Virus record (IMG/VR): IMGVR_UViG_3300047440_000118
Span: 1-62,483 of that record
DNA from: a virus
Taxonomy: Duplodnaviria > Caudoviricetes
DNA: 62,483 nt
Direction: 5' to 3' (one strand)
Part shown: positions 1 to 62,483 of the stretch, one piece after another
Layout: every line of letters begins with the position of its first letter
Position numbering within the stretch: the first letter of the stretch is position 1
Program-made: the position numbers and the translations under genes
The notes under the pieces: generated by a model
Database searches by the model: none
Seen by the model: only the letters and a program-made list of their open reading frames with translations
Told to the model about the DNA's origin: nothing

Positions 1-1
1 C

Positions 2-343
2 ATAGACGGCCTCCGGCATTACGCGTTCAGCCCCGAGACCGCGTTTCAGCCGCATCCCGCGACCTGGCTCAATCAAGCGCGGTGGGAATACGAACCGGAC
101 ACGGCGCCCGTCACGACGCTGCATGAGCGGGGCGATAGTGGCGCCACCCGCAACGTCCGCGACTTCCAACTCGATTTATTGACACCGCTGGATGAGTTAT
201 TCCCGCATGGCGATGACCCCTTCCAAAACGGATCTGGCCCGCGCGCTCGCCTGGGTCACGCGCCTGGCGCTTTTGACCTCTGGGGGCAGGCAACCCCCAT
301 CGCAGGAACAGCTTGGCCTTTACGCGTTGACGCTGGCGACTGA
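2..343 (+). CDS. C-terminal part of a phage replication initiator/replisome organiser-like protein (partial; N-terminal part probably at window end)
   Basis: Frame from base 2 reads IDGLRHYAFSPETAFQPHPATWLNQARWEYE...; PHPATWLNxxRW is a typical C-terminal motif of this family; stop TGA at 341-343. Confidence 0.65.
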   Translation: MDGLRHYAFSPETAFQPHPATWLNQARWEYEPDTAPVTTLHERGDSGATRNVRDFQLDLLTPLDELFPHGDDPFQNGSGPRARLGHAPGAFDLWGQATPIAGTAWPLRVDAGD

Positions 344-863
344 GATGCCGGCGCACTGTCTGACCGATGCGAGTCTGAGCGTGATCGCCAACGGGTGCGA
401 ATATTTCCCGGCTTTCAGCGTGTTGAAGACGGGGCTTGAGGGTTGGATCGTCGAGCGCCAGGCCATCGCCGGAGCGCGAGGAATTGAGATGCCCGCCATC
501 GTTCTCGAACGCATCATGGATGGATGCAACGGCCAACCCGGGCCGAAACTCGCGGCATGGTTGAACGGCAAGGGCGTCTGGCCCGACGATCGCGGTGTGT
601 GGCCTGGCAGCGTCAGGGTGACCGCTGAGCGGGTTGAGGCGGTTCGGGACTGGTCTGACCCTGGCAAGATCGCGGCGGCTCTCAGGGGCCTGCGTGGGCA
701 CCCCAGGGAGGCGATGCTCACCGGGATGCTGCACGGTCTCGTGTCGCGGCACGCGCCGGGGAACCTGCACTTGTTCGATGCCGTGCGGTTGCCCGTTCCA
801 GTCGATTTCCCGTCGCCCGATGACGCGATCGTTATCGACGGCGGGCTTTTTGGGGAGGGATGA
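192..863 (+). CDS. putative helicase loader-like replication protein
   Basis: Follows the initiator; CEYFPAFSVL resembles the FPxxxEI motif of phage loader proteins; ends GGLFGEG. Confidence 0.4.
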   Translation: MSYSRMAMTPSKTDLARALAWVTRLALLTSGGRQPPSQEQLGLYALTLATEMPAHCLTDASLSVIANGCEYFPAFSVLKTGLEGWIVERQAIAGARGIEMPAIVLERIMDGCNGQPGPKLAAWLNGKGVWPDDRGVWPGSVRVTAERVEAVRDWSDPGKIAAALRGLRGHPREAMLTGMLHGLVSRHAPGNLHLFDAVRLPVPVDFPSPDDAIVIDGGLFGEG

Positions 864-864
864 C

Positions 865-1044
865 ATGGCCGCGCACCTGACGATGGTTTCACGTGACGGG
901 TTTTCGCTGACCGAGGCGCTGGACCTCGCCAAACGCATCGGCCGGGGTGAACTGATCCTCGTTGAGCCGATGGACGATGAGGAAGGCGATGTGACCGTTC
1001 GCGAGCGCGATACGATCGTCGCCGCGCTGCGGGCGTTCGCGTGA
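865..1044 (+). CDS. hypothetical protein
   Basis: GGAGG RBS before ATG 865; stop overlaps helicase start (GTGA). Confidence 0.5.
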   Translation: MAAHLTMVSRDGFSLTEALDLAKRIGRGELILVEPMDDEEGDVTVRERDTIVAALRAFA

Positions 1045-3035
1045 GCGACTACGCCGCGTTCCTGGCATCGAAGGCGCCGGCCGACGCGCCGAGCGGCCTG
1101 ACCATCGTGCCGCCCCTGTGTCCCGCCCTCAAGCCGTTCCAGGCGGCGATCACGGCATGGGCTTTGCGCCGAGGACGCGCGGCGATCTTCGCCGGGACCG
1201 GACTCGGAAAGACCCTGATGCAGTTGGAATGGGCGAACAACGTCACGGAACACACCGGCCTTCCCGTGCTGATCCTTTGCCCGTTGGCCGTCGCCGAGCA
1301 GACCGTCGCCGAGGCGGACAAGTGGGGCATCCCTGGCGTGGCCTACGCGGCGGACCAATCGCAAGCGGTGACGCCCATGGTCGTGACGAATTACGAACGC
1401 TTCGAGAAGTTCGACATCTCGCGGTTCGTCGGGATCGTGCTTGACGAGTCGGGCATCATCAAGAGCCACGACGGCGCGACCCGCAAGCTGTTGACCGAGG
1501 CGTGTCGCGATGTGCCGTGGCGGCTGTGCTGCACCGCGACGCCGAGTCCGAACGACTACACCGAGTTGGGTCAGCACTCCGAGTTCCTTGGTGTCATGGA
1601 CGCGAAGGAGATGCTCGCGATGTTCTTCGTCCATGACGGTTCGATCCGCGCGAACGACGCGACACAGGGCAACGACGGATGGCGGATGAAGCGACACGCG
1701 GCGGCTGACTTCTGGCGCTGGCTGGCGTCATGGAGCGTGATGGTTCGCCACCCGCGCGACCTTGGCTTTGACGAACCGGGTTATGACCTCCCGCCGCTCA
1801 ATCTGCATCAGGTCACGGTCGCGGCCGAATACAAACCCACGGCCGGCGAGTTGTTTCCGATGCTGGCATCGACGCTATCGCAACGGATTGGTGTGCGGCG
1901 GGACACGGCGGCTGATCGGATTTCCCATGCTGTAAATATAATTTGTAACCCGGACCACTTTCGTTCTAAATTGCCACCATGCTATCAGACGAAGCAAAGG
2001 AACGACGAAAGGCCGCCGCTCGCGAGCGATACGCCACGGACCCAACCCGCAAACAGGCGGTCAAAGACGCCGCTCTCAAAAGTAGACGAACCGACGCGGG
2101 TAAAACCTACATGCGAGCCTATTACGCCGCTCACAAGATCAATTGGAACAAGAGAACCCAAGAGCAAAGAGATTCTTACAACGCAAAACGCAGGGAAAAA
2201 TACGCCTCTGATCCAGAATTCAGAAAGAAACTCATCGAGCGGGCAAAATCTGTTCCCAGCGGCGCCCCTGAAGAAAAACGAAAACGGCGTCTCAAAGACA
2301 GTTTCGGACTATCAATTGAAGAACATGATTTCATGCTCACCAAACAGGGGTGGGGATGCGGAATCTGTGGGCGAGAACATAGCGATACCACAGGTAGAAG
2401 GTTGGCCGTCGATCACTGCCACCGAACCGGGAACGTCCGAGGTCTTCTCTGCGGTCGGTGCAATAGCGGACTCGGACAATTCGCCGATAGCGAAGAACTC
2501 CTCCGAAAAGCGATCGAATACCTTAATCGTCCACGATCCGGAATCATGGGTAGTTTGGTGCAACCTAAACAGCGAACAAGACGCCCTGGAAAAAAAGTTA
2601 GGTGATAAATGCCTATCGGTGTTTGGCTCGCTACCTTCTCATGAGAAGGTCCGGCGGATTGGCCGATGGATGAATGGGGATAGGCCGATTTTGCTTTCTA
2701 AACCGTCGATTTGCGGCCATGGGTTGAATCTACAAAGATGCCACCGTATGCTTTTCGTTGGTCTGACCGACAGCTTCGAGCAGGTCTATCAGGCCATCCG
2801 GCGCTGCTGGCGCTTCGGTCAGACCCGACCCGTCGAGGTGTATTTCGTCGCGTCCGAACTCGAAGGCAACGTCGTCGCCAACCTGAAACGCAAAGAGGCG
2901 GCGTTTGAGTTGATGCTTGATTCGATGTCAATTCACATGACGGACCTGATGCGCGAGAACGTGATCGGTGGCCGCAACGCGACGGTCATTCAATCGGCGA
3001 ACAAGAGGATGGAACTCCCCGCATGGATCAACTGA
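1041..3035 (+). CDS. SNF2/SF2-type DNA helicase with ~200-aa internal insertion
   Basis: Walker A GTGLGKT, Walker B VLDES, motif III TATP, C-terminal GHGLNLQ and QAIRRCWRFGQ; low-complexity insert between the RecA domains. Confidence 0.9.
   Translation: MSDYAAFLASKAPADAPSGLTIVPPLCPALKPFQAAITAWALRRGRAAIFAGTGLGKTLMQLEWANNVTEHTGLPVLILCPLAVAEQTVAEADKWGIPGVAYAADQSQAVTPMVVTNYERFEKFDISRFVGIVLDESGIIKSHDGATRKLLTEACRDVPWRLCCTATPSPNDYTELGQHSEFLGVMDAKEMLAMFFVHDGSIRANDATQGNDGWRMKRHAAADFWRWLASWSVMVRHPRDLGFDEPGYDLPPLNLHQVTVAAEYKPTAGELFPMLASTLSQRIGVRRDTAADRISHAVNIICNPDHFRSKLPPCYQTKQRNDERPPLASDTPRTQPANRRSKTPLSKVDEPTRVKPTCEPITPLTRSIGTREPKSKEILTTQNAGKNTPLIQNSERNSSSGQNLFPAAPLKKNENGVSKTVSDYQLKNMISCSPNRGGDAESVGENIAIPQVEGWPSITATEPGTSEVFSAVGAIADSDNSPIAKNSSEKRSNTLIVHDPESWVVWCNLNSEQDALEKKLGDKCLSVFGSLPSHEKVRRIGRWMNGDRPILLSKPSICGHGLNLQRCHRMLFVGLTDSFEQVYQAIRRCWRFGQTRPVEVYFVASELEGNVVANLKRKEAAFELMLDSMSIHMTDLMRENVIGGRNATVIQSANKRMELPAWIN
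1979..2605 (+). mobile_element. Endonuclease VII-family putative homing endonuclease encoded in an alternative frame inside the helicase gene
   Basis: CGICG...LAVDHCHRTGNVRGLLCGRCNSGLGQF...AIEYL is the EndoVII signature; basic helical N-terminus; region is AT-richer than its flanks. Confidence 0.9.
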
Positions 3036-4105
3036 CGAACTTAGGCGCGATGCCGCTCATCATGGATCAGGCGTCGGGCGATAACTTCCACATCTGGAAC
3101 GATGATTGCATCGCGGTGATGAAAGGCATCCCAAACGACTCCATTCATATGGCGATATGGTCGCCGCCGTTTTGCTCCCTCTACGTGTTCAGCGACGATC
3201 CGCGCGACGTGTCTAACAACCGGAATGACGCGGTGTTTTTCGATCACTATCGGTTCGTGTTGGCCGAGGTCTTCCGCATCATCAAGCCGGGGCGGCTTAT
3301 CTCGATCCATTGCATGAACCTGCCGACCTCGATCACACGGGACGGCTTCATTGGGATGCGTGATTTTCGCGGCGACAACATCCGGCTTTGTCAGGATGTG
3401 GGGTTCATCTACCACTCCGAGGTCGCTATCCGTAAAGATCCCGTGAGCGCGATGCAGCGCACGAAGGCCATCGGTCTATTGCACAAGCAGGTCGTGAAGG
3501 ACTCCGCGCTGAGCCGGATGGCCATCGCCGATTACATCGTGACGATGCGCAAACCCGGCGAGAACGATAAGCCGATCAGCGGCATCTTCGAGACCTATCA
3601 CGGCGACGACATGACGGACGCCGAACTGACCGCGTATGCCAACGCCAACTATCAGCCGGGCGGCAACCGCTCGCGCGAGGAAAACAAGTCGATCCACATT
3701 TGGCAGCGATATGCCGAGCCGATCTGGACGGACATAAACCAGTCCGACGTTCTCTCCCATCGCGTGGCGCGGGCGGAACACGATGAACGGCACATCAGTC
3801 CGCTCCAACTGACGCCCATTCGCCGCTGTCTGGACCTGTGGACCAATCCCGGAGACGTGGTGTTCTCGCCGTTCGCCGGCATCGGTTCGGTGGGCTACAT
3901 CGCGTTGGAGATGGGCCGGCGGTTCTGTGGCGCGGAGTTGAAGGCGTCTTACTTCCGTCAGGCCGCGTTCAATTTGCGGTTGGCCGAGCGGATGAAGAAC
4001 GACGGCACGCTATTCGATGCCGCTATGATGGCGGATCAATTCGATGAGGCTGACGAACCCGACGAACTTGAAATAGCCGAGGGAGGGCTGTTCGGTGGCG
4101 AGTAA
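3023..4105 (+). CDS. site-specific DNA methyltransferase (N4-C/N6-A family, beta order)
   Basis: Catalytic WSPPF motif N-terminal, SAM-binding FSPFAGIGS C-terminal. Confidence 0.9.
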   Translation: MDQLTNLGAMPLIMDQASGDNFHIWNDDCIAVMKGIPNDSIHMAIWSPPFCSLYVFSDDPRDVSNNRNDAVFFDHYRFVLAEVFRIIKPGRLISIHCMNLPTSITRDGFIGMRDFRGDNIRLCQDVGFIYHSEVAIRKDPVSAMQRTKAIGLLHKQVVKDSALSRMAIADYIVTMRKPGENDKPISGIFETYHGDDMTDAELTAYANANYQPGGNRSREENKSIHIWQRYAEPIWTDINQSDVLSHRVARAEHDERHISPLQLTPIRRCLDLWTNPGDVVFSPFAGIGSVGYIALEMGRRFCGAELKASYFRQAAFNLRLAERMKNDGTLFDAAMMADQFDEADEPDELEIAEGGLFGGE

Positions 4106-4433
4106 ACTGCATCCCGGCGAGTTCGACTGTTACGCCAAAGCCGAACCCGATGAGCCACTGTTCACGTTGCTCGCACGGGACCAGGACGCCGCGACCGTCG
4201 TCAAGCTATGGGCATTTCTGCGAAAACAGCAGATCGAACTCGGCATCCGTCCCGAGTCCGATCGCGCGCAGGTATCCGAGGCGATGCGTTGCGCGACCGA
4301 GATGGAGATATGGCACCGCGCGCATCGTGTCCGCCAGCAGGTCGCCGAGATCGAGTTTGATGATCGCGGCATTCCGACGACGGGCCAGCACGCACGCAAG
4401 GATCGAAACAGCACAAGCGGGGCGTTGGACTGA
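4095..4433 (+). CDS. conserved phage hypothetical protein
   Basis: FDCYAKAEPDEPLFTLLARD motif; translationally coupled to neighbours. Confidence 0.6.
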   Translation: MASKLHPGEFDCYAKAEPDEPLFTLLARDQDAATVVKLWAFLRKQQIELGIRPESDRAQVSEAMRCATEMEIWHRAHRVRQQVAEIEFDDRGIPTTGQHARKDRNSTSGALD

Positions 4434-4618
4434 TGAGCGAATGGCAACCGATCGAAACGGCGCCGATGGATGGTCGCACGGTCCTGGTTTGGGCATCGCC
4501 GTATGACGATTTGCCCGGTTTCCAGACGACCGCCAGGTATCACCCTGACGCGGGATGGTGTGTTGATGAACTGCGTAAGGCGACGCACTGGATGCCGCTA
4601 CCGGAACCGCCGCCGTGA
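4433..4618 (+). CDS. DUF551-like phage protein
   Basis: WQPIETAP...THWMPLPEPP. Confidence 0.8.
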   Translation: MSEWQPIETAPMDGRTVLVWASPYDDLPGFQTTARYHPDAGWCVDELRKATHWMPLPEPPP

Positions 4619-4965
4619 CCCGCCTGCTTGTTTGCGGCGGTCGCGATTACTCTGATTACTGGACCGTGCACGAGGTTCTCGACGGCTTCCACAAGGCCAC
4701 GCCGGTCACATGCCTGATCGAGGGCGGCGCGTTGGGTGCCGATCGGTTCGCCCGCGTTTGGGCGGAGCGCAACGGCGTTCCCGTTCAGACATTCAACGCG
4801 AATTGGGAACGATACGGCAAGCGCGCGGGACCAATGCGGAATTGGGACATGCTCATGGACGGCAAACCCGATCGCGTCATCGCATTCCCTGGAACGTCGG
4901 GGACCGCCAACATGGTCTATCAGGCCAACGTGGCCGGCGTGCCCGTGACGGAGATTATCGAATGA
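4615..4965 (+). CDS. DUF2493/YspA-like SLOG family protein
   Basis: LLVCGGRDY, IEGGALGAD, AGPMRN, VIAFPG motifs. Confidence 0.85.
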   Translation: MTRLLVCGGRDYSDYWTVHEVLDGFHKATPVTCLIEGGALGADRFARVWAERNGVPVQTFNANWERYGKRAGPMRNWDMLMDGKPDRVIAFPGTSGTANMVYQANVAGVPVTEIIE

Positions 4966-5162
4966 CCCGTGGCGACCGCGTGAAGCTGTCCCCGGTCGGC
5001 GCCGACCGCAACCCCGACCTCGCGGGGCAGATCGGCATCGTTGACCTCGTGGACGGCCCAGCGGTCGCTGTGGAGTTCCCGGACTGTGAACGCATGTGGT
5101 TCAAGATCGAATACGTCGAGCCGGAGGACGCGCCGCCGCCCGCGAGGGGGTTGTTCGGGTGA
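4962..5162 (+). CDS. hypothetical protein
   Basis: ATGA coupling to upstream gene; ends RGLFG. Confidence 0.5.
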   Translation: MTRGDRVKLSPVGADRNPDLAGQIGIVDLVDGPAVAVEFPDCERMWFKIEYVEPEDAPPPARGLFG

Positions 5163-5329
5163 GCGCGTTCCGTTGCGCTTTTTGCGGCAAGCCGGCGAAG
5201 CGGCGCATCGAGTGTGACACCCACGATGATTCTGTCGAAATGTTCCGTTGGTATTGCACAACCATGTGCCAGGCGAACCACGAGACGAACCAGATCAAGC
5301 CGCCGCCCGATAGGAGCCTGTTCGGATGA
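5159..5329 (+). CDS. small Cys-containing hypothetical protein
   Basis: GTGA-coupled; CAFC...YCTTMC; ends RSLFG. Confidence 0.5.
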   Translation: MSAFRCAFCGKPAKRRIECDTHDDSVEMFRWYCTTMCQANHETNQIKPPPDRSLFG

Positions 5330-5607
5330 CGGTGAACCTCGACGCCATCTTTGACCTACCGCTCCCCGGTCGCCTCAAGCTGATCCTGATCGACCTCGCG
5401 CGGTTGAGCGACGTGGATGGTTTCGTGCGCGTCAAGACCCGTGACATCGCGCACCACACCCAATGCAACCCCGATAACGTGGCGCACGGTCTCGTGACGA
5501 TGTGCGATCGAGGCTACCTTAAAGCGGACCCGTTCAACCGCAACGGCGTCGTCCGCTCGTGGCGCGTCGATGAGAGGTTCCGCTCGCGCGGGGGTGTCCT
5601 GGGATGA
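5326..5607 (+). CDS. winged-HTH-like protein
   Basis: KLILIDLA...IAHHTQC...LVTMCDRGYL resembles N-terminal wHTH domains of phage replication proteins. Confidence 0.5.
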   Translation: MTVNLDAIFDLPLPGRLKLILIDLARLSDVDGFVRVKTRDIAHHTQCNPDNVAHGLVTMCDRGYLKADPFNRNGVVRSWRVDERFRSRGGVLG

Positions 5608-5996
5608 CCGTCAAGGGCGCCGTCTGGTATGCCGATGGTCACGTCGCGCAGAGCCATCATCTGCCGTGGACAGCCTCCGAGGACGTGATCCTGGGGCGTG
5701 GCTTCATCGACCGCGACCTCGAAGGCAATGCGTTGCATCGCTGGTGTTCCGCGCACGGTCTGCACCGTTCGGCCGGCGCGATCGACCGGCGGCTGGTGGA
5801 GTTATCGTTCTTCGATTCGAAGGTGCCAGTGAAGCACTACCCGGTCGGGCGCGGCCAGGAACGCGGCACGATGGTCAACGGCGACTTCGCCAAACAGGCC
5901 AGGGCATCCGCCGCCGCCGAACTGCGCAATCAGATCCGGCTCGCGAAACTGGAGGCAGTCGCTGGCGTGCCGCCATTCAAGCCAAAGGACGTTTGA
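5604..5996 (+). CDS. hypothetical protein
   Basis: Coupled to both neighbours. Confidence 0.5.
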   Translation: MTVKGAVWYADGHVAQSHHLPWTASEDVILGRGFIDRDLEGNALHRWCSAHGLHRSAGAIDRRLVELSFFDSKVPVKHYPVGRGQERGTMVNGDFAKQARASAAAELRNQIRLAKLEAVAGVPPFKPKDV

Positions 5997-6691
5997 TGCT
6001 CAACCACTGGCAGACGCCCACGATCAATGACCGCATCACCGCGCTGCACGCGGCCGGCGTGTCCTATCGCCAGATGCCCGAGCGCATCTGGTCCGAGTTC
6101 CGCGTGCGCATCACGAAAGGTATGGCTCTGCGCCGCGCCCGCACGCTTGGCATCACGTCGAGCGAAACGACGACGCCACGGCGACCCGCGATCGAGACGA
6201 CCGAACCCGGCGATATCCCCGCCTGGCGCACGCCTGAAGCCGACGCGCTGTTGCGCGTGCATTGGCACGACGGTCGCAGCCAGGCATCCATCGCGCGGCT
6301 TTTCGGCGTAAGCGAAGACGCCATCGATCGGCGGCGCAAGGCGCTTGATTTGCAGCCGCGTCCGAAACCTGAACTCCCGCCCAAGCCAGAGAAGCCATTG
6401 CCCGTGATCGTGCTCGCGCCACCGCCGGTCATCGCCCCGCTACCGCCCGCCGTGGTGGCGCGTGAGCCTGACCCAGGGCCTTGCGACGAGGTGGACCCGT
6501 CAAGAGAGGCGACGGTAGAGTCCACGTCCGTCATGGCGCTCCCCAAGGCCAGGGAATGCGTGTTCCCGATGTGGGCCACGAATGAGCGACCGACGCACGT
6601 CTACTGCTGTGAGCGGGTCTCGGATGGCATCTACTGCGAGGCGCACGCGGGGGTTTGCTTCACACCCAATCCGATCAGGAGACACCGATGA
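5996..6691 (+). CDS. gcrA: GcrA-like regulator with two HTH units
   Basis: Two HTH-like segments, Pro-rich linker, C-terminal CVFPMW...YCC...YCEAH matching the GcrA C-terminal domain. Confidence 0.7.
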   Translation: MLNHWQTPTINDRITALHAAGVSYRQMPERIWSEFRVRITKGMALRRARTLGITSSETTTPRRPAIETTEPGDIPAWRTPEADALLRVHWHDGRSQASIARLFGVSEDAIDRRRKALDLQPRPKPELPPKPEKPLPVIVLAPPPVIAPLPPAVVAREPDPGPCDEVDPSREATVESTSVMALPKARECVFPMWATNERPTHVYCCERVSDGIYCEAHAGVCFTPNPIRRHR

Positions 6692-6843
6692 ACAACCCCT
6701 CCCGCTACCACCCCGACACTCGCCGCCCGGCCTGGTGGCGCCATCCGACCCGATGGGAACGACGTCAGAAAACGGCCCGCGACCTCGTGGCGTCAATCAT
6801 CATCGTGGCCGTGGGGTATCTCGTCGCGTTGGCGGGATGGTGA
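6688..6843 (+). CDS. small membrane protein
   Basis: AGGAGA RBS; C-terminal hydrophobic helix. Confidence 0.5.
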   Translation: MNNPSRYHPDTRRPAWWRHPTRWERRQKTARDLVASIIIVAVGYLVALAGW

Positions 6844-7019
6844 TGTGGTGAACAGCCAAACGCCCCGCCAGGGTTGACCGGGCGAGGCGTTGGTGTTTCT
6901 CTTGCGGGGTCGCGAGGGCGCTTCCAACGCCGTTCGCGGGACCAACGATGAAGCAGGCATGCGTTGATCTGGTGTCGAGGCGAATTATACGGGTCGCCCG
7001 GATAGAATCAACCCCTCAT

Positions 7020-7420
7020 CGTAAATCCCGCCCCGCGATCGGATACGCGCCGATCAAGCGTGTCCGCCGGGATTTCTGAGCGCGGCCCCCGGATCACCGG
7101 AACAGGCTCCGGCTACGCTTGTAAGGTCAGACGGAGCAAACGGGAGGTAGTAGCCCCGTGATCCGCGAGGCCAGGATCGGGCGCTGTGACAATACCACAA
7201 CCCGAAGGGATATCGTGTCGATCGCCTGGCGCGATTATCCTCCCGCTGCTTGTCGAAAGACGGAAGAACCGATTACGCGGTGACGAGCCGCACGGGTAAC
7301 AGAGCAACCCTACCCGAATATCGAGGCGATTGGCTCGGCTCCAAACCGGCGGCTCCGGGGAGTTCGTTTTCTGAGCACCTTCCTCTCGGATGGGGAAGGT
7401 GTGACCCTCACCACCCAGCC
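7020..7420 (+). ncRNA. candidate structured RNA upstream of HNH gene (strand assumed)
   Basis: Many complementary segments: aaatcccg/cgggattt, ggatacgc/gcgtgtcc, cgggagg/cctcccg, gccagg/cctggc, gtc-gaaa-gac, caccttcc/ggaaggtg; no convincing ORF. Confidence 0.5.
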
Positions 7421-7452
7421 CACCAAAGAGTTCTGGATTTCGAGGTAATTCG

Positions 7453-8061
7453 ATGAAGTATGCAACGAAGGTGAAGATGGCAGATAGGTTGCAACGGAGA
7501 ATCGCCAGTTACATGGAAGACGATTTGCTGGTTGGGGTGGCTGACAAGGTGATTGCGAACGAGCCGCTGTCGGCGACTGAGGTTCAGGTTGCGGTAAGCC
7601 ATTCAAAAGCTCTGAGGCGATTGGTGGAGTTCAAGAAGGGCAACACTCCGATGGTCATACGGCAAGCGGTCAGAGCGGTTGAGAAGAAAACTGGCTGTGA
7701 ACCCATGATGATCCCGACGAGAGCAAGCCGGGAACCGAAGAACTTCCGCGCAGACGGCCCCAATTTCTATCTTTCGCCCGCTTGGCGGGATTTAAGATAC
7801 AGGGCGATCGTTAAATCCCAAGGGAAGTGCGAGTGTTGCGGGCGATCTCGCACGGATGGCGTCGTTTTGCATGTTGATCACGTCAAACCGATCAGCAGAT
7901 TCCCGGCATTGAGGTTGACGCTGAGCAACCTTCAGGTGCTTTGCGCTGACTGCAACATGGGTAAGGGCGCGTGGGATCAAACTGATTGGCGCGACCGCGA
8001 AATCGACCCGCGATACGGCGAACTAACACTCGTGGCTAACAATGGGAGAAGTGTCCGCTAA
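7453..8061 (+). CDS. HNH endonuclease with N-terminal extension
   Basis: FYLSPAWRDLR, CECCG, LHVDHVKP, NLQVLCADCN; GAGG RBS. Confidence 0.9.
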   Translation: MKYATKVKMADRLQRRIASYMEDDLLVGVADKVIANEPLSATEVQVAVSHSKALRRLVEFKKGNTPMVIRQAVRAVEKKTGCEPMMIPTRASREPKNFRADGPNFYLSPAWRDLRYRAIVKSQGKCECCGRSRTDGVVLHVDHVKPISRFPALRLTLSNLQVLCADCNMGKGAWDQTDWRDREIDPRYGELTLVANNGRSVR

Positions 8062-8231
8062 TGCACGCACGCGAAAAACCGGATATCGAGATCGCGCCCT
8101 TCGACGATTGGGATCATGCCGCGATGCAGCCGCGCTCGCTCGACGTGATCCCTTTGTGTCTTCGGATGTGGTTCGACGAGCTGGAGTTCGCGGTCAGTCC
8201 GTCCGGGTCGGTAGATGGGGACTCCGAATGA
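8061..8231 (+). CDS. small acidic hypothetical protein
   Basis: TAATG and ATGA coupling on either side; MHAREKPDIEIAPFDDWD... Confidence 0.4.
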   Translation: MHAREKPDIEIAPFDDWDHAAMQPRSLDVIPLCLRMWFDELEFAVSPSGSVDGDSE

Positions 8232-8854
8232 AATGCTACGCATCTCGAACCGGAACGCGCCGCAACCTGGCGGCGCTTCGTGTGCGAGGGTGGGGATTGT
8301 TGGTTTCTCGCGCCGGAGAGTGGCGAACGGAAGGGTTTGATGACTACGTTTTGGACAATGGTGCATGGGCGGATTTTCAAGCCGGGCGTGAATTTGACGC
8401 GGACGGTTTCGAGCGTTTGATTGATAAACTTGGCGCCGGAGCCGCCTGGATCGTGTTGCCCGATATTGTCGCCGGCGGGTTGTCCTCCTTGGAGTTATCA
8501 CTTCGATGGTCGAACAGGTGCCTTTCGATCTGTCCGTTGGCGCTACTCGCGGTGCAGGATGGCATGACCGAAGACGATATATCGCCTTTCGTGGGCCGCA
8601 GCGTTGGAGTGTTCCTTGGCGGTTCTACCGAATGGAAGATTTCAACGATGGCAGCGTGGGGGGCGTTCTGCCGGCGGCGCGGAATTTACTATCACGTGGC
8701 CCGCGTGAATTCCGTGAAGCGTATGGCGATGGCCGTGGCGGCTGGGGCGGATAGTGTGGATGGATCGAGCGCCTCACGATACGCGGTGTCGACGCCGAAA
8801 CTGACCAACGCCTCGCGGCAGCTTGATATGTGGACGCCGGAGCGATTGGTATGA
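8228..8854 (+). CDS. DpdA/TGT-like 7-deazaguanine DNA transglycosylase candidate
   Basis: VLDNGAW, VLPDIV, AVQDG, FLGGS, HVARVNS, SVDGS resemble TGT-fold motifs; coupled to queE. Confidence 0.65.
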   Translation: MKCYASRTGTRRNLAALRVRGWGLLVSRAGEWRTEGFDDYVLDNGAWADFQAGREFDADGFERLIDKLGAGAAWIVLPDIVAGGLSSLELSLRWSNRCLSICPLALLAVQDGMTEDDISPFVGRSVGVFLGGSTEWKISTMAAWGAFCRRRGIYYHVARVNSVKRMAMAVAAGADSVDGSSASRYAVSTPKLTNASRQLDMWTPERLV

Positions 8855-9468
8855 CTTATTCGGTCAAAGAGGTATTTTATACCCTGCAAGGCGAGGGCGC
8901 GAACCTTGGCCGGCCGGCGGTGTTTATCCGCTTTGCCGGGTGCAACCTTTGGTCCGGTCGTGAAGCGGATCGCGCGACAGCGACCTGCCGTTTCTGCGAC
9001 ACGGATTTCGTTGGCGGCACCAAATACGCCACCGCTGGCGAACTCGCGGCGATTGCCGCCGCATTGTGGCCGGTCGGCGAGCACAAGCGGATGGTGGTGC
9101 TGACCGGCGGGGAACCTCTGCTTCAGGTCGACGCGGCGTTACTGGCCGCGCTGAAAGAGGAATGGTTCTACACCGCCGTTGAGACCAATGGCACGCAACC
9201 GCTGCCGGGGCATGTCGATTGGCTCTGCGTGAGTCCGAAAGCGCGCGCGCCGATTGTGCTGCATGACGCGGACGAATTGAAACTCGTCTGGCCGCAGCGT
9301 GGCGCGGAGCCGGAGCGGTTTGATGACTTCGCCGCGGTGTATCGCTGGTTATCGCCGATGGCTGGCCCGCGACGGGGCGTGAACACACGTTCGGCGGCCG
9401 AATACTGCAAAACCCATCCAGCGTGGCGTCTGGCGATCCAGGCGCATAAGTTCTGGCGAGTCAGATAA
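8851..9468 (+). CDS. queE: 7-carboxy-7-deazaguanine synthase (radical SAM, Cx14Cx2C type)
   Basis: YSVKEVFYTLQGEG, GCNLWSGRE...CRFCDTDF, LTGGEP, ETNG, VSPK, QAHK. Confidence 0.95.
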   Translation: MTYSVKEVFYTLQGEGANLGRPAVFIRFAGCNLWSGREADRATATCRFCDTDFVGGTKYATAGELAAIAAALWPVGEHKRMVVLTGGEPLLQVDAALLAALKEEWFYTAVETNGTQPLPGHVDWLCVSPKARAPIVLHDADELKLVWPQRGAEPERFDDFAAVYRWLSPMAGPRRGVNTRSAAEYCKTHPAWRLAIQAHKFWRVR

Positions 9469-9550
9469 TCACCCCACCCACGTCAGTTGGCGGACCTCGA
9501 TGACCAGGCGCGGTCGGGATCAGAGTAGCGTTTCGCGATCAGGCAAACCG

Positions 9551-10477
9551 TCACGATCTGGTTGAGTATTCCCATCCTTCAATCAGCGCGGCAACCTTGG
9601 ATTCGACTTGTTTGTAGGTTTTTTTTTGGATGACGAGCAGCTTGACCGACTTGTGATATATCCCCATCCGTTTGATCTTGGTTTTGCTTCGTCTGTCCAT
9701 CCAACCCTTGACCTCGTGAAAGATTACGGAACCACTAAGTTCAGTCACCCGAAAATCAGGAAGGTAGCTTCTGCTGCCACGCCTTATCTTCTCGAACCAA
9801 AAAGTGACAGGCTCATGTTCCCATCCCGCGATCCGTTCATTCTGTTTCAGCCATTCCAGGTATCGGCCCCAATTGGCCTCCCAACGTGATCTGAAATATA
9901 TTCGCCGGCCGCCAAATTCCCGCCATCCTGCTTTCCAGGACAAACCCTCGCCGTTGTTCAAAATGAGGGTGCCGTAACGTGCCATTTTGGTGGCGTGGGA
10001 TTTCCTGATAGCTTCTGATTTTTCTCGCGCCGACAACTTTCTCCATTCAGTCCTCCGATCCATGGCAAGCCACGGGCGGGTCGCTTCAACATATCGCGGC
10101 AATCCAAGTTTCTTGACCCTCTGGGCGATTGATGGCCTGGTGCGACCAAGTTTACTTGCCAAAGTAGCCACGGTGCCAGATTTGGCTGCTTCAGGATATT
10201 CGGCTGCCAGTGTGGCATCTTCCTCAGTAGTCCATGGTCGGCATATCGTATCTCTGGCGATGCCCAATTTTTGGAGCCTGATGCAAATCGCGTTCGGCGA
10301 AAGGCCAAGACGGTTGCCAATTTTTGTGGTTGATTTGAACTCGTCGTAGGCACTCAAGATTTCTTGATCAGTTGCCTTCTTATTGCCTCCTCTGCCTACC
10401 CATTTACGGGTCGCGGGGGCGCGAGACTCGACCGGTGGCGCCGGCCTGATCGGCGTCGATGCGGACCACCAAGCCAT
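9551..10477 (-). CDS. PD-(D/E)XK nuclease with N-terminal HTH repeats (possible free-standing homing endonuclease)
   Basis: FRSRWEA...YLPDF...HEVKG catalytic pattern; WTTEED HTH repeats; AT-richer than flanks. Confidence 0.75.
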   Translation of the reverse strand: MAWWSASTPIRPAPPVESRAPATRKWVGRGGNKKATDQEILSAYDEFKSTTKIGNRLGLSPNAICIRLQKLGIARDTICRPWTTEEDATLAAEYPEAAKSGTVATLASKLGRTRPSIAQRVKKLGLPRYVEATRPWLAMDRRTEWRKLSAREKSEAIRKSHATKMARYGTLILNNGEGLSWKAGWREFGGRRIYFRSRWEANWGRYLEWLKQNERIAGWEHEPVTFWFEKIRRGSRSYLPDFRVTELSGSVIFHEVKGWMDRRSKTKIKRMGIYHKSVKLLVIQKKTYKQVESKVAALIEGWEYSTRS

Positions 10478-10521
10478 CTCTTAAGTAAGCTTTCTGATGG
10501 TATCAGCGGCGACCCATGGCA

Positions 10522-10725
10522 TTAGGATGTCAGAAGCTCGCCGGACACTATCCCCTCGGCGACTTTGACAATTCCCTTAAGCACGTTCTCCGGTTGATTT
10601 GTCGCGGCGGCCACGGTGCCTGCCAGGACGCCGATTATCGTGGCCAGATCCTCAAGATCATTCGCTCTCGCCGCCAAGAGGTTCAGAGCCTCCGTCGTCA
10701 CCTCTTCGAGTTTGTCGGGGCTCAT
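10522..10725 (-). CDS. hypothetical protein
   Basis: ATGA-coupled; helical 67 aa. Confidence 0.5.
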   Translation of the reverse strand: MSPDKLEEVTTEALNLLAARANDLEDLATIIGVLAGTVAAATNQPENVLKGIVKVAEGIVSGELLTS

Positions 10726-11429
10726 GCTGGCAACGCCGGCATCGTCGAGAACAGTCCCTCGCCCGGTTCGTCGGCGGGTGGTGGCGGGCTGGACTCTGCC
10801 GGGGGCGGTTCGGGCGCGGCCTCTTTGGACTTGTTTTTCGATCCGGGTTTCCTGCCGCGTTTGCGCTCCGGGATTTTCGTGACCGGCACGCCATCGACGG
10901 TTTCCGTGGCCGGTCGCATCGGTGCCGATTCCCGACCCGGCTTTTCGTCCGCGAGCGTTTCGAAAAACGCCATGCCGTCGCGGCATCCCCGGTCCCAATC
11001 GGCGTATTCGGGTGTTCCGGGCTCGTGCGGGTTGTCCTGCCTGGTCTGTTTGCGATGCACGGCACCGTTGTAGCCGCTATTGTAACGGCGCGCGGCGGCG
11101 AGTTTTTCCGATGCGTCGGCCGATGCGACCGGCGTGCGTGCGGCGCGTTCCATCGTGTTGTCGAAGTCCTCTGGGTTCGCCGATGACCACAGATCGAGCG
11201 CCCGGCGGGAGACCTGCTCGGTGGCGTAGAGGGCGAGCCGTTCCTCGTCGGTCATCTGCGCCTCTTTATATCTGCGGCGCACCTCGGACGGCGAGATGCC
11301 CTGGTTCTCGTAGTTTTGCTGATGGCGGCGGCGTTGGGCATTGGAGCGGTTGACCAGACCGGTATCGGTCTCATAGACCGCGAGGGCCTCGGCCCACAGA
11401 TCAGAGGGAACGTTCGAGAGTTCTTCCAT
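10722..11429 (-). CDS. GapR/DUF2312-like protein with Rmf-like motif
   Basis: GISPSEVRRRYKEAQMTDEER...RRALDL resembles GapR; NPHEPGTPEYADWDRG resembles the Rmf/CrpP-like motif. Confidence 0.45.
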   Translation of the reverse strand: MEELSNVPSDLWAEALAVYETDTGLVNRSNAQRRRHQQNYENQGISPSEVRRRYKEAQMTDEERLALYATEQVSRRALDLWSSANPEDFDNTMERAARTPVASADASEKLAAARRYNSGYNGAVHRKQTRQDNPHEPGTPEYADWDRGCRDGMAFFETLADEKPGRESAPMRPATETVDGVPVTKIPERKRGRKPGSKNKSKEAAPEPPPAESSPPPPADEPGEGLFSTMPALPA

Positions 11430-11637
11430 GGCGGACCCTTTTGGGTTTTGCGGGTTTCAGCAGATCATCGAGCGGTATGCCGGTGGCGATCGACACGGCC
11501 ATTGCGCGCGATGTCGGAACGTATCCCTGAGCGCGCCAGACCGAAATTCGGCCCTGGGTGGTGCCGACCATTGCCGCGAGAGCGGTCTGTGTCCGAGCGG
11601 ATATTATGGCCCGCTCAATCCCGGTGATTCGCGCCAT
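11401..11637 (-). CDS. Cro/YdaS-like HTH regulator
   Basis: QTALAAMVGTTQGRISVW...VP...TGIPLDDL. Confidence 0.8.
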   Translation of the reverse strand: MARITGIERAIISARTQTALAAMVGTTQGRISVWRAQGYVPTSRAMAVSIATGIPLDDLLKPAKPKRVRHGRTLERSL

Positions 11638-11639
11638 TT

Positions 11640-11711
11640 TCCAGGGTTGCGTTGCGTCGGAAAACCGGATAATCCCATTGCTCAATTCGCGTCAATGAAT
11701 GACGGGGTTCC
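11640..11711. promoter_or_regulatory. divergent promoter/operator region
   Basis: Between divergent genes; minus-strand TTGACG followed by GGATTATCCGGTTTT motif. Confidence 0.5.
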
Positions 11712-12032
11712 ATGCCATCTCGTGTATCCGATACACCTTCTCCGGGTCATTATTTGCTCCGGATCGTGCGCGGCGGTCCCTGGGTTGGGGCGGCGATCTG
11801 GCATACCGAAGATGGGTGGTTCGTGATGCTGGACGGGGATCAGGAGGGGCCGTGCGGCGACCCGTGGATGTTGCCAAACATGGAAAAGGTGCATTGGGGC
11901 GGGCGGGCGACGACTCAGGCCGAGGTTGCCTACAGGGTTGGGTTGAAACGATACGCCGCGTTGTATGATCTGTCGCATCCGGCGGCGAACGCGCGGCAGG
12001 CGATCGATCTTGATAGGTATCTGCCCATATGA
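11712..12032 (+). CDS. hypothetical protein
   Basis: First gene of rightward block; coupled to next gene. Confidence 0.6.
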   Translation: MPSRVSDTPSPGHYLLRIVRGGPWVGAAIWHTEDGWFVMLDGDQEGPCGDPWMLPNMEKVHWGGRATTQAEVAYRVGLKRYAALYDLSHPAANARQAIDLDRYLPI

Positions 12033-12805
12033 GCGACACTCCGCCTCCCGGCCACAACCTCCCGAAGCTGCCCGAAATCCTCACCCCGGAAGTTGTCGCC
12101 GCGCTGATCGAAGCCGAGATCGCGCCGCTTAAGGACCGCGCCGCCGATTTGGTGGACGTGTGCAAGCGTTTCGTCGCGGCTTACCCCCAGATCGACAGCG
12201 TGGAGGCGGACGCGAAGGCGACGGAAGTTCTCGCCGTCGTGCAGCGTTTCGCGGGCGCGAAGGGGCGCGTGGAACTCGCCAGGGTGGCGTTCAAGGCGCC
12301 GATTTTGGAAGCGGACAAGGCGATCGGTTCGTTCGCGCGAGGGCCGTTCCTGAAGGTCATCGCACCCGTCATCGCCGCGTCAATGCCGATTGAGCGGGCC
12401 GCGATCAAATTCAAGCAACGGATCGAGGCGGAGGCGCGTGAGGTCGCGCGACAAGAGGCCGCTCGCCGGGCCGAGGAAGCGCGTCTGGCCGAGAAGATGG
12501 CTGAGGCGGGATCTGAACGCTTCTCTTTTGACGATGCCGCTGAGGCTTACGGGAAGGCCGAGGAAGCGCAGGCCATCGCGGACAGCAAGCCGGCGGAACT
12601 GACGCGATCCCATGGCGAGGTCGGCACCACGTCGCTGCGGTATCGGCGCATCGTCACGATCGTTGAGGCGCATCTCGTGCCGCGCGAGTATTGCGTGCCC
12701 GATCTGTCGCTCGTGACCAAAGCGGCCGGCAAACCCGGCACGCCGTTCCCAAACATACCGGGCGTCTCTATCGCGGACACCCCGGACCTAAACGTGAGGA
12801 AATGA
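12029..12805 (+). CDS. coiled-coil recombination-block protein
   Basis: Long Ala/Glu helix, C-terminal VPREYCVPD...IPGV motif common beside phage annealases. Confidence 0.55.
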   Translation: MSDTPPPGHNLPKLPEILTPEVVAALIEAEIAPLKDRAADLVDVCKRFVAAYPQIDSVEADAKATEVLAVVQRFAGAKGRVELARVAFKAPILEADKAIGSFARGPFLKVIAPVIAASMPIERAAIKFKQRIEAEAREVARQEAARRAEEARLAEKMAEAGSERFSFDDAAEAYGKAEEAQAIADSKPAELTRSHGEVGTTSLRYRRIVTIVEAHLVPREYCVPDLSLVTKAAGKPGTPFPNIPGVSIADTPDLNVRK

Positions 12806-12806
12806 A

Positions 12807-14834
12807 ATGAGCGAATCCCGCCCATCCGAACCGAAGCGCGCGGACTTTCAGGAAGGCGGTAACGCTCGCAACCCGTTTGCCTCCGACCTTCCCGCGACCC
12901 GTCCCGTGGGCGCCATCGCCAACGCGGAACAACAACGCGCCATCGCCGAGGTGCAGGCTCGGATGATCATCGCGCGGGCCAACCCGAGAGACGCGATGCG
13001 GTGCATGGACCTGATCCTGCGGGACTGCACGCGGCCCTCGCTGGCCGAGGCCGCGCTCTACCAATACTCGCGCGGCGGAACGTCGATCTCCGGGCCGTCC
13101 ATTCGCCTCGCCGAGGCCATCGCGCAGCGATGGGGCAACATCGCCAGCGGCATCAAGGAAATCAGCCGCGCGAACGGCTTTTCCGAGTGCGTGGCTTATG
13201 CGTGGGATTTGGAGACAGGATATTACGATGAGCGGCAATTCCAGATCAAACACTGGCGCGACACCCGATCGGGCGGCTACGCGATCACCGATGAGCGGGA
13301 CATTTACGAATTGCTCGCCAACAACGGCCAACGCCGGAAGCGGGCGGTCCTGTTGACCGTGATCCCCGGCGATGTGGTCGAAGCCGCCGTCGCCCAATGC
13401 GAGGAAACACTCTCCACCAGCGCCGACACATCACCCGAGGCGTTGGGCAGGATAGCCACGGCCTTTGAGCAATTCGGGGTGACGAAAGCGCAAATCGAGA
13501 AGCGGTGCCAATGCCGCCTTGAGGCGATCCGCCCGGCCCAGGTCGTTCAGTTGCGCAAGATATTCGCCAGCCTCAAGGACGGCATGTCGGACGCCAAGGA
13601 CTGGTTCGAGACGCCGAATGGCGCATGGACCGGGGTTGAGGAAACCCACGCGGCGAACAAGCCACCCGCGCAAACCCAACCCGCCGCCGCCGAGACTCGT
13701 GCCGCACCGCGCAAGGCCGCCGCCAAGAAAGCCGCCGCGCCACCGCCGCCCGCAGACGATGAGGTTCCGTTCGGCCGATGGGATGAGTCACCACCGGCCA
13801 CCGAAGCGCCCGCCGGGGGTTCCTCCCCAACGGCGGCTGCGCCCGCGCCGGAGGCCGAGGGTAGTCCCGCACCTACCCAGACCTCCGGCGTCGTGCCGTT
13901 CTCGGCTTGGCTCGTCGATGGTGAGGGCGATCCGATCCCTGATGAGGACGGTGTTCTCGCCGAGTTCACTGACCCATTCGCGTTCGCCCGCGCGTATATG
14001 AATGCACTCGATGCCGCGTTCCCACCCGACCGCGAGGCCATGGTGCGCGCGAACCATGAGTCGATCGTGCAGGCGCAGATGACGCCCGGTGTCGCGGCGA
14101 TACTCGTCCCACAGGCGGAAAGGGCACCACCCCCCGCGAGCGATCCCGCACCCGGCCTCGGTCTCGACATCCCCGCCGATCCGCTCGTGATCCCGAAACC
14201 GGCGAGGATGGTCAAGGCGGACCTCGATGCGTGGAACGCGGCGTTTGAACACGTCCTCTACAGTCTGACGACGATGGACGGCATCAAACAGGCTGTTGAG
14301 CGCAACCAGGCCACCTTCGAAACATTCCCGCCGAAATACCGGGCCACGGCGAAGGGGTTGGTGGATACCGCGCGAAAGTCGCTCACGCCACCGCTGCCGA
14401 AAGGCGTTGCCTACACGACGGACGATCTGGCGCGTGGGCTTTTGCAGGACATCGCGTCATTCGAGACCGGGCAGGATCTGATCGCGTGGGAGGCTTACAC
14501 GAAAGTGCAGATGGAGTTGGACGATCTGCGCGAGAAGGCGCCGGAACTGCACGCGACCGTGACGGCGGCGTTGGAGAAGCGGCGTGCCGAGTTCAATCCG
14601 CCACAAGCCGCGAGCGAGGCCAACGGGAAGACGTCACCCGATGACCTCTATGCCAAACTCTCGGCCCGGTTGGACCAGTGCGCGACCGTCGCGGAAGTCA
14701 CGGGCCTCGGCAACGATCAGCAATACCTCGCGATGGTCAAAGAGATGTATGCGGCGGACAAGAGTTTGTGGACGAAACTGTCTCACGCGGCGAACGAACG
14801 AAAGCGTGTGATCACGGCGTCGTTACCGGGATGA
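12807..14834 (+). CDS. putative single-strand annealing/recombination protein with long C-terminal extension
   Basis: Conserved-looking N-terminal domain (AEVQARMIIARANPRD, GPSIRLAEAIAQRWGN), Pro/Ala linker, repeated helical C-terminal units. Confidence 0.5.
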   Translation: MSESRPSEPKRADFQEGGNARNPFASDLPATRPVGAIANAEQQRAIAEVQARMIIARANPRDAMRCMDLILRDCTRPSLAEAALYQYSRGGTSISGPSIRLAEAIAQRWGNIASGIKEISRANGFSECVAYAWDLETGYYDERQFQIKHWRDTRSGGYAITDERDIYELLANNGQRRKRAVLLTVIPGDVVEAAVAQCEETLSTSADTSPEALGRIATAFEQFGVTKAQIEKRCQCRLEAIRPAQVVQLRKIFASLKDGMSDAKDWFETPNGAWTGVEETHAANKPPAQTQPAAAETRAAPRKAAAKKAAAPPPPADDEVPFGRWDESPPATEAPAGGSSPTAAAPAPEAEGSPAPTQTSGVVPFSAWLVDGEGDPIPDEDGVLAEFTDPFAFARAYMNALDAAFPPDREAMVRANHESIVQAQMTPGVAAILVPQAERAPPPASDPAPGLGLDIPADPLVIPKPARMVKADLDAWNAAFEHVLYSLTTMDGIKQAVERNQATFETFPPKYRATAKGLVDTARKSLTPPLPKGVAYTTDDLARGLLQDIASFETGQDLIAWEAYTKVQMELDDLREKAPELHATVTAALEKRRAEFNPPQAASEANGKTSPDDLYAKLSARLDQCATVAEVTGLGNDQQYLAMVKEMYAADKSLWTKLSHAANERKRVITASLPG

Positions 14835-15157
14835 CATGGAAGCTGAAACGCACCCGCCAATGCGTGAAATGCCCCTGGCGCGTGGGTGTGAACCCGCACG
14901 ATATTCCCAACGGCTACACCGAGGAAAGGCATCGTGCCTTGGACAACACGATCGCGCGAGGTCTCAATCTGGCGGGAACGATGCATGTAATGGCCTGTCA
15001 TGAAACCCAAGACGCTCATTGTATTGGTTGGGTGGTCAATCAGGCGGGACCGGGGAACAACATCGCGCTCCGCATTATGCTCATGACCTGTCAGAACGCC
15101 TCGAAAATCAGACTGCGCGGCGAGCAGCACGAGACATTTGAGGACACATTGCCATGA
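14831..15157 (+). CDS. DUF6283-like Cys-rich protein
   Basis: CVKCPWR...MACHE...CIGW. Confidence 0.6.
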   Translation: MTWKLKRTRQCVKCPWRVGVNPHDIPNGYTEERHRALDNTIARGLNLAGTMHVMACHETQDAHCIGWVVNQAGPGNNIALRIMLMTCQNASKIRLRGEQHETFEDTLP

Positions 15158-15723
15158 CCGATTACATCGACGCGGCGATCGACGCGTATCTCTTGTCCGA
15201 CCCAGACCGACGATTCCCTGTATTCCGCGACTCCCTTTGTGCCGCCATCGCCGCCGCCGACAAGGCGCGCGGGATCACGTGGCCGGCGGTCGAAGCGGGC
15301 GGAGGCGGAGGCAGTGGTTCCACGACCGTGGGCTTAAAAACTTCCGACAGAAGTCATTTTTGCGATGGGGGTGGCGGCCCCATGCGCCGCCAGAAGACCA
15401 TCGCTGTCCCATACAACTCAAGGTACGGCTGGCCAGGGGCGCCGAGCGGTCCCATGCAGCAACCGGTTACCGCCACCAACCCCGAAGCTGATCCCATGGC
15501 GATGCCCATCGCACACGACAGTGACGGCCCGCGTTTTGGCGGCGACAACGGCGGTCCATTGGTAGCTGATGTAACTGATCCGTTGGAGCGAGAGATACGC
15601 GAGGCATTCGATCATTTTGATAATGTGTTTTTACGCGGCCACGAAAATTGGTTAAACCGGCAGCGAACCGGAAGATTATGCGAAGATATCGTGCGTATAG
15701 TGCAGCGGGCGAGGGAGCCATGA
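15154..15723 (+). CDS. hypothetical protein
   Basis: ATGA coupling on both sides. Confidence 0.5.
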   Translation: MTDYIDAAIDAYLLSDPDRRFPVFRDSLCAAIAAADKARGITWPAVEAGGGGGSGSTTVGLKTSDRSHFCDGGGGPMRRQKTIAVPYNSRYGWPGAPSGPMQQPVTATNPEADPMAMPIAHDSDGPRFGGDNGGPLVADVTDPLEREIREAFDHFDNVFLRGHENWLNRQRTGRLCEDIVRIVQRAREP

Positions 15724-15953
15724 GCGAAGGTCCATTTTATGCTATGCCCATTAGCGATGACGACGAGAACGGTCCGCATCAGATTCACGGTTCCGGCGAT
15801 GTCGCGGTTTCCAAGCACGCCCCGACGACGAGGGACGCGGCTCTCTATCTCGCCGCTCACATGAATCACGCCTGGCGCGAGGGTAAACGAGCAGGAGCGG
15901 AAGAACGTGCACGTCAGATACGGGAACTGATCGGCGCGAGGGTAGCACGATGA
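15720..15953 (+). CDS. hypothetical protein
   Basis: GGAG RBS, ATGA-coupled. Confidence 0.5.
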   Translation: MSEGPFYAMPISDDDENGPHQIHGSGDVAVSKHAPTTRDAALYLAAHMNHAWREGKRAGAEERARQIRELIGARVAR

Positions 15954-16021
15954 CCCTCGCCGAGCGCGCCGCCGCCCTGTCCGCCGCCATCCGCGCGCTG
16001 ATCGAGGCGCCGTGAATCAGA

Positions 16022-16044
16022 AGCCCCGCCAACGCGGCGGGGCT
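16022..16044. terminator. hairpin between convergent transcription units
   Basis: agccccgcc-aacgc-ggcggggct perfect 9-bp stem. Confidence 0.6.
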
Positions 16045-16072
16045 GACGACGATATGAATCGGACTTTCGGAC

Positions 16073-16435
16073 TCAGACGGCGACGGGCTGCGGCGTCTCG
16101 GTCACACCCGCGATATCAAGGCCGATCTGCGCGGCGACGTGTGCCGGGGGCACCATATCGAACGTCTCCGCGTTATCAGAGGTATTCCCCTGGCTGTCGC
16201 TAATCGAGATGCCGACGCCAGTCAGCATGGGATTGGTGGTGTGCAGCCAATTCACGGCGACCTCGGTCTGACCGTTGGCGTTGGTGGCGATCACGGCGTT
16301 GAGGTTCGTCGGGTCAGACGATGTGACGGTGAACACATCGGCCGGATCGACAGGCACGAGTGCGCCGGTCGCGGGATCGGTTTCGGTGATGACGAAATGG
16401 GCGACGACGGACGTTTTCAGCGGATACGCGGCCAT
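16073..16435 (-). CDS. beta-rich (Ig-like?) hypothetical protein
   Basis: AAGGAG RBS before ATG 16435; Thr/Val-rich; frame is open further upstream. Confidence 0.55.
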   Translation of the reverse strand: MAAYPLKTSVVAHFVITETDPATGALVPVDPADVFTVTSSDPTNLNAVIATNANGQTEVAVNWLHTTNPMLTGVGISISDSQGNTSDNAETFDMVPPAHVAAQIGLDIAGVTETPQPVAV

Positions 16436-16673
16436 GATGGGTTCTCCTTGGAGATTGGTTAAGGTCGGCTGAAGCAATACCAGTTTCCGCTTGCGCGGAC
16501 GGTGGTCGAACAGTCGTTCGATAAGTCTGCATAGCCTATCGAACAGAAGCGTCAGCCGCTCGCCATCCAGTTCCAGGTGAACGGTCGCGTGATTGGCATG
16601 GTCGTGCCGATGTTCGCTCATATCCGGTAAATGCGCCGCGCGTTCACGGGTTGCAAGGACTGGCGCGGAACGG

Positions 16674-16949
16674 TCATCTCGCCTGGTCTTCAAGCCACTT
16701 CCACACCCGACCGCAGGCGCTGTCCGGATCGGGCCGTTGGTAGTCGTTCATCGCCTCGATGACGCGGAGGAACATCGTGAAGTCCTCGCGGGACGGCTCT
16801 GGTCCATCGAGGCCAATCGCTTTGAGGGCTTCGGCGAATTCGATCTGGTATTTCCGATATTCCGCGCTCGTCAAATGGGTGGCCACCATGTGGTAAGGCG
16901 GGACGGGTGGCAGACGGATCGCGTCGTCGTGCGAGTTCCAAGCGGTCAT
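16674..16949 (-). CDS. hypothetical protein
   Basis: Coupled chain after antirepressor. Confidence 0.45.
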   Translation of the reverse strand: MTAWNSHDDAIRLPPVPPYHMVATHLTSAEYRKYQIEFAEALKAIGLDGPEPSREDFTMFLRVIEAMNDYQRPDPDSACGRVWKWLEDQAR

Positions 16950-17188
16950 GCTGATCCCCTCGTGTTTCCAAAATGAAGATGAAGCGTGCCCACCAACTCC
17001 TTAGCCAGTCTCTGGTCTGGCGCCAACGTCACCAGCTTTTCAACGCCGCTCAATGACAGCATCAGTCCATGCTCGGGGTGGTAATTCATTTCGTCCGGTG
17101 TCACCCCGACGCTGAAGCACATAGCCAGTTGGTCGTTCAGCAATTCCCTGGCTTCGCCGGTCGGAGGCTTGAAGTTCTTTGGGTCCAT
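16946..17188 (-). CDS. hypothetical protein
   Basis: GGAGG RBS; TGATG coupling. Confidence 0.5.
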   Translation of the reverse strand: MDPKNFKPPTGEARELLNDQLAMCFSVGVTPDEMNYHPEHGLMLSLSGVEKLVTLAPDQRLAKELVGTLHLHFGNTRGSA

Positions 17189-17799
17189 CAGTGAATCCTC
17201 CCTGGCGCGTCGTCTTTCTCACGCTTTTCGCGTTCACGAATATCCAACTCGTTCTGGTGCCAAGTGGGGAGGATACGCTTCGGGAAGTCCGCGACCTGAA
17301 CAACTTCGGCTATATACCACCAAGCTGTTGCGTGGTTGCCTAAGCGGCCAAGCGTATTGGCTGTTTTCAGCGCGATATCACGTTCGGCGATGGATCGTTC
17401 CAACCACGGCTTTTGTTTGATTGGCGAGGATGCCGCCGGACCATGAGCGAGGCGTTCGCATTCGATGAAATACTCCCTCACCGCGAAGCCTCTTTCGGTG
17501 TTTGCCATCATAGCTATGTGTTTTGCCGAGTCGAGAGTGAGCCAATAAACGGTTGCTGGTCTCCCATTCGACGTGGATTGCGTCCCCTGGCGGGGAGAAA
17601 CCCCCACATCTGACGGCACTTCGAGCCGATAATCCCGGTCAGAAACCAGTCTCAACCGGTCAATTTGCTGCTTGATCCAATCTGTGAACGCCTTTCTGAC
17701 ACCCAAACCGGCGTGCAAATCCCTCGCTTCAACGGCATGAACCTCCACCTTGCCTATCGTGGCTTGGGTAACAGGGATGAATTTCGGCTCGTTCGTCAC
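17188..17799 (-). CDS. AntA/AntB family antirepressor
   Basis: VEARDLHAGLGV...FTDWIK...YWLTLDSAKHIAM...VREYFIECER; GAGGAG RBS before GTG. Confidence 0.9.
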   Translation of the reverse strand: MTNEPKFIPVTQATIGKVEVHAVEARDLHAGLGVRKAFTDWIKQQIDRLRLVSDRDYRLEVPSDVGVSPRQGTQSTSNGRPATVYWLTLDSAKHIAMMANTERGFAVREYFIECERLAHGPAASSPIKQKPWLERSIAERDIALKTANTLGRLGNHATAWWYIAEVVQVADFPKRILPTWHQNELDIREREKREKDDAPGRIH

Positions 17800-17962
17800 G
17801 GCCTCTCTCCTCGGTTGCGGAGCGCCGGTTGCCGGAGTAGCCTGTTCGGGGTAGAGTCCGGTCAGGGTTCCGAAACCAAGCTCCTGGTTTCCGCGATGGG
17901 TTGGGTTCACCGCCCGCCCATCGCCCCGCCACCTTACACAAGCAGAACGCAACGGCAACGCC

Positions 17963-18139
17963 TCACGCCGAGGACGCTTGTTCCTGTTCGACGCCAGTGA
18001 CCCACATTTCGATCGCCAGGCGCATCGCGGCACTGCGGTCGCACCCCTCGACCTCCATGGCGGCGAGCAGGCGCGCGTTCAGCGAGCGGGATATTTTGGC
18101 GCCGACGAACTGGGTGTTTGATCCGGCGACGTGTCGCAT
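17963..18139 (-). CDS. ribbon-helix-helix (Arc/Mnt-like) protein
   Basis: FVGAKISRSLNARLLAAM...RSAAMRLAIEMW; directly upstream of antirepressor. Confidence 0.55.
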   Translation of the reverse strand: MRHVAGSNTQFVGAKISRSLNARLLAAMEVEGCDRSAAMRLAIEMWVTGVEQEQASSA

Positions 18140-18146
18140 CAGCTTC

Positions 18147-18398
18147 TCAAGGCTTTCCCGCCAGGGTCTCGGCGCCTGAAGCGATGCCGGCCTTCTCGCC
18201 CTCGGCGAAGTTGGCTTTGGCCGATGCGTCCAGCAATTGCGACACCCGCGAGTTGATCTCGACATGGATGGCGTGGATCGCGGTTGCATTGCGCCAACTG
18301 TGCATCGCCGCGACAAAACCCGCCCCGGCCGCGACACACGCCGCGAAGGCCGAGAACATATTGATGATGAGTTGGATGATCGCGATGTTGAGGGTCAC
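18147..18398 (-). CDS. small membrane protein, holin-like
   Basis: N-terminal TM helix followed by IHVEINSR coil; end of late region. Confidence 0.45.
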   Translation of the reverse strand: MTLNIAIIQLIINMFSAFAACVAAGAGFVAAMHSWRNATAIHAIHVEINSRVSQLLDASAKANFAEGEKAGIASGAETLAGKP

Positions 18399-18556
18399 AA
18401 CCGACCGGACAGCAGGATCACGACGAGGACGATGAGAACGATCGTGACCAGGCCGCCGCCATAGCCATACGCGGGCCCGTAGGCACCATGCAGGTAATAT
18501 CCGCCTCCGCCACCGAACAGCAGGAGCAGCACGACGACCAGGAGGATCAGGCCCAT
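18395..18556 (-). CDS. DUF3309-like small membrane protein
   Basis: MGLILLVVVLLLLFGGGGYY...YGGGLVTIVLIVLVVILLSGRL (53 aa, below ORF-track cutoff); GGAG RBS. Confidence 0.75.
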   Translation of the reverse strand: MGLILLVVVLLLLFGGGGGYYLHGAYGPAYGYGGGLVTIVLIVLVVILLSGRL

Positions 18557-18574
18557 ATCAGGTTGCTCCGGTCA

Positions 18575-19405
18575 TCAGAACCGTGTCCATCGCGTGATAT
18601 CGACGCGCCCGGTGCCGCCCGCGCAACCCGCCGCGTTCGAACCGCCTCCGGTCCCGCCCGCGCCAGGCGCCGCGTTGCCGCTGCACGCCGCATTGGCCGC
18701 AGGGCCGGCCTGAGAGACGCCATAGAGGGAATTGCCGCCGGGACCGCCGCCGCCGGTTACGCCGCCGGCCGAGCGCACGAACGGCAACCCCACGTAAACA
18801 CCGCCGGCGACACCTGATACGCCAGCAGTGTTTCCGCCGCCGGCGCCACCGTTGCCGCCGCAACCCAACGGAGAGCACGTCGCGGCGCCACCGGCAGCAG
18901 CCTGAATCCCACCCGCGCCAGGCCCATTTCCACCGCCAGCGCCACCAGTGCCGCCCACAGCCGTCGCCCCGAGGTTGCCAAACAGCCCAGCGCCAAGCGT
19001 CATCGTCGTCAGAGGTCCGGTCAATCCGGAGATGGTCAGCGGGGCGGGTGTTGATCCACTCGATCCCGCCGCACCCAACGCACCGCCGGCGGGGATCGCG
19101 AATGTCAGCACCTGTCCGGGCGTCACCGGGACGGGGAAATTCATGATACACGCACCACTGCCGGCGCCGCCGCCACCCGCCGTTGATGCGTTGGCTTGCC
19201 CGCCACCTCCGCCGGCGCCTGGGCCGCATCCAGTGATATACACGAGCGTCACGTCGGCCTCGGCCGTATAGGTGCCGTTGGCGACGAACGTCGTCGTGAC
19301 CCATCGGCCAGATCCAGGGTTGGCCACGGTAACGGGGAGTTGCGCGAGAGCAACAGTCCATGAGGCCGCGAGGATCGCGCTCGCGAGAAGGATGCGGCGG
19401 ATCAT
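18575..19405 (-). CDS. glycine-rich tail-associated protein with signal peptide
   Basis: MIRRILLASAILAASWTVALA-Q; GAGGGGG...GGGGAGSG Gly-rich domain typical of tail proteins. Confidence 0.7.
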   Translation of the reverse strand: MIRRILLASAILAASWTVALAQLPVTVANPGSGRWVTTTFVANGTYTAEADVTLVYITGCGPGAGGGGGQANASTAGGGGAGSGACIMNFPVPVTPGQVLTFAIPAGGALGAAGSSGSTPAPLTISGLTGPLTTMTLGAGLFGNLGATAVGGTGGAGGGNGPGAGGIQAAAGGAATCSPLGCGGNGGAGGGNTAGVSGVAGGVYVGLPFVRSAGGVTGGGGPGGNSLYGVSQAGPAANAACSGNAAPGAGGTGGGSNAAGCAGGTGRVDITRWTRF

Positions 19406-19839
19406 TTGAAATACTCCACGTCGATCGTGGATGATGCCGCCACCTGAATGAACCTGAGGTTGGCCAATCCGGTGCCGAGATTGAAGGTCAACGTTGTTCC
19501 GATCGCGAACGGCCCCATGCCGACCGATGTCGTTGGCGCCGTGGCTCCGTCGCTTGTGTAACGAAGCGAGTTTCCTTCTACCGTGACGGTGGCGATGGTC
19601 GCTGTGGCGGGCACCGTGAGCGCCGTCGATGTCGCTATCGCGAGGCCGTATTGCGCGCCGGCCACTGGCGTCAAAGACCGCGTGGTAACGGAAGTAATTG
19701 GCAACGGGTTCGTGGTTGAAAGCGGAATGAAGATCGAACCACCACCACTACTTGTCCCCCCAAGCCAATACAGATCGGCTTCCGCCGCCCATGCCGAACA
19801 GGGAAGGAACAGGACCAAAGCGAGCAGCCAATGTTTCAT
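19402..19839 (-). CDS. signal-peptide-bearing beta-rich protein
   Basis: MKHWLLALVLFLPCSAWA-A. Confidence 0.7.
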   Translation of the reverse strand: MKHWLLALVLFLPCSAWAAEADLYWLGGTSSGGGSIFIPLSTTNPLPITSVTTRSLTPVAGAQYGLAIATSTALTVPATATIATVTVEGNSLRYTSDGATAPTTSVGMGPFAIGTTLTFNLGTGLANLRFIQVAASSTIDVEYFK

Positions 19840-19855
19840 CGTCCGGTCTCCTGCT

Positions 19856-21619
19856 TCAGGCGGTCACGCCAAACGGCGCGAACAACGAATTGATGACCGC
19901 CGCGCGCTGTATCGCGAGATAGGAGTAGCCAAGTGCGGTCGGATGCGTTTGATCGGAGAAAAGCGCGGTGTCCGTCAGCGTCACGCCGTCTCCCATGATC
20001 GGGTTCATGGCGTAATCGCATAATGCATCAGCGAAAGATGGCCAATTTGTTCTGATGGCGGCGTTTAGCGCGAGGCGGGTTTTGTCTCCCGTCGTTCCAG
20101 TAAGGCCGATCGCGCCATTCGGGATCAGTGTGCATGTTACGGTTTTCACATTCGAACCGAACCTTTTTGCTATCACAAAAAAGGTCGCGAGATCATCCAT
20201 CATCTGTCCGATGGTGCGGCCGGTGTTGATGTCGTTCGTCAGCGCATACAGGAACACGATGAAGTTTCGGATCGCCGGTTTGTATAACCTGTTCATCACC
20301 GGGATTATCTTGGCCAATGCCGCCTGGTTCGCCGATGCCGGGCCAAGGACGTTGCCGCTGCCCGCCATGTTGTATTCACGGGCCGGTATGCTCAACATCG
20401 GAATGCTTTGGTTGATCGAGTTCCGCCCAAGCACCCCAGCCTGTCCGGCGGTGATGCTCTCGCCGAAGTTCACGACGGTATCCATGGTCTGAGGCGCGAT
20501 GTTGAACAGGACCGAGAGCGAACCCCTGATCGCATCGAGTTGTGCCGTCGTCGGGGCCGAGGCGTAGAACAGCATCGCGCCGAGCATGAAGTTGCCGGCG
20601 TTGGCGACGGTCGTGCCGCCGATCGATCCACCAGTGACCGCCACGGCGCCCCGGTTGGTGGTAACGCCTGTCTGAGCGTGGTTGTTGGCGTAGTAAGACG
20701 CGACGTTGGTGTCGCAGTTCCAGACATTCACCGCCGGATCGGCGCGCGATGGAACGTTTGCCGGGCCGCCGCCAGCGGGTAGCCCAAGAGACCCATTGAT
20801 AGACAGCGCCATGGGATATTGCGGCGCACCATTCACGGCGTCGGCGATACACCAGGCGTTGAAGTCCGTGGTCGCGCCCAGCGTCGCCCACATGGAACCT
20901 TGCCCACCGAAATAATTCTGACCGGCGGCGACGATGGTCGCGGTGCGCGGCACGATGGACAGGCCCACCGGCAGGTCGAACCATTTTGATACCAAGGCAG
21001 GCGTCGATCCTTTGGTAATGCTGTCAAGCACCACCACCCGCACGCCGCCGATCGTGTCCACCGCGATGATTGGGCGGTTAGCGGCCACGGTTTGCGTCGC
21101 GTCCAATGCGCCCGTGCCGTGATCGTAAAGAATGTCCACCGTTCCCGGCAGTCCAGCGAGATGCGCGTCAAGGGTCGCCACGTCGAGTTGGCTGATCCCG
21201 TTCTGAACGGCGAATGGAATATCCAATGTGACAACGGAGGAGTTGATGACCCGGATGCAGTTGCCCGCGTACGCCTGGCGCAGCTTCACCGGGCCATAAC
21301 CGGCCGCCGGAGCCAGGATATCCATCGGCAACGCGGCAGCGGTGAGCAGCGGCGTCCACAACGCGAGACCGGCCGTGTTGTTCGCGAGTTGATACAGACG
21401 TTTTGGTGAGCCAGGCGGCGCGAGCCATAAATCGCCGACATTGTAGAGAGACACGTCATCGGTCGGCAGCGGCGAGCGTAGCGCGGCGGGCCGCAAGGTG
21501 TTGAACAGGTTGTTGGCCCCGGTCGCGTTCTCATCTATCGCCGCCGCCATGTTGCCAAGCGCCACGGGCAATTCAGACCTTCCCCAGAGGTCGTGCGCGA
21601 GTTGGGTGGCGGCGGTCAT
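19856..21619 (-). CDS. tail-associated lectin/arabinofuranosidase-like domain plus SGNH esterase
   Basis: YGPVKLRQAYAGNCIRV motif; SGNH blocks FGESIT, TND, DQTHP. Confidence 0.7.
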   Translation of the reverse strand: MTAATQLAHDLWGRSELPVALGNMAAAIDENATGANNLFNTLRPAALRSPLPTDDVSLYNVGDLWLAPPGSPKRLYQLANNTAGLALWTPLLTAAALPMDILAPAAGYGPVKLRQAYAGNCIRVINSSVVTLDIPFAVQNGISQLDVATLDAHLAGLPGTVDILYDHGTGALDATQTVAANRPIIAVDTIGGVRVVVLDSITKGSTPALVSKWFDLPVGLSIVPRTATIVAAGQNYFGGQGSMWATLGATTDFNAWCIADAVNGAPQYPMALSINGSLGLPAGGGPANVPSRADPAVNVWNCDTNVASYYANNHAQTGVTTNRGAVAVTGGSIGGTTVANAGNFMLGAMLFYASAPTTAQLDAIRGSLSVLFNIAPQTMDTVVNFGESITAGQAGVLGRNSINQSIPMLSIPAREYNMAGSGNVLGPASANQAALAKIIPVMNRLYKPAIRNFIVFLYALTNDINTGRTIGQMMDDLATFFVIAKRFGSNVKTVTCTLIPNGAIGLTGTTGDKTRLALNAAIRTNWPSFADALCDYAMNPIMGDGVTLTDTALFSDQTHPTALGYSYLAIQRAAVINSLFAPFGVTA

Positions 21620-21906
21620 TTGCTGCGTCTCCGGATGACATCGATCAGCACGCAGAACGCGGCGAACAGGAACACCGTGCCGATCTGCAACTGTGATGGG
21701 TTGTCGAGAACGTGATCGGCGAGCGTCCACACCGCGCCCACCAGGATCAGCGAGAACAGGTCCGAGATGGCCGTCAGGGCGCGCTGTGAGAGGGCGTGCA
21801 GGCCCGCGAGGATCATGCGGGTGCCAGCGGTGGTCGCGGCGTCGGTGGCGGGTGCCGGGTCGTCAGGGACCGCCTCGAAGGTGCGTCGTGGTTGCGTGCC
21901 GCTCAT
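21616..21906 (-). CDS. two-TM membrane protein
   Basis: Two hydrophobic helices; coupled on both sides. Confidence 0.6.
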   Translation of the reverse strand: MSGTQPRRTFEAVPDDPAPATDAATTAGTRMILAGLHALSQRALTAISDLFSLILVGAVWTLADHVLDNPSQLQIGTVFLFAAFCVLIDVIRRRSK

Positions 21907-23861
21907 CAGACGCCTCCCTGGCATTGGAACAAGATCTGCGTCCCCGCGAGGTCGGATGCCGAGGTCACGGCCCAGGTATCCGGTGCGGTTTGCGCCGTGG
22001 CGAATGTAACCCCGATACTTGGCGCGAAAAGACACGACGGCAGAGTTTGATTGATCGGCACGACAAGGGAACAACTGTTTACCGGCCCCGGCGCCCCGAC
22101 GTTGATTTGCCCCGACAGCGTGCCCGTCACGGATGCGCCGGTCCCGCATCCAGTCGCGGTGGCGATGGGTGGCCGATCCCAGGAATTGACCTGATAGGCC
22201 GCCGATCCCGCTCCGGTGAGGCTGACGGAGGCCACATCCGAGCCCGACGACGCGTTGGCGACGATGCTTGTCACGGAGGCATACGCGGCGATGATCGCCT
22301 CATGGAACGAGAGGAACAGGTTATCGGAAACGAGCAACCGTGAGATCGCCACGGTTTTTATCCCATGACGATGCGTGGCCGCCCCTGTGTTGCCATAGCC
22401 GAACACCGCGTTTCGCATCACGATCGCGGTGTCGCCGTTGTTGGCGGTCTGATTGACCACGTAATGGTCCACGCCGGTCTCGCCGGTCCCGACCGAGCCG
22501 ACCTTGCCGCCGATCATATACAGAGACGATCCGCTGGCCTTGAAGAAGTCGCCCGTCGCCCCGCCCGCCGTGAACCCATCGAGCGTGAGTTGCGCGCTGT
22601 TGCCCAGGTCGAAGCAGTTTGTCACTATTTCGGTGTGGCCGACGACGCCGCACCCGGCCACCGATCCCCGGAAGACGTTGTTGATGCCCCAGATGCCTCC
22701 GGATGTCGTGTCGATCAGGGTTCCTGTCGCGTCCCATGCCGCCTCCACGATGGAGCCGGTGAACAACGACCCGGAGTCGATCTTGAAAGCGTATCTCCAG
22801 GCAAAAGATTCCGAAGAACTCAGGACGATCGTCACCCCCGGCCCCGTGTCGGCGGCGCCATGGAAGATCGTGTTGAACTGCGCGGCGGTGTTCACCGTGG
22901 CGACGCACGATCCGTAATTGCACAGGTCATACCAAGGGACCGGCGTGAACCGCATGTTGGACAACGCGAACGAATCGCCCGTCTTGCTCAATGTGAACAG
23001 GTCATGGACGGCATACATCGTGGAGTCGGAGACCTTGATGTCCACCCACGATGTCGGCGCGTTCTGCCTGAACCCGTCATAGCCGTTGATGATGTTGAAG
23101 TTGTTGACGTAGGCGTGGCCGCACTGATTGGTGCCGTCATCTGTCACCAGTGGAGGGTAGGCCGTCGTTCCGCTGGTCTGATTGGGCCAATAAGCGTTCA
23201 TACCCTGAAGCGACCAGCCGAGGTGACAAACGAACGGCTTGACCGTCGTGGATGTCAGCAGCAGCGTCGTGCCACCGGGCACATTGGTCCCGGATGACGC
23301 GGGCACACCCGCCCCGAATATGGCGCAATTGCGCAGATCGCTGGTGGCGGTGCCAGTGAGGAGTATCTTCCCGGCTGGAAGCAAGAGTTGCAGTCCGCCG
23401 GCCGCGCACGCGTCGATCGCCGCCTTGAGCGCCACGTCATCGGAGGTCACGCCATCGGCTTTGACGCCATACGTGGTGGCGGCGATCCACGGCACGTTGA
23501 TCGGCTGGCCGGGAATGATCGGCAGCGGTATGGCGATCCCGTTCACCGAGATGGTGAATGGCAGGCTGGGACCGCTCAATGTCGTGGATGTGAGAAACGA
23601 TCCGGTTGGCGTGGCTCCGATGCACAGTTGCGACACCGCGCCCGTCTTGCTGTTCTGCGCGCAGATCGAGCGTTGGTTGTTGTTCGCGACACCGATCCCG
23701 CCCGTGATCTGCGGCGTCGATGGCGTGCCGCCGTCCTGAATCACGCCGTCGGCTGTCCAGACAGGAACGTGCCCTGGCGTGACGGTCCCGGATTGGCGCA
23801 CGGACTGCGCCGACGCAAGCGCGGGGAGAAGCGACAGTATGAGGGCGGCGATGAATCTCAC
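21906..23861 (-). CDS. tailspike-like beta-helix protein with signal peptide
   Basis: MRFIAALILSLLPALASA-Q; YGVKADGVTSDDVALKAAID pectate-lyase-like start; Cys-rich. Confidence 0.75.
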   Translation of the reverse strand: MRFIAALILSLLPALASAQSVRQSGTVTPGHVPVWTADGVIQDGGTPSTPQITGGIGVANNNQRSICAQNSKTGAVSQLCIGATPTGSFLTSTTLSGPSLPFTISVNGIAIPLPIIPGQPINVPWIAATTYGVKADGVTSDDVALKAAIDACAAGGLQLLLPAGKILLTGTATSDLRNCAIFGAGVPASSGTNVPGGTTLLLTSTTVKPFVCHLGWSLQGMNAYWPNQTSGTTAYPPLVTDDGTNQCGHAYVNNFNIINGYDGFRQNAPTSWVDIKVSDSTMYAVHDLFTLSKTGDSFALSNMRFTPVPWYDLCNYGSCVATVNTAAQFNTIFHGAADTGPGVTIVLSSSESFAWRYAFKIDSGSLFTGSIVEAAWDATGTLIDTTSGGIWGINNVFRGSVAGCGVVGHTEIVTNCFDLGNSAQLTLDGFTAGGATGDFFKASGSSLYMIGGKVGSVGTGETGVDHYVVNQTANNGDTAIVMRNAVFGYGNTGAATHRHGIKTVAISRLLVSDNLFLSFHEAIIAAYASVTSIVANASSGSDVASVSLTGAGSAAYQVNSWDRPPIATATGCGTGASVTGTLSGQINVGAPGPVNSCSLVVPINQTLPSCLFAPSIGVTFATAQTAPDTWAVTSASDLAGTQILFQCQGGV

Positions 23862-24064
23862 TTCGGCGTCTCCGGTTGTTTCGCCGCGTCCGCCTTCAGC
23901 TTCGCCAGTTCGGCCTCAAGCTGATTGATCCTGCCGCGCAACTGCACCTTGCCGCCCACGCAATCCATGATCTCGGCGCCGAGCGCGGCGGTATCAGGTG
24001 GTGGCGCCTGCGCGAGCGCGGCCGGGGCCAACAGACACGCGACGAGCGTGAGGCGGATCAACAT
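23858..24064 (-). CDS. small coiled-coil protein with signal peptide
   Basis: MLIRLTLVACLLAPAALA-Q; heptad C-terminus. Confidence 0.65.
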   Translation of the reverse strand: MLIRLTLVACLLAPAALAQAPPPDTAALGAEIMDCVGGKVQLRGRINQLEAELAKLKADAAKQPETPK

Positions 24065-25839
24065 CCCGCCCCCACGTTGTCAACGATCGTTACCGGGGTC
24101 GCGCTCGTTCCGGCCCGCGCGACGATCTTGCATGAACCCGCGTTGGTGCCGGCCTCGGCGGTCAGTTTCAGGAACCCCGCGCCCACGGCGGAATTCGGAT
24201 CGGTGATTTTCGTCATCCCAACTTCGCCGCCACTCGTCACGAAAAGCCCCGTGGCGATCGGCCCAAGTTTCGCGATGCCGCCGCCGGTCGATGTCAGGGC
24301 GACGTTCGCGGCACTTCCCCCGTTGGTTATCTGCAACCAGTTTCCGGTCGAGATGTAGTTGAGGTTAAAGAACGACGCGAGCGCCGTCGCGGAATCGGTG
24401 AACCGAACAATCTCGGCGCCTGATGTCGGCTGAAAGAAACTGAGATTGCCCGACGCCCACTTCACCGAAACCGGGGAAATCGAGCCGGCCAGGATCATGT
24501 TTCCCGTGTCGCCGACTTTGAGGACGTCGCTTCCGCTGACCCGGTAGGTCAAACTGGTGGCGGTCGTATCGTAACGCATCGTGCGGAGGTTCTGCGTGAT
24601 CGCCGTGCCGCCGCCGCTGAAATCAACCGGCATGTTGGGCGCTAGGCGCACCCCGGCGGCGGTCGCGCCCGTGAGTGTCGCCCATGACAGATCGACCGGC
24701 GCATCGTAAAACGGCCCCAGCGCAAATATGCCCGCCCCCATTTGCGCGTCGGCGTGCGATGACAGGTCAATCCCTCGCGATACCTGCATCGCGATCGTCG
24801 TTCCGAACGCCCATGTCACACCGCCATCCGTCACCGTTCCTGGCGCGACCGGCCATGTCGGTTGCACCCCGGATGACGTGCCGGGGGTTTGCACCACGTA
24901 AGTAAAACCGTTCGCGACGGTCGGCTGCACCACGGCGCCGGCCGCATAGGCGTGCCCCGCCTGCCACACCGGAGGCAGATATGCGCTCGCAGTCAGATGC
25001 AGGAACGCCCGACCGCCCTGGGACGGATCGTGTACCGTTGAGGCAGTTTCCGGCCCGTTGGCCTGGATACCGCTTTCGAAGCCGACTTCGGACGCATTCG
25101 CGACCACGCCGCTACTGTCAACGGTCTGGCCGAAAAATTGCCATGTGGCACCAGCGCCGGTTCGGAAGATCGATCCAGCGACCGCGACGTCTTGATTGTT
25201 GTTCCCGCCGGTCGAGGCGGCGTTCACGATGGAATTGATGCCCCAACTATATTGCGTGTTGCCCGGGCGCGGATTGGTGTTGATTGCCAGCGTGGCCGCG
25301 ACTCCGCCGAGTGGCGCGGCGGTCCAGGTGTTGGTGGCATCGAGGCGTAGCAGCGGACCGGTCACGGCCGATGTGCTTTGCCGCGTCAAAAACCGCCCGC
25401 CGCCGAACGCGGTCTCAACGACGTCGCCCGCGCCTATCCCCAGCACCGGCGATATTCCATCCGGGAAAGTCGTTCCGTCCAAATGCCACAGCACGGTGGA
25501 TGGTCCCGCCGTGGGGTTCACTGTTTTCAACAGTTTGCCATCGGGCAAATAGATGGTTTGGTCTTTGGTCGCCGCGCCACGAGCCGCCTGAAGCGCGGCG
25601 TTATCGTTGGTGGTGCCATCGAGCGCCGCACCGAAGTCCTTGACGTTGAGAACATCGGCCGCCCGATCAGCGAGCGTGCGCGCGGTCGTGCTTCCCGTCG
25701 CCGTGATGCTACCCGAGAGCGTGTTGGCCGCGACCGCGTTGAACGATGGTGACGGGCAATCCGCGAGGTTGGCGGGGCAGGATGCGAACGCGGGCGCGGA
25801 GAGTAGCGCGAGAAGCGAGGCGCCAACGATTATTCTCAT
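24058..25839 (-). CDS. tailspike/fibre-like protein with signal peptide and carbohydrate-binding-like module
   Basis: MRIIVGASLLALLSAPAFA-S; TARTLADR...LNVKDFGAALDGTTNDNAALQAA; WQAGHAYAAG...PTWP...DGGVTW module. Confidence 0.75.
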   Translation of the reverse strand: MRIIVGASLLALLSAPAFASCPANLADCPSPSFNAVAANTLSGSITATGSTTARTLADRAADVLNVKDFGAALDGTTNDNAALQAARGAATKDQTIYLPDGKLLKTVNPTAGPSTVLWHLDGTTFPDGISPVLGIGAGDVVETAFGGGRFLTRQSTSAVTGPLLRLDATNTWTAAPLGGVAATLAINTNPRPGNTQYSWGINSIVNAASTGGNNNQDVAVAGSIFRTGAGATWQFFGQTVDSSGVVANASEVGFESGIQANGPETASTVHDPSQGGRAFLHLTASAYLPPVWQAGHAYAAGAVVQPTVANGFTYVVQTPGTSSGVQPTWPVAPGTVTDGGVTWAFGTTIAMQVSRGIDLSSHADAQMGAGIFALGPFYDAPVDLSWATLTGATAAGVRLAPNMPVDFSGGGTAITQNLRTMRYDTTATSLTYRVSGSDVLKVGDTGNMILAGSISPVSVKWASGNLSFFQPTSGAEIVRFTDSATALASFFNLNYISTGNWLQITNGGSAANVALTSTGGGIAKLGPIATGLFVTSGGEVGMTKITDPNSAVGAGFLKLTAEAGTNAGSCKIVARAGTSATPVTIVDNVGAGC

Positions 25840-26243
25840 GTGATGCTGACCACGCCGCCGTTGTTCCAGAGCGTTCCGGAAGGCAGGCCGGCGGAACTCG
25901 TTGGAAGGGTGTTCCCGCCGGAGACCAGGAAGAACGCCGATGGAAATGGGTAAGTCGTTCCGTTCACGATGAAGTTCAGCGACAACGCCGCGCCTCCGTT
26001 GAACGCCTCCAGGGTGATATTGGCCGCCGTGGGGGTGATGCCGATGCTGATGGTGGAATGCGCGACGGCGGTTGTCCCATTGGCGACCGCGATGGCCGTT
26101 CCGTTCGACGAAATGACGCCGAACCCGCCAGATGCCTTGGGGTTGTCCGGCGTGCCCGCGTCCTCAAGAACGCCGTCCGTCGTCCAGACAGCGAGGTGCC
26201 CCGGCGTGACGGTGGACGACTGGATGACCGGGGGGTTCGCCAT
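25836..26243 (-). CDS. tail protein sharing N-terminal motif with 21906-23861, no signal peptide
   Basis: QSSTVTPGHLAVWTTDGVLEDAGTP versus QSGTVTPGHVPVWTADGVIQDGGTP. Confidence 0.7.
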   Translation of the reverse strand: MANPPVIQSSTVTPGHLAVWTTDGVLEDAGTPDNPKASGGFGVISSNGTAIAVANGTTAVAHSTISIGITPTAANITLEAFNGGAALSLNFIVNGTTYPFPSAFFLVSGGNTLPTSSAGLPSGTLWNNGGVVSIT

Positions 26244-26247
26244 GGTG

Positions 26248-26385
26248 TTATTTGCCACCCTTGCCCTTCGGCTTGTGCGCTGGCCTGGTGTGCCGCGTTT
26301 CCATCTTCTCATCGCGCGGCATCGACGGTGACGCGGCGGCGAAACGTGCTGACTTCGGGGGTGGAGGCGGCGGTTTCTTGGGCAT
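26248..26385 (-). CDS. small Lys/Pro-rich basic protein
   Basis: MPKKPPPPPPKSARF...KPKGKGGK; AAGGGA RBS. Confidence 0.5.
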   Translation of the reverse strand: MPKKPPPPPPKSARFAAASPSMPRDEKMETRHTRPAHKPKGKGGK

Positions 26386-26391
26386 GGTCAG

Positions 26392-26663
26392 TTGTCCCTT
26401 GAGAGTGTTTCGGCGGTTCCGTTGAGGCTTTTCTTCAGCGCGGCGAACGATCCGGTGACATCGGGCGGCTCTTTGCCCTTGGCTTTGCTTGACGCGAGAT
26501 ACCACGTCGAGACGGCCTTGAAGACATCGACGGGATCGAGGCGGGGTTCGGGCTTCTCGCCATCGACGGGCGGCCAGAACGGGCGGGGTTGCGGATCAAG
26601 CGCGCTGTCGAGCAGCTTTTCGGCGAGTTTCGTCAGCTTCGTTTCGATCACGGGCGGTCTCAT
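26392..26663 (-). CDS. hypothetical protein
   Basis: ATGA-coupled to upstream gene. Confidence 0.55.
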
Positions 26664-28822
26664 GGCGGGCCGCCGAGTTGATCGAGAGTCTGTTGCGTGC
26701 CGCGCTGGATCGTCAGTTGACCGGGGCGGATATTCGACTGTCCCAACATGCGACCGGCGACGGTGTGACCGGGGAGGCGATTCGTCGCGACTCCTTCCGC
26801 CGGGATCGCGGTCGGGTCCATCAGGATATCCGCGATTTTCTTGTTCAGCACCGGATCGGGACGCAAAGCGAAAGCCCGCACCGATCGCCAAGCGGATAAC
26901 AAACTGGCGAGATAGTTCCCATGGGCCGCATGACCCATTGAGTGGGCGCCTCTGATCCCCGCTTCGAGTGTGTGGTTCACATCCTCCGATAGGCGATTCG
27001 CCGTCTGAGAATTGCCCATCGTGTTCAGCTTGGTCTCGAACATCCGTCGTTCGGTATCGACGCGCTGGATGAAGTCCATGGCCGCCTCCGGTGTCGGAAA
27101 CACCGCTTTCATGCGCTCTTTCATAAATGGGGTATTGAGCAACGTCTTGGCTTCGTCGCCCTTCACCGAAAGGTTGCCGATTTTCTCGCGCAGGCGGTTC
27201 GCCACACCGATCCTCATGAACTCCTTCTCGGGTTCGCTCATCGCCTTGACCACATCGGCGAGGTCTTCCGGGTTGGCGAACTTCTCGAAGTTCTTGCCGG
27301 TGTTCAGCGCGTCGTCCGCCGCCGCCTCGCCGGCCCATGTGGAACGGGCCTTCTTATACATCGGGTTGATTTCGTCCACGTCCTGAAGGAATTGCTCGCG
27401 GACCAGATAGATTTCCCGGCCGCGTTGCGTCAGCGAACCATCGGCCTGGCGTTCGGACTGTATGATGTGATCCATGCCGCGCTTCACGGCGTCGAGCGTC
27501 TTCATGTTGGGCGTCTTACCGACGATCGGGTTGCCCAGCTCGTCGGCGCCGATGATCGTGTATTCGGTCGGGTCGATCGTCGTGCGTTTGGCGAGACCTT
27601 CCAGACGTTGCGATTCCATGCCGCGCCTGATCCCGGCCCGCACGATCGGGTCTTCAAGCACGGTCTGGATGTAGGGCGTCCACACCGCGCCGGGCTTGTT
27701 CATCTCGGCGTCGGCCTGACTTTGCCGCAGGATGTCGTGAACCTGCGTCTTCTGGCCTTCTGCCTGATCGAGCGCCCGTTCAGCGCGACGAACGGCCATC
27801 TCGGCATCCCGGACTTCCTCGCGGGCGGCACTCTCGGAATAGACGTTGCCGCCGGTCTGCGTCAGTTTCGCGCGCGCGGCGGTGAGTTGGTTGTTGGCGT
27901 GGTTCAGATCGTTCGACGCTTCCTGGGATGCCTTCGCCGCTTTGTTCCACGCGCCGGTTATCTGGTGTTCGAGCGGCGCGATGCTGCCGCCTTCATACGC
28001 CGCGTCATACAGCGGTTGCGAGATAAGTTGCTGGTTCTGCTTGATCCCGGCATGGGTCTGTTTCGTAGTCGGACTGGTGCCGAGACCTTGCGCGATATCG
28101 GCCTGAGACCGTGGATAGGCTCCCTCATCCCGTTCGGTCAGGGTTTTCGTGACTGCCTGCTTGGCCTCGCCGGGTTGGCGGGCCATCGTGCCAAGCAAGC
28201 CGCGCGTGTTCTCGCCAACGTCCGCGAGCATAAGCGGTTTACCGCTCTCACGCCCGACGCGAAGTTCTTCGGCGACCTCGGCCGGCGTCGATCCTTGCGC
28301 CTTCATGTCTTGCGCGAGGCGCTTCGTGACCATGCGGGTTGCCTTGTCGGGGGCCGACGCCCCGACGCCGCCAGCGACCCCTCCAGCGCCCGGCAGATCA
28401 CCCGCGCCGAACCCCATCAGAGTTGAGAACGCGCCGAACTCGTCAGGGTCCAGACCCTTGATGGTTTCAGGCCTCAAAGGGCCGTGCATCCGGTCGTAAA
28501 GCTTCTTCGCGCCGCGCCCGATCGATCCGGCGATTTCCGGCACGATGACCTCGCCAACGCCCGCGATGGTCGCGATCGGCTCCGGAAGCATGTTGGAGAA
28601 GCGCACCATGGGATGTTCTTCGTCCCACGTCTTCGGCTTCCCGGCCGGCTTCGTCGGAGCGGGTTTGTTGGGAACATCCCATCCCGTGTAATCGGCCTTG
28701 GTCGGTTGCGGCGGCGGCTCAAGCGGCATCCCGCCCGACGTGTTGGCGTTTGCCAGTGGCGCTGATTGCCACGCTGGCGTCGCGTCACTGACGACCGGGG
28801 CGTCTTCCCATGCGTTCGCCAT
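26660..28822 (-). CDS. internal virion/DNA ejection protein
   Basis: Large helical protein in ejection-gene position; N-terminal WEDAP repeats. Confidence 0.6.
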   Translation of the reverse strand: MANAWEDAPVVSDATPAWQSAPLANANTSGGMPLEPPPQPTKADYTGWDVPNKPAPTKPAGKPKTWDEEHPMVRFSNMLPEPIATIAGVGEVIVPEIAGSIGRGAKKLYDRMHGPLRPETIKGLDPDEFGAFSTLMGFGAGDLPGAGGVAGGVGASAPDKATRMVTKRLAQDMKAQGSTPAEVAEELRVGRESGKPLMLADVGENTRGLLGTMARQPGEAKQAVTKTLTERDEGAYPRSQADIAQGLGTSPTTKQTHAGIKQNQQLISQPLYDAAYEGGSIAPLEHQITGAWNKAAKASQEASNDLNHANNQLTAARAKLTQTGGNVYSESAAREEVRDAEMAVRRAERALDQAEGQKTQVHDILRQSQADAEMNKPGAVWTPYIQTVLEDPIVRAGIRRGMESQRLEGLAKRTTIDPTEYTIIGADELGNPIVGKTPNMKTLDAVKRGMDHIIQSERQADGSLTQRGREIYLVREQFLQDVDEINPMYKKARSTWAGEAAADDALNTGKNFEKFANPEDLADVVKAMSEPEKEFMRIGVANRLREKIGNLSVKGDEAKTLLNTPFMKERMKAVFPTPEAAMDFIQRVDTERRMFETKLNTMGNSQTANRLSEDVNHTLEAGIRGAHSMGHAAHGNYLASLLSAWRSVRAFALRPDPVLNKKIADILMDPTAIPAEGVATNRLPGHTVAGRMLGQSNIRPGQLTIQRGTQQTLDQLGGPP

Positions 28823-31800
28823 CAGGGCTTGCGCCTGGTCTGCCCATCAGGGCCGATGAACTGTGTGCCTGACGGAAGCGCGTTAAACTCCGCGTCGTTG
28901 CTCACACGGGGAACTGTTGGGCCTGACGGCGGCGGCGTTTGTCCCTCCGGTGTCCCAGCGCCGATCGCGCCGCCGAACCCTTGCCGGAACTCCTGGCGAA
29001 CGCCGGTCACGGCCTTTTGGCCGAAGGTGATTTCGGTCATGATCTGCTTCACGGTCGCATCGAACTGGCCTTCGCTCCATGCTATGTCCAGAATGGATTT
29101 CGCCGCCGCCTTATCGCTATCCGTCAGGACGCCAGTCGGGTTCAGGAACTTGGCGTAGACGTAGATCATCGAATTTACCGCCTGGCCGAACAGCACGACC
29201 TCGGGACTGCCGGTGCGCCGTTCGGCGGAAAGCAGGATCGAGTTGAGATCGGGATACTCGGTCCGATCGACGGCCTTTGACCGCTGCACGGCGAGTGGGG
29301 CGAACTGCTCGACTTCCTTCGCGGCGACTTCCATGTTCGCGCTTCGCACGCCGAGCGTCCGTTCCCCCGCCATCGTGCCAGCGAACTCCGCGATCCGGAC
29401 GGCGAGTTCGCGTCCCGAGATACCCTGTTCCTTCGCCCGCATCACGAGATGGTTGGTGACTTTGGTGATGTTGGCCGATGACCGGGCCATGCCGACGGTC
29501 GCGCGCTCATCGCCCGCGAGAACCCGATCAGCGGTGAAGTCCGCGTTTTCGTCCGAGATCACTTCGTTCGCCGCCGACCGTCGCGCGTCAACGCGAAGTT
29601 TCGCCATCTTCTGTTGATCTTCTGTGCTGTCGGTTGGGCCGCGATGCTCCTGTTCGGTGAATGTGGACTCTGCCAGGATTTCCGCGTCACGCTCCTTCGA
29701 TGCGGCGGCGGTCGGCGCCTTGACCAGACGCGCGGCCATCGCGGATTCGATCGCTTTGTCGTGCCGTTCGCGTTCTTCCTGGCGGCGAAGTTCTCGCTCA
29801 TTCGCCGATATCGACCTGTCGGAATCGAGCGCGAGTTTGCGGGTCTGATAGTCCTCGTGAATGTCCGAGACGCGGTTCCCAAGGGTCAAGCGGCCCTCGC
29901 CGAGACCTTCCGTGGCGCGGTTGTGTCTTTCCGTTTCGGCGCGTTGTGCTTCCGCCTTCTGTTGCGATGACAACTGCGCGTTGGCGGCGATTTCATCGCG
30001 GCGCTTGTTGTGCGTGGCGGTCAGTTCGTCGCGGCGGGATGCGTTGCGGTCCCGCGAGGCGATCTGCTTGTCGGCGGTTGTTTCGCGCGACGTGATGCCG
30101 CCCCATCCGCGCTTGTCCTGAAGATCGTGCCATCGGTGGTCTTCCTCGGCCTTCAGGCGGTCTCTTTCCGTCGTCGTGATCAGTCGGTCGGCGGAGATCT
30201 GTTCGAGGTGTTCATTGTGCCGAGCGGCTTCCTTCTGTCGGTCGTCGGTGAGTTGCATCGCCTGGATTTTCAGGTCCGCTTGTTGAGCGTGCCAGTCGGC
30301 GGCGGCCTTGAGGCGATCTTGCGCGATCTGCGCTGCGCTCTTGGTCTTGTCCTGATTCAGAGTCTTCCAGTCGGCGTCGTGCGCCTCCTTGCGCTCCTCC
30401 TCGCGGTCCTTTCGGTCCTGATCGCGGTTTTTGCGGGTCGCCACACCCGGCGCGTCTTCCTTGAACGCAACGATGAAATCCTGGATTTCCTGCGCGGTCG
30501 CCTTCGGGTTCTCGTCCATGAAGCGGCGAAGCGCGATGGCTTGCGCGTTGTCGCTTTTCCCCGCACCGCGAGGATACCCGCCCATCGACGCCCGCTTCTC
30601 GGATTCGATGTCGCCAAGGATCGTTTGCACAACGTCGTTCGCGCGCTTCACACCGGCTTCGGCTTCAGCGATCTTGGCCGGATCGCCTTCGGCTTGCGCG
30701 ACCTGTAGCTGTTCCCTGGCCGCGTCTCGGGTGCCGTTCGCGGCACGCAACTTGAACTCGCGATCGGCGCCGGCCCGCGCTCTCTCAACCTCGATGTGGG
30801 CTTTATCCGCCAGATCGAGTTTGTGTTGAAATTCCAGCGGGTTCATCCGCCACGCCTGCATCTGCGCCTCGTAGTCGTCACCCATCGCCAATGCACGTTG
30901 GAGCAACGCATTTCCAAGGTTGGCATCCTTGGTCATCATCTCCATGGCGTCTTTGATATCGTCGGAATACTGCTTGTGCGCGTCGAGCGCGTAGGTCGTG
31001 TTGTCCTTCCACGCCTTGTAGCTCTGCTGATATTTCGTCCAGTCCTTCTCGCGCGCTCCGTCGATGATACCCGCCATGCCGTTCATCATCGCGATAGCGG
31101 GGGTTTTTGACAGGCCCGCCGCGAGGGCCACGAATATGCTCGCCACGCCGCCGAACGCCTGCAAGGGATCGTTGTCGGGTTGCGGTGGTGGCGGTTCGGG
31201 ATGAAACGGCTTGTAGTCCCTCGCCAAGGCGCGGATGCGATCACGATCCTCGTTCGAAGTCTTCATCAGGTCGTTGAGCATCGTCTCGGCGCGCTGATGG
31301 TTCTGCTGGATGCGATACCAGGCCTCGGGATCTCCACCGGAAGGGGGTTGTCCGCCCGCGCCACCTCGCCGGCCGGGATAGGGGTTGGCGAGGAACTGGC
31401 CAACCGTGAGGTTCGCCACATCCTCATTGCCTCGGCTCATCACGTCCGGCGCGACCCGAGACAGCGGCGTGTTGGGATCGGTTTGGTTCGCCTTCAGCGC
31501 GGCGATGGCACCACCCCCGCCAAGTCGGTGCGCCGCCGCTATGGTCAGGGGCGTGACCGGGACTCCCGCCGCCTGCATCTGTTTGGCGTTGTCATGCGCG
31601 TTCTCGGCGCCAACCACTTCGCTGTAGTTTCGACCCTGGGAATCCTTCGTCCTGACGAGCGCCCATATCTCGGCATTGGTCTTCCCGGCCGCTTCGTTTG
31701 GATGCCACTTTTTGAACGTCGAAACGAACGTCGATTCGATGACCTGATCGAGGCCGCTCGCTGACGAATACGGGTTCTTCGCGTTCGGATCGCCGTGCGC

Positions 31801-32025
31801 CCCTTCGCCGGGCGAGATGATCGCGTGCGCCTGCTGAAACAGAGGATCGCTGTCCCAGGGGTTCGCGGGCGCCTCTGGCGTGGTCGTGGTGGGCCGTTGA
31901 CGAACCGGCACGGCCAACGCGGCGGCGGTCTGGCGAAGGCCTTCAGGCGCGTCCCACGTTCCGCTATCGACGTAGAGATCGCGCGCGACGGCCTTCGGGT
32001 CCGGTGCTTCGAGGGTTTCGCTCAC
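28822..32025 (-). CDS. internal virion/ejection protein with lytic transglycosylase-like domain
   Basis: GEG...NAKNPYSSASGLDQVIESTF lysozyme-fold motif; long charged coiled region with ERHN-like repeats. Confidence 0.7.
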   Translation of the reverse strand: MSETLEAPDPKAVARDLYVDSGTWDAPEGLRQTAAALAVPVRQRPTTTTPEAPANPWDSDPLFQQAHAIISPGEGAHGDPNAKNPYSSASGLDQVIESTFVSTFKKWHPNEAAGKTNAEIWALVRTKDSQGRNYSEVVGAENAHDNAKQMQAAGVPVTPLTIAAAHRLGGGGAIAALKANQTDPNTPLSRVAPDVMSRGNEDVANLTVGQFLANPYPGRRGGAGGQPPSGGDPEAWYRIQQNHQRAETMLNDLMKTSNEDRDRIRALARDYKPFHPEPPPPQPDNDPLQAFGGVASIFVALAAGLSKTPAIAMMNGMAGIIDGAREKDWTKYQQSYKAWKDNTTYALDAHKQYSDDIKDAMEMMTKDANLGNALLQRALAMGDDYEAQMQAWRMNPLEFQHKLDLADKAHIEVERARAGADREFKLRAANGTRDAAREQLQVAQAEGDPAKIAEAEAGVKRANDVVQTILGDIESEKRASMGGYPRGAGKSDNAQAIALRRFMDENPKATAQEIQDFIVAFKEDAPGVATRKNRDQDRKDREEERKEAHDADWKTLNQDKTKSAAQIAQDRLKAAADWHAQQADLKIQAMQLTDDRQKEAARHNEHLEQISADRLITTTERDRLKAEEDHRWHDLQDKRGWGGITSRETTADKQIASRDRNASRRDELTATHNKRRDEIAANAQLSSQQKAEAQRAETERHNRATEGLGEGRLTLGNRVSDIHEDYQTRKLALDSDRSISANERELRRQEERERHDKAIESAMAARLVKAPTAAASKERDAEILAESTFTEQEHRGPTDSTEDQQKMAKLRVDARRSAANEVISDENADFTADRVLAGDERATVGMARSSANITKVTNHLVMRAKEQGISGRELAVRIAEFAGTMAGERTLGVRSANMEVAAKEVEQFAPLAVQRSKAVDRTEYPDLNSILLSAERRTGSPEVVLFGQAVNSMIYVYAKFLNPTGVLTDSDKAAAKSILDIAWSEGQFDATVKQIMTEITFGQKAVTGVRQEFRQGFGGAIGAGTPEGQTPPPSGPTVPRVSNDAEFNALPSGTQFIGPDGQTRRKP

Positions 32026-33659
32026 GCGGCGGCATCCGCTGTCACGGTGCGCGTGTTTGTCAGGCTACCGCCCGACAGCGCGCGGCCGAGATTGCCGATC
32101 GCGGTGTTCACCTGGTTGTTCTGCGCGATGTTGGCGTTGACCAGCGCGCTTGTGGTTTGCGCCGAACCGCCGATGAGCGAGGCGCCGGTCTGTAGGAGCG
32201 TGTTGGATTGGCCGATGAGCGAGTTGTAGAGGTTGCCGGCCAACGTCTCGAAACCCTGGCCCTGTTGCAGCAACGCGAGCGCGATTTGGGTGCCCTGACT
32301 GACGCCGCGCTGCTTCGCCGAGTTGATGTCCTGCGTTTCCGAGGACGATCCCGACATACCGCGCGCCGCGTAGTCGCCGCGTATCTTGGCGATGGCGGCC
32401 TGCGTCGCCTGATCCACCTGTGTCTGAACGCCGGGCGGGAGGGTGCCGTTGTTGATGTAGTCGGTGAGCGTTGTGCCCTGCCGCGCGGCGGTCCCGGCGA
32501 GGTCGGTGGCACCGAGTGCCGGGGCGGTTCGGGCGGCGTTGCCCGCGTCGATGAGGCTCTGGCCCGATTGGCGTTGCTGTTCGGAGATACCCTGAAGCTG
32601 ACTGATGCCGGGAACCTGATTCGGCGCGGCGAGCGATTTCAGCAGCGACCCGCCCGTAAGCGCGATCCCGGCGGCTTGCAGGGGGTTGTTCTCAACGAAG
32701 CTGCCGACCTTACCGGCGGCGGTATCGAGACCGCCACCAATTCGTTGAAGCAGGCTTCGCGGTTCGCCCGGTGGCAACCCGACGTCGGCGACCTCGGCTT
32801 GCACGGAGGGATCGCTTCCCGGCGTGAACGTCGATCCTTGCTGCTGAGCGATCCCGGCGGCGTCTGACTGAGAGATGTCTGGCGATACACCCGCCACCGT
32901 GGATGTCCCGCTATCGGTCGTGCCCGTGAACACGCTGCCAGGCGTGCCTTGTGTGGCCTGAGTGAAGTCCAGGGACTGCCCGCCGCCACCCGCCAACGCC
33001 TCTGGAGGGGTGAACGCGGGCGCGCCCACCGTGGCGCCGGGAACCGCCCCGCCAGCCCCACCGATATCGGCCAACACCGCTGGCGCACCGCTCGCACCCG
33101 ACACGCCACCGCCCAACGCGGGCACATCGAACGTCCCGGCGTCGATCGCACCGCCGCCGCCCGGTGAGCCGAACGTGGCGGGCGTCAGGGAGTCGGAGAA
33201 TGTCGCTCCGGTGCCGCCAAAACCACCGCTGCCGGAGAACTCGCCGAGTGCGCCGAACGCCCCTGCCGTGGCACCGCCCGTCAACGCACCCGTGAACGGA
33301 TCGCTTCCCGTGATGCCCGCGTTGATCGCCCCGGTGCCGGCGCCGATCAGCGCATCCGATCCGATGGCGCCGAGGCCCGTTTGCTCCGCCACCAAACCAC
33401 TGGCGCCACCCAAGCCACCAAGCGCCCCGCCGGATATGCCGCCGGTTAAAGCGCCCAACCCAGGGTCACCGCCAAAAATAGCAGCCTCCCCCGCGCCAAG
33501 CCCGGCGCCGATCCCCGCGCCGACGATGCCACTACCAACCGCCGCGCCGACGCCAAGTTCCGCCCCGACAAAAGCCCCGGCGGCGGCGACTTCGGCGCCG
33601 ACAAAAGCCACAGCGGTAACAACGGCATCGACGGCGAAACCGACCACGGCGAACGGCAT
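32022..33659 (-). CDS. Gly/Ala-rich DNA pilot/ejection protein
   Basis: Hydrophobic Gly-zipper N-terminus; YAARGMSGSS motif near C-terminus. Confidence 0.6.
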   Translation of the reverse strand: MPFAVVGFAVDAVVTAVAFVGAEVAAAGAFVGAELGVGAAVGSGIVGAGIGAGLGAGEAAIFGGDPGLGALTGGISGGALGGLGGASGLVAEQTGLGAIGSDALIGAGTGAINAGITGSDPFTGALTGGATAGAFGALGEFSGSGGFGGTGATFSDSLTPATFGSPGGGGAIDAGTFDVPALGGGVSGASGAPAVLADIGGAGGAVPGATVGAPAFTPPEALAGGGGQSLDFTQATQGTPGSVFTGTTDSGTSTVAGVSPDISQSDAAGIAQQQGSTFTPGSDPSVQAEVADVGLPPGEPRSLLQRIGGGLDTAAGKVGSFVENNPLQAAGIALTGGSLLKSLAAPNQVPGISQLQGISEQQRQSGQSLIDAGNAARTAPALGATDLAGTAARQGTTLTDYINNGTLPPGVQTQVDQATQAAIAKIRGDYAARGMSGSSSETQDINSAKQRGVSQGTQIALALLQQGQGFETLAGNLYNSLIGQSNTLLQTGASLIGGSAQTTSALVNANIAQNNQVNTAIGNLGRALSGGSLTNTRTVTADAAA

Positions 33660-34003
33660 CACACTGTCTCCAAAATAACGTCGTCCACCTTGTCCGCGTC
33701 GTCGCAATCGGTCGGATGGACGCAGAACCATACCGTGCGCGTCACCGCGATCAGCGTGTGTTCGCACCCGGCGGCCACCGTCACGACGGCGGGACCGGTC
33801 AACGTCTCGGACACGCCGTTCGCGGACCACCGCACGGTGCCGCTCGCGAGAATGCTCAGATGATCATAAGCATGAGAGTGCGAGACCAGAACGTATCCTG
33901 GCGGAATGTCGAGTTGTTTGGCGTAGACGCCGTGACCGAAGTCCTGGCCGACGAAGTGATGGCGAACGTGGCCGGCCGGAAATCCCTCTTTGAACGACTT
34001 CAT
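33659..34003 (-). CDS. cupin-domain protein
   Basis: GVYAKQLDIPPG...HSHAYDHLSILASG...GCEH. Confidence 0.8.
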   Translation of the reverse strand: MKSFKEGFPAGHVRHHFVGQDFGHGVYAKQLDIPPGYVLVSHSHAYDHLSILASGTVRWSANGVSETLTGPAVVTVAAGCEHTLIAVTRTVWFCVHPTDCDDADKVDDVILETV

Positions 34004-34551
34004 TCGGACCTCATCGTGACGATCATCGCGATGCGTTCGTCATCGCCGCGATTTTCAACAGAATGCGTGACGCCGTTATCGAACAGCCACGCCTCGCCGG
34101 GCCGCATGGTCACGGTTTCGTCCATGCAATGGTTCAGACAACGCTCGTTGGCCTTGATGATCACGTAGACCTTGCGGTTCAGGAACTCGGGGTGCCAGCC
34201 GCGATCGACGTGGGGGAATATCTCGCACCCGGCCGGAATGCGCGTGAGTAGGATGCCGCCGAGGTAGACAGCATCCACCAGCGACATGACCCGGAACACG
34301 ATGGGTCGCAGCGCCGGCAACTCGTCCCACGCGGGCCAGAACGCGGCGAAGTGCGGCTCGCCATAAGTTTCCGGCGTCGATAGTTCGGAACGGGGGCGAA
34401 ACCGCAGCCAGATGTCGGATGACTGGCGATGCGGCGAGTTCGATGCCGTCGTGCGCTGCGGGTCACGGTCCCAAAGATCGGGGCGGCGCTCAAGCTGCGT
34501 CAACGCCAGATCCGTTGGAAATATCTCATTGAGGCGGCGGAAATACTTCAT
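34000..34551 (-). CDS. aspartyl/asparaginyl beta-hydroxylase-like 2OG-Fe(II) oxygenase
   Basis: IFPHVD (HxD), GEAWLFDNGVTHSVEN...RIAMIV. Confidence 0.85.
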   Translation of the reverse strand: MKYFRRLNEIFPTDLALTQLERRPDLWDRDPQRTTASNSPHRQSSDIWLRFRPRSELSTPETYGEPHFAAFWPAWDELPALRPIVFRVMSLVDAVYLGGILLTRIPAGCEIFPHVDRGWHPEFLNRKVYVIIKANERCLNHCMDETVTMRPGEAWLFDNGVTHSVENRGDDERIAMIVTMRSE

Positions 34552-34895
34552 GCGCCGGGCGGTCCCGCTTGTGGTGGTGCCGCGCCCTGACCGCCGGGAG
34601 GCGGTTGCCCCGCGCCCGGTTGCCCCTGCTGGCCTTTCGGCAGGGCGGCGACGAGTGCCGTGATGCCTTGCCGCAACTGCGCGGCGGCCTGCTCCACAGC
34701 CTGCGGATTGACGCCTGGGATGCGCTTGCACGCCTCCACCAACTGCCCACACGCGACCGCCGCCTGCTGTGCCATCTGGGTCAGCGGATGCTGTCTGGGA
34801 TCGCTCTGGCCGCCCTGGCCGCCTCCCGGAGCGGGTTGACCAGGAGGCCCACCCATCTGCCCAAGCATCGCCGGAGCGCCTCGCATGCCCGACAT
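34548..34895 (-). CDS. Pro/Gly/Gln-rich low-complexity protein
   Basis: Helical core flanked by PGQ-rich tails; AAGGAGG RBS. Confidence 0.6.
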   Translation of the reverse strand: MSGMRGAPAMLGQMGGPPGQPAPGGGQGGQSDPRQHPLTQMAQQAAVACGQLVEACKRIPGVNPQAVEQAAAQLRQGITALVAALPKGQQGQPGAGQPPPGGQGAAPPQAGPPGA

Positions 34896-35426
34896 TCACG
34901 CCTCCTTGCCTGGCTGAAGGTCGGCGTGCCAGGCCCAAACCTCATGCTTGGTGATCTTGCCGATGCGCGCCCGAATGAACGATCGGTCGCAGTCGATGTG
35001 CGACGAAAGCCGCATCACCGTCATCCCGGCCCGCTTCATCCAGGCGAGCATCTGGAAATGCAGTTCCGCGATTTCCTCGGCGTCGGCCTCGCCGTTCTTG
35101 CCGAGCGCGAACCACACCCAACCGTAAGGCGCCCCGGTCATGTTTTCCTGCACGGCGCGGATGGCGGCGATGGCGTTGGCGCTGCGGACGACGTATTCTT
35201 CGTTGCTCACGCAGGCGTGTTGCAGGCGCGTCCGAAGTCCGATGAACGTCGAGTTCGGATAGATGTCCATCAGTCGCGGGATCAGCCATTGTTCCGTATC
35301 CGCGATGTCCGGCTGAAACGCGCGGCTGGTCGGAACTGGCGCTACCTCGCTGAATACCCGCGTGCCGAAGACGTGCGGCTTCTCGACGGGGGTTTCGCTG
35401 GTGATGGGTTCATTCGTTTCACTCAT
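34896..35426 (-). CDS. virion morphogenesis protein, possible GNAT-like fold
   Basis: Position between tail and ejection genes; WMKRAGMTVMRL pattern. Confidence 0.45.
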   Translation of the reverse strand: MSETNEPITSETPVEKPHVFGTRVFSEVAPVPTSRAFQPDIADTEQWLIPRLMDIYPNSTFIGLRTRLQHACVSNEEYVVRSANAIAAIRAVQENMTGAPYGWVWFALGKNGEADAEEIAELHFQMLAWMKRAGMTVMRLSSHIDCDRSFIRARIGKITKHEVWAWHADLQPGKEA

Positions 35427-35773
35427 GCCGATATTCCCAATTTGTCGGACTCCTGGCGGGTCAACTGCGCGTGTGCCTGGAACCACCCTATACGCTGATT
35501 TTCGTCCTCCCAATCGACCTCTTGCAGATTTTGCGAGGCGATGCCGAGGATCGCGTCCAGGTCGTTGTGCATGATCTGGTGATCCGAGAGGAACTGGTCG
35601 ATCGCGTCGGACGAGATCGGATCGAGGATGTATTCGGCCAGGATAATGTTGAACTGGCGCTCGATCTCGACGTTGCAGGAGCGGTGCCACATCATATGCA
35701 TCCGCGACCACATCGCGAGTTGCGCGTCGTCGCCTGGCAGGTTGAAAATGTCCACGACGCTCATGGCGGTCAT
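35423..35773 (-). CDS. His/Trp-rich virion-module hypothetical protein
   Basis: Coupled in structural operon. Confidence 0.6.
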   Translation of the reverse strand: MTAMSVVDIFNLPGDDAQLAMWSRMHMMWHRSCNVEIERQFNIILAEYILDPISSDAIDQFLSDHQIMHNDLDAILGIASQNLQEVDWEDENQRIGWFQAHAQLTRQESDKLGISA

Positions 35774-36504
35774 CCATACATCGAGACAGCGGCGGGACTG
35801 ATGCTTGTGACCAGGCCGATGAACTCGCGCGAGGCACCCGCGAGGATGGTCACCGGCCCGATCATCGTCACGTTGGCACCCGCCAGCACGGTTTGCGTCT
35901 GTCCGGTGGAATTAAAGATCCGGATGCGGAACGTCGAGAACGGGAACGGCGAGACCATCGATGCCAGCATCGCCGCCGCCGTGTCGGTTGTGTCGCTGAA
36001 CGGAGCGCCGGGCGCACCCGTGCGAGCGAGAAGGAACAGTCCGGTGGAAATATCCAGCGAGAGCGTGGTGCCGACGTTCGATCCCAACGCGCCCGCTCTC
36101 CCGGCGGCGAACGGGGCGGCGACGGAATGGATCAGGTGGAAGCCACCCGCGCCACCCGCGAGCGCCGAGTCGTATCCGAGCAGCACGTAATTGCCCGCGA
36201 TCATCTCGCCGCCGATGAGCGGTGACGGCCCGCCCGTGGCGTCCTGGAACACCGCGAGCGCGGCGAGGCCTCCGACCTGTGCCGTCACGGCGCCCGTGTT
36301 GCTGGCGGCGGCGATACCGCCGAACAGCCGGTTGTTGGCGTAGGCGCTGACCGTCGGGGTGTTGACGGCGGGCGTAAGGACGATGGCGTTGGTCCCCGCG
36401 ATCAGGCACGGGATCGCGCCGAGCGCGCCCACGGCGGCGAAGTTGTCATCGAGTTGCTGGCCGGTCGATAACGTCTGCGCGGCGAATTGAGTGGGCAACG
36501 TCAT
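35770..36504 (-). CDS. tail structural protein
   Basis: GGAG RBS; QQLDDNF N-terminal motif typical of fibre anchors. Confidence 0.6.
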   Translation of the reverse strand: MTLPTQFAAQTLSTGQQLDDNFAAVGALGAIPCLIAGTNAIVLTPAVNTPTVSAYANNRLFGGIAAASNTGAVTAQVGGLAALAVFQDATGGPSPLIGGEMIAGNYVLLGYDSALAGGAGGFHLIHSVAAPFAAGRAGALGSNVGTTLSLDISTGLFLLARTGAPGAPFSDTTDTAAAMLASMVSPFPFSTFRIRIFNSTGQTQTVLAGANVTMIGPVTILAGASREFIGLVTSISPAAVSMYG

Positions 36505-36506
36505 GG

Positions 36507-38603
36507 TCAGTATCTCCCGATGACCGGCACGGGGAGCGCCGACAGTGACAGCAAGCCGAGATCGGCCGCCGTGGTTGATACCGTGATGCCGATCAACGCG
36601 CCGCGCTGCGCCACTGATTGCGGCGGGAACACCACGATACTGTTTCCCGTCGAGCGCCACGTCATCGGTGCCAGCACGTTATTCACCCACACCATCGTCG
36701 CGCCCACGTTGTTCACCCAGGTCATGAACGGCGTCGGTGGCGTCACGTCGATGGGTGAATCGCCATACTCGCTGTCAATACTTATGTGCAACGTCACCCC
36801 GGCCGCCGCGTGATACTCGATCACGCCCCACAAACGCGAGACAGCGTTCTCGAACACCTCGCCGCGCGGCATGGACCAGAACTTCGATCGCATGACCTTG
36901 GTGAACGCCTGAGACGGCACCTGGAACAGCGGATAAATCGCGTTGCCATCGGTGCCATAAGCGGTCAGCACCGAATCAATCTCCTGATGCTGCACGTAGA
37001 TCAGATCGATGCCTTGCTGCGTCGAACACCAGCGTTTTTCGTCCCAGATGAACAGCTTATTGACCTGTTGACCGGAAAACGAGTCGATCACCGGGAGCAA
37101 CAGCGCCCATATGCGCCGCCCGAACACGATGGCCTTGGTGGCGGATGGGACTTTGCCCGCGAAGTTGGGCACGCTGCCGTAAATCCCATCCAGATCGCCG
37201 CTGATCTTCCCGGTTCGCCCGCCATACGACACATGCGCGCCCCAGGCGTTGGCGAAGACGATGTTGCTGCCCATGACATCGACGGTGCCGGGCCAAACGG
37301 TGCCGGTTTCCGGGTCCGAGTTCTGGATGGTGAACGTCGTGGTCGGGGGCGCACCCGTCGTCTGCACATTGGCGATGTATTGGATCGAGGAATCGCCGAA
37401 CAAATAGAGGTAGCCGTTGGTGGCGAGTAAGGCGGTGAATTTGGCCCGCAATGACGAGTCGTTCGATGTGAGGTTGCCGCCGCCGTCCGACGTCGCGAAA
37501 TCCACCACGGAACCTGGCGCCGAGAACTCCAGCACGTCACCGTTCACGATCCATACGTGGCCGGAATAGACCTCGACGGAGGTGCCGCTGATGCCGGTCG
37601 GGACCACGCCGCCGCTGACCGTCGTGTTGATCGAGAACCCCGTGCCGCGTCCGGGTTGCGCCCCACCCGTCGCGGTGGCGAGACCTGACTGTGATATGTA
37701 GGCCGTGCCGGGCGCCGTGAGCGTGTAGGTCGCGACCGGCGAGTTGACCGTCAGATCGACCGTGAAGCCCACGCCCACGCCGGGCTGCGCCCCTCCGGTG
37801 GCCGTGGCGATGCCGGCACCGCTATGATAGCCGGTGCCGAAGTTGAGGATCGTGATGCGAATGACCTGGCCGGCGAGTGCCCCGGTGACGATGTAGGTGG
37901 CGTCCCCATTGCCGGTCGTGATCGTCCCGGTATCGTTGAGGACATACCCGGCGCCGCCGGCATTGATCGCGGCGATGGCGATCGGAGCGCCGCCGACGCT
38001 GGTCACGATGTAGGTCGCATCTCCCGTGCCGCCCGTGACGATGCCGGTGTCCCCTACCTCGTAGCCGGAGCCGCCAACCGACAGCGTTGACGACGCGATC
38101 GGGCCGGGGCCGTCGAGACCGGGGATCACCTGGCCTGGCGAGAAGAACGTCGTGCCGTCCCAGATGAAATAACCGTTGGGTTGTTGCGACACGATCAAAA
38201 TGAATTGCGAGCCGTATTGGTTGATGCCAACCGTCGTCACGGATGGGTTCTGGATTTTTCCGGGGAGGGCGATCAGTCCGCTCACAAGGGTCGCGGTGTT
38301 GACGGAAACCACGCTGCCGTCGTTCAGGAAGACGATGCAATAGGGCGTCTGGCCGATGTTGGCGAAGCCGTAGAAGACGATGTGCAATCCGGCCGGAGCG
38401 ACGTAGATCGGCACGCCATGATCGAAGATGATCCGTGCGTTATCGGCGCCGGCCGGGAAAAACCCGTCCATGATCGCGCATTGCGTGTCCTGGATGCCGA
38501 GGCGAGAGGCTTGCGTATTCAGGCCGCTGAACCCGGCGAACACGATTGGACCACCGGACTCGCCGCCTTGCTCCTGTTGGGGTTGCTGCCGACGCCCGCT
38601 CAT
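36507..38603 (-). CDS. tail nozzle/stabilisation protein with inserted Gly/Thr-rich repeats
   Basis: FSGLNT N-terminus, beta-propeller-like composition, position after adaptors; GxGY repeats. Confidence 0.65.
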   Translation of the reverse strand: MSGRRQQPQQEQGGESGGPIVFAGFSGLNTQASRLGIQDTQCAIMDGFFPAGADNARIIFDHGVPIYVAPAGLHIVFYGFANIGQTPYCIVFLNDGSVVSVNTATLVSGLIALPGKIQNPSVTTVGINQYGSQFILIVSQQPNGYFIWDGTTFFSPGQVIPGLDGPGPIASSTLSVGGSGYEVGDTGIVTGGTGDATYIVTSVGGAPIAIAAINAGGAGYVLNDTGTITTGNGDATYIVTGALAGQVIRITILNFGTGYHSGAGIATATGGAQPGVGVGFTVDLTVNSPVATYTLTAPGTAYISQSGLATATGGAQPGRGTGFSINTTVSGGVVPTGISGTSVEVYSGHVWIVNGDVLEFSAPGSVVDFATSDGGGNLTSNDSSLRAKFTALLATNGYLYLFGDSSIQYIANVQTTGAPPTTTFTIQNSDPETGTVWPGTVDVMGSNIVFANAWGAHVSYGGRTGKISGDLDGIYGSVPNFAGKVPSATKAIVFGRRIWALLLPVIDSFSGQQVNKLFIWDEKRWCSTQQGIDLIYVQHQEIDSVLTAYGTDGNAIYPLFQVPSQAFTKVMRSKFWSMPRGEVFENAVSRLWGVIEYHAAAGVTLHISIDSEYGDSPIDVTPPTPFMTWVNNVGATMVWVNNVLAPMTWRSTGNSIVVFPPQSVAQRGALIGITVSTTAADLGLLSLSALPVPVIGRY

Positions 38604-39529
38604 GGGCGGCCGTAGAAGGTTACGACACGGCCCGGCTGCGCGTAGGCACCGAATCGGGTCATCCGCTGGTCAAACAACTGCTCCATGAGGCGCGCGTTGT
38701 TGAACGACTGGATTTCCAGGAAGGCGTTGCGGGCCGCCCAATACGGAATCGCATCGGTCCATGGCTCCGGTATCGCCTCCACGCTGTTGTTCGTGAGCAA
38801 ATCCTGGGGCAGGCACGAACAGTCCCACTCCATGAGGTAGTCCTGGGACGGCGGCGGGAAGAAATAGAACGATCCGCCCGTTCCTCGCCCGAACTGCGCG
38901 CCGAACACCGGGACGTATTGGTAGGAACCGCCCGCGTAGTTGCGAATGAGCGCCTGGTATTGGCTGAACGAATAGACGGCGATGGAGAATCGATAATTCG
39001 AAAACAAAACTGACACGGAACGAACCGTGTAAACGCTACCCACGCCGGGGAACGGCGAGAGATCGAGGTCGGCGAAGTCGTAAACTTCTTTCCCGCGATG
39101 CAGCACGTTCAACCCCGGAACGATCGGATCGGCGGCCGCGCCCGTTCCGGTCGGGTCGTGAATGGTGATCTGGGGTTGGAAATACCCGTGACCGCCGTAG
39201 TCGATGAACACGCTGTCGATCACGCCCGCCGTCTGTGTCGCCGAGCCAATCGCCTGATCGCCGTTGGGGAACGCCCCCGCCCCGGATGGCATGTCAGGCG
39301 GCGAGATCGTCACTGTCGGCGCCGTGTAGCCGGTGCCGCCATTGGTGATGTTCGCCGCCGAGATTGAGCCGCTGATCGGTGTCAGAACGCGGACGCACTG
39401 GCTCCGCATCGCCACTTCGCGGCGGGCATCGTTGATGTCCGAAATCAGATCTTGAGGGTCCACCAACTGCTGGCGCGTATCGTGAATGAGGCGCTGGGTG
39501 CGTTGGAGATAATCGAACAGCGTCGCCAT
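38600..39529 (-). CDS. head-tail adaptor protein (paralog 2, with GxGY insert)
   Basis: YLQRTQRLI...INDARREVA...QFGRG...FFPPP...EAIPEPWTDAIPYWAA. Confidence 0.7.
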   Translation of the reverse strand: MATLFDYLQRTQRLIHDTRQQLVDPQDLISDINDARREVAMRSQCVRVLTPISGSISAANITNGGTGYTAPTVTISPPDMPSGAGAFPNGDQAIGSATQTAGVIDSVFIDYGGHGYFQPQITIHDPTGTGAAADPIVPGLNVLHRGKEVYDFADLDLSPFPGVGSVYTVRSVSVLFSNYRFSIAVYSFSQYQALIRNYAGGSYQYVPVFGAQFGRGTGGSFYFFPPPSQDYLMEWDCSCLPQDLLTNNSVEAIPEPWTDAIPYWAARNAFLEIQSFNNARLMEQLFDQRMTRFGAYAQPGRVVTFYGRP

Positions 39530-40260
39530 CAACCACCACCTTGCCGCGCGGGCGAGGCGCTGATGCCAAGCTGGTTGGGTAACGTCGGCGAAGGAACCTG
39601 GGAATAGATGAACGGCGCGACTTCCGGGGTGGCGAACTGCCGCGCCCGTTGCGCGAACGCCTCGTAGCGTTTCAGCATCTCGTCGGCCTGTTGCGTCCGC
39701 AACCCCGTTTGAGAACCAAGCAGCGCGAGGTAGGCCGCGAAGTAGGGCACGGCCGATTGCCACAGCGGCGGGATCGCCTCGGGCGTGGCGTCGTCGGTGA
39801 GCGGCACAGGCAGACACGCCATGTCCGTTCTGATCGTGTAATCGAGATCTGGCAGGTTGAAATAGAGCGTGCCGTTCGCGCCTTGCCCGAACTGCGACCA
39901 CAATCTCGGCGGGCCGCTTTGGGGCACCACGTCGTTCAACTCAAACAGAGAATACCACTCGAACGGACGCGCCCGCATCCACACCTGGCCGCCCGCGAGA
40001 ACATACCAGGCCGTGTTGATGGCGATCGGCCCGGCGACACCCGTCGCGCCGCCAAGCGTGATCGCGGAGAACGCATACGGCCCCCGGTTCCCCGCCGTGA
40101 TGGCGAGCGCGCCCATGACGCGGATCGACTTCGATTCACCCGCGACCTGGTTGCGCGCCTCGTTCAGATACGCGGTGAGATCAGCGGGCGAGTAAAGCGG
40201 CGTCGGCGACTGCGGCGTTTGCAGCAACCTCTGGGTGGAGGCCAGATAGGAAGTCAGCAT
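39529..40260 (-). CDS. head-tail adaptor protein (paralog 1)
   Basis: YLASTQRLL...LNEARNQVA...QFGQG...EAIPPLWQSAVPYFAA. Confidence 0.7.
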   Translation of the reverse strand: MLTSYLASTQRLLQTPQSPTPLYSPADLTAYLNEARNQVAGESKSIRVMGALAITAGNRGPYAFSAITLGGATGVAGPIAINTAWYVLAGGQVWMRARPFEWYSLFELNDVVPQSGPPRLWSQFGQGANGTLYFNLPDLDYTIRTDMACLPVPLTDDATPEAIPPLWQSAVPYFAAYLALLGSQTGLRTQQADEMLKRYEAFAQRARQFATPEVAPFIYSQVPSPTLPNQLGISASPARQGGG

Positions 40261-40300
40261 CCGGCCCTCCCTTCATGCTCATGCCCTCGTTCGCGTGTCG

Positions 40301-41455
40301 TTACAAAGGCTGGAGGATCACGGAATCGATTCCCGCGCCGGTGGTGAACACCACGCTCGCCGCCGTGGTCGGGATCGGCCCGCCCGAGGCGAAGGCCGCC
40401 GTGGGGTTGGACAGGAACAGGCCCGGATCGTTCAGCGTGACGGCGGTGATCGTGCCGCCGGCGTTGGTGGTGCCGACACCTTCGGCCGGTCGGATGCGCA
40501 GCGTGGTCAGATCGGCCGTGGGGTTGAGCGAGGCCGGAGTAGGCGTCGAATAGCCGCCCGCGCTCATGATCTTCGCGAACGCCGTCGCCGTGCCCCACGC
40601 CACGCCACCAGCGGCGATCGAGGTGGCGGTGATCGTGCGCAGCACTTGCGGCGTGATGGTGGCACCCGTTCCGGCACCGCCCGCCGCCGTCAGCGTCAAA
40701 GCGGAAAGTGTCGCGAGCGGAGCGCCGTTGTTGGTGCAGAGCGCCGCGGTGATGGCGTCCGCCGTCGCCGCGACCTTGACCAGCGTCACCGTCGCGTTGG
40801 TGATCGCGCCAAGATTGGGGTCCGCCGGATTCGGCACGATGATCGCACCTTGCGGCGCGGTCGGCGCCACGGTGTAACCCGCGCCGAGATTGGTCAGCGT
40901 GACACCCGTCACTGACGTTCCGGTCAGCGTGCAATACCCGGTCGCCGGGACGCCACCCACGCCGTTCGAGACCTTCGCGGGCGGGCCGGGGATCAGCAAC
41001 AGCGGCGGCATGGTGTAGCCGGCACCGGCCGCGTTGATCGTCGAGACCGAAAGCTGCCCGCCGACGATCGGCTGCCACGTCGATCCGCCGACGTTCGCGG
41101 TGATCGCGGCGGTGGACTGGGTGAACCCGGAGCCTCCACCCGCCACGACAGCGGCGATCGGGCATCCCGTCATATTGGCGATGCGGAAATCGAGACCGTT
41201 CGAGGACGCCTGGATGTGACCCTGCCGCTCCGTCGAGAACGCGCGCCAACAACCCATGACGGGATCGAAATACTGCCACACCGAATAAGTGCCGAGATCG
41301 AAGAAATACATATTCGATCCTGTCGGCAGCGGAATGGTCGAGCCGCCGGGAAACGCGATGCGCGCGGTCGGCACGTCCACCGGGGCGTTGAACACCTCGG
41401 AGGGATAGAGAAATGCCGGGATCGGAAGACCGGCGCCGCCGATGACGTTTGCCAT
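40301..41455 (-). CDS. capsid decoration/minor structural protein
   Basis: Directly after capsid gene; Ala/Gly/Thr-rich with GAGY repeats; GAGGG RBS. Confidence 0.6.
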   Translation of the reverse strand: MANVIGGAGLPIPAFLYPSEVFNAPVDVPTARIAFPGGSTIPLPTGSNMYFFDLGTYSVWQYFDPVMGCWRAFSTERQGHIQASSNGLDFRIANMTGCPIAAVVAGGGSGFTQSTAAITANVGGSTWQPIVGGQLSVSTINAAGAGYTMPPLLLIPGPPAKVSNGVGGVPATGYCTLTGTSVTGVTLTNLGAGYTVAPTAPQGAIIVPNPADPNLGAITNATVTLVKVAATADAITAALCTNNGAPLATLSALTLTAAGGAGTGATITPQVLRTITATSIAAGGVAWGTATAFAKIMSAGGYSTPTPASLNPTADLTTLRIRPAEGVGTTNAGGTITAVTLNDPGLFLSNPTAAFASGGPIPTTAASVVFTTGAGIDSVILQPL

Positions 41456-41468
41456 GTTCTCGTTTCCC

Positions 41469-42530
41469 TCAGAAGTAACCAGGTCCGCCGAAGCCCGTGA
41501 CCCAGGCCCCGGAAGATGATTTCGCACTGATAACATTGTATCCGAGTACGACGATGCCCTGTTGGCCGATCTGCCCGAGCGGCACCAGCGAGTGGAAGCC
41601 CGACCAGTCCATCGCGGCGTCCTCGCTGATGTAGAATGTCGTGTATTTGCAGTTGATGAAGAACATGTTGCCGACCGGGCAGAAGTGGTCGGCGAAGATC
41701 GGCACACCGGCGATGTTGATGTTCGGGAACGATGAGCGGATGTCGGTATCAAGGTTGTAGTTGCCGTTGGGTTGGATGCGGACCTGTTCGACGCCGATGA
41801 TGTCGTTGTTCAGGACAGCGTAGTCGGCCGGGTTCATGATACCCGCCGTTGGCGCCTCGCCGCCCGCCGAATCGGTGATCTTGGCGATCAGCGTGGACAT
41901 CGCCTTGCGGTTCCACCCGAGCGTGGCCGTGGTGAAATTGGTGTTCCACGACGACGGGTTGCCCGCGTTGATGAGTTGGCCCTTGAACGCCGAGTTGCCC
42001 GCCGCCAACCGGTTGATGCCGCCGTAAGTGGGCAGGTTCGTTCCGTCATCGAAGGCGTCCGCGAGCGAGTTGGGGAACTGCGGCGTGTTGCCGCTTGACG
42101 AGAGATACAGCAGCCGCGCGACGTTCTGCCGTGTCGTGGCGTAAACGTCGTTCATGCGGGCCTTGAGCAGGCTGATGACGGTATCGGTCGCCTGAAGCAC
42201 CACCTCGCCGAATGGCAACGGCACCGGAACAACCCAGAACGCGAGGTTCCACTGTCCGTTCTGAATCGCGGGGATCGGGACGGGCGCATTGAAGCCGCCG
42301 CCGTAATTGGTGAACTGCCCCTGGACCATGTTCTGGCCCTGCATCGGGATCGTCACCTGATTGAGGCCGCCAGCGGCGCGCTGCGCGTTGCCCCACAAGA
42401 AGAACAGCCCCGGCGAGGCGAAGTAGATTTGCACGAACAACTTTCGCACGAAGGCGCGCTGCACGACCGCCGATAACTCGTTGAACGCCGGCCCGGCGGC
42501 CGGGGCGACTCCTAAGCCGGCGAGAGCCAT
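41469..42530 (-). CDS. major capsid protein
   Basis: 353 aa after scaffold; YGGINR, IAGVPIFADHFCP motifs typical of HK97-fold coats. Confidence 0.8.
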   Translation of the reverse strand: MALAGLGVAPAAGPAFNELSAVVQRAFVRKLFVQIYFASPGLFFLWGNAQRAAGGLNQVTIPMQGQNMVQGQFTNYGGGFNAPVPIPAIQNGQWNLAFWVVPVPLPFGEVVLQATDTVISLLKARMNDVYATTRQNVARLLYLSSSGNTPQFPNSLADAFDDGTNLPTYGGINRLAAGNSAFKGQLINAGNPSSWNTNFTTATLGWNRKAMSTLIAKITDSAGGEAPTAGIMNPADYAVLNNDIIGVEQVRIQPNGNYNLDTDIRSSFPNINIAGVPIFADHFCPVGNMFFINCKYTTFYISEDAAMDWSGFHSLVPLGQIGQQGIVVLGYNVISAKSSSGAWVTGFGGPGYF

Positions 42531-42542
42531 CTATCTGTTCCC

Positions 42543-43139
42543 TTAACGGTTGGCGCGGGCGTCGGCGAGTGCCGCGCGAATTTCACGGTCCACAAGGCTC
42601 TCATCGACGAGGCCACCGGGACCGCCGGACTTCATCAGATCCTGAACGTAGGTGTCTTCCTTGTCGGCGTTGCCGCCACCGAACAGACCGAACATCCCGC
42701 CGCTCGTGGTGGACGCGGGCGGTGCCGGGTTGCGGGCCTGCCAGGCATCGGCGGCGATGGACAGATCCGCGATGCCGTTTTCCTCGGCGAACGTCTTCAC
42801 GGCCTCGATGCCGGCCGCGCGCCAACCGGCCGAACGCAACTGCGCGGCCTGGCCTTCCCACTTGGCGTTGAACTTTTCCATCGTCTCGCGTTCGGCGGCG
42901 AGACGGTCACGTTCGGCGAGTTCGGCCCGCAGCTTGTTCAACTCGCCGTGAACCTGCGTCACCGCTTCATTGATCGGGGCCGCCTGGTCGATTTCGGGGA
43001 TCGAGACGTTGGGGTTCACCACCTTGCGCGCCTGCAACAGCATTTTGCGCGAGACGGGGTTGTTCATCATCTGCTGGACGACGGAAGTCACCCCGGCGGC
43101 GGCGTTGTAGTCGGCTTCCTCAACCTCGATCCGTGGCAT
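42543..43139 (-). CDS. capsid scaffolding protein
   Basis: Charged helical protein directly upstream of capsid gene. Confidence 0.6.
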   Translation of the reverse strand: MPRIEVEEADYNAAAGVTSVVQQMMNNPVSRKMLLQARKVVNPNVSIPEIDQAAPINEAVTQVHGELNKLRAELAERDRLAAERETMEKFNAKWEGQAAQLRSAGWRAAGIEAVKTFAEENGIADLSIAADAWQARNPAPPASTTSGGMFGLFGGGNADKEDTYVQDLMKSGGPGGLVDESLVDREIRAALADARANR

Positions 43140-43146
43140 GGTGCGA

Positions 43147-43329
43147 TCAGCCTCCGCGCCCGTTGCCCGCGACGTGAGTCACGTTCATATCGGTCGCCTT
43201 GTTGGCATCGGGGATGTGCGACTTGCGCCCGCCGATGTCGTTCTGTTCCATGTCGACGCGCACGATCTGGCCGTCGTTTTTCGGAACCTTGCTGGTCGGG
43301 TCTTGAAAAATCGAGCCGCTGACTGCCAT
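43147..43329 (-). CDS. small head-module protein
   Basis: AGGAG RBS; 60 aa. Confidence 0.55.
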   Translation of the reverse strand: MAVSGSIFQDPTSKVPKNDGQIVRVDMEQNDIGGRKSHIPDANKATDMNVTHVAGNGRGG

Positions 43330-43340
43330 TTTCTGAACTC

Positions 43341-43790
43341 CTACGCCCCAGGGGGCGGCATGGGGGGTTTCGGGGCGGCACCACCGGGCGGCATTCCACC
43401 AGGAGGCGCACCACCTCCGGCGGCACCCATGGCGGCTTGATGCGGCGCCATTTGACTTTGCTTCATCGCCATGCCCTTGAGGGCATCGGACGGCGGCGCA
43501 CCAGCGGGAACGTGCTTGCCGAGAAGCTTGATCGCGGAGGCGAGGTCTTGCCCAAACGGAGTCGATCCGCCGACCTTTGACAGCGCCATCGCCATCGCAT
43601 CAACGAGAGCGCCCGCGATCTTTTGCCCTTGCGCAACGAGGCCGAGATTTTGACTCGGCTGCGTCATCGGACTGCTGCCGATCGGTGGCGCACCACCACC
43701 GGGCGGACTGCCGGGCGAAGGACCGCCACCCCCCGGAGGGGGAGGTGAAGCACCCCCAGCGCCGGGGGGTGGTGGCATTGAACCGGACAA
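43341..43790 (-). CDS. Pro/Gly-rich low-complexity protein
   Basis: PPPPG tails around a helical core. Confidence 0.6.
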   Translation of the reverse strand: MSGSMPPPPGAGGASPPPPGGGGPSPGSPPGGGAPPIGSSPMTQPSQNLGLVAQGQKIAGALVDAMAMALSKVGGSTPFGQDLASAIKLLGKHVPAGAPPSDALKGMAMKQSQMAPHQAAMGAAGGGAPPGGMPPGGAAPKPPMPPPGA

Positions 43791-43796
43791 AGCGCC

Positions 43797-43838
43797 TCAG
43801 CGCCGTCCGTGCTTACGCCGTCTGTGACGAATGTTCAT
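43797..43838 (-). CDS. Arg-rich micropeptide 3 (MNIRHRRRKHGRR)
   Basis: CAGGAG 6 nt before ATG; shares motif with two upstream micropeptides. Confidence 0.65.
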   Translation of the reverse strand: MNIRHRRRKHGRR

Positions 43839-43850
43839 TTTCATCTCCTG

Positions 43851-43892
43851 TCAGTAACGCCTGCCTTTGCGGCGGCGATTACGGTTGCTCAT
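43851..43892 (-). CDS. Arg-rich micropeptide 2 (MSNRNRRRKGRRY)
   Basis: AAGGAG 6 nt before ATG. Confidence 0.7.
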   Translation of the reverse strand: MSNRNRRRKGRRY

Positions 43893-43921
43893 GAGGGTCT
43901 CCTTGGAGGGAGCCTCCGGAA

Positions 43922-43978
43922 TTACTTCCGGCGGCCCTTACGGCGGCGCGCGCGAGCGGCCTTATCGGTCGGGATCAT
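43922..43978 (-). CDS. Arg-rich micropeptide 1 (MIPTDKAARARRRKGRRK)
   Basis: AAGGAG 6 nt before ATG. Confidence 0.7.
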   Translation of the reverse strand: MIPTDKAARARRRKGRRK

Positions 43979-44108
43979 CGTTCTCTCCTTTGCCCCCGCG
44001 AGATGCAGGTGACGGGGAGACCGTGCGAACCCAGGATAAAAAATAGCAACTGGTTGAAATTGTGCGGAAAACCGTCTAACACCATGCAACCGCATGATAG
44101 GGTGCCGC

Positions 44109-44297
44109 ATGGAAGCGTCGATGTCCCGAAGGATAGGATCAAAAGAGGTCTGCGACCGGCTACAGAAGTCATACGACTGGTTGAGAAAGACCAGAAAAGT
44201 GCCGGGGGCGGGACCGCCTTGCTACCGGATCGGCGGACGCTACCAATACCCCGTGAACGAATTCGAGGTTTGGCTTGAAAAGCAAAGATTCGAGTAG
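44109..44297 (+). CDS. AlpA/Xis-like HTH DNA-binding protein
   Basis: SKEVCDRL...WLRK...GPPCYRIGGRYQY...EVWLE. Confidence 0.75.
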   Translation: MEASMSRRIGSKEVCDRLQKSYDWLRKTRKVPGAGPPCYRIGGRYQYPVNEFEVWLEKQRFE

Positions 44298-44304
44298 TTT
44301 TCGG

Positions 44305-45036
44305 TCACATTTCCTCGGCTTCGACCTTAATCCCCGACTCCGCGAGGCGTTTCGCGGGCGCGCACAGAATGTTTTGCGGGTCCATCTTAAAAAACGAGTA
44401 ATTCAGCCCGTCAAAACACGATTTCAGCGCCAAAACGTCGCTCAAAAAGAACTCGCACCAAACCCACGGCTGAAATTCAACCAAACAGCGCCTCGCGCCG
44501 GTCAAAACCTCGAATTCATGGCCCTCAACGTCGATTTTCAGCAGATCGAGGCGACCGAATTGCTGTGAGTCCAACGTCGCGACCTCGACGCGATCCATCG
44601 ACGGATATGTTTCGTCACGAAACGAGACCAGACCGAAGTCCTGCGGCTTTGAGTAGTCGATCGCGGGCATTTTCTTCATCTCGAAGCAGTTCCCGAGGCC
44701 GTGATGGTGCGGGATCAGGTTCGGGAGGTCATTCAACAACGCCGTGCCGCACAGCGCCTGGTAGAATGGCTTTTGAATCTCGAAACTGTGAACGACGCCG
44801 TCCCTCGCTTTGACCGCCCTCGCCAGCGGCACGCTGATCAACCCATGGCTCGCGCCCGCGTCCACGATCACGCAACCGTCCGGCAGCGTCGAGGCCATGC
44901 CCACGAGTGCGGCGATCTCGGACTCAATATGAGTCCGGCCGGTTTTGACGATGTGATCCGCGACGAAGCTGCAAAACCGATTGACGATGAACCGGCCGTG
45001 AACGCTGTCCAACACGATCCAGGGCGAGACGGTCAT
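44305..45036 (-). CDS. FkbM family methyltransferase
   Basis: IVDAGASHG, SFE, LDLLKIDVEGHEFEVLTGA. Confidence 0.9.
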   Translation of the reverse strand: MTVSPWIVLDSVHGRFIVNRFCSFVADHIVKTGRTHIESEIAALVGMASTLPDGCVIVDAGASHGLISVPLARAVKARDGVVHSFEIQKPFYQALCGTALLNDLPNLIPHHHGLGNCFEMKKMPAIDYSKPQDFGLVSFRDETYPSMDRVEVATLDSQQFGRLDLLKIDVEGHEFEVLTGARRCLVEFQPWVWCEFFLSDVLALKSCFDGLNYSFFKMDPQNILCAPAKRLAESGIKVEAEEM

Positions 45037-45039
45037 TCG

Positions 45040-46812
45040 CTACCGCTTTCTCGCCCCCGTTATGCCTTTTTCCATCGCGTGAGCGTAACCTTCCGGATCA
45101 ACGCGCTTCAATTCCTCCATCTGCTGTTTCTGAGCGGCTTGTTTGGCGTGATAGCGTTGCAGGATTTTTTCTTTGTGCTGCAACGGGAGGTCTTCGATCA
45201 GCGTGTCGCCCTCGACGATGCCAAGTTTGAAAGCGCCAATCAGCAAACTTTGATGTTCGTCACTAAATATCGGGCTGCTTGTGTGGCCGTCGACCGTGAC
45301 TCGCCGGTCGTCCGGAATATCCGTCAGGAGGAAGCCTGTTTCCTCCATTTTCTCCGGGTCTGTCCAAAACTTTCTGCCGTCCTTCGCCTGCATCAAACTC
45401 AGGCGCAGATCGGCGGCCTTCGCGCACTGTCTTTCAATCAACAAGCTGTCATCTTTTAGTCGACTGCTCGCGACTTTCATCAATGGGTTGGCTTGCACGC
45501 CCGATCGAACACCGGATTCGCCTTTCCCGGACAACATATTGTCGAAGCCGCTGATTGAGTCGATGATCCCGATCAGTTTATCAATGATTTGCAGCGTTTC
45601 CGGCGGGATTTTCGGCGTGAGATCGTTGATGTTGCCGCCCGGCCCGAGATTGACCCATCCCGACGCCTTCATTGAGGCGTAAGTTTCATCGGTCAGACCA
45701 TCGCCGGTCACCGCGAGGATTTTATCGACCTGTAGGCCGTAGAGCGTGCGCAGATCGGCCATCGTTTGGCTCAAAAAATCTTGCGGCGCCATAACGTCCG
45801 TCAGTTCCGAGCGTCCCCAGATATTCCCGTGCTGTTGATTGGCCTGGATGAGCGTGTAGGGGTGCAAGCCGCTGTCCTGGCCCTGGATCAGCAGGTTGCC
45901 GATCTTGAAGACCGGCGCGATGAGGATATCCGGTTCGATAATTTGGATCGTTGAGTAATCGGAACCATGCCAAACCCAGATTTCATGGAACGTCACCGAT
46001 GGCGCCGACGGGTCGGGACGCGCGCCGTCATAAGCGCCTGTCTGACTGAGAGAGACGACGCCGCCGGGGATCGGCTTGGACAGTGACTCGAACTGAAGCG
46101 GCGAGGACGATAGCACCGGATGGTTGAACGACTGTTCTCCCGCTCCTGGCCCGGCAGCGTTGGCTTTGATCCGCGCGAACAACTCCTTGGCGTCCGGTCT
46201 CTGCCAGATGCGGCGCCAGACTTCGGGCAGCGTGATCGTCGAGGTCTCCACCATCGCCGGCTGTTCGTCGAGGTCGTCGAGGTCGGGGCGGTAGACACCG
46301 AACTGCCACGGCATGATGAGACCGGAGCGGTATTCCGGCAGGCGGTTCTCGCCGGAGACGACCGGCCATTGCTTGAGGATCGACGCGCCGTATTTCAACG
46401 ACTCGAACACGCCTTGAGCGAACTGCACGTCGGTATTGGTGCGTTCCCATGAGCGGCTGAGAAGCCGGGAGACGACGCGGGATTGCAGCGATACCTTGGC
46501 GTCGTAGTCGCCTTCAAAGTCGAGCGCGAAACGAATGTCCGTTGGTGAATACAGCATCGCCGCGCGACGATCGAGCAACGCGAACATGAGGTTGCACATC
46601 GATCGGGTTGTATTGAACCGCCCCGCCTCAACGAAGTCGGCATACGCGCGATATGTCGCCTGGCGCTGTCCGACGTTCGAGCGGCAGATCTCGATCAGTT
46701 CATTGGCGATGCGGATGATGCCTTTGTCGTCGTCGGGCAGACCCCACAGCGCCTCGGGAGGCGAGTAGGCGCCACGGGTTTTGAAGCGGACGACTTCGGC
46801 GGAACTGGCCAT
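45040..46812 (-). CDS. portal protein
   Basis: 590 aa between terminase and head genes; WGRSE...Q and ISG...G..E.GVRSG patterns of podoviral portals. Confidence 0.75.
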   Translation of the reverse strand: MASSAEVVRFKTRGAYSPPEALWGLPDDDKGIIRIANELIEICRSNVGQRQATYRAYADFVEAGRFNTTRSMCNLMFALLDRRAAMLYSPTDIRFALDFEGDYDAKVSLQSRVVSRLLSRSWERTNTDVQFAQGVFESLKYGASILKQWPVVSGENRLPEYRSGLIMPWQFGVYRPDLDDLDEQPAMVETSTITLPEVWRRIWQRPDAKELFARIKANAAGPGAGEQSFNHPVLSSSPLQFESLSKPIPGGVVSLSQTGAYDGARPDPSAPSVTFHEIWVWHGSDYSTIQIIEPDILIAPVFKIGNLLIQGQDSGLHPYTLIQANQQHGNIWGRSELTDVMAPQDFLSQTMADLRTLYGLQVDKILAVTGDGLTDETYASMKASGWVNLGPGGNINDLTPKIPPETLQIIDKLIGIIDSISGFDNMLSGKGESGVRSGVQANPLMKVASSRLKDDSLLIERQCAKAADLRLSLMQAKDGRKFWTDPEKMEETGFLLTDIPDDRRVTVDGHTSSPIFSDEHQSLLIGAFKLGIVEGDTLIEDLPLQHKEKILQRYHAKQAAQKQQMEELKRVDPEGYAHAMEKGITGARKR

Positions 46813-46900
46813 GGGGCTTCCCTTGAAGGAGCGGGGTGGTCTTCAAGGGCGGCGTTGGGCCGTTCATTTTCTTGTTGGGGATTGGCGTAGCACGGTTTGG

Positions 46901-47548
46901 TCAACCGCGCTTGCGGTATCCTGGCATCTGGGTTTCGTTGGCCGGACGATCCACGGTCACGGTCGGGTTCGCCATCGGCATCCTCGGGCCTTCTGTGCCG
47001 GCCGCGATGAAGCGCGAGGCGTTGCGTCCATGAGAGGCCCTCAGGTTCGTCATCGCGTTCAAGCCCGCGTTGGCGTGGTGCCCGGCGAGGAAGCTCTGTT
47101 GCAGCCCGGCCGCCATGGCGGACCCGTCCACCCCACCTGAACCGCCGACGAAGCCAAGCTGACCGGCGGGTGCGGCGGCGATCTGGCGCGTGATGGCGTT
47201 ATCGACCGGCATCTCGGTCGTATCGCCCTCGCGGACGTTATCGCGCATGTTCGTCATCTTGATGACGGAGGCTTCCTCGGCGGAGAGGCCGTGAACCTGT
47301 TGGGCGATCTGCGAGCGGAACTCGGCGCCGTCCTCCATCTGCCGGTAGAGGTCGTCGGTGTTCTTGCCGATCGTCTTGGCGATGTGCGGCATCACCAAAG
47401 CGGGTTCCATGGTCTCGGCCGCCGCGACGCAACCGGCGTAGGGGCAGGCGGTGACGGGATCGGCCGCGATCGAGGGATGATGGTCATACTCGAACACGCG
47501 GGCGCACTCGGGGCAACGGTAACGCTTGCGGATCATCTTGAACCCCAT
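46901..47548 (-). CDS. zinc-ribbon protein
   Basis: YRCPECARVFE...CPYAGC. Confidence 0.65.
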   Translation of the reverse strand: MGFKMIRKRYRCPECARVFEYDHHPSIAADPVTACPYAGCVAAAETMEPALVMPHIAKTIGKNTDDLYRQMEDGAEFRSQIAQQVHGLSAEEASVIKMTNMRDNVREGDTTEMPVDNAITRQIAAAPAGQLGFVGGSGGVDGSAMAAGLQQSFLAGHHANAGLNAMTNLRASHGRNASRFIAAGTEGPRMPMANPTVTVDRPANETQMPGYRKRG

Positions 47549-49422
47549 CTCCGTTGCCGCATCGCCGCGCGCTGTGCCGCCAACCGGGCGGCGTTCTTGC
47601 CGGCGAGGAAGGTGTTCAACTGATTGTCGTTGTAGAGCTTGATCTGGTCAACGATGGAGACACGCCGCCGGGCGAGGTCGGCGTCACGGGTTCTTCGCAT
47701 CTGCAACAGAGGCCGCCGCGCCCGTTCCTCCCAACAGCGAACCGCCAGCGCCAGCGCCATCACGCGATCGTCCTTGCCCGCGCCCTCGGCGGCGATGTCG
47801 TCCCCCTCGCGAGCAATGGCGCGCATCTCCTCCAACGTCGAGAACGAACGAATCCGCAGCAAGCCGGATGAGGTCACGTCGCGGAGGCGTTCGAGAATGG
47901 CGACCTTTAGTTGCGATTGCGTCTTAAACTGGAACATCTGCCCCGGATGCTGGCTGTCCGAGCGGGTGTAGAGGTAGTTGCGCACGTTGGCATGGATCGA
48001 CAGCAACCCGCGATCGGCGAGGCGGTTGCCGAAGTAGCCGGTGGCGATCTTCATCTTCAACTGTTGCAACTCCCGCCACGTCGCCTCGCCGGGACCGTTG
48101 ATCTCGACGATGCGGTAGACCTGTGAGGAATGCCCGGCATACCATCCCTCGATCGCCGCCTGCACCCAGGCGAGTTGTTGCGTGTTGATCAGCGGCCAGG
48201 CGTATTCGGCGACCTGATCCAAGCCGTCCGAGAAGCAGCGCAGAACCTGGATCGCCGAGCGGTCGGAGCGTTCGGAGTGGCCGTAGGCCGGGTCGCACGC
48301 CACCACATAGATCGAGTCCTCGACGGGCGGTTCCCAGACCTTCAACTGCCCATGCCGCCAGTGCCTGGTCTCATCGACGGTCAGATCGGCGAAGTCGAAG
48401 CCGGGATAAAAGGCGTAAGCGGTGAACTTGTTCGAGGCGTTGGTGTTCGTCTGCGTCGTTAGCACCTCGGATTGAAAGAACGTGGCGCCGCTCTGCTGCC
48501 AGGCTTGTTCTTCCGTCCACGGTTGGTTCTGAATCCGCGTCGGATCGTTGGACCGATCTTCATTGTCCGCGTCCGACCCGCGCATTTCCTTTCTGATCCA
48601 CGCGAGTTGTTCCGGCGTGATCTCGTGACCGTAAAGCGCCTTCACCTGTTTGATGTTGTCGCGTTCTTCATCGGTCAGGGGTTCGGCGGTGTAGCGCGCG
48701 AAGTCGGGATCGTCGCGTTCGATGACCTGTCCCTGGTGCGCCCACCAGCCGATGAACACGCAGATGCAGTCTGGGTCTTCTTTGCCTTCCTCCCAGATGT
48801 CATGCCACAAATTATATCCGCGCGCCGTGCTCTCATCGATGAAAAGTCGGTTCGGATTGACCCGTGAGAGGGTGTGGCGGAAGTTCTCCAACGCCTCGGG
48901 ATCGCCATAACCGCACAACTCGCTGCGGTGGACCATCGTGATGCCGGAACCGGACCCGAGACCGCCGCTGGCCTTGGTTTTGCCGACGCCGGCCGACAGC
49001 AGGTTGATGCGCGAACCGCCGGCAAGCGTCAGTGAGTAGCGATTGTCGCGAACCTTGCGCGGGAACTCGTATTCGGCCGGGAATTTCTGCAACATATCGA
49101 TGAGTTCAAGCCGCGCCTCGTCCAAATGCGCCGTGGTATCGAACAAAAGCGCCGATGTTAACTCGAAAATCCCATTCCAGTAGAGGGATGTTGCCCGCAC
49201 GATCGTCGAGACGCCAAGCTGGCGGGACTTGAGGAATTTGAACGAGTGTATATCGCGTCCCAACCCCTCGAAAACCGTTTCGATGACGATTTTTTGCGAG
49301 TTGAGCAGGTTTTCGCCGAGGATAATATATCCTTGGTCTTTGCTCTTAACCCACGTCCGATTGAGATGGGCGTAAAACGCCTGTTTATGGCGTTCGGCGA
49401 ACTCTGGTGTCCATCCGGCCAC
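47533..49422 (-). CDS. terL: terminase large subunit
   Basis: KSRQLGVST Walker A, DESTARG, nuclease motifs CDPAYG and DDRVMALAL. Confidence 0.92.
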   Translation of the reverse strand: MAGWTPEFAERHKQAFYAHLNRTWVKSKDQGYIILGENLLNSQKIVIETVFEGLGRDIHSFKFLKSRQLGVSTIVRATSLYWNGIFELTSALLFDTTAHLDEARLELIDMLQKFPAEYEFPRKVRDNRYSLTLAGGSRINLLSAGVGKTKASGGLGSGSGITMVHRSELCGYGDPEALENFRHTLSRVNPNRLFIDESTARGYNLWHDIWEEGKEDPDCICVFIGWWAHQGQVIERDDPDFARYTAEPLTDEERDNIKQVKALYGHEITPEQLAWIRKEMRGSDADNEDRSNDPTRIQNQPWTEEQAWQQSGATFFQSEVLTTQTNTNASNKFTAYAFYPGFDFADLTVDETRHWRHGQLKVWEPPVEDSIYVVACDPAYGHSERSDRSAIQVLRCFSDGLDQVAEYAWPLINTQQLAWVQAAIEGWYAGHSSQVYRIVEINGPGEATWRELQQLKMKIATGYFGNRLADRGLLSIHANVRNYLYTRSDSQHPGQMFQFKTQSQLKVAILERLRDVTSSGLLRIRSFSTLEEMRAIAREGDDIAAEGAGKDDRVMALALAVRCWEERARRPLLQMRRTRDADLARRRVSIVDQIKLYNDNQLNTFLAGKNAARLAAQRAAMRQRRWGSR

Positions 49423-49425
49423 GAT

Positions 49426-49707
49426 TCACATCATCCGCATCGGCGGGGAATACAAGATTACCATCTTATAGTCCTTATCAGGACACGGAAACAGCGCGAT
49501 GACGTTACCCTCAAGCATGGCGAACGATGTTGGCGTTCCACGCAATGAATACGGTGGCTGCTTTTTTTCTCTGACTTCCACCCATTCGGCGGGAGAGATA
49601 TTGTGAACTTCAACCTCATATGAAGTTCCCGGAATCCTGATGTAGCATCGATGGATTGTGCCAACGTCCTTCACGGTATAGGTGTCCTTGCCCGGTTCAA
49701 GGATCAT
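49426..49707 (-). CDS. small protein resembling an adaptor beta-domain
   Basis: GTPTSFA...IALFPCPDKDYKMVILY; AT-rich. Confidence 0.45.
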   Translation of the reverse strand: MILEPGKDTYTVKDVGTIHRCYIRIPGTSYEVEVHNISPAEWVEVREKKQPPYSLRGTPTSFAMLEGNVIALFPCPDKDYKMVILYSPPMRMM

Positions 49708-49979
49708 CGCCTTCCCCCGAACCCCGCCATCGGTCCATTGCGTGACTCTTCATCGGCCAGCGCGTCGAGCGCCATCTTGGCCTTTGTTGAAACGAGGCTC
49801 CAAAAGACGGCAGGCGATGCCTCCGGATCGAGGATCAGCAGCGTGACCGGCTCGCTTTCACCGGGCGGCACCAACGCGAAGCAGCCGGCGAACCCGTTGG
49901 CGGCGTTCAGCGTGACCTTGGCGGACAGGTCATCGAGGGTGCGCGCGGCCTGCGAGGCGCGAGATGTGGTCTCACTCAT
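49704..49979 (-). CDS. hypothetical protein
   Basis: Coupled in operon. Confidence 0.55.
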   Translation of the reverse strand: MSETTSRASQAARTLDDLSAKVTLNAANGFAGCFALVPPGESEPVTLLILDPEASPAVFWSLVSTKAKMALDALADEESRNGPMAGFGGRR

Positions 49980-50193
49980 CGGCCACATACCGATGGCTAT
50001 ACTGACCCACGATGTTCTCCCTGACAAACGTCCCAACGCTCCACGACTTCGCGGCCTTCTCGGCGACGTCGGCCGGAACGCCCGCGTAGCTGCTGAATCT
50101 GCCACTTTTCCATTTTACATATAAGGTTCCATCGGAAAACCCCAGAGAGTCCACGTTGCTGCTGGTAACCTGAATCATGTCAGGGATTGGCAT
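49972..50193 (-). CDS. KTSC domain protein
   Basis: VTSSNVDSLGF...LYVKWKSG..YAGVP...SVGTF. Confidence 0.85.
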   Translation of the reverse strand: MPIPDMIQVTSSNVDSLGFSDGTLYVKWKSGRFSSYAGVPADVAEKAAKSWSVGTFVRENIVGQYSHRYVADE

Positions 50194-50752
50194 GTTGATC
50201 TCCGTGGAGTTTGGCTTTGCGCTTCAAATAAGCCCTCTGTTCCGTTAATCTGACGCGATCCTTGTTTCTGATCCTCCAAATCTTCATGCGCTCAGTGGCG
50301 GCGCTTCGATTTTTCTCCCTGTTTTCGTGCTGATATGCCAAATGACACGTCTTGCATTTCCTTCCGCGCTTTGTGAAATAGATATTGTCAGGGGTATATT
50401 CGTGACCTTTGGGGCAGAAGGTTTTACTGGCGTTTAGCCACGGTCCACCATCAGGTTGAAAGCCGTTTTCCATCGGGGTGCAAAGCACCAAATGATCCGG
50501 GTTCACGCACTTCTTATTGCGACAAACTCGATGGTCGATCTGCATTCCCTCCGGGATCGGGCCGACGTGCATCTTATAGGACAGGCGGTGGGCAAGGATA
50601 TTTTTGTTGTTGACCCTAAGACTGCCATATCCCTGGCCGATCTTGTATCCCTTACCTTGGATCGATCCGATCCAATTCCAGCATCCGCTAATGGGGTTCA
50701 TTTCCACAAACCGCCAAAACCGTTCCTCTGGCGTTCCATGCTTGCCGGTCAT
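50180..50752 (-). CDS. HNH homing endonuclease-like protein
   Basis: CWNWIG, YG, AHRLSY, IDH.CRNKKCVNPDHL, CPKGHEY...CKTC; AT-rich. Confidence 0.9.
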   Translation of the reverse strand: MTGKHGTPEERFWRFVEMNPISGCWNWIGSIQGKGYKIGQGYGSLRVNNKNILAHRLSYKMHVGPIPEGMQIDHRVCRNKKCVNPDHLVLCTPMENGFQPDGGPWLNASKTFCPKGHEYTPDNIYFTKRGRKCKTCHLAYQHENREKNRSAATERMKIWRIRNKDRVRLTEQRAYLKRKAKLHGDQHANP

Positions 50753-50764
50753 CTCAGATCCATG

Positions 50765-52192
50765 TCAGGAAGTGCCATCGACCACCCTCCTCAGTTCCTC
50801 AACCATAGCCGCGAAAACGGGCTTCCACGAAAGATCATCGCCTTGCCGCCAGATGCGCGTGTTCGCATACCACAGCGGCGTCTCTCCCGTCGTGCCGATG
50901 CGCCAATCACGGCCACGTTTCGACGCGGCCACCCAACACGGCAGATCGAGCGCGCCCGCGAGGTGAGCGACAAAGCTTTCTATGGTCACGACTAAATCCA
51001 TCCGGCGAAGTATGCCGGCGGTGTCGGATGCGTCACGAATGTAAGGACTGAGGTCCACCATCATCGCCGCGCAACAGGCGTCGTGCATCTCCTTCGCTCG
51101 CGGCCCGACCTGCACGGACCACAGCCGCACCCTCGGCACCTCAAGCAGCGGAAGGAACTCCGTCACCGGAATGGAGCGGTGCTTGTCGATCTCGTTGGCC
51201 GGCGCGCCGGCCCAGGCGATGGCGATGTTGAACGTGCCGGGTTCGAACTCAAGCCGCGAGCCGACCGTGCCACCGGCGAACGCCTCGGCATCGAGACCGT
51301 CGAACCGCCTGATCTGATCGTCGCTCAAGCCGAGTGCGACCGGCAACGACATAATCGGGCACCAGGCATCGGCGCGAGGAAGCGCGGCATCGTGCATCAC
51401 CACCTCGACATTCGCGTATGACGCGAGTGCACCACGCATTATCACAAGCAATTCAGGCGGCATCATCACGATGACCCGATCGGCGATATCGGCGGCGTCC
51501 GGAATGAAGCGGGCGAACGAGAGGCTATCTCCGAGTCCTTGATCCGGCACGATCATCAGAGTCCCCACCTTGCCGCCGTCCCATCGTGGATACGGCATGT
51601 TGGCGAACTTCTGGAGTCGATAAGGGAAACGCGCCTCAAATAGCTTGAGTCCCTCGGCATACCGCCCATCGAACAGCAGCGCGAACGCGAGCCCCATCTC
51701 GGTCAGCACATCGGGGAACAACTCGAAGCCGCGCCGGGCATTCTCCACAACCCCGCGCTGCAACCCCTGATGCGATTGAATGAGCGAGAGGTTGGTGAAC
51801 GCGAAAGCCACCCCCTGAGTCCCGCCAAGCGCCTCGGTGCCCACCCGCTCCCACAACCGGATCGCCTCATCGGTCACCCGAAACGCCTCGTCATACCGGC
51901 CATCGTTCATCAGCGAATGGCCAAGGTTCACCAGAAACTTGTGCCGCAGCGCGACGTTCAGATCGCCAGGCCCGTCGCCCTCGGTGCAGCGAAGTCCGGC
52001 CTTGCACGCGGCGATGGCGGCCGGTTCGTTGCCCATGTCGCGGGCCTGGATGGCGAGCAACAGCCACGCGTCGGCGCACCCCGGATCGGCGGTGACGGCG
52101 GCGACTGTCGAACGATACGCCATGACCGGATCAGCGGCCTTGATCGTGACCGCGTGGTTGTGAAACGCGAGCGCGGTGCCGCGATCAGCCAT
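50765..52192 (-). CDS. TPR-repeat GT-B (GT9-like) glycosyltransferase
   Basis: N-terminal TPR-like helices; DQGLGDSLSFARF, MSLP, IAWAG, DLVVTIESFVAHLAGAL, DWR, PLWY. Confidence 0.85.
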   Translation of the reverse strand: MADRGTALAFHNHAVTIKAADPVMAYRSTVAAVTADPGCADAWLLLAIQARDMGNEPAAIAACKAGLRCTEGDGPGDLNVALRHKFLVNLGHSLMNDGRYDEAFRVTDEAIRLWERVGTEALGGTQGVAFAFTNLSLIQSHQGLQRGVVENARRGFELFPDVLTEMGLAFALLFDGRYAEGLKLFEARFPYRLQKFANMPYPRWDGGKVGTLMIVPDQGLGDSLSFARFIPDAADIADRVIVMMPPELLVIMRGALASYANVEVVMHDAALPRADAWCPIMSLPVALGLSDDQIRRFDGLDAEAFAGGTVGSRLEFEPGTFNIAIAWAGAPANEIDKHRSIPVTEFLPLLEVPRVRLWSVQVGPRAKEMHDACCAAMMVDLSPYIRDASDTAGILRRMDLVVTIESFVAHLAGALDLPCWVAASKRGRDWRIGTTGETPLWYANTRIWRQGDDLSWKPVFAAMVEELRRVVDGTS

Positions 52193-52562
52193 GTCCGATC
52201 CCACTTCCCCACATCAACAAGGTCGCACCAAAGCACAGCGCCGCGAACACCAGAGAGAAAACCGCGATCAGGGCAAGCAACGTCATGTAGTAATCAGCCA
52301 TCCGAACCACCGATTGTTTCGGGTTGGGAACTTGGGGTCTCAGAGGCTGCTAAGCGTCCCTGAGCAGGGTCATCGGCCGTTAGCGGCCTCACAGACGCCG
52401 GTCGCGACGCACCCGAAACATACGGATGGCGGTCTGTGCAGATGGTGATGGAGAACTGCCGCGCGCCAGATGTGCCGATGGCGGGGGAACGGCGGTGAAT
52501 CCACTCTCGCGTCGAAGCGCGGAACGATGCCGGGTTTCCGGCCAGACAATGAACGCAACTCA

Positions 52563-52862
52563 TCAACCGACTCCGTCCACAAGATCAATGGCTTGTGCGT
52601 GGCCCGCGATCGCCTGTTCTCTCGTGCTGTAGCGTTGCTGAAACTCGTCGTGAACGCCTCCGAAGATCATGGTCTCGAACAACATCGGCGGCCCGCCACC
52701 AAAGGCGTGATCCAAACCAAGGAACACGGTGGATACCCGCACGGCACCGATCGTGTCGTTCGCGACCGTTCTATCCGCCGTCTCGAACCATTTACCCCAT
52801 CGAAGAAGATTTTCCTCCGGAACGGGATTTCCATTGGCGTCCAGGATGTATTTCTCGCTCAT
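52563..52862 (-). CDS. conserved phage hypothetical protein
   Basis: VSTVFLGLDH...LFETMIFGG motif. Confidence 0.7.
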   Translation of the reverse strand: MSEKYILDANGNPVPEENLLRWGKWFETADRTVANDTIGAVRVSTVFLGLDHAFGGGPPMLFETMIFGGVHDEFQQRYSTREQAIAGHAQAIDLVDGVG

Positions 52863-53305
52863 CGCAATCCATGCTCCCGACGCAAGCGCGCCACTTCCTC
52901 GGGTTTGTCGGTCAGATCGCCCGCCTCCTTCACGCCGACCATGATCGCGGGCGGCATCCGGTGCCCATCGCGGGTATCGCGCCACATATGCAGAACATAA
53001 GGGTGATTGGAGATGTAGGTGCTTTCGGGCGGGTGGAACTGCACGACCGTTTCCTCCGGCTCCCAGAACAGCGACTTAACGAAACACATCTCCGGCCAGT
53101 TCGGGCAACGGTTCGGTAGCGAGACGGAGACATGCTCGAACCCGTCCGTCTCGGGTTCATCGGCACCAGACGCCATGATCCGCAGGGGCGCACCGTTCGG
53201 CCCGGTGACCTCGAACGCGCCATAAGGCCCATACGAATCATCGGAGCCATAACGGCCTTCACGTATCCGGCCGGCGGACAGCTTCGGATGCAACACCGCC
53301 CTCAT
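52859..53305 (-). CDS. conserved phage hypothetical protein
   Basis: EHVSVS..RCPNWPEMCFVKSLFW...QFHPP...NHPYVLHMW motif. Confidence 0.7.
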   Translation of the reverse strand: MRAVLHPKLSAGRIREGRYGSDDSYGPYGAFEVTGPNGAPLRIMASGADEPETDGFEHVSVSLPNRCPNWPEMCFVKSLFWEPEETVVQFHPPESTYISNHPYVLHMWRDTRDGHRMPPAIMVGVKEAGDLTDKPEEVARLRREHGLR

Positions 53306-53461
53306 CGCTTGCCCTCCCGCGCGCACTCGTTCGGATCGTATTTGGAACGGAACAGCTTCAGGAGCCACAAACCACGGGCATCGCCCATTGTCGGGCGCTG
53401 ATCGTGGAGTTTCTTCGCCCGCCGCGCCTCCAACGTCAGCCGACGCGATCGACGGGCGGGG

Positions 53462-53902
53462 TCAACCCCCGACACGACGGCGATCCCCACCGAAGTCGCG
53501 GAACGGGTTGTGAGAGGGACATTCCACGTGGATCTGTGCCGCCGTCAACTGCTTCTCCAGATCATCAATCATCGCATCGCGATCCTTGAGAAGCTCATTC
53601 GCTTCCTCGGCGGTCAGTCGGATCGCGACCTCACGTTCAAGATCAGCGATGTAGGCACCCGTCGCCAGCATCGCCGTCTTGCACACCGCGAGTTCGGTCA
53701 CCGCCGCGCGCCGCTCGAGGCAGCGTTCGTCGATCAGCCGGTCACGACCGACGACCATATCGAACAACCGCTTGTTCAAGGCGATCAAGGTATCACGCTC
53801 GCGGCGGGCCTCGTTCAGCGCCTCGATCGGCACCCATTGCAGAACGACCGGATGGTCGGACCCGGACGCGGTATCGAACGTGCAAATCACCTTGTCGCCC
53901 AT
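53462..53902 (-). CDS. coiled-coil hypothetical protein
   Basis: GGAG RBS; helical. Confidence 0.5.
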   Translation of the reverse strand: MGDKVICTFDTASGSDHPVVLQWVPIEALNEARRERDTLIALNKRLFDMVVGRDRLIDERCLERRAAVTELAVCKTAMLATGAYIADLEREVAIRLTAEEANELLKDRDAMIDDLEKQLTAAQIHVECPSHNPFRDFGGDRRRVGG

Positions 53903-54147
53903 GGCTTGCTCCACACATTATATATATGTCACTCAGCGGGATCGCCGCGCAGGAAGGTGTCGAAGTCTCGCGCCCATCCCAGAACATCCGAAACCTTCCA
54001 CGGCCCATTGCGCGACGCGACGGGATGAGTTTGACCGCCAACTCCAACGCGATGCGACGCGGGTGTTCACCTCGGGACGGGCGTCAAACATCGCGATCTT
54101 GGCTTGCTGCTCCCAGGTCAGCGGGCCTCCCATCTGACCAATGTCGC

Positions 54148-54411
54148 TCATGCCGCCGGCTTCGGATCATCAGCCGACCGAGCGGCGGATGAAAGCGGAG
54201 AAACAACGGGCTTCACCGGAGCGGCGATCGAAGGCGTGGCCGGAGGAACCGGTTTCGTTGCCTCATCGTGGCGCGGCGAATCGCTGCGCGGATCCACCAC
54301 CTTCGCCAACTCGGCGCGCAAAGCGGCGATCTCGGCGGTGAAGTGGGCGAAGATCGCCTCGAACGGCTCAGGGGAGCCATGCCAGGGACGCCGACCGGAG
54401 GATTGCGACAT
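54148..54411 (-). CDS. hypothetical protein
   Basis: AAGGAG upstream of ATG. Confidence 0.45.
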   Translation of the reverse strand: MSQSSGRRPWHGSPEPFEAIFAHFTAEIAALRAELAKVVDPRSDSPRHDEATKPVPPATPSIAAPVKPVVSPLSSAARSADDPKPAA

Positions 54412-54588
54412 TTTCCATAACTCCTTGACCAGAAAACGGAACGTGACAGGATTATCCGGTTTTGGCGAGAGGCAACCGCCAGACCGACTCATTTCGTGAC
54501 CGTGCGACATTTACTCAGGTAATTAGACCGAGAAGGCGAACGAAATATATGCAAAGTTCCGCTTAAACACTCAAAAAATGCGATGGGG

Positions 54589-55518
54589 CTAGACACGATT
54601 GCCGCCGGAACGATCCACTTCCCTCGCGCGCGGCAACCGACGCGGAGATGGAACCGACCCAGACCTATCCAGCAAGTGGCGGACGGAAGAAGCGTGCCAC
54701 CTGGTTCCGCCACGAGGCGTCCTCTCCCCCATCTTCTCCAACATCGCCGCGATTTCCGTGAACGTCCTGTCTGGTCCGCTCAACAACATCCCTCGAACCA
54801 ACCCAACCAACCGCTCCGAATTGGACGCGGGCATCGCCCGACCCAACAACAACTCCGACGCCAACCCCTCCCGAACCAACAACCTCACCGAACGTCGCAA
54901 CCGCTCAACCGACCATCCCCCACCATCCTCATTCAACGCCCGAGCCACGTCACCCCACGTCGTCGTTGGACGCAGTCTCTGGACGGTCGGTAGCCACGCC
55001 TTGCTCCCATCAACAACTCGCCCGGTCAACGTCGCCGACCGAGACGCCTGGACCTTGGCGATCTCGTCGGCATCACGCGAGCGCAAGCCGGGATTGCCTC
55101 CGACTCGACCTTGAGACCGAGCAACCCGCAACCCGACCCGAGTCCGCTCAGCAATCAAAGAACGCTCCAACTGAGCCACGGCGCCCAACACCTGCAACGT
55201 GAACATCCCTTGCGCCGTGCTGGTGTCCACTGGATCACGCAAGCTGCGAAAGAAACACCCGCGCTTGCGTAAGTCCTCGATCACAGCCAGCAAATGAACA
55301 ACCGACCTCGCCAACCGATCCAACCGAACCACGACCAATGTTTCCCCACGAACCATCCCCTTCAACAACTTCGCCAACACCGGACGACCGGCATCGCCGC
55401 CACTCGCCTTCTCCTCCAGGATCACGACACACCCAGCCGCCCGCAAATCCTCAACCTGACCATCCATCTCCTGATCAACGGTCGAAACCCGAGCATACCC
55501 TATGAAACGTCCCGCCAT
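54589..55518 (-). CDS. serine recombinase (resolvase/invertase family) with extended C-terminal DNA-binding region
   Basis: IGYARVST, EKASG, RLDRLARS, AQLERSLIAERT...G. Confidence 0.93.
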   Translation of the reverse strand: MAGRFIGYARVSTVDQEMDGQVEDLRAAGCVVILEEKASGGDAGRPVLAKLLKGMVRGETLVVVRLDRLARSVVHLLAVIEDLRKRGCFFRSLRDPVDTSTAQGMFTLQVLGAVAQLERSLIAERTRVGLRVARSQGRVGGNPGLRSRDADEIAKVQASRSATLTGRVVDGSKAWLPTVQRLRPTTTWGDVARALNEDGGGWSVERLRRSVRLLVREGLASELLLGRAMPASNSERLVGLVRGMLLSGPDRTFTEIAAMLEKMGERTPRGGTRWHASSVRHLLDRSGSVPSPRRLPRAREVDRSGGNRV

Positions 55519-55916
55519 CCTCGTTGCTCCCAACTCAACACAAAACGTCCGTTTGGAGGTCCATCATAGATTGTCGGTTTCGGGATGCAACAGAGAACCG
55601 GGAAATTCTGGATTTTCTTTGGGGGAAGAAAGGGTGTGCGTGCCACGGTTCCAGCCCATCGCCGTCCCGGTGCCGCGCGGCCGAGCCGCGAGCCTGCCGC
55701 GAGGCGGGTTCGGGGCGCAGGCATAGGAAAGCGGTGGAAGTCCGAGAGATACAGTTCAATACACGACATCAATCGCCCGATTTATATCGCGTCCAATACT
55801 CAAGCCGTTGATATTGCTCACTCAACCGCGTGGCCTGTGAGGCGAGGTCGAATAGACTCGCCAGATCGACGCAGACGCGCCAAATACCGGGTATGAGGGC
55901 GTCCGCCAGAGCCGAG

Positions 55917-56363
55917 ATGACTGCCGACGATGCTGGCGCACACATCGCGCATCGCATTTACCAGCGCGTAGAACGAATGCCCGCGCGAAAACGTATGGTG
56001 GCGGCTACCGATTTATCCAACCGGCCAAAACCTCGCGCCACGCTGTGCCGGCGTGCGATGTCATGGTGTTTGCCATGGTCGATATTCTCGTATCCGGGCC
56101 ACTTGCGAGGGATACGAGCAATTCTCGGGCATGAGGTGCCAAATTCGACCGCGCATTGGTGGAAGGATCGCGATCGATTGCCGGTTTGGGCGGCTGAGCG
56201 ATTGCTCTGGTATATTGGTGCCAGGTGCGCTGTTGGATTGACGTTGTGTAACGAGCTTCGCGCTTACATCGCGGCGCGGGAAGCGGAACCGCCATCAAAG
56301 ACGGGCGCGCACCTGAAAGGCTGGGGTGGTCGCAAGCGGCCTCGGCCTGAGTTACCGGAGTAG
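55917..56363 (+). CDS. hypothetical protein, possible HTH
   Basis: IRAILG...STAHWW...RLPVWAAERL; start uncertain. Confidence 0.4.
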   Translation: MTADDAGAHIAHRIYQRVERMPARKRMVAATDLSNRPKPRATLCRRAMSWCLPWSIFSYPGHLRGIRAILGHEVPNSTAHWWKDRDRLPVWAAERLLWYIGARCAVGLTLCNELRAYIAAREAEPPSKTGAHLKGWGGRKRPRPELPE

Positions 56364-56515
56364 CGGGTTCATGGTCGCGTCTATACAGGTGCGAGCCTCA
56401 GCCGGCATGTCCGTCTGTGCTGTGTCGCGGTTCCGTTCGCGGCTTACGGTGCTCGCGCATTTTCAACGCGCTGCGCTCCGTTCCGTTATCGTCTATACGT
56501 TTGGCGTTGTGCTTA

Positions 56516-56888
56516 GCGCATATACGAGATCGAATGTCGATAGCGTATAGTCAGAGTCGCGTCATCTCACGCCAACATGAAACGACGCGATGACATGAAC
56601 CATCAGCCGAACAACGGTTGATCGAACGGGTTTTCATCGGTTGCCGCGCGTTGCTCCGATTCGCGTCTGCGCTCGATGTCCTCAAGCAGTATATGCGTGA
56701 GCGTTTCGCCCGTTTTCCGCGACATTTCGCGCGCATATACGAGCGTGTCGTTCGGCACGCGAATGGCGATTTGCGTTGTGTGTTTGGTTCGGTTTCGATT
56801 GCTCATGATGAGCGCATATACCAATGGATCGCGCTAAAGCGTGTATGCGTTTATCGCATGGCGTGTATGCGCTATTGTGCATATACGA
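56516..56888. repeat. cluster of seven GCATAYAC motifs in both orientations
   Basis: Copies near 56516, 56689(rc), 56731, 56812, 56839(rc), 56861(rc), 56877. Confidence 0.6.
56603..56806 (-). CDS. ribbon-helix-helix DNA-binding protein
   Basis: TQIAIRVPNDTLVYAREMSRKTGETLTHILLEDI; ends QPLFG. Confidence 0.6.
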   Translation of the reverse strand: MSNRNRTKHTTQIAIRVPNDTLVYAREMSRKTGETLTHILLEDIERRRESEQRAATDENPFDQPLFG

Positions 56889-56958
56889 TTAACCGGTTTT
56901 CTGCGCATTCTCTCTTTACCGGACGCGATGAGGCGACGGGGGATGCGGGAGACGCGGG

Positions 56959-57105
56959 ATGGATTTTCTTTCTGACGCTGATTATCTGCGCTCATGCGCG
57001 CGGCTTGGGATCACGCCATCATCCGACGACTACGACGAATATCGCGCCGAGATATGGCAGGCGGTCGAGGACGATCGCGAAGACGGCGATGGAGACGCGA
57101 GATGA
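56959..57105 (+). CDS. small acidic early protein
   Basis: GGAG RBS; MDFLSDADYL...EDDREDGDGDAR; ATGA-coupled to next gene. Confidence 0.6.
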   Translation: MDFLSDADYLRSCARLGITPSSDDYDEYRAEIWQAVEDDREDGDGDAR

Positions 57106-57599
57106 GCATCATTGAAAAGGGCGGACGGCGTTATCGCGTCGAGATCGTTTCTGACAACGATCAAGAACCGCCCTGGAAACAGAATGACGGCGAAGGCATC
57201 GTGTCCGAATGGACCACGCGGGCGAAGCGTCCGGGCGAGCGTATCATCGCCTCTGATCGTCGGTCGCATCGGTATTTCGACTTCGCGGCCACGGTTCGCA
57301 AGGCGCGCGATGAGAGTTGGGACGCTGAGCCATACGGCACCGGAACGGCTGGCGAGCGTGCTGCTCGGGCGACTGAGGTTAATTTCCGCCGGCTGAAAGC
57401 GTGGTGCGATGGCGACTGGTGCTATGTCGGAGTCGTCGTGACGCCGCTGTGCGCCTGCTGCGGTTCGCCCATGAAGGCGAAGGCCGAGTCGTTGTGGGGC
57501 GTTGAAAGCGACGACGCCGATTATCTGGAAACGGTCGCGATGGAGCTGATTGAGCAGATCGCGCCATCGGACGAAACCGAGGACTGCGAGGCGTCCTGA
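57102..57599 (+). CDS. conserved phage early hypothetical protein
   Basis: PPW..DG.G.VSEW, WCYVGVVV, SLWGVES. Confidence 0.65.
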   Translation: MSIIEKGGRRYRVEIVSDNDQEPPWKQNDGEGIVSEWTTRAKRPGERIIASDRRSHRYFDFAATVRKARDESWDAEPYGTGTAGERAARATEVNFRRLKAWCDGDWCYVGVVVTPLCACCGSPMKAKAESLWGVESDDADYLETVAMELIEQIAPSDETEDCEAS

Positions 57600-57701
57600 C
57601 CCCTTTACGGTATCCCGCCCGGCCGGTTCGGGCGTGATGCGGCAAGCGAGTCTGGCTTGATCCTGTCGCGGATGGTCGCGGCGGTAGTGGGAGACACAGA
57701 G

Positions 57702-57950
57702 ATGGCACGCAAACTCTACACGACAAAAGACAAGGCGATGAACGCCACGCTGGCATCACAAGTGGCTGGCGTTCGCGGCGCGATATTCGAGACGGCGGAG
57801 CAATCTCCGATGCCAAACAGGTTCGATGCTGTTCCTCATCCGGACCGTCCCGCGATGATCATCACCGATATTGTGACGGGGAAAGCCGCGATCGTTCCGT
57901 TGTTCGCTTATCGCGCGGCGAGGGACGTTCTGTTCGCTCTGTTTTCCTGA
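57702..57950 (+). CDS. early hypothetical protein
   Basis: GGAG RBS. Confidence 0.55.
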   Translation: MARKLYTTKDKAMNATLASQVAGVRGAIFETAEQSPMPNRFDAVPHPDRPAMIITDIVTGKAAIVPLFAYRAARDVLFALFS

Positions 57951-58147
57951 CCCTTCCTCCGTGTCTGCCGGGCCACGGTCCGGCTTTCATGGGCGAATGG
58001 TTCGCCTTGGGAGACTGACGATGTGTAAATATTGCGGTGCGGCGAAGGGTGAATACTGCGGGATGGCGCCGGCCAAGATCTATCGTGGCGGCGAATGCCC
58101 GAAGGCGAAGTGACACTGAGCGAATGGTCGCTCTGAGCGGGAGACGC

Positions 58148-58369
58148 ATGATGGCGATGATTTACACGGTCACGGTGACGGATTGGACGCAGCCGCGAGG
58201 CTATCGCAATTCCGGCCGTGGCTGGCGGGTCCGGTGTTTCGCGATGCCGGACGACGACTGGAACGCTTTGTCGCAGACGGTTTCCGAGGCGTATTACCGC
58301 ACGGAAGCCAAGGCGCGGCGGGAAGCGGCGGATCTGGCGAAGGTCTGGAACGCCACGCTTTCGAACTGA
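58148..58369 (+). CDS. early hypothetical protein
   Basis: GGAG RBS. Confidence 0.5.
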   Translation: MMAMIYTVTVTDWTQPRGYRNSGRGWRVRCFAMPDDDWNALSQTVSEAYYRTEAKARREAADLAKVWNATLSN

Positions 58370-58414
58370 CACATCAACGCCCGCGCTGTCGCGGGCAAGC
58401 GGAGGGGTCGCGGC

Positions 58415-58630
58415 ATGATGAGCCGAGCGGTTACGTCCCTGATTTGGATTTTGCGCGCGGAGATGGACAGGTCACTTGAACGCCTGCCTTGCCTGCCTCG
58501 TGACAAAGCGCGTCAGGAGCTTGGCGACCTGATGGCCGCACGCGAATTGATCGTCGATTTGGGCGGTTACGGCGAGACGCTGGATTCCATCGGCGTTGAT
58601 CTGGAGCTCGCGCATATCGAGTCCGCCTGA
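58415..58630 (+). CDS. early hypothetical protein
   Basis: GGAGG RBS. Confidence 0.5.
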   Translation: MMSRAVTSLIWILRAEMDRSLERLPCLPRDKARQELGDLMAARELIVDLGGYGETLDSIGVDLELAHIESA

Positions 58631-58680
58631 CTTTGTTTCAACCGGCGGCGTTTCGGCGCCGCCATCGCGGGAGACGTGAA

Positions 58681-59034
58681 ATGAAAACCATCGAATTGCC
58701 GGCCGCCCTTTGGGCGAAGGTGCGCGACATCGCGTTGGGCGAGTTGAACGCGCACGATCACGACGACGATCCCGAGTTCTTCGATGACGGGCCGGGATGG
58801 TGGACGACTGACGATCAAGTGCGCCTCAACGCGCTTTGTGGCGGCGTCCCGGTCGGGCTTGTCACCGTGAGCGTGACGTTTCCAGACGATTTGTGGCCGA
58901 TCTTCGAGGCGTGTTTCGAGGTTGGCCTTGATGACGGTTCAACTCTTACCGATGCCGAATACGAGTCGGTTTATGCCGGATTCGGAGAGACGTTGAGCGT
59001 CGGTCAGGTCGCCTATCGGAGTGTCCTGGTATGA
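58681..59034 (+). CDS. acidic early hypothetical protein
   Basis: GGAG RBS; Asp/Glu-rich. Confidence 0.6.
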   Translation: MKTIELPAALWAKVRDIALGELNAHDHDDDPEFFDDGPGWWTTDDQVRLNALCGGVPVGLVTVSVTFPDDLWPIFEACFEVGLDDGSTLTDAEYESVYAGFGETLSVGQVAYRSVLV

Positions 59035-59303
59035 GACGCGTTCTGTGTCTGACGCTGGCCTTGTCCGGTTGCGCCTCTCCCGAGAACCGCGAGGCTCTTG
59101 AGATGTATCGCGCCGGCTGCGCGAGCGGCGACCGGGGTTCCTGCATGATGGTCCCGGTGCAGCAGGACGCGAATGAGCGCGAGGCGTCCGACAATGCCGT
59201 GAAAGTGGCGATCGGCCTGATGCTGTTGCCGCTCGTGATCCTGGCCGCGAGCAAGGGGCATGTGCATGGCGGGCGCTTCGGGCATCTCGCGCGGTTCCGA
59301 TGA
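59031..59303 (+). CDS. lipoprotein
   Basis: MRRVLCLTLALSG-C lipobox; C-terminal hydrophobic helix. Confidence 0.7.
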   Translation: MRRVLCLTLALSGCASPENREALEMYRAGCASGDRGSCMMVPVQQDANEREASDNAVKVAIGLMLLPLVILAASKGHVHGGRFGHLARFR

Positions 59304-59524
59304 GCGACCGTAACGCCCGCCTCCGGGACGCTCTGAACGCCTTGTGCTGGTCGGGTTCGGCATTGGGCCACGCCACCGGCAACAGAGCCTCCACGGGCCG
59401 CAGGTGGGCCAATGGGACGCGGGATGCGCCCGACGCGGTGCTGATCTGGATCGAGGATCTGGCCCGCTATCACGACGCGCATCCGCCTCCGGAACCGCCC
59501 GCGCCGGAGAGTTTGGACACGTAA
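59300..59524 (+). CDS. HTH protein
   Basis: LRDALNALCWS..ALG...TGRRWANG...P.AVLIW. Confidence 0.6.
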   Translation: MSDRNARLRDALNALCWSGSALGHATGNRASTGRRWANGTRDAPDAVLIWIEDLARYHDAHPPPEPPAPESLDT

Positions 59525-59594
59525 CGGAATAACCCACCGGAGGGGACGACCTTCCGGCCCGCGCCTCGGGGTCACAGTGGGCATAGGACAGACG

Positions 59595-60041
59595 ATGAAC
59601 CACCCGAACAGAAGCTCCATTAACGCTCAGGAAGCCGGCGCTTTCGTGACGCACTGCATGATGGACGGGCTTTCAACCGCCGAAGCGCTCCAGCGGCTCT
59701 CTCGCACAACGTGGGACGATCTGCTGGAGGATCTGGCATTTGGGCGGAAGCGGCACACCGCGACCATTCGCCGCCTGGCGAAACCGGGTGTCCTGGAAAT
59801 CGATGCTCGGAACGCTCGCAACGCCGCTTATCGGAACGAGCTGGAAGTAGATAAGGCACACTGGATCGCGTTGTCTGACGCGCACAAAACGGTGATCCGT
59901 TTGGCTGTGGCGGATGCTGGCGGGAAGAATTCCAACAAAGCCGCTCGCAATGTCGCGACGGCGCTCGGCATCTCGATCCACGCCAATAGCATCGACACGC
60001 TGCGGCAACTGATCGACCCGCGCCAGCCGTGGAACGTTTAA
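59595..60041 (+). CDS. early hypothetical protein
   Basis: AGGA RBS; MNHPNRS start seen in alphaproteobacterial phage genes. Confidence 0.55.
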   Translation: MNHPNRSSINAQEAGAFVTHCMMDGLSTAEALQRLSRTTWDDLLEDLAFGRKRHTATIRRLAKPGVLEIDARNARNAAYRNELEVDKAHWIALSDAHKTVIRLAVADAGGKNSNKAARNVATALGISIHANSIDTLRQLIDPRQPWNV

Positions 60042-60085
60042 CCTCCACCGCCCGCCGGGTGCGCTCGGCGGAGCGAACGAGAGAG

Positions 60086-60445
60086 ATGAAGATGGAAATA
60101 ACTCCGCGCGAGAAGCTACTATTGAGTTCCCTACGGGACGCACACGACGTCATGAACGCGATCCGGGCGAGAGACGGAACCGCTTATCACCGCGATGACG
60201 GGATGCCATATCTCACTCAAGAGACATGGAACGACCTGACTGAAGAAATCAGCGACGCTATCGAGGCTATTTCAGGCGAGCCACCAAAACCATGGCCTTT
60301 TGTTTGGGAACTGAATGAAGCGGACAGCGCCGCGTTTGTGGCGGCATTGCTCAACGCTCCCGAACCGAATGCGGCCATCAAAGCAGCGGCCACACGATAT
60401 AAAGCCGTCCTCGCGTCCCTCAAGGAAGATCCAGACGCGGCATGA
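60086..60445 (+). CDS. hypothetical protein with C-terminal DUF1778/TacA antitoxin-like segment
   Basis: ELNEADSAAFVAALLNAPEPNAAIKAAATRYK. Confidence 0.6.
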   Translation: MKMEITPREKLLLSSLRDAHDVMNAIRARDGTAYHRDDGMPYLTQETWNDLTEEISDAIEAISGEPPKPWPFVWELNEADSAAFVAALLNAPEPNAAIKAAATRYKAVLASLKEDPDAA

Positions 60446-60518
60446 CCACCGCCGCCCGCTACGCCGCCGCCCTGGCCAGTCTTGGGCGGTCGCCAATCAT
60501 CAACAAGGGAAATGACAC

Positions 60519-60734
60519 ATGACACGCCTCGCACTCGCCTTAACGTTGGCCATGGTCTCGGGACCGGCGCTCGCCCAATCAGTCACATGCAGCACTGTCC
60601 TTGGGCAAACGACATGTTCCATCACGACCGCGATCGGCGGGCTGAACGACACCTACATCCCAGCCCCCCCACGGTATGACGGCACGCCTCAAAGATGGGC
60701 CATCCCTTTCGACAAGACGACGGCATGCCCATGA
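60519..60734 (+). CDS. small secreted protein
   Basis: Signal peptide ending ALA-Q; TCS...TTCS. Confidence 0.55.
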   Translation: MTRLALALTLAMVSGPALAQSVTCSTVLGQTTCSITTAIGGLNDTYIPAPPRYDGTPQRWAIPFDKTTACP

Positions 60735-60958
60735 GCGCCGCCCGTGAAATCCCCGTCCGCCTCGACGACGGGGCCTACGTCGTCACGACCTGGAATGACG
60801 GGATCGCGCGGCGGGTTGACCGGATCGCGCGTCGTTCCGGTCGGGTGCCACTGTGGGACGGCGGAGGTCGGGCGATTGGTCTGGCGCGCGAGGTCTTGCG
60901 GGTGGCCGGCTTCTCCGACCGCGGCATCGTCGAGAAGGAGTGGATCGTTGACCCATGA
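60731..60958 (+). CDS. hypothetical protein (paralog of next gene N-terminus)
   Basis: EIPVRLDDGAYVVT...EVLRVAGF. Confidence 0.55.
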   Translation: MSAAREIPVRLDDGAYVVTTWNDGIARRVDRIARRSGRVPLWDGGGRAIGLAREVLRVAGFSDRGIVEKEWIVDP

Positions 60959-61398
60959 CAAAACAGGAAATCCCGGTCCATCTCAATAACGGGAGCTACG
61001 TCGTCACGCTGTCCGATGATGGCCGCGCGAAGGCGCTTTATCGGGTCCATCGAAGTGGAATTCGGGAATTGAGGTGGCTCTCCCCATACTGGCCAGCGGA
61101 TGGAGTATTGGAAGTCCTGAATGTCGCCGGCTTCACACGGATGGAAGACCCATATCGTGCGGAATCGTATCAACCGGACGCCACAGATCAAGATGGGTCG
61201 GTTATAACGAAACAGGAAATACACGCGACGTTGCAAGAATTGTTTGAAAAGGCACTCACGTTGAAGGACGGAATCCATCTACTCAGTAGCGATACGGTCT
61301 TCGCCATTGGAGAGGCGACGGGCGCGATCAGCAAGGCGAAGGCGTTGGTTGGACGCGACATCGACCAGGAGCGCGCCCGTGCCCGAACCGCTCCCTGA
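60955..61398 (+). CDS. hypothetical protein
   Basis: EIPVHLNNGSYVVT...EVLNVAGF. Confidence 0.55.
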   Translation: MTKQEIPVHLNNGSYVVTLSDDGRAKALYRVHRSGIRELRWLSPYWPADGVLEVLNVAGFTRMEDPYRAESYQPDATDQDGSVITKQEIHATLQELFEKALTLKDGIHLLSSDTVFAIGEATGAISKAKALVGRDIDQERARARTAP

Positions 61399-61627
61399 CT
61401 CCGTGTTGCTCGCGGATTTCGCGCGCATCCTGTCGATGGGGCATACCAAGGTCGAAGAGTCGGATCGGCTCATCTTCGTCGTGGCGGCCGAGCTGATGGA
61501 CTTCCTCGCGAACAATGGCGACCGCCTGCTTGAACTCGCGATGATGGGGCTCGTGGCGGACGCCAACTGAAAGATGCGGAGAGGCGGGGGAGCAACTGAT
61601 CCGCCCCTCCAGTTTATGGGAAACGTA

Positions 61628-61655
61628 TGTCCCCGGTCGGTTGAGGCCGGGGACA
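61628..61655. terminator. hairpin between convergent units
   Basis: tgtccccgg...ccggggaca 9-bp stem. Confidence 0.5.
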
Positions 61656-61683
61656 CGCATGACGCGCCGGATATTGGGTGGCG

Positions 61684-61989
61684 TCAACCGTCGGGTTGAT
61701 AGGCGCTGCCGTCGAGGCACGTTCCCGCCGTGAGCGCGGTCCAACTTATGGGATGGCCGGCGGGGAGTGGATCGCGCCATGGGATCATTGGCTGATCGGG
61801 CATCTGGACCTCTTTGCGCCTCGGGCCGGTCTTGGAATCGATCGCGATACCGAGCGCGTCCATGCGATCCCGCGCGCACCATCTGGACACACCAACCGCC
61901 CTGGCGATGGCCTCGTGCGGCGCTCCGGCACCAGCCATCCGGCGGATCGTCGCGTCCTGATCGGGCCTCCATTCGATTTTCGCTGGCAT
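61684..61989 (-). CDS. GcrA-like HTH protein
   Basis: WRPDQDATIRRM...IARAVGVSR; PLPAGHPISW motif. Confidence 0.6.
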   Translation of the reverse strand: MPAKIEWRPDQDATIRRMAGAGAPHEAIARAVGVSRWCARDRMDALGIAIDSKTGPRRKEVQMPDQPMIPWRDPLPAGHPISWTALTAGTCLDGSAYQPDG

Positions 61990-62366
61990 CTGTCCACCCC
62001 GTGAGGTTGTGGATTATCCGGTGGATGGAATTTTTATTCAAGCCGGAAACAGCAATCCAATCAAATGTCTTGACGCGAATATCCGGTTGTGCATGACCTC
62101 GGGTGGTCGATTCGGCTCTTGACGGGCCGCGAGACGTAAGCGCAGTTTCGGACATAGGCGGTGGGGCGAGGTTTCCAGACCCCGCCCACTTAGAGCCTTT
62201 GACCGTGTTGGGGCACGGTCTCGACGAACCGTTGGGCCGTATTTAATTCGGTTTCCGGCGAGTCGCAAGCGTGCCCCGAAATAATATCGAGGAGACACGC
62301 CATGCCGGATCAGCCCGTCAATCGCAACGTCATGGTTACATTTGGGTTCCGTCCGGCCGCTCATCG

Positions 62367-62483
62367 GTGAACGGGGACATCTCGCCATCATTGGCGTTCC
62401 CCGAGCAATTCGCCGCGTTCTGGCGGCTGTATCCCCGAAAAACGGTCAAGAAGATGGCCCGTATCGCCTGGTCAAGGGCCGTT
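62367..62483 (+). CDS. N-terminal part of replication initiator-like protein (partial; probably continues at window start)
   Basis: FAAFWRLYPRKTVKKMARIAWSRAV matches the FxxFWxxYPRK motif. Confidence 0.65.
   Translation, partial: MNGDISPSLAFPEQFAAFWRLYPRKTVKKMARIAWSRAV

Follow-up and report, generated by a model that had tools for sequence, protein, structure and literature searches.

An Endonuclease VII gene overprinted on the open frame of a phage DNA helicase gene: a probable non-splicing homing cassette

The DNA helicase gene found in the first part of the window (the whole 62,483-nucleotide stretch of DNA analysed here) carries, between its two RecA-like lobes, a stop-free insert on which a complete Endonuclease VII (EndoVII) gene is overprinted in a different frame. 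Most likely (probability about 0.8), the insert is an EndoVII cassette that was imported by homing and does not splice, the host frame being read through as a disordered tether. An initial sequence-only reading had proposed a homing element of this kind, and it is supported wherever it could be put to the test; read-through, the absence of splicing and the activity of the nuclease are parts of it that we infer. The features on which the discussion is based are the following (positions are those of the window).

1041 to 3035, + strand: SF2 (SNF2/DEAD-like) DNA helicase, 664 aa, open through the insertion
1041 to 1918, + strand: native 5′ helicase part, RecA-like lobe 1 and accessory region, GC3 0.83
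1919 to 1952, + strand: short 5′ flank, apparently imported, AT-rich (GC 0.33 over 1929 to 1952), encoding the helicase-like ISHAVNIICN
1953 to 2537, + strand: insertion proper in the helicase frame, 195 codons (aa 305-499), stop-free
1967 to 1978, + strand: TAA ATT GCC ACC right before the EndoVII ATG, the window's form of the cassette 5′ motif
1979 to 2605, + strand: Endonuclease VII-family (His-Me finger) ORF, 208 aa, in the -1 frame with respect to the helicase
2538 to 2750, + strand: 3′ co-converted helicase flank, aa 500-570, from the start of lobe 2 through motif V
2751 to 3035, + strand: native 3′ helicase part, motif VI onward, GC3 0.77
3023 to 4105, + strand: N6/N4 DNA methyltransferase (context), translationally coupled to the helicase

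The host gene displays the hallmarks of an SF2 helicase, namely Walker A, DExx and motif VI distributed over two RecA-like lobes. Pfam places SNF2-rel_dom/DEAD at aa 32-184 and Helicase_C at aa 498-593 of the 664-residue product, the corresponding columns (G54-K57, D135-E136 and Q584...R591) are invariant among helicase homologs (alignments A1/A3), and both lobes are modelled by AlphaFold with pLDDT values of 85-97. The helicase stop and the methylase start overlap by 13 nt, and the same helicase-methylase pair is found in Malisha, Squiddly and the L023 locus and, as a fusion, in Pacc40 gp60. The gene belongs to a soil phage, whose record is about 96% complete.

Alignment with insertion-free homologs (A1) delimits the insert at 1953 to 2537, i.e. 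195 codons flanked by 'AVNIIC' and 'PESWVVW', in good agreement with the approximately 200 stop-free codons (1944 to 2537) originally noticed between the RecA domains. The insertion site is a natural domain boundary. In the helicase frame the insert encodes a 195-residue linker rich in S, P, T, N and K, in which no Pfam family is detected at E ≤ 1; when aa 300-500 alone were compared with 5.8 billion proteins, 337 word-sharing candidates were obtained, none of them at E ≤ 1e-3. In the AlphaFold prediction aa 324-494 exhibit pLDDT values below 50 and no secondary structure, with confident lobes on either side. Thus, the insert is predicted to form a disordered linker between the lobes, as had been suggested to account for its being tolerated.

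The nuclease is read in such a way that the host frame corresponds to the nuclease frame +1 (i.e. EndoVII lies at offset +2 to the helicase frame). Its product matches Endonuclease_7 (PF02945) with an E-value of 3.9e-23 (81.6 bits, the cutoff being 23.6) over profile positions 2 to 81 of 82, and PHROG endonuclease VII families with E-values down to 5e-32, which bears out the proposal of a complete EndoVII in another frame. A phmmer search of the PDB retrieves Hpy99I (E 8.6e-8) and T4 endonuclease VII (E 0.004), and the CxxC, DHxH and CxxCN motifs align with those of the two enzymes (3fc3 and 1e7d, respectively). Residues C127, C130, D145, H146, H148, C158, C161 and N162 are invariant among EndoVII homologs (alignment A2). 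Because these residues, whose zinc-binding and catalytic roles we take to be those described in the T4 structure literature, align and are invariant, the nuclease is probably intact. The ORF starts 26 nt past the 5′ junction and ends 68 nt into the 3′ helicase coding region, its last 22 or so codons overlapping genuine helicase coding (aa 500-521).

Taken alone, the open frame of the window is only moderately improbable, because +1 stop-free runs of up to 181 codons are present in other genes of this GC-rich phage: the probability of finding no host-frame stop is 0.010 upon synonymous shuffling of the EndoVII ORF (1000 shuffles) and 0.002 upon back-translation with the phage codon usage (20000 draws). 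What is decisive is the comparison among related genes. No host-frame stop is found in 13 of 14 overprinted cassettes (12 of the 13 in the first set and, in addition, L035, in which the nuclease frame is intact), the exception (L046) having one stop at a conserved Trp just after the insert, versus 2 to 17 stops in the same frame (median 8, none with one or fewer) in 68 free-standing relatives. Stop-codon avoidance, which the sequence-only reading had singled out as a check, is apparent from these figures. The free-standing L075 has no stop, and the split-gene cassette L024 has seven. The 603-codon +1 frame of L075 was considered as a host gene and rejected, being devoid of Pfam or helicase similarity and its nuclease being free-standing between other genes; the overlaps with offset 2 seen in L041 and L096 (GC 0.69-0.70) were attributed to chance. 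Identity in the nuclease frame exceeds that in the host frame in 66 of 66 cassette pairs (median 42.7% versus 26.7%), and the sequence of the linker itself is unconstrained.

A different arrangement is found at two loci, L024 and L114, where a related EndoVII occupies the same helicase site and the helicase is split into coupled ORFs in the order N-terminal ORF, EndoVII ORF and C-terminal ORF, which overlap by a few nucleotides. These loci are viable with helicase-frame stops, so the linker itself is not required, and keeping the frame open is just one of the arrangements that work there. Helicase homologs whose frame is interrupted by stops had been named beforehand as evidence against overprinting with read-through; they do exist in these two instances, but they do not refute read-through in the window. 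One may then ask if, also in the window, the open frame serves only to keep translation going and avoid polarity, a single-chain 664-residue enzyme not being needed, with the helicase working as two associating fragments or lobe 2 being made in another way. The overlapping split ORFs of L024 and L114, the overlap of the window's helicase stop with the methylase start and the lack of constraint on the linker sequence are in line with this explanation. We consider it unlikely, however: the window is stop-free, so that an N-terminal fragment would be released by nothing; no in-frame start preceded by a ribosome-binding site is evident immediately ahead of lobe 2, the closest in-frame Met on the 5′ side being about 60 codons off; the whole frame is open in 13 of 14 diverged cassettes; and the simplest product is a single chain.

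Approximately 830 nt (about 1919 to 2750) look foreign to the phage helicase gene. The GC content drops from 0.64 to 0.47-0.55 between about 1900 and 2800, and the GC3 of the helicase frame is 0.83 for aa 1-296, 0.25 for aa 297-304, 0.57 in the insert, 0.52 for aa 500-570 (2538 to 2750) and 0.77 for aa 571-664. On the 5′ side, aa 101-296 are 86-93% identical to insertion-free kin, and the DNA up to about 1918 is approximately 91% identical to that of L010; on the 3′ side, aa 571-600 are 80-93% identical to insertion-free kin, and the DNA from about 2760 is approximately 88% identical to that of L011. Just upstream of the latter region, aa 521-545 and aa 546-570 share 17-29% and 48-68% identity, respectively, with the closest insertion-free kin versus 68% and 92% with the insert-bearing P0083. 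Indeed, the 3′ flank resembles other insert-bearing alleles and not the closest kin of the window. Five insert-bearing metagenome proteins (P0001, P0002, P0029, P0083 and P0092) entered the analysis as protein sequences. The host-frame insert is nearest to P0001 (32-41%) and the 3′ flank to P0083 (68-92%), and no sampled donor explains the whole imported block. Identity and GC3 over 1919 to 1952 and 2538 to 2750 form the mosaic by which flank co-conversion is recognized. The AT-rich tract had been described as continuing for about 200 nt into resumed helicase sequence and as marking a co-converted flank; the GC3 profile puts this extension at about 213 nt, and mosaic identity, GC3 and DNA alignment all point to co-import of this 3′ flank. 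The equivalent of 2538 to 2750 in empty alleles is, in turn, a candidate target of the nuclease. A 151-nt contig of metagenome run X2, too short to be interpreted, is identical to window positions 2575 to 2725; in two metagenome DNA runs, represented by contigs only and as such uninformative, no joint across the insert was found, and a search for RNA runs containing the sequence gave none.

The distribution of the insert is patchy. Close relatives that lack the insertion (about 470 aa, with identities reaching 84%) are plentiful: the site-A insert is present in 6 of the 120 best helicase matches and absent from 114, four of which carry other, intein-like inserts. The insertion-free alleles on which the homing proposal depends are, therefore, the majority. 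FastTree, applied to 146 rows of the N-domain (the unconverted region), gave a tree on which 11 changes of insertion state are required, and the window falls in a 99%-supported set of 37 rows, 35 of which have no insert; the helicase alleles thus show the patchy presence typical of homing endonuclease genes. The same layout and frame offset are found in the annotated helicase CDSs (619 and 618 aa) of the Gordonia phages Malisha and Squiddly, each holding a 176-aa EndoVII ORF that is 43% identical to that of the window over a 174-residue BLASTP alignment. The helicase-EndoVII layout, with this same offset, recurs in L023, in at least 10 IMG/VR contigs, in a Rhizobium isolate contig and in a Saccharibacteria MAG contig. 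A single EndoVII query of viral contigs gave only five distant, free-standing matches; an alignment query gave the set of the 80 best IMG/VR EndoVII relatives, 11 of which are helicase-embedded, eight at the window's site and three at another one, located about 50 aa downstream. As for the free-standing relatives, they are EndoVII genes of the usual homing type, lying between other genes in T7-like and other phages.

These data also bear on the idea that EndoVII is not selfish but a domesticated overlapping gene, i.e. a working resolvase, repair or anti-defence nuclease inherited with the helicase. One member of the family, T4 endonuclease VII, which is among the PDB matches, resolves DNA junctions, the ORF at 1979 to 2605 is the sole EndoVII copy in the approximately 96%-complete phage record, and the arrangement is old and conserved across phyla. 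The patchiness of the insert, missing from 35 of 37 members of the window's helicase clade, the inclusion of a host-gene flank in the block of foreign composition, the occurrence of cassettes at two different helicase sites and the homing-type character of the free-standing relatives make such a role distinctly improbable.

Phage homing endonucleases are often intron-borne, and unorthodox phage introns missed by sequence rules exist (the BAKA intron, cited in PMC11855218), so that a self-splicing group I or II intron carrying EndoVII, the open frame being incidental, has to be weighed. A search of Rfam at E ≤ 10 over positions 1 to 6000 returned only three weak, unrelated matches, none of them in the insert, and no Rfam intron match was obtained at E ≤ 1 in 11 related loci. 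No ribozyme core is detected and the host frame, in which introns usually bring stops, is open; the EndoVII ORF, which runs 68 nt into what would be the 3′ exon and leaves about 26 nt of non-ORF sequence, fills the insert nearly end to end, so that neither a ribozyme core nor splicing domains could be accommodated. Furthermore, host frames devoid of stops in 13 of 14 diverged copies are not what one would expect of an intron, which can be regarded as very improbable. Inteins usually end in His-Asn and possess splicing blocks of approximately 130-150 aa; here, a Pfam search of the insert read in the host frame yields neither a Hint nor an intein family at E ≤ 1, its product is predicted to be unstructured, the junction ('...LIVHD/PESW', the slash marking the end of the insert) has Pro in place of Cys, Ser or Thr after the insert and His-Asp in place of a terminal Asn, and the nuclease ORF overlaps nearly all of the 195-aa insert, in which splicing blocks do not fit. 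Removal of the insert by protein splicing, as an intein with an out-of-frame EndoVII-like endonuclease, is hardly credible, even if frame-3 EndoVII-like homing endonucleases (HENs) inside actinophage inteins are reported in a preprint (10.1101/2025.01.02.630785) and two members of this helicase family, P0106 and P0027, probably contain inteins, located at the Walker A and DExx motifs. The lack of an intron or intein signature noted at the outset is, then, borne out by Rfam and Pfam, and the cassette presumably does not splice.

In the preferred reading, that of a homing-imported cassette, the block of about 830 nt (about 1919 to 2750), made up of the EndoVII cassette (the insert at 1953 to 2537), a short 5′ flank and an approximately 213-nt donor helicase 3′ flank, would have been copied from an occupied allele by double-strand-break repair. 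The +1 frame of the cassette, i.e. the helicase frame, would be kept stop-free in the inter-lobe linker, and ribosomes would read through it in vivo to yield a presumably active 664-aa helicase, with the lobes joined by a disordered tether of about 195 residues rich in S, P, T and N; lobe-2 coding and the coupled methylase would be translated without interruption. The nuclease would be translated separately, in the -1 frame, from its own ATG (1979) and without a Shine-Dalgarno sequence. It would probably cut insertion-free helicase alleles in co-infection, cassette and flank being then copied in.

As to how the nuclease may be expressed, the motif TGnTAAAYTGGCAnC-ATG is common to the 5′ end of most cassettes, and in the window an in-frame TAA lies 9 nt upstream of the EndoVII ATG; this conserved motif may be the cassette's own expression signal. 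No Shine-Dalgarno sequence is found before the ATG. A TATAAT is present at 1937 to 1942, in the 5′ imported flank, and a consensus promoter scan of 1700 to 3100 gave no sigma-70 site. In a crude and non-discriminating test, motifs resembling a Shine-Dalgarno sequence were counted at 2 of 13 overprinted versus 11 of 49 free-standing starts, and TANNNT between -5 and -8 at 5 of 13 versus 11 of 49. An internal promoter or a leaderless start for the nuclease is no more than an idea. A -1 frameshift fusing helicase lobe 1 to the nuclease was also considered and rejected: no slippery heptamer was seen by eye, and the nuclease-frame stop 9 nt before the ATG argues against it.

More tentatively, and with slightly less than even confidence, the cassettes may be viewed as a dedicated read-through mobile lineage, in which a stop-free +1 frame coding for a disordered linker replaces splicing. 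The cassette would be portable, homologous copies with the same 5′ motif being found at two helicase sites. Cassettes are found in Actinobacteria phages and in a contig of a Rhizobium genome. In such a lineage, cassettes would be able to switch, at a given site, from an open frame to a split gene or the reverse. The rule that host equals nuclease +1, which also applies to ShiLan, Pacc40 and the intein-borne EndoVII-like HENs, would reflect which frame costs least to keep open in the gene of a basic nuclease with few hydrophobic residues.

The closest known system is described in a recent paper (Arsenault, Gosselin & Gogarten, Genes 2025, PMC11855218), namely the ShiLan domain, a hidden out-of-frame HNH endonuclease in mycobacteriophage DNA methylases; the precedent of an alternative-frame endonuclease in actinophage methylases, which the sequence-only reading had invoked, is real. 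The two systems share an insert in a phage DNA-metabolism gene that adds no host-frame stop, no intron or intein signature, an unstructured host-frame product, a patchy, homing-like distribution and no evident ribosome-binding site. They differ, going by the paper's description, in the nuclease (Endonuclease_7, PF02945, here, as opposed to an I-HmuI-like HNH with zinc fingers in Table 1 of the paper) and in the host gene (a helicase here, a methylase there). In addition, the element described here comes with a co-converted flank of 213 nt, another insertion site and variants in which the gene is split, and it has been traced outside actinophages. A helicase as the host, proposed as a new setting, is indeed present, but it is less new than it seemed, given that Pacc40 gp60, in that paper, hides a nuclease in a homologous helicase domain: its N-terminal part is 35-39% identical to the window helicase over window aa 4-241 and 498-639, and its hidden ORF has the same relation of host to nuclease +1. 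Unlike in the window, the site corresponds to window aa of about 241-247, i.e. approximately 55 aa upstream, the nuclease is AP2/PacI-like with a 159-aa ORF (Table 2 of the paper), and the host protein, in which helicase and methylase are fused, contains an intein as well. The intein-borne HENs (10.1101/2025.01.02.630785) are similar in that an EndoVII-like nuclease lies in frame 3 of an open phage-gene frame, but they are found within inteins of DNA polymerase, minor capsid, terminase and thymidylate synthase, and the window's insert has no splicing domain. A literature search returned no paper on this EndoVII-in-helicase element, which supplements may nevertheless list; 'Endonuclease VII' has no occurrence in the text of PMC11855218 that was searched, and neither it nor the preprint names Malisha or Squiddly.

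What the present case adds is a well-documented example of a probable selfish gene that resides, presumably without splicing, in an essential-type gene, outside actinophages and with a different nuclease family. It also offers a measurable co-conversion tract, a natural control in the free-standing relatives, which are stop-rich in the same frame, and sister loci that solved the same problem by gene splitting. At this position an SF2 helicase can accommodate some 200 additional residues, or even be divided in two. The annotation of Malisha gp71 and of Squiddly gp64 reads simply 'DNA helicase'; when a phage replication gene contains a low-complexity insert with no obvious explanation, annotators should inspect its other reading frames as well.

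T4 SegF is reportedly a free-standing endonuclease that carries out intronless homing, and the ribonucleotide reductase of phage Aeh1 is said to be split by a homing endonuclease gene. As in these cases, the nuclease gene of the window is apparently not in an intron and flanking host-gene sequence is co-converted, and L024 and L114 show, at the helicase site, the classical split-gene outcome; unlike in these cases, the host gene of the window is unsplit and the nuclease is overprinted on its open frame. With a stop-free insert kept in diverged copies and a complete nuclease ORF in an alternate frame, the element leaves the concept published in 2025 unchanged and joins the class of hidden out-of-frame nucleases then described, together with ShiLan and Pacc40 gp60.

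In the window, which by CheckV is ~96% complete and corresponds to the whole 62,483-bp IMG/VR virus record, a nuclease gene is found overprinted on a helicase gene, as follows:

1041..3035, + strand: SF2 helicase, 664 aa; Pfam DEAD/SNF2-rel_dom, aa 32-184, and Helicase_C, aa 498-593; PHROG 62 'DNA helicase'
1979..2605, + strand: EndoVII ORF, 208 aa; Endonuclease_7 (PF02945), E 3.9e-23; two bases off the helicase frame
3023..4105: N6/N4 DNA methylase, its start overlapped by the helicase stop

The EndoVII ORF, the only such copy in the record, has its CxxC, DHxH and CxxCN residues in place when aligned to T4 endonuclease VII and Hpy99I, and the helicase (host) frame is the nuclease frame +1. 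The arrangement is most likely (with a probability of roughly 80%) that of a non-splicing, read-through homing cassette, for which we infer read-through translation, nuclease activity and a target site.

Relatives of the helicase are typically ~470 aa long, some being up to 84% identical to it across the N-terminal part. Alignment with insertion-free relatives (alignment A1 and a 146-row alignment) places the insert, 195 residues long (aa 305-499, nt 1953-2537), between '...AVNIIC' and 'PESWVVW...', in the linker joining the two RecA-like lobes. The DNA of the window is ~91% identical to that of the insertion-free locus L010 as far as ~1918 and divergent beyond, and identity to a second locus, L011 (~88%), resumes from ~2750-2760, so that the foreign block measures ~830 nt: a 34-nt 5' flank, AT-rich but still encoding helicase-like residues, the insert, and 213 nt of helicase lobe 2. 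GC3 in the helicase frame is 0.83 over aa 1-296, 0.25 over aa 297-304, 0.57 in the insert, 0.52 over aa 500-570 and 0.77 over aa 571-664. The nearest relatives that lack the insert (P0004, P0005, P0007, P0008, P0009, P0010 and P0028) are 79-93% identical to the window's helicase in aa 101-296, 17-29% in aa 521-545, 48-68% in aa 546-570 and 80-93% in aa 571-600; the insert-bearing P0083, 55-69% identical in the N-terminal part, reaches 68% and 92% over aa 521-545 and 546-570, respectively, and the same pattern is repeated when loci are compared with the window. Such a pattern is the product expected of co-conversion during homing, by which the 3' flank would have been co-imported. The insert itself, in the host frame, is nearest P0001 (32-41%), not P0083 (23-24%), and no donor of the whole foreign block was found among the sampled alleles. 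The sequence-only reading, which had placed its element at 1915-2770, with ~200 codons inserted between the RecA domains in an open helicase frame, a complete EndoVII protein in another frame and a co-converted flank, is borne out by these data.

The same solution is found in other phages and genomes. In GenBank phages, tblastn of the helicase matched two loci in one piece across the insert, both in Gordonia phages and both annotated only as 'DNA helicase':

L001:1501-3360: Malisha gp71, 619 aa; unannotated 176-aa EndoVII ORF at L001:2412-2942
L002:1495-3351: Squiddly gp64, 618 aa; unannotated 176-aa EndoVII ORF at L002:2403-2933

Their nucleases, set at the window's offset, are 43% identical to that of the window (174-residue BLASTP alignment), and their helicases 39%. 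A scan of IMG/VR with the EndoVII alignment A2 yielded 487 relatives, and in 11 of the best 80 of these the nuclease is overlapped along its full length by a helicase ORF that stays open in frame +1:

Window's site (8): L031, L032 (which shares its contig with L023), L033, L034, L036, L039, L040, L046
Site B, ~50 residues downstream (3): L035, L037, L045, homologous to the window's cassette

Site B lies in helicase lobe 2, inside a loop resembling a zinc knuckle (CxCG...CxCGH) and before the 'VLISKP' motif. The genome collection adds L112 (a Rhizobium isolate contig) and L113 (a Saccharibacteria MAG contig); at the protein level, the insert is present in 6 of the 120 best matches (P0001, P0002, P0029, P0083, P0092 and P0105), the last of which appears to be the counterpart of L023, its sequence being found inside the L023 ORF. 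On a quick FastTree tree of the unconverted N-domain (alignment of 146 rows by 296 columns; the long branches L035, L037, L045, L030 and L036 are unreliable), the insertion states (none, window's site, site B) require 11 changes, gains and losses being indistinguishable. The set that includes the window has 99% support and comprises 37 rows, 35 of them without the insert, and P0002, P0029, P0083 and P0105 are each paired with insertion-free rows.

Two further observations were made. In X2, an unrelated rhizosphere run, a 151-nt contig is identical to window 2575-2725, in the co-converted flank, the remaining helicase pieces of that run being divergent. In the Klebsiella phage PP848843.1, an EndoVII match (26707-27117) lies under a feature annotated only 'tail protein', and may represent a further nuclease that is embedded or mis-annotated.

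Taken alone, the open frame of the window is moderate evidence for selection: the probability of an insert with no host-frame stop is 0.010 by synonymous shuffling and 0.002 by back-translation with phage codon usage, and +1 stop-free runs reach 181 codons in other genes of this GC-rich phage. Comparison among relatives argues much more strongly that the open host frame has been selected, since host-frame stops are absent from 12 of 13 overprinted cassettes and from L035 (L046 has one), whereas 68 free-standing relatives contain 2-17 in the corresponding frame (median 8), none having one or fewer; a further free-standing locus, L075, has zero, which is attributed to chance. In free-standing genes the +2 frame is worse than +1 (median 13 stops), hence the host is always in the nuclease frame +1. 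Sequence constraint sits in the nuclease frame, identity there exceeding that in the host frame in all 66 cassette pairs (medians 42.7% versus 26.7%); the host-frame insert, searched alone, gave neither homologs nor Pfam families.

Splicing of the protein or of the RNA has to be weighed against a read-through cassette. Inteins are probably present in the family, as inserts of 308-342 aa at the Walker A motif of P0106 (after reference position 56; LAGLIDADG_3, E 1.5e-9) and at the DExx motif of P0027, P0034 and P0071 (after reference position 135; Hint_2 in P0027, E 3.6e-5, below the Pfam threshold), which would make the helicase gene a hotspot of selfish elements of several types. In the window, Pfam detects no Hint domain in the host-frame insert, the downstream junction reads ...VHD/PESW, and an intein is judged very unlikely. 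An AlphaFold model (58-row alignment A3; mean pLDDT 70.7, pTM 0.69) gives two lobes at pLDDT 85-97, and aa 324-343 and 345-494 at pLDDT <50 with no secondary structure, as predicted for the disordered linker that had been postulated. An intron is also judged very unlikely: Rfam gave three weak unrelated matches over window 1-6000 (E<=10), none within the insert, and no matches in eleven related loci (E<=1), and the nuclease ORF, beginning 26 nt inside the insert and ending 68 nt past it, fills the insert and therefore leaves no space in which a ribozyme core could fit. The initial impression that intron and intein signatures are lacking thus agrees with the searches.

Besides the read-through cassettes, split genes occur at the same site. 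In L024:3492-5338, with seven host-frame stops, the end of the helicase N-ORF, just within the insert, is shared with a 153-aa EndoVII ORF, and the lobe-2 ORF begins inside the final codons of the nuclease ORF, the overlaps being a few nucleotides. L114:2-2719, on a 3.3-kb contig of a MAG labelled Methanosaeta, shows the same arrangement of three ORFs, here with a 194-aa EndoVII and with lobe 2 and the methylase joined in a fusion. Evidently, the helicase tolerates scission at the lobe boundary, and read-through and gene splitting may be alternative outcomes at the insertion site. Helicase-frame stops in homologs, which the sequence-only reading had counted against itself, do therefore occur (L024, L114), but in split genes, and its overall interpretation is still supported. 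The single stop of L046, at the conserved Trp directly 3' of the insert, may reflect a sequencing error or mark a pseudogene. In L018:3480-4774, and with the same layout in L019, the helicase ORF ends at aa ~301, the exact cassette site, and only the last third of the methylase, directly after it, is left; helicase lobe 2 and the N-part of the methylase are thus deleted, possibly as a scar left when a nuclease cut was repaired illegitimately.

As to nuclease expression, no Shine-Dalgarno sequence was found upstream of ATG 1979. Most cassettes have in common a 5' motif, TGnTAAAYTGGCAnC-ATG (TAAATTGCCACC-ATG in the window), which carries a nuclease-frame stop 9 nt upstream of the start and the geometry of which would suit the -10 element of a leaderless mRNA; TANNNT is at the right distance in 5 of 13 cassettes versus 11 of 49 controls, and a promoter scan gave no sites.

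The concept is not new, and the window element belongs to an already described kind. The ShiLan domain, correctly cited in the sequence-only reading as a precedent in methylases, is, in Arsenault, Gosselin and Gogarten (Genes 2025, PMC11855218), an out-of-frame HNH nuclease overlying a methylase frame that stays open, lacking splicing signatures and having the same frame relation (host = nuclease frame +1); Pacc40 gp60 is there the second hidden-nuclease case. According to a preprint (10.1101/2025.01.02.630785), EndoVII-like nucleases also occur in frame 3, inside inteins. The Pacc40 sequence shows that the N-terminal part of gp60 is homologous to the window helicase and holds a hidden 159-aa ORF at window-equivalent aa ~241-247; gp60 is thus like the window in its helicase host part and frame relation, but differs in insertion site and, according to that article, in nuclease type. 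With respect to the described cases, the window element, a clean and informative example of the concept, is set apart by its nuclease family, its insertion site and a clear co-conversion tract, and elements of its type are spread over environmental phages, a Rhizobium genome contig and actinophages.

Follow-up and report, generated by a model that had tools for sequence, protein, structure and literature searches.

Ahead of the head genes of a tailed phage, three arginine-rich open reading frames (ORFs) of only 13 to 18 amino acids lie in tandem on the minus strand. Are reading frames this short real genes, and if so, what do such strongly basic peptides do beside the portal and capsid genes? 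We addressed these questions in the window, that is, the whole 62,483-nucleotide stretch of Caudoviricetes DNA analyzed here (IMG/VR record IMGVR_UViG_3300047440_000118), and in its relatives.

The micro-ORFs and their surroundings

A first-pass annotation had described three minus-strand ORFs, each with AGGAG exactly 6 nt ahead of its ATG, and an RRRK(H)GRR core common to all three but written in different codons. Both points were confirmed on the sequence. The features of the locus are as follows.

43922..43978, minus strand: micro-ORF1, MIPTDKAARARRRKGRRK, 18 aa, net charge +8, stop TAA
43851..43892, minus strand: micro-ORF2, MSNRNRRRKGRRY, 13 aa, net charge +7, stop TGA
43797..43838, minus strand: micro-ORF3, MNIRHRRRKHGRR, 13 aa, net charge +7, stop TGA
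43985..43990, minus strand: Shine-Dalgarno (SD) site of micro-ORF1, AAGGAG, ATG 6 nt downstream (AAGGAG-AGAACG)
43899..43904, minus strand: SD site of micro-ORF2, AAGGAG, ATG 6 nt downstream (AAGGAG-ACCCTC)
43845..43849, minus strand: SD site of micro-ORF3, AGGAG, ATG 6 nt downstream (CAGGAG-ATGAAA)
43916..43931, minus strand: hairpin CCGGAA-GUAA-UUCCGG, stem of 6 bp, ORF1 stop codon within the loop
43979..44093, no strand assigned: AT-richer gap, bounded by the micro-ORFs and a divergent ORF on the plus strand, GC 53.9%, conserved in the closest relatives (L001-L003)
45040..46812, minus strand: portal protein; the portal annotated in MW202753 is 28% identical (E = 2e-56)
43341..43778, minus strand: P/G-rich gene, 145 aa, always next after the micro-ORF(s), starting 18 nt past the ORF3 stop
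43147..43329, minus strand: 60-aa head-module gene, conserved within the window clade
42543..43139, minus strand: scaffold-like acidic protein, 198 aa, pI 4.9, homologous to the pre-capsid gene of MW202753 (E = 3e-8)
41469..42530, minus strand: major capsid protein, phrog_9953 (E = 2.2e-10), annotated as such in MW202753 and MW202825

The codons of the basic core read CGC CGC CGT AAG GGC CGC CGG in ORF1, CGC CGC CGC AAA GGC AGG CGT in ORF2, and AGA CGG CGT AAG CAC GGA CGG in ORF3, so that the window's own peptides contain KGR and HGR, not an exact Q/RGR. ORF3 has an extra ATG two codons upstream, immediately 3' of AGGAG. An in-frame ATG upstream of ORF1 would, if used, extend its product to 62 aa; since a 1-nt indel breaks this extension in the closest relatives, the 18-aa product is the conserved form. 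An RNA fold of positions 43760 to 44010 was no better than those of shuffled sequences (z = -1.21).

As the first-pass annotation had it, the micro-ORFs stand ahead of the head genes: on the same strand, they are followed in order by the P/G-rich, 60-aa, scaffold-like, and major capsid genes. The genome with these micro-ORFs is that of a double-stranded DNA (dsDNA) phage, with portal and terminase genes present. The P/G-rich gene of the window lacks its own SD site. It is weakly homologous to its positional counterpart in MW202753 (E = 0.002), and its relatives in the protein atlas were uncharacterized phage clusters only. Searches of PHROGs and Pfam gave no match for the portal-sized, P-rich, 60-aa, and scaffold-like proteins. 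Upstream of the micro-ORFs, the promoter-like gap proposed at 44030 to 44100 is indeed AT-richer, with a GC content of 43.7% versus 61.9% across the window. The only sigma-70-like match found in the gap, at 44121..44094 on the minus strand, agrees at 9 of 12 positions (chance expectation, 0.3), and the gap at 43979..44093 likely holds one or more promoters.

Micro-genes or chance reading frames

In this GC-rich DNA, short Arg/Lys-rich ORFs are common, and a lax filter found 37 of them in the window, 17 on the minus strand and 20 on the plus strand. This abundance is what favors the view that the three ORFs are not genes, being either short ORFs that arose by chance in GC-rich intergenic DNA or a noncoding element that is conserved and only by accident open. 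A strict filter (ATG start, 9 to 18 aa, K+R content of at least 45%, and an SD core 4 to 13 nt upstream) gave a different picture. Across the whole window it returned these three ORFs and no others; across the window plus 77 related loci (L001-L077; 824,596 bases in total) all 89 ORFs that it returned were on the gene strand, with 0 antisense. In MW202753, a complete genome of 35.6 kb, the only two strict-filter ORFs are both at the equivalent site. Separately, Arg-rich ORFs about 400 nt ahead of the capsid gene in seven loci proved to lie inside the scaffold gene in another frame, and we treated them as by-products of purine-rich coding sequence.

The same micro-ORFs and ribosome-binding sites were then sought at homologous head modules. 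An ORF of the same kind, 9 to 21 aa long and with an SD site, lies between the portal gene and the head assembly genes in 171 of 173 informative distinct relatives, extending to relatives with 30 to 38% capsid identity. In the first set (L001-L077), 74 of 77 loci pass the filter and L038 carries an 18-aa version; the DNA at that position is absent from L011 and L023, which are uninformative, so that the first set stands at 75 of 75 informative loci. For the MW202753 clade the corresponding count is 63 of 65 informative loci, and for a third, more diverse set it is 67 of 68. With duplicates removed, the ATG form is present in 169 of 174 distinct loci, and two further loci have GTG starts. The position is constant: the portal gene lies on one side and the P-rich, scaffold, and capsid genes on the other, and the homology of these genes was checked across clades. 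Micro-ORFs are wholly absent from two loci, L148 and L150, and are thus dispensable at least in that lineage. Nonetheless, the presence of the same micro-gene in nearly all relatives examined indicates a real gene family.

Copy number varies: among the 174 distinct loci, one copy is found in 86, two in 79, and three in 4. Two copies prevail in the ~35-kb clade and one in the ~62- to 66-kb clade, and copy number does not track genome size. The description of three tandem copies therefore holds for the window but is rare elsewhere, and the closest relatives lack ORF2, their SD site there being mutated to AATGAA; relative to them, ORF2 is an additional copy found in the window phage only. The ORF1 peptide is identical in these relatives, with two synonymous changes, while ORF3 differs from theirs by four synonymous codon changes (including AGA to CGT and CGG to AGG) and a single replacement, H to Y. 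The suspicion that gene callers would miss the family was borne out as well. In MW202753 (GenBank) and a second deposited phage the micro-ORF is present but unannotated, and spurious opposite-strand ORFs were called there instead. When 50,697 phage records were searched with the capsid and portal proteins, the matches were two metagenomic genomes only, with no cultured relative.

The peptides form a family of free products of 9 to 21 residues, mostly 13 or 14, with net charges of +4 to +9. Arg and Lys make up about 60% of residues and Gly about 10%, whereas acidic and hydrophobic residues are nearly nil. Arg and Lys swap freely at the same positions: the window clade has 42% R and 17% K, the other clade 31% K and 29% R, and some members are almost all Lys. 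Of the peptides in two sets, 46 of 63 and 37 of 56 contain the [RKH]GR[RK] motif, compared to 10.5 and 5.3 in composition-preserving shuffles, and among close pairs pN/pS is 0.30 (65 pairs) and 0.24 (600 pairs), although these counts overstate independence because the sequences are related. The pN/pS values agree with the protein-level selection that had been suspected from codon differences in the window alone. An exact RGR is present in 22/63 and 20/56 peptides, and [QR]GR gives the same counts (22/63 and 20/56); the C-terminal residue is R or K in 50/63 and 54/56, and a hydrophobic residue or Cys falls among the last five positions in 5/63 and 15/56. A single peptide is encoded by 12 different DNAs, and between the window and L001 codons switch between AGA and CGT and between CGG and AGG. 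As read from the sequences, selection keeps the charge, the length, and the [R/K/H]-G-R-[R/K] core, not the exact sequence.

Codon usage sets the micro-ORFs apart from the long ORFs of the same loci. In the window clade, the micro-ORFs use CGT (25% versus 14%), GGT (34.5% versus 18%), and TAA stops (66% versus 33%) more often, and in the MW202753 clade they use more CGT plus CGC (89% versus 59%) and GGT (69% versus 46%). Furthermore, their SD sites are the strongest in the head module. The codon bias, the strong SD sites, and the one to three copies per locus fit an abundant peptide.

Taken together, the strand counts, the pN/pS values, and the conservation across loci bring the view that these ORFs are not genes close to refuted. 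Besides the 89-to-0 strand asymmetry, the start codon, SD site, and stop are preserved in 171 of 173 informative loci over a GC range of 44% to 62%, the changes are mostly synonymous, and a noncoding element finds no counterpart in an Rfam family or a significant fold; we consider this view highly improbable. The three ORFs are very probably real, translated micro-genes.

Possible functions of the peptides

Selection on charge, length, and core rather than on exact sequence suggests that the peptide most likely binds, and acts through, a polyanion. Our preferred reading, which we hold tentatively and by analogy, is that the peptides are polycationic DNA counter-ions linked to packaging, like protein J of the Microviridae or adenovirus mu. 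Large molar amounts of peptide would be made late in infection, alongside the portal and head proteins, and tandem copies, three in the window, would raise the dose. The peptide would bind phage DNA both by phosphate neutralization and by AT-hook-like insertion of Gly-Arg into the minor groove, would serve as a counter-ion during or after packaging, and would probably end in the filled head, as a tailed-phage counterpart of protein J, mu, and protamine-like proteins. Here we infer the abundance, the DNA target, and the packaging into the head. Because free DNA is condensed, and ejection pressure lowered, by strong polycations, large packaged amounts would carry a cost. No fusion of the basic peptide to a neighboring head protein was seen among the loci scanned.

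A more ambitious version of this proposal, a "phage protamine," we regard as doubtful as a whole. It would be a caller-invisible gene of 10 to 20 codons whose +7 peptide, at thousands of copies per particle, enters the head with the dsDNA and sets packaging density, pressure, and stability; the peptide may also be co-injected, shielding the entering DNA, and its level may be set via the adjacent RNA hairpins.

The polyanion could instead be RNA. The peptide might be an arginine-rich-motif-like hairpin ligand, exerting autogenous control of mRNA, terminator, or processing, or a tiny basic rRNA-associated peptide that alters late translation; its composition resembles both arginine-rich RNA-binding motifs and tiny basic ribosomal peptides. 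Of 47 unique sequences from the MW202753 clade, 44 have a hairpin downstream of the first micro-ORF, its stem varying but staying complementary, and a second, 4-bp helix there shows compensatory changes at 3 pairs; in the window, the GUAA-loop hairpin contains the ORF1 stop. However, hairpins are not universal, most window-clade loci having no room for one. The complete genome MW202753 contains a single instance of the hairpin-2 motif, which indicates that there is no dispersed set of target sites and rules out a boxB-like arrangement. An Rfam search of positions 43300 to 44400 gave no match. Moreover, the 13-aa peptide is a basic stretch alone, with no effector part, and the genes lie in the head module, not in an early or regulatory region. 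Searches of NCBIfam and PDB sequences with the 62-aa upstream-extended ORF1, the 28-aa stop-to-stop ORF2 frame, and a 21-aa relative, rather than the bare peptides, gave 0 matches at E values up to 10, a result that weighs little for such short queries. RNA binding thus described appears unlikely to us.

A different possibility is that the micro-ORF acts mainly in cis, loading ribosomes and passing them by termination-reinitiation to the P-rich gene or tuning read-through of a downstream hairpin, while the peptide would do little or nothing in trans. The distance from the micro-ORF stop to the next ATG is -1 to 12 nt in 47 of 65 window-clade loci, and in the window and several relatives the P-rich gene has no SD site of its own; given this proximity, a coupling role is real or at least possible. 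In addition, the K-G pair, encoded by AAG-GGN, supplies an SD-like AAGGG ahead of the next start, and after the ORF in one subclade a small hairpin and a GC-rich, T-run-bearing stem can be made out by eye. In the window clade, then, ribosomes apparently also reach the next gene by way of the last micro-ORF. On the other hand, the MW202753-clade ORFs lie 70 to 130 nt from the next gene, which has its own SD site, with hairpins and a TTGACA-type promoter-like site in between, and their peptides are still conserved; owing to this separation, a pure leader role cannot be the conserved function. Purifying selection on amino acids, a motif frequency above that of shuffles, and the kept length and charge are all unneeded for coupling, the free interchange of Arg and Lys differs from the regulatory codons of classical attenuation leaders, and the window region, as noted above, folds no better than shuffles. 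That cis action is the main role is therefore distinctly unlikely.

We consider it very unlikely that the peptides are polycations directed at the host, which would compact the host nucleoid or shut it off, neutralize an anionic defense molecule, or act on the anionic envelope near lysis, all without entering the capsid. The charge and likely abundance would suit such a role, and the natural absence from two loci fits an accessory gene; but accessory host-takeover genes usually move and turn over, whereas the micro-ORFs keep their place in the portal-to-capsid block down to 30 to 38% capsid identity. The peptides are neither amphipathic nor hydrophobic, unlike membrane-active peptides, and are not encoded in the lysis region, the holin and peptidase genes of MW202753 being 19 kb away.

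Whatever their function, the micro-ORFs offer a clean test case for micro-gene discovery, combining strand asymmetry, synonymous turnover, codon bias, and variable copy number. Genes of 10 to 20 codons are systematically missing from phage annotation, and this family, though conserved almost throughout a large lineage of environmental phages that ranges from soil to fresh water, is absent from both deposited annotations. Current thinking on packaging and ejection considers DNA, small ions, and polyamines. If the peptides are packaged counter-ions, the physics of these processes in tailed phages would need a protein component, and there would be convergence with microvirus protein J and adenovirus core peptides. 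The "phage protamine," if it is true, would give the Caudoviricetes their first genetically encoded peptide counter-ion system, with genes among the shortest conserved protein-coding genes known. The family is amenable to simple, cheap experiments with synthetic peptides.

Comparison with known systems

Literature searches, covering listings and abstracts, found no report of such peptides from tailed phages, and passages of PMC3185693 held nothing relevant. Among better-known short genes, the attenuation leaders of trp, his, and pheA share with the micro-ORFs a length of 10 to 20 codons, a strong ribosome-binding site, a place at the head of an operon, and a run of one type of residue. Unlike these leaders, the micro-ORFs have interchangeable Arg and Lys, use common rather than rare codons, and are not upstream leaders in one clade; apart from the terminator-like stem of one subclade, recognized by eye, no terminator was called near the ORFs, and the window fold gave the z score of -1.21 reported above. 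The tiny basic ribosomal peptides eL41, bTHX, and actinobacterial bL37 and bS22 are similar in size and composition but differ in that the gene context here is virion assembly.

In arginine-rich-motif systems such as lambda N with boxB and human immunodeficiency virus (HIV) Tat with TAR, a further domain contacts the transcription machinery. The micro-peptides resemble these proteins in having an Arg-rich stretch of 10 to 20 residues and, in some clades, hairpins adjoining the genes. In contrast, their whole product is 9 to 21 aa with no effector domain, the hairpins are neither universal nor dispersed, and the genes belong to a late head module.

The basic-Gly-Arg-basic core flanked by Lys or Arg is reminiscent of the AT-hook (R-G-R-P) and of the Q/RGR motif of HMGA, H-NS, and Lsr2; a passage of PMC4466236 describes both motifs as inserting into the DNA minor groove. 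Pro never follows Gly-Arg in the micro-peptides (GRP in 0 of 119), and they thus depart from the canonical AT-hook. They are also free peptides of 9 to 21 aa, whereas AT-hook-type motifs are embedded in folded or long proteins.

Adenovirus mu is a short arginine-rich polycation of the same kind. The micro-peptides share this character with mu and with protamine-like proteins of the P6.9 type; unlike these proteins of eukaryotic viruses, which are made as, or cut from, larger precursors, they are the primary product of a 10- to 19-codon tailed-phage gene. In eukaryotic dsDNA viruses, short arginine-rich polycations such as baculovirus P6.9 condense or neutralize dsDNA for encapsidation, according to a section of PMC6163548.

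Protein J of the Microviridae is the other close parallel. The micro-peptides differ from J, a protein of single-stranded DNA, T=1 phages, in coming from portal-bearing dsDNA phages, with no detectable sequence relation. The J gene adjoins scaffold and capsid genes, as the micro-ORFs do, and the protein has a hydrophobic C-terminal part that anchors it to the coat protein; the micro-peptides are shorter, mostly end in Arg or Lys, and have no hydrophobic tail. As stated in a portion of PMC13386984, protein J coats the replicative-form DNA of phiX174 and has a guiding role for the packaged genome. The micro-peptides resemble J in being very small, highly basic, and phage encoded, and J, by the same portion of that source (PMC13386984), binds the genome and enters the capsid.

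Three Arg-rich micro-ORFs ahead of the head genes

The first-pass annotation had claimed three minus-strand micro-ORFs encoding Arg-rich peptides with a shared core. Reading of the coordinates and start signals from the window confirmed all three:

43978..43922, minus strand: micro-ORF1, 18 aa, net charge +8
43892..43851, minus strand: micro-ORF2, 13 aa, net charge +7
43838..43797, minus strand: micro-ORF3, 13 aa, net charge +7

The pattern AAGGAG-6 nt-ATG occurs three times within 194 bases of this strand, and the peptides have an RRRK(H)GRR core in common, with codons that differ between copies. A longer, 62-aa reading of micro-ORF1 was rejected, as a 1-nt indel breaks it in the window's nearest relatives. 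Next on this strand come a 145-aa P/G-rich gene (the P-rich gene), a gene of 60 aa, an acidic scaffold-like gene, and finally the major capsid gene. On the upstream side are an FkbM-type methyltransferase, the portal gene, a zinc-ribbon protein of 215 aa, and the large terminase. Genes for an SNF2-type helicase, a DNA methylase, a GcrA-like protein, an HNH nuclease, and a serine recombinase are found elsewhere in the window, which is a virus record. The stretch upstream of the micro-ORFs has a GC content of 43.7%, compared to 61.9% for the window, and contains one promoter-like match. Further features are as follows:

44094-44297, plus strand: 67-aa ORF divergent from the micro-ORFs, with an HTH_17 (excisionase-type) match (E = 6.2e-5; 23.6 bits, under the curated cut-off of 27)
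44305-45036, minus strand: FkbM-family methyltransferase (PF05050, E = 8.8e-13), inserted between the portal gene and the micro-ORFs
54589-55533, minus strand: serine recombinase (PF00239, E = 3.5e-37)
5570-6691, plus strand: GcrA-like regulator
3023-4105, plus strand: N6/N4 DNA methylase

The last three genes suggest that the phage is temperate and may disturb the control of cell-cycle methylation in its host. In one relative (L038), a similar reversed small HTH-like ORF was read by eye just upstream of the micro-ORF; given this ORF and the opposite-strand HTH-type ORF in the window, the AT-rich gap may be a divergent promoter region. In relatives, the FkbM slot has variable inserts, and micro-ORF and capsid gene are 1.2 to 2.8 kb apart. 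The P-rich protein starts at residue 38 in the protein atlas, the gene caller having taken an internal Met (window 43667-43778, minus strand). Since the Pro/Gly/Gln-rich N-terminal part stays open in relatives from the Met directly after the micro-ORF, the longer form is probably the real one.

Conservation, selection, and translation signals

With the window's capsid protein as the query, 77 viral contigs of 58-88% identity were retrieved. In 74 of the 77, a script located a micro-ORF that starts with ATG or GTG, is preceded by a Shine-Dalgarno site, and lies 1.2-2.8 kb ahead of the capsid gene; L038 has an 18-aa version that falls below the filter, and the L011 and L023 contigs stop short of the position and are uninformative. 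The micro-ORF is thus present in 75/75 informative loci of this set. MW202753 and MW202825, deposited metagenomic phages of ~35 kb and 44% GC, have capsid and portal proteins only 26-32% identical to the window's, and each carries two 13-aa ORFs with AGGAG sites at the equivalent position. Among the 85 loci around these two (the ~35-kb clade), at least one micro-ORF is present in 63 of the 65 with sufficient upstream DNA. A profile search added 77 loci, intermediate lineages among them, and at least one micro-ORF was found in 67/68 informative loci, the exception again being the L038 contig. These counts show that the ORFs and their ribosome-binding sites are conserved in related phages. Flanking genes are also homologous between the two main clades (portal, E = 2e-56; scaffold-like, E = 3e-8; P-rich, E = 0.002).

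After deduplication, 174 distinct loci with at least 1,800 nt upstream remained. By the ATG filter, 86 have one copy, 79 two, 4 (including the window) three, and 5 none; the last comprise two loci with GTG starts, one without the DNA, and two true absences. Two natural variants, L148 and L150, have no micro-ORF between the portal gene and the head genes. In both, a short ORF follows the portal gene, has a basic tail at its end, and abuts a promoter-like TTGACA site; in L148, the next gene lies beyond that site. Deposited annotation of the micro-ORF region reads as follows:

MW202753 (L078), 4380-4678, opposite strand: hypothetical CDS
MW202825 (L079), 3387-3647, opposite strand: hypothetical CDS

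Both are probably spurious calls that mask real micro-genes. Capsid relatives L160, L161, and L162 lie on contigs binned to Acidobacteriota, deltaproteobacterial, and Patescibacteria MAGs, and the latter two loci carry the micro-ORF; because the bins contradict each other, they give no reliable host.

About 70 distinct peptides were collected per main clade. In both clades, the peptides are 9-18 aa long (mode, 13-14) with a net charge of +4 to +9 (median, +7); Arg and Lys make up ~60% and Gly ~10% of residues, and acidic and hydrophobic residues are nearly absent. For same-length pairs with at least 70% nucleotide identity, pN/pS was 0.30 (65 pairs) and 0.24 (600 pairs). When all same-length pairs were taken, it rose to 0.77 and 0.57, indicating that the exact peptide sequence drifts. 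One peptide is encoded by 12 different DNAs. Between the window and its nearest relatives, micro-ORF1 has two synonymous changes and micro-ORF3 has four codons changed synonymously (AGA to CGT and CGG to AGG among them), a single replacement, and a different stop codon, while micro-ORF2 and its ribosome-binding site are missing from these relatives. The low pN/pS in close pairs and the synonymous changes strongly support the protein-level selection proposed in the first-pass annotation. Moreover, an [RKH]-G-R-[RK] core is present in 46/63 and 37/56 peptides, against 10.5 and 5.3 in composition-preserving shuffles; these counts come from related sequences and are not independent events, but the motif holds across both clades. 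Gly-Gly never occurs among the peptides analysed for the motif.

Micro-ORFs use CGT, CGC, and GGT more often than long ORFs of the same loci do, and in the GC-rich clade 66% of them end in TAA versus 33% of long ORFs. Codon and stop bias of this kind is typical of bacterial genes with high expression. Within the head module, the micro-ORFs have the best Shine-Dalgarno sites, and the next gene has none.

Gene arrangement and RNA structure

In the window clade, the distance from the last micro-ORF stop to the P-rich ATG is -1 to 12 nt in 47/65 loci (18 nt in the window). As this distance is short and the P-rich gene has no ribosome-binding site of its own, translational coupling of the two is likely. 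In the ~35-kb clade, the order is portal gene, 54-aa ORF, micro-ORF A, hairpin, second small helix, micro-ORF B, further hairpin, TTGACA-type promoter, and a head gene with its own ribosome-binding site. A terminator scan made no call at these hairpins, which rest on reading and stem comparison. Between micro-ORFs A and B lies a conserved element:

L078 (MW202753), 4437-4520: structured RNA, with equivalents in 46 other unique sequences of the clade

The first hairpin (4-8 bp, directly after the micro-ORF A stop) is present in 44/47 unique sequences, with stems that vary yet stay complementary and loops that are mostly CGCAA or CGAAA. The second helix, GGG-N12-CCC with an invariant TGGCT in the loop, shows compensatory changes at 3/4 pairs and occurs once in the complete MW202753 genome; judged by eye, pairing of its loop with a conserved downstream stretch that contains GGCC is possible.

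Seven loci (L039, L064, L066, L067, L069, L072, and L073) have a small hairpin, a spacer resembling GGAAAAG, and a GC-rich 9-bp stem followed by a T-run, ~65-80 nt past the micro-ORF and before the P-rich gene; by eye, the stem and T-run look like a terminator. The same loci carry a second Arg/Lys-rich ORF (12-25 aa, SD-like site) that lies within the scaffold gene, in a different frame and ~400 nt ahead of the capsid gene, and is kept across the subclade. It probably arises as a by-product of a coding sequence rich in purines.

Candidate functions and comparison with known systems

Altogether, our data identify a micro-gene in the portal-to-capsid block that is conserved, under selection, and equipped with strong translation signals, and we consider the micro-ORFs very probably real genes. 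Our tentative reading of their function, by analogy and short of even odds, is a packaged polycationic counter-ion for phage DNA. The product would be made at high molar output and would bind a polyanion, putatively phage DNA because the genes stand beside packaging and head genes. At 62,483 bp, the genome has some 125,000 phosphate charges; neutralising one-tenth of them would take ~1,800 peptides of charge +7 per particle, several times the capsid-protein copy number, an estimate that fits the expression signals and tandem copies. Several points count against this reading: copy number showed no link to genome size, L148 and L150 are natural deletions, and strong polycations influence how DNA condenses and is ejected.

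An RNA-binding or ribosome-associated peptide is an unlikely alternative, at about half the weight we give the counter-ion. Slightly less probable is a mainly cis-acting coupler or leader: the peptide is kept in both arrangements and the cis context is not, which is why the conserved function should lie in the peptide. A host-directed polycation seems improbable. Chance or a non-coding element is very improbable: although short Arg-rich ORFs are frequent in GC-rich DNA and a lax filter finds 37 in the window, a strict filter (ATG, 9-18 codons, at least 45% Lys+Arg, Shine-Dalgarno core 4-13 nt upstream) leaves only micro-ORF1 to micro-ORF3 there and, over the window and 77 related loci (824,596 bases), yields 89 ORFs on the gene strand, including nested alternative starts and a few inside the scaffold gene, versus 0 on the opposite strand.

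A literature search at abstract level found no earlier description of such peptides, and the family fits none of the known families tested (protein J, canonical AT-hook, N type, and attenuation leaders). N-type regulators have an effector domain and attenuation leaders a single-residue codon run, whereas the micro-ORFs have neither. Adenovirus mu is one analogue. The closest working analogue is microvirus protein J, described as coating DNA and being packaged along with it (PMC13386984); however, the micro-ORF peptides lack its C-terminal anchor. Protamine-like proteins (PMC6163548) are a further analogue. The Gly-Arg core recalls AT-hook and Q/RGR motifs, which are described as lying in the DNA minor groove (PMC4466236), but Pro is absent from the motif, unlike in a canonical AT-hook, and exact Q/RGR occurs in only about a third of peptides. 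By analogy, the family would work most like a viral DNA counter-ion peptide; among these it would be new in being the shortest, in being encoded directly, and in occurring in tailed phages.
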